A stretch of DNA of 6,139 nucleotides from Promethearchaeota archaeon (GCA_027031765.1 JALVPN010000051.1:1-6139), one strand, 5' to 3'. Numbered from the stretch's first letter, positions 1 through 6,139 are shown. Notes: a model not told the origin generated them from the letters alone. Made by a program: numbers and translations.

Positions 1-1
1 T

Positions 2-1417
2 GTGTTTCTCGACGAGGACCTTGGGCCGTGCTCTGTTGCCACCAACATCCCCAGGGATGTCCTTGCGTCCGTGGGCGTCGACCTGGGCCGCGTGCGTGCC
101 GGGATTGTCCGCATCCCGGACTTCAAGGAGGTCGTGGCCCGCCTGAGGGCCAAGCAGCTGGTCGGTGACACGACCGCAAGGGGGGGATATCATGAGACCT
201 ACGGATATCATGAGACCTACTTCTGGGTGACAGTGCCGAGCGTGTGGACGCGGAACGAGACCCTGAGAATAAGGTTCCAGTGTGTGACTGACAGCAACAG
301 GCCCAAGACCTTCCCGGTGGCGTTCGAGGGGTATGACAATGATACCCCTACAAGCTACGTGCAGGAGTTCTCGGTCTCGGGCTACCTGCACGTCAGGAAC
401 GGTTACGGCTCCCAGGAGCTCAGGGTGCGCATCCCATTCACATCGGTGGGTGTGAAGAGGGGCGTGGCACGCGTCGGTGGCGCGCTGTTGTACAAGGACT
501 ACGGGTACAACTTCGTGCAGGTCTTCGGGCCGAGCGACCTGCCATATCTCCCGCCCAGGGATGTCATGTCGGATGCCTCGAACAATCCGCACTACTACTG
601 GGAGGGGCTCAGGAGCACCGACGGGTTCGGTATTCCAGACGAGTATGCCCTGTACCACAGTGACAGCTGGAAGGTCAGGTGGGCAGCTGCTCAGCTTGTC
701 GATGACTATCGCGTCCCGTGTGTGAGCGGGGCCGCCGTGATCATGACGTACCAGGTGCACAACAGGATGACCTACGACAAGGCCCTCACCGTGGGTGGTA
801 TTTTAGCCCTGCCGTACGGTGTGTCAGACTGGGAGGTCATGGACGCGGGATGGAGAGGTGTCTGTGACGAGTTCATGACCATGGAGGTCTCGATGCTCAG
901 GGCCCTCGGGATTCCGATGAGACACATCAGCGGAGGCGAGTCCCACACAGACCGCAATACGGGAAATCTTGTGACGAATGCTCATGCATGGTGCGAGGTC
1001 TGGACCGTTGACAACCTGTGGTGGGAAGGGGCACTGGATGAGGACTCGGATGAGGCCTGGAGGATGTGGGAGATTGGATACAAGTGTCCGTACGCCAGTC
1101 AGTGGGACTGGGACCCGACAAGGCCCGATGGGTTCATCTGGTTCTGGGACATATGGAAGAGCTGGGACAAGCCCAATGTGACAATGACATGGATACACGC
1201 TGACCCAACGATGCTCCTCTGGAACGACCCCAAGTTCCACCAGTCGTTTGAGTATCCCTACACATGGTTCTACGTCTGGTCATGCTGTAATGACAGCCTG
1301 TCCAACCATGACGGGAGTGATTGTGACGGCCTATTATCGCCCCACTGGCTTGGTGAGGACCCCCCGGGCGACTACGGCTATGGGGTTTCGTACTTCAGGC
1401 CAAACCAATATGTGTGA
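2..1417 (+). CDS. Transglutaminase-like (papain-fold, Cys-His-Asp) domain protein, 5'-partial
   Basis: Frame is open from the window edge, so GTG at 2 is probably an internal Val. Ordered motifs: VHNRMTYD; EVMDAGWRGVCDEF...SMLRALGIPMR (Cys288, 863-865); HAWCEVW (His328, 983-985); WIHADPT (Asp401, 1202-1204). These match the transglutaminase-like core pattern GxCxxxA...LRxxGIPxR...HAWxEV...W...DPT. Stop TGA at 1415-1417. Confidence 0.85.
   Translation: MFLDEDLGPCSVATNIPRDVLASVGVDLGRVRAGIVRIPDFKEVVARLRAKQLVGDTTARGGYHETYGYHETYFWVTVPSVWTRNETLRIRFQCVTDSNRPKTFPVAFEGYDNDTPTSYVQEFSVSGYLHVRNGYGSQELRVRIPFTSVGVKRGVARVGGALLYKDYGYNFVQVFGPSDLPYLPPRDVMSDASNNPHYYWEGLRSTDGFGIPDEYALYHSDSWKVRWAAAQLVDDYRVPCVSGAAVIMTYQVHNRMTYDKALTVGGILALPYGVSDWEVMDAGWRGVCDEFMTMEVSMLRALGIPMRHISGGESHTDRNTGNLVTNAHAWCEVWTVDNLWWEGALDEDSDEAWRMWEIGYKCPYASQWDWDPTRPDGFIWFWDIWKSWDKPNVTMTWIHADPTMLLWNDPKFHQSFEYPYTWFYVWSCCNDSLSNHDGSDCDGLLSPHWLGEDPPGDYGYGVSYFRPNQYV
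185..220 (+). repeat. Perfect in-frame 18-bp tandem duplication (GGATATCATGAGACCTAC x2, encoding GYHETY x2)
   Basis: 185-202 and 203-220 are identical and codon-aligned with the CDS. Confidence 0.97.
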
Positions 1418-1420
1418 GGT
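1416..1420 (+). promoter_or_regulatory. Candidate ribosome-binding site (GAGGT) for 1430..2437
   Basis: GAGGT overlaps the upstream stop codon and lies 9 nt before ATG 1430; suggests co-transcription or translational coupling. Confidence 0.45.
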
Positions 1421-1429
1421 TGGTGTGGG

Positions 1430-2437
1430 ATGAAAGAAGGCAGAGCTGCACTCATCATTCTGTTCCTCTTGACTACAGTCCTGTCCTACCAGGGTCTGTT
1501 GCGCTCTGGAGTGACTGTTGGGTGCCCCTCTGGATTCGGCTTACAACGGGGGACTGCTGATGTGGGATATGCAGTCGTCCTGGACATCACTGTGAACGGG
1601 AGTACGTACGAGTACAGGTCGAACAGTTCCACAGAACTCATACGGCATTATGCCCCCTCTCTCTTGGAAAACCAGTCAGTTGCGGCAATGGCTGGGAGAA
1701 CGGACGGCATGGTTGCCAGCTACGCCGGTGGGAACCTGCCCTACGCCGGTGGGAACCCGCCCTATGAGCTTCACATCGCTGCGTTCAACCAGACCACATA
1801 CGTGAACCTGTTCGTAGAGTTTGTCGCCCGGCGTCTTGACAACGGCACTGTTCAGGTCGACGACCTCCAGTCTTCCATCACGGTGTACGATGATGATGAC
1901 CTTGAATGTTCACACATCGACATCCTTGTCGCGACGCTAGCTGCAGCTCACAACCACTCCCTCGAACTCATTGACCGACATACGTTTGAGCCACAGCCGG
2001 GATACCCAGTCCTCCTATTGCCCGGGAAGCGCTCATTGTCGCGGGCGTGGGAGGGTATCCGGATGCGTATCGCGGGCGGGTGCTGCCACTACGAGGCACC
2101 ATCTCTCAGGGTGGACACAGCTGAGGTGCCCCTGTGGGTAGTGACAGCCACATACAACATGTCTGGGTCTGAGATTGATGAAATCCTAGCAGCCAAGTAC
2201 AACAGGTCTTACACCGGTGGAACCGACTGGTGGTGCCCGTGGCCGGTCACGTTCGTCTTCACTCTGAACGGGACTCTGCTGATGGTCGATAGCCCTCCTG
2301 TCACAGCCTGCATGACAACTGGCAACTCGACCATCACCAACACGACTGTCGGCCCATTGGTGGGTGTGTCTGGGACAGCCATGGCCGCGGTCGTGGTGGC
2401 GGTCGTGCTTGCTCGGTCCAAGCGAGGACATCGGTGA
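1430..2437 (+). CDS. Hypothetical membrane-anchored cell-surface (glyco)protein
   Basis: 335 aa. N-terminal K/R followed by a hydrophobic stretch (MKEGRAALIILFLLTTVLS). 11 N-x-S/T sequons. Thr-rich linker TTGNSTITNTT, C-terminal hydrophobic helix (GPLVGVSGTAMAAVVVAVVLA) and basic tail RSKRGHR. No recognised catalytic family. Confidence 0.8.
   Translation: MKEGRAALIILFLLTTVLSYQGLLRSGVTVGCPSGFGLQRGTADVGYAVVLDITVNGSTYEYRSNSSTELIRHYAPSLLENQSVAAMAGRTDGMVASYAGGNLPYAGGNPPYELHIAAFNQTTYVNLFVEFVARRLDNGTVQVDDLQSSITVYDDDDLECSHIDILVATLAAAHNHSLELIDRHTFEPQPGYPVLLLPGKRSLSRAWEGIRMRIAGGCCHYEAPSLRVDTAEVPLWVVTATYNMSGSEIDEILAAKYNRSYTGGTDWWCPWPVTFVFTLNGTLLMVDSPPVTACMTTGNSTITNTTVGPLVGVSGTAMAAVVVAVVLARSKRGHR
1720..1764 (+). 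repeat. In-frame 21-bp tandem duplication with 1 mismatch (YAGGNLP / YAGGNPP)
   Basis: CTACGCCGGTGGGAACCTGCC (1720-1740) and CTACGCCGGTGGGAACCCGCC (1741-1761) differ only at T1737/C1758, followed by a partial third CTA. Confidence 0.95.
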
Positions 2438-2772
2438 ACTCTCACGCTCTACGGGAGTGCAGTCCACCTGACGGTGCAGTGGCACCATTCCGCAGTGGGG
2501 TTCTTGGTGCATGCGAAAACAGACCGGGCCTTGTCCACACAACGGATGCACTCGACCCGGACAGGCCGACAGACCGCACCAGTCGGTCAGGACTGGGAGG
2601 TGTCCACACCGACACGCAGTGGCGCGAAACACTCGTGCGTGCTGCCCAATGCCTCTGATGTTCCTGTTCGAGGCACGCACACGGTACGCATTGCGACGAG
2701 GGCGTATGGAGGTGTGGCCACCTACACGGCTCCGTTCTTAGGCACTCCACATGGCAGCCGTCATCGAACGAG

Positions 2773-3900
2773 TTACCACCAACCTACAGGAGAAAGCTCT
2801 GCTCTCAGGTACTTCACATGGGGACAGGCTGACCTGAGCGCCTCGGCCTCATCGCGAAGAGCACTGCTGTAGAGATAGAGGCCCTTCAGGCTGCTCACGT
2901 CCCGGAGTGGCGTGATGTCTATGTGTTCGAAGCCATTTTCCTGGAGGTGCAGCCACTCAAGGTTGTGGCATTCTGCAAGTGGGGTCAGGTCTATGGACAC
3001 AAGCCCCATCCGTGCGAGGTCCAACACCCTGAGTTCTCTGCACCTTGCAAGTGGACTGAGGTCGAGTGTCCGAGCCCAGTTATCCCTCAGGCACAGGGTG
3101 CGCAGTCCGGGCCACTGCTCGAGTACCGTGAGGGACGGGTCTTTGAGCTCGTTACCACAGAGGTAGAGTCGCTCCATCTTTGAGCAAGTCCTCAGTGGTG
3201 AGAGGTCTACTGTCCGGAGCCCGTTCGTCGAGAGCGACAGCACTCTGAGCTCGGTGCACTTGGCAAGAGGCGACAGGTCAATGTGCTCAATGTTGTTGCA
3301 TGCGAGGGACAGGTGTCTCAGGCCCCTGCACTTTGCGAGCGGCTCCAGGTCCACTTCGGTGATCTCGTTCTCGCGCAGGCAGAGCCATTCGAGAGACTCG
3401 CAACGGGACAGTGGTGTGAGGTCGACATCTCTTAGCCGGTTCCTACCAAGGGAGAGGCGTCTGAGTGTCCTGCAGCTTGCCAGTGGCGTCAGGTCGATTT
3501 CTTCCAGACGGTTCTCTGCCAGCGCGAGCACTTCCAGTCTGGTACAGTCGGCCAGTGGCGTCAGGTCGACTGCAGCCAACAGGTTCGAGTCTAGGTCAAG
3601 TACACGCAGTCCCCGGCAGGCGCGGAGCGGGTCAAGGTCAATCTCTTCCAGGTGGTTTCCAGCCATGAGAAGGGACTCCAGTTGGGGCCAGTGTTGTACG
3701 CACGTCAGGTCAATGTGCGCAATCCCCCTCGTGTCCAGCCATAGCTCTGACGCACTGTCCTCGTAAGGTGTCTTTACACGAGTACCGTCCCGTCTTGTGT
3801 ACTCGATATGCAAAGCTACCGGTCTCTCCCACTGGTCATTGGACTCGTGTCCGGTCTGGGGGCGCCGAGATCCGTGCTGCCATAGCCCGTCTGCCCTCAT
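2773..3900 (-). CDS. Leucine-rich repeat protein (24-aa repeats), probably cytoplasmic
   Basis: Consensus LxxLxLxxNxLxxIDLxPLxxCxx in 11 full units plus partial flanking units. No signal peptide or TM helix. Stop TAA at 2773-2775. Start uncertain: ATG 3900 has no SD, and TTG at 3813, just before HIEYTRRDG, has GGGAG 12 nt upstream. Confidence 0.92.
   Translation of the reverse strand: MRADGLWQHGSRRPQTGHESNDQWERPVALHIEYTRRDGTRVKTPYEDSASELWLDTRGIAHIDLTCVQHWPQLESLLMAGNHLEEIDLDPLRACRGLRVLDLDSNLLAAVDLTPLADCTRLEVLALAENRLEEIDLTPLASCRTLRRLSLGRNRLRDVDLTPLSRCESLEWLCLRENEITEVDLEPLAKCRGLRHLSLACNNIEHIDLSPLAKCTELRVLSLSTNGLRTVDLSPLRTCSKMERLYLCGNELKDPSLTVLEQWPGLRTLCLRDNWARTLDLSPLARCRELRVLDLARMGLVSIDLTPLAECHNLEWLHLQENGFEHIDITPLRDVSSLKGLYLYSSALRDEAEALRSACPHVKYLRAELSPVGWW
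2890..3681 (-). repeat. LRR array: 11 x 72 bp coding repeats (aa 74-337)
   Basis: Units begin LESLL, LRVLD, LEVLA, LRRLS, LEWLC, LRHLS, LRVLS, MERLY, LRTLC, LRVLD and LEWLH at exact 24-aa spacing. The 19-mer GCCAGTGGCGTCAGGTCGA occurs at 3479 and 3551, 72 bp apart. Confidence 0.95.
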
Positions 3901-4031
3901 ATGTCTTTGTGCGCCGACGGGCGTCTTGTTATGCCATTGACTCCTACCGACCCCTGTGTCCGGAAGACGCGTTGTTGCACAGGGAGTGGTCCTGACGAGC
4001 GGGCCAGAACAGAGCGCTCTAACACCGGGTG

Positions 4032-6005
4032 CTACTGTTCTCGACGGAGGAACCGGGAGTAGACGACTATGACCACGGCAGCACCTGCCTCAGCCGCAAT
4101 GATAGCCCCATAGACCGTGGGGTGAACCGTGAACGTAGTGTTGCCAGTGGGAGGTGTCGTGTCAGGAGAGGTGGTGTTGTCAGTCCCCGGCGTCGTGGGT
4201 GCCGTAGTGTCTGTGGTTGTTGGAGTGGTGGTCGTAGTTGTCACTGTCGTTGTGGTCGTCGCCGTATCAGGGCCAGGCGGTGGCCATGACCGGTGAGGTG
4301 CAAAGCAGTACTCCGGGTTGTACGTCAGTTCGCAGTAGTTTCCTTGGACGTAGCCCGACACATTGAACGGGCCTGATGTGACCATTGGCTCCGCGGGTGG
4401 CTGTGGGTTCCAAGTGCTCCAGTTCTCCGGTGGTATCTGCGTGAAGACATGCTTTGGTATGATGTTCTTGTAGGCGACGGAGTGGAGGTGCCAGTAGGAC
4501 TCTGAGGTGAACTCCATGACAACAGTATCGGAGTCTTGGGCATAAGCGGCCACAATGTCTTCGAGGCCGGCTGCGAGCGGGTTGCCGGGTGAGTCACGGT
4601 AGTAGTTCATTGAGAACGCCACATCTTCAGCGGTCAGCGGTTGGCCATCTGTCCACGTCGCGTTGTCCACGAGGTGAAACGTGAGGCGGGTGTTTCCCTC
4701 CGGTACTGCCGGGTTGTCCGCATGGGTCTCTATGACATAGCTCTCCGCAAGCCATGGCATGTCCCGCCCGTCCGGCCCCATTCGTAGGAGGCTGTCATAC
4801 AGCATCTGGAGCACAGGCGAGGGGTATGAGAGCGCCCCGGCGAGGACCATGAAGTTGAACGTCCCGACATCGGTTGCCGTGGCCCACCTGAAGGTGCCGC
4901 CGAAGGGCGCGCCCTCCTGGTCTGCGCGCAGGTGTACCTTGTAGTTGGTCCAGTAGTTTGGGACTCCAGTGACTACGTCATTGACGAAGCCCTCGAACCT
5001 GTCGGTACGGTAGGCCGAAACGATGGCGTTCTCGTAGCAGACAATCATCGGGCATGCGTGCACCCAGATCTCCTGCATGGCGAACGCTGCATCGTAGACA
5101 TCCTGGTAGTCGGTCGCATGGAGCAGCTGGGCCCTGTAGGAGTTGTACGTGACATTGTCCCAGTTCGGGAAGTTCTGGGAGGGCTCGTAAGTGGACTCCG
5201 CCCAGAACTGATAGGCCAGCCAGTCGACGTCGAAGGTGGTGAGAGTCATGGTGCTGAACGCTATGTCATAGTTTCCGTGAAAGTACAGTCTGTTGATGAG
5301 CTCGTAGAAGTCCACTGTCAGGAGCTCTGCGTCCACGGAGAGCGCTTCGAGCGCATCGACCACCTCTTGCCCCACCCCAATGGCTATCTGTGATGACTCG
5401 GGGCACTCCACCTTCACATCGAACGGGTTGCCGTGCGGGTCGTTCCTGAAGCCGGTAACGGGGTCAATCTCAAACCCGGCCTCGTCGAGGAGCCTGTTGC
5501 CGAGCTCAACGTTGCCCTCGTAGTACGTGTACGGGAGGTGGCCCTCGCATGAGAACGGGTTCACCTTTGGCACGCAGGAGTCCAGCGGCTCAGACAGGCC
5601 GTCCCAGACATCCCGGGAGATTGCCTCCTTATCAAGCGCAAAGGCAAGCGCCCTGCGGAACAATGTGTAGTTCAACGGGTTCTTCACCGTGTTCAGGGTG
5701 ACGTACCCATAGCCGTTCCGGAGTAGCCTGGCAGTTTCGATGTTCTCCACCGCCTCCAGCGCCGACAGATATGAGGGGTCAACCGCATCCCCAATCAGGT
5801 CGACCTCGTTGTTCTGCAGGGCGAGCACCTGCGCATCACTACCCTCAACTACAGTGTAGACCACCTTGTCGATGTAGGGGCCGACCTTTTCTCCAAACGG
5901 CAGTTCAAGGGTCTGCGCTCGTGCGGCCAGAGGGACTGCATGCACTGACGCAAGTACAACGACCAGCATCAGGGCAGCCAGCTGTTGTGCAGGCCAGTCA
6001 GGCAT
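4032..6005 (-). CDS. ABC transporter family 5 (OppA/DppA/NikA-like) substrate-binding protein, circularly permuted, with C-terminal membrane anchor
   Basis: Family motifs: PYIDKVVY, ALQNNEVD, FRRALAFALDK, LLDEAGF, GGTFRW, LYDSLL, PWLAES, WTDGQPLTAEDVAFS, TSGPF, YNPEY. Signal-peptide-like N-terminus without a lipobox Cys, Thr-rich stalk, TM helix and basic tail. 7 N-x-S/T sequons. Strong SD upstream. Stop TAG at 4032-4034. Substrate not determinable. Confidence 0.93.
   Translation of the reverse strand: MPDWPAQQLAALMLVVVLASVHAVPLAARAQTLELPFGEKVGPYIDKVVYTVVEGSDAQVLALQNNEVDLIGDAVDPSYLSALEAVENIETARLLRNGYGYVTLNTVKNPLNYTLFRRALAFALDKEAISRDVWDGLSEPLDSCVPKVNPFSCEGHLPYTYYEGNVELGNRLLDEAGFEIDPVTGFRNDPHGNPFDVKVECPESSQIAIGVGQEVVDALEALSVDAELLTVDFYELINRLYFHGNYDIAFSTMTLTTFDVDWLAYQFWAESTYEPSQNFPNWDNVTYNSYRAQLLHATDYQDVYDAAFAMQEIWVHACPMIVCYENAIVSAYRTDRFEGFVNDVVTGVPNYWTNYKVHLRADQEGAPFGGTFRWATATDVGTFNFMVLAGALSYPSPVLQMLYDSLLRMGPDGRDMPWLAESYVIETHADNPAVPEGNTRLTFHLVDNATWTDGQPLTAEDVAFSMNYYRDSPGNPLAAGLEDIVAAYAQDSDTVVMEFTSESYWHLHSVAYKNIIPKHVFTQIPPENWSTWNPQPPAEPMVTSGPFNVSGYVQGNYCELTYNPEYCFAPHRSWPPPGPDTATTTTTVTTTTTTPTTTDTTAPTTPGTDNTTSPDTTPPTGNTTFTVHPTVYGAIIAAEAGAAVVIVVYSRFLRREQ
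4128..4283 (-). repeat. Thr/Pro-rich low-complexity stalk (28 Thr in 52 aa)
   Basis: PPPGPDTATTTTTVTTTTTTPTTTDTTAPTTPGTDNTTSPDTTPPTGNTTFT lies between the binding domain and the TM anchor; Thr codons are mixed (not a DNA microsatellite). Confidence 0.93.
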
Positions 6006-6016
6006 AATGATTGTAT

Positions 6017-6023
6017 CTCCTCA
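6017..6023 (-). promoter_or_regulatory. Ribosome-binding site (TGAGGAG) for the solute-binding protein
   Basis: Minus strand reads TTGAGGAGATACAATCATT-ATG; GAGGAG lies 11 nt before the start codon. Confidence 0.7.
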
Positions 6024-6069
6024 AGTCGGAACGGTCCAGTCCAAGGCCCGTTCCAGTTGATTTGAATGG

Positions 6070-6093
6070 TATTGTGTCAGCAAGCGCACAATA
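6070..6093. promoter_or_regulatory. Inverted repeat TATTGTG-N10-CACAATA, candidate transcription-factor site
   Basis: Perfect 7-bp arms (6070-6076 and 6087-6093) in the relatively AT-rich region 65-88 nt upstream of the SBP start codon. Confidence 0.35.
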
Positions 6094-6139
6094 GAGCAGT
6101 GAATGAATGGGGTTCCGCAGTAGGAGCTCCTGTGAGTAG

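Follow-up and report, generated by a model that had tools for sequence, protein, structure and literature searches.

An ABC-transporter binding protein that is circularly permuted in nature has previously been described in Treponema pallidum, namely TpMglB-2 (Tp0684), which Brautigam et al. 2016 assigned to "Type Ic / Cluster Bc" (PMC4990184). Cluster Bc is defined by a cluster B (type I) fold in which the first three N-lobe strands have moved to the C-terminus; the TpMglB-2 clade consists mostly of tethered proteins, ligand binding is retained, and a link to tethering was raised by the authors (PMC4990184). Engineered permutants of maltose- and ribose-binding proteins, made as biosensors, are reported to show that periplasmic binding folds tolerate new termini. 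The closest canonical proteins are those of cluster C, such as E. coli DppA (1DPP/1DPE), B. subtilis AppA (1XOC), NikA/NikZ, Thermotoga TM1223 and the Vibrio chitin-oligosaccharide protein, which have the same fold as both pieces of the protein analyzed here and belong to the same Pfam family (SBP_bac_5, here called family 5).

Here we analyze a gene in a 6,139-nt stretch of Asgard-archaeal DNA (the window, by which we mean the whole stretch), whose product carries these two pieces in rotated order. The name cp1 is given to the clade of family-5 proteins with the order of the window protein. In the best explanation that we can offer, cp1 is an old clade of Asgard archaea, other archaea and Bacillota with one cut point in all members, and the window gene is an orphan paralogue encoding a functional, circularly permuted cluster C / SBP_bac_5 binding protein that is extracellular, C-terminally anchored and predicted to serve an importer. 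We put the probability of these two statements, taken jointly, at about 80%.

Inverted order of the two segments in the window protein

The gene and its parts are listed in Table 1. Lobe II lies entirely in segment B, along with a portion of lobe I and the two hinge crossings, and segment A holds the first strand of lobe I together with the extra domain Ib. Membership in SBP_bac_5 (PF00496) is given by 186 bits against a cut-off of 32.4. None of the named family-5 equivalogs in NCBIfam (Opp4A, NikA, DppA, OppA, GsiB, SapA and CntA) scored above its curated cut-off; the best of them was Opp4A with 100 bits against a cut-off of 650, and all matches were partial. An N-terminal hydrophobic signal-like segment and a C-terminal anchor, both read from the sequence, would suit export and an extracytoplasmic location, and no archaeosortase-type C-terminal signal was recognised in the window protein by the NCBIfam models.

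Table 1 Coordinates of the permuted binding protein gene and its parts within the window.
Feature	Coordinates (nt)	Strand	Evidence
Whole gene, 657 aa + stop, circularly permuted family-5 substrate-binding protein (P0001)	4032..6005	minus	Single open frame; SBP_bac_5 186 bits; >120 collinear homologues, 50-64% identity
Signal-peptide-like N-terminus, residues 1-30; hydrophobic core, A-R-A before Q31	5916..6005	minus	Sequence reading
Segment B, residues 38-359 = canonical C-terminal ~60% (DppA 206-507)	4929..5894	minus	Pfam profile 146-364; model alignment to 1dpp; canonical HMM 239-526
New linker, residues 360-368 (9 residues), old C-terminus to old N-terminus	4902..4928	minus	~10 extra family residues exactly at the 507/1 junction of doubled DppA
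Segment A, residues 369-572 = canonical N-terminal ~190-215 residues	4290..4901	minus	Pfam profile 4-141; model of residues 357-581
Thr/Pro-rich stalk with N-x-T sequons, residues 573-630 (~58 residues)	4116..4289	minus	Sequence reading; weak mucin-like Pfam match
Hydrophobic transmembrane anchor, residues 631-649 (19 residues), then basic tail 650-657	4035..4115	minus	Hydropathy scan

An earlier note on this DNA had proposed a natural circular permutation between coordinates 4302 and 5882, which correspond to residues 42-568 (G42 at nt 5882, G369 at nt 4901, F568 ending at nt 4302), and every motif quoted there lies at the residue given for it in the 657-aa frame. It had predicted two inverted partial matches to SBP_bac_5, and this is exactly what the Pfam search gave: the match is split in two stretches of inverted order, where nt 5193-5879 correspond to profile positions 146-364 and nt 4305-4757 to positions 4-141. 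The same inversion was seen with an HMM of canonical proteins, in which residues 38-343 correspond to positions 239-526 and residues 369-589 to positions 55-254, and in sequence matches to the PDB, where residues 111-355 and 434-566 align with 266-518 and 61-187, respectively, of 7ebm, the Vibrio chitin-oligosaccharide binding protein. In DppA, residues 208-492 were matched by residues 42-341 of the window protein. When a profile from 61 family members was aligned to two DppA copies in tandem, one collinear family alignment resulted, running from residue 207 to 609, across the 507/1 junction and into the next copy to residue 102. A single full-length match to DppA or OppA in canonical order, named earlier as the result that would speak against permutation, did not appear; the searches gave the two inverted stretches instead.

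It is clear from sequence and predicted structure together that the window protein is a clean circular permutant with no part lost and none duplicated. The position of the join, where the old C-terminus meets the old N-terminus at about nt 4902-4930, is confirmed, as is the reopening of the chain in the loop before G-P-Y-I-D. The proposal of a natural permutation is thereby supported by sequence, profile and predicted-structure evidence, the same three lines uphold the join and the reopening in the loop before K/G-P-x-I-D, and the signal peptide and the stalk are seen, on reading the sequence, at the two new ends where the earlier note had put them.

A full AlphaFold model computed from the family alignment (pLDDT 92.5, pTM 0.90) superimposed with residues 10-331 on residues 206-507 of 1dpp (DppA), with Z 28.0 and an rmsd of 4.3 Å over 297 aligned residues. 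A separate model of residues 357-581 (pLDDT 89.4) fitted NikZ 1-188 with Z 18.9 and an rmsd of 2.6 Å over 186 aligned residues, and also NikA 4-189, the chitin-oligosaccharide binding protein 1-191, AppA and others with Z 16-19. With sequential structure aligners, no solved structure took up more than about 310-340 of the 545 model residues (TM by query 0.43-0.50), and the segment-B part scored Z 26-29 against solved cluster C structures; the structure comparison of the model with the PDB found no solved structure with this topology. According to the models, the bilobed fold with the cluster C extra domain is present in the window protein. Judging from the alignments, the hinge would be untouched, since both lobe-to-lobe crossings lie within the first segment. 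An Atlas fold search pointed to a Bacillota cluster (TM 0.90, 522 residues), a lead that was then confirmed by sequence. An ESM Atlas feature search gave 0.99 for bacterial family-5 clusters but, as a method blind to chain order, was given no weight.

Metagenome bins carry a general risk of error, and the rotated order could be read as a misassembly or as a gene-calling error over two canonical genes in tandem. The frame is, however, intact from the signal peptide through the anchor, segment-A-like sequence is absent upstream of the start, and the same order recurs in hundreds of independent assemblies. Furthermore, a contig from a second assembler (Logan), from the probable source sample, covers 4145-5079 with zero differences, the junction at 4902-4928 included, so that the misassembly near 4900-4930 against which the earlier note had warned was not found. 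We regard an artefact as refuted for practical purposes. The probable source sample, a hydrothermal-vent metagenome, was the only one listed as containing the window gene, and no RNA dataset was listed for it.

The genome to which the window belongs (2.95 Mb, 95% complete) carries further permuted copies on contigs C211 (67-69% identity) and C146 (39%), and two fragments at contig ends, on C72 and C155, probably represent the two halves of a fourth. One clearly canonical copy lies on C176, and a partial match on C7 is unclassified.

Spread, origin and tethering of the cp1 clade

Nearly all of the collinear homologues counted in Table 1 come from Thorarchaeota bins. A search of 1.8 billion cluster representatives returned 251 representatives at E<=1e-30, and among the 150 matches listed the alignment was collinear down to 28% identity. 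In a survey of 301 sampled Asgard genomes, where full-length matches were counted by family, such matches were present in 70 of the 76 genomes from the family of the window, labelled Thorarchaeota, in the one genome of its sister family (1/1), in 12 of 19 genomes of a family labelled Hermodarchaeota and in 7 of 21 genomes of another Asgard family; the remaining Asgard families in the sample gave no match. Matches at E<=1e-35 were present in 24 of the 401 genomes sampled from a Bacillota-type phylum; of the matches listed, about ten extend collinearly over most of the profile, and the others are confined to its later part. The bacterial member P0288 (562 aa) has its Pfam stretches inverted, and its relatives were found in Limnochordia, Clostridia and "Firmicutes" bins, and also in Geothermarchaeales and Freyarchaeota. 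When scored with two segment profiles, 374 of 407 collected proteins had the B-A order. Tandem arrays of cp1 genes are common, cp1 modules occur inside giant proteins (2,427-6,240 aa), sometimes twice per protein, and the only database label of cp1 proteins is the generic "ABC transporter substrate-binding protein". A second permutation type with the order B2-A-B1, here called cp2, was found in Desulfacinum hydrothermale DSM 13146 (P0405, P0406), in a Korarchaeota bin and in a number of these same genomes from Asgard archaea and Bacillota.

On the question of a single origin, 34 cp1, 9 cp2 and 37 canonical proteins were set in canonical order in silico and a tree was computed from 489 columns under LG+C20. 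Most canonical and cp2 rows were drawn from the same genomes of Asgard archaea and Bacillota, with E. coli DppA and a few metagenomic matches added. A branch with SH-aLRT 98 set all cp1 rows apart from the others, and within them an Asgard subclade with a support of 100 stood beside a bacterial/Geothermarchaeales subclade. Since the re-ordering might bias this tree, it was repeated with only those 259 columns whose order both forms share. A free quick search on these columns split cp1 into two unsupported groups, and constraining cp1 to one clade improved on that tree by 11 lnL units (p-AU 0.75).

The same order in Bacteria and Asgard archaea could also have arisen repeatedly, with the same loop opened independently each time, and not from a single origin followed by gene transfer. 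Such changes do occur in the family, as the cp2 type needs at least two and up to five of them on the tree, and the split of cp1 in the free tree of the collinear segment points the same way, if without support. We consider repeated origin improbable: the well-supported branch and the better likelihood of the constrained one-clade tree argue against it, and so does the long form of the OppC permease described below, which bacterial and Asgard cp1 operons have in common but which is missing from the operons of canonical and cp2 type in the same bacterial genomes. Because cp1 forms one group on the trees, a single origin of the clade is favoured, as far as the small canonical sample of sequences allows. 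The frequency of tandem arrays makes an origin by tandem duplication and trimming plausible.

A C-terminal hydrophobic anchor was detected by hydropathy scan in 111 of 116 Asgard homologues as opposed to 3 of 95 bacterial ones, and the bacterial cp1 members end 1-5 residues after the domain. In Asgard genomes, family-5 proteins of the canonical and cp2 types are likewise mostly anchored at the C-terminus, several of them with PGF-like motifs, whereas those of Bacillota are not. Since canonical and cp2 proteins of Asgard genomes are anchored too and bacterial cp1 proteins are not, we take the anchor as a habit of these archaea that is not tied to the permutation. The permutation shifts the point on the fold where the anchor attaches, but the anchor cannot be the reason for the permutation. 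The idea in the earlier note that the permutation relocates the tether is therefore retained as a consequence in the Asgard members and dropped as a cause.

Genomic context, transporter linkage and ligand

The window gene is accompanied by genes for an LRR protein (2773-3900, minus strand) and a transglutaminase-like protein and by an ORF without assigned function, and there are no ABC transporter genes beside it within the 6,139 nt. At 20 of 76 Thorarchaeota loci, two oligo_HPY ATPase genes are followed by OppC, OppB and often a second OppC, and the cpSBP gene closes the operon; the other 56 loci have no permease genes within 8 kb, and among loci of at least 12 kb the latter holds for 30 of 47. 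The paralogue on C211 follows OppC and OppB genes and shares the synteny of the Thorarchaeota operons, down to a presenilin-like gene downstream. In bacteria, the order cpSBP-OppB-OppC-ATPases was found in all six cp1 operons (6/6). Since complete Opp/Dpp-type ABC operons contain paralogues of the window gene as well as bacterial cp1 genes, we read the window protein as a working importer binding protein.

With the canonical residues ~206-507 first, a linker of ~9 residues, and the canonical residues ~1-205 last, the Venus-flytrap fold and both hinge crossings would be kept, and from this ligand capture between the lobes and hand-over to the permease are to be expected. A ligand caught between the lobes would thus be passed to an Opp/Dpp-type (PepT-family) ABC permease, most likely a transporter shared with the 67-69% identical paralogue on C211.

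The orphan copy may on the other hand have kept the binding fold and lost its service to a transporter, and act as a surface receptor, an adhesin or a sensor module. This would agree with the lack of ABC genes in the window and of permease genes at most loci of its relatives (56/76, and 30/47 of those of at least 12 kb), and with the distant relatives, which are orphans beside unrelated genes. The cp1 modules within proteins of 2,400-6,240 aa likewise indicate that a transporter role is not needed in every member. Nevertheless, we find such a change of function unlikely. It is common in this family for additional orphan binding proteins to use a single permease together. Five DppA paralogues, for example, are reported for Pseudomonas aeruginosa (PMC4206461). 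The closest paralogue and its orthologues are operon-linked, and the window protein matches the operon-linked copies in length, anchor and conserved columns, all of which is more readily reconciled with a binding protein for import.

The OppC permease was long in every cp1 operon inspected, with lengths of 447-531 aa (six bacterial operons) and 477-555 aa (Thorarchaeota), corresponding to 145-252 extra residues between the first helix and the conserved core compared with E. coli DppC. In the same bacterial genomes, OppC has 264-317 aa in ten canonical operons and 292 and 319 aa in two cp2 operons, and the canonical-type operons of the window's own genome are intermediate (+120 and +140 residues). 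The insertion had no match in Pfam, PDB sequences or the Atlas. Because the cp1 operons are kin, the long OppC counts as one clade-level trait and not as many independent events. It could be that cp1 is a distinct ABC-importer subtype, in which the permuted binding protein and the long OppC, with its external domain of ~150-250 residues as a docking or gating partner, arose and work together, and in which the new chain ends eased module fusion in Asgard archaea. We regard this as rather doubtful; a complex prediction of the binding domain with OppC residues 60-310 scored 0.00, which speaks neither for nor against binding. If true, easy fusion would explain the several paralogues per Asgard genome and the use of the module inside giant surface proteins.

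As to the ligand, we estimate about 45% for a peptide, about 35% for an oligosaccharide and about 20% for another compound. On C146 the paralogue is flanked by genes for an M29 aminopeptidase and for an S8 subtilase longer than 2,400 aa, all in the same orientation, which speaks for peptides. [quoted passage not shown] In a profile alignment, which is uncertain in this loop at 18-20% identity, the R383 column is a DppA insertion absent from cp1, and the D436 column has Asp in 2 of 34 cp1 rows compared with 15 of 37 canonical rows; since the residues are not conserved, they give no ligand assignment. A transporter binding protein for oligosaccharides or another non-peptide ligand, similar to the Opp-like sugar binders of thermophiles, is a possibility to which we give less weight but which has support in the sequence matches, as the best solved ones are sugar binders (the Vibrio chitin-oligosaccharide and Thermotoga mannoside proteins, E 1e-16 to 1e-14, versus 2e-8 for DppA), and in the lack of conservation of the peptide-end Arg and Asp. 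Apart from the peptidase neighbours on C146, it is opposed by the operons inspected, none of which adjoins a glycoside hydrolase gene, and by the peptide binder AppA, which equals the sugar binders in structure score.

Comparison with known permutants and canonical proteins

The full-text literature searched, largely of journals outside subscription, held no published description of permuted family-5 proteins, and no NCBIfam model covers the cp1 topology. The suggestion in the earlier note that such proteins had not been described for family 5 was contradicted neither by this literature nor by solved structures. The cp1 clade of the well-studied cluster C family therefore seems to be undescribed, with TpMglB-2, a permuted glucose binder of cluster B, as the nearest precedent. 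Much as cluster C has been studied, a clade of rotated order that is shared by Asgard archaea and Bacillota has apparently been overlooked. There are two annotation pitfalls: profile databases split permutants into two partial matches, and sequential aligners give TM values of ~0.45-0.5. The clade is a natural folding experiment, in which a large three-domain hinge protein tolerates new termini, and it offers biosensor engineering cut sites validated by nature. The link to the long OppC is a transporter variant worth a structure.

The operons of the cp1 relatives are of the same kind as those of canonical cluster C proteins, with OppB/OppC permeases and oligo_HPY ATPases, but the cp1 chain is rotated, the residues at the ligand ends in DppA are not conserved, and the cognate OppC has a large external insertion. 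The cp2 proteins share with cp1 the family and the join between old C-terminus and old N-terminus, and differ in a cut ~130 profile positions later (canonical HMM ~370-376 versus ~239-255); they are scattered on the tree and sit in operons with a short OppC, whereas cp1 forms one group with a long one. The engineered permutants are, unlike cp1, man-made, belong to other clusters and do not constitute an evolving clade. Cluster Bc identity was considered for the window protein and rejected, as every match found by sequence or by fold was to a protein of cluster C. TpMglB-2 resembles cp1 in being a natural permutation of an ABC binding protein that is conserved in a clade. It differs in belonging to cluster B, with sugar binders of ~350 aa, and in that only three strands of one lobe have moved and a fourth hinge crossing has been created, whereas in cp1 the moved part comprises ~200 residues, including the whole extra domain, and there are as many hinge crossings as before.

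Neighbourhood and C-terminal tail of the window gene

The genes found beside the permuted gene in the window are listed in the table together with the other loci treated here. The 335-residue open reading frame among them gave zero Pfam matches. At three loci in other Asgard genomes (L116, L112 and L123), the family-5 proteins, canonical as well as of the second permutation type (cp2), end in a PGF-like motif followed by a hydrophobic helix and a basic tail, which may be an archaeosortase signal. The window protein lacks this putative signal.

Coordinates of the genes and fragments discussed (L, examined loci; P, collected proteins; L007, operon-linked locus of the window's own genome)
Feature	Location	Strand	Remark
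Transglutaminase-like protein	window 2-1417	+	frame open at left window end
ORF, 335 aa	window 1430-2437	+	
Leucine-rich-repeat protein, 375 aa	window 2773-3900	-	
~290-aa gene	L007:4314-5213; L159:12067-12945; L160:11893-12853	- (L007)	immediately downstream of operon-linked permuted SBP
VIT/von Willebrand A protein	L007:10285-12270	-	between OppB and second OppC
Long OppC, own genome	L007:14023-15630; L007:7821-9365	- (both)	
Long OppC, further loci	L159:4817-6457; L159:8245-9828; L161:11796-13391; L163-L167		
M29 aminopeptidase	L008 (own contig C146):5189-6268	+	adjoins permuted paralogue
Permuted paralogue, 39% identical	L008 (own contig C146):6457-8589	+	flanked by aminopeptidase and subtilase
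Subtilase, >2,400 aa, many Ig-like domains	L008 (own contig C146):8801-16000	+	
Fragment, N-terminal half (segment B)	own contig C72:169-1122	-	contig end
Fragment, C-terminal half (segment A and tail)	own contig C155:3387-3830	-	contig end
Six permuted SBP genes in tandem	G139:C2:75766-87819		one Asgard genome
cp2 instances	P0405; P0406 (L162:7001-8644); L112, L118, L119, L136, L139, L143; P0400		

Operons of the cp1 clade

In operons of cp1, the permuted clade that holds the window protein, OppC carries an external insertion of 145-252 residues past its first helix. Two such long genes per operon are frequent in Thorarchaeota; the own-genome pair is 68% identical, and the conserved core of one member lacks ~18 residues. 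The position of the ~290-aa downstream gene is kept in several Thorarchaeota. At one of the three tabulated loci its product has no Pfam match to presenilin, and at the other two it has a weak one. The VIT/von Willebrand A gene is not present in the orthologous operons L159 and L160.

A second permutation

The cp2 proteins share the fold of cp1 with the chain order B2-A-B1, cut at canonical HMM position ~370-376, and a short OppC goes with them. They are held by the cultured Desulfacinum hydrothermale DSM 13146, one Korarchaeota bin, and cp1-bearing Asgard and Bacillota genomes. In the tree they are scattered, with five changes, at least two of them forced.

Further copies, giant proteins and tandem arrays

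The three L008 genes lie on one common strand and may form a protein-degradation and uptake cluster. The C72 and C155 fragments look like the halves of a fourth permuted paralogue separated by assembly. One or two permuted binding modules also occur inside each of several giant metagenomic proteins, presumably surface proteins (P0122, 4308 aa; P0142, 2427 aa; P0244, 6240 aa; P0126, P0127 and P0124). The six-gene tandem array constitutes raw material for re-permutation and fusion.
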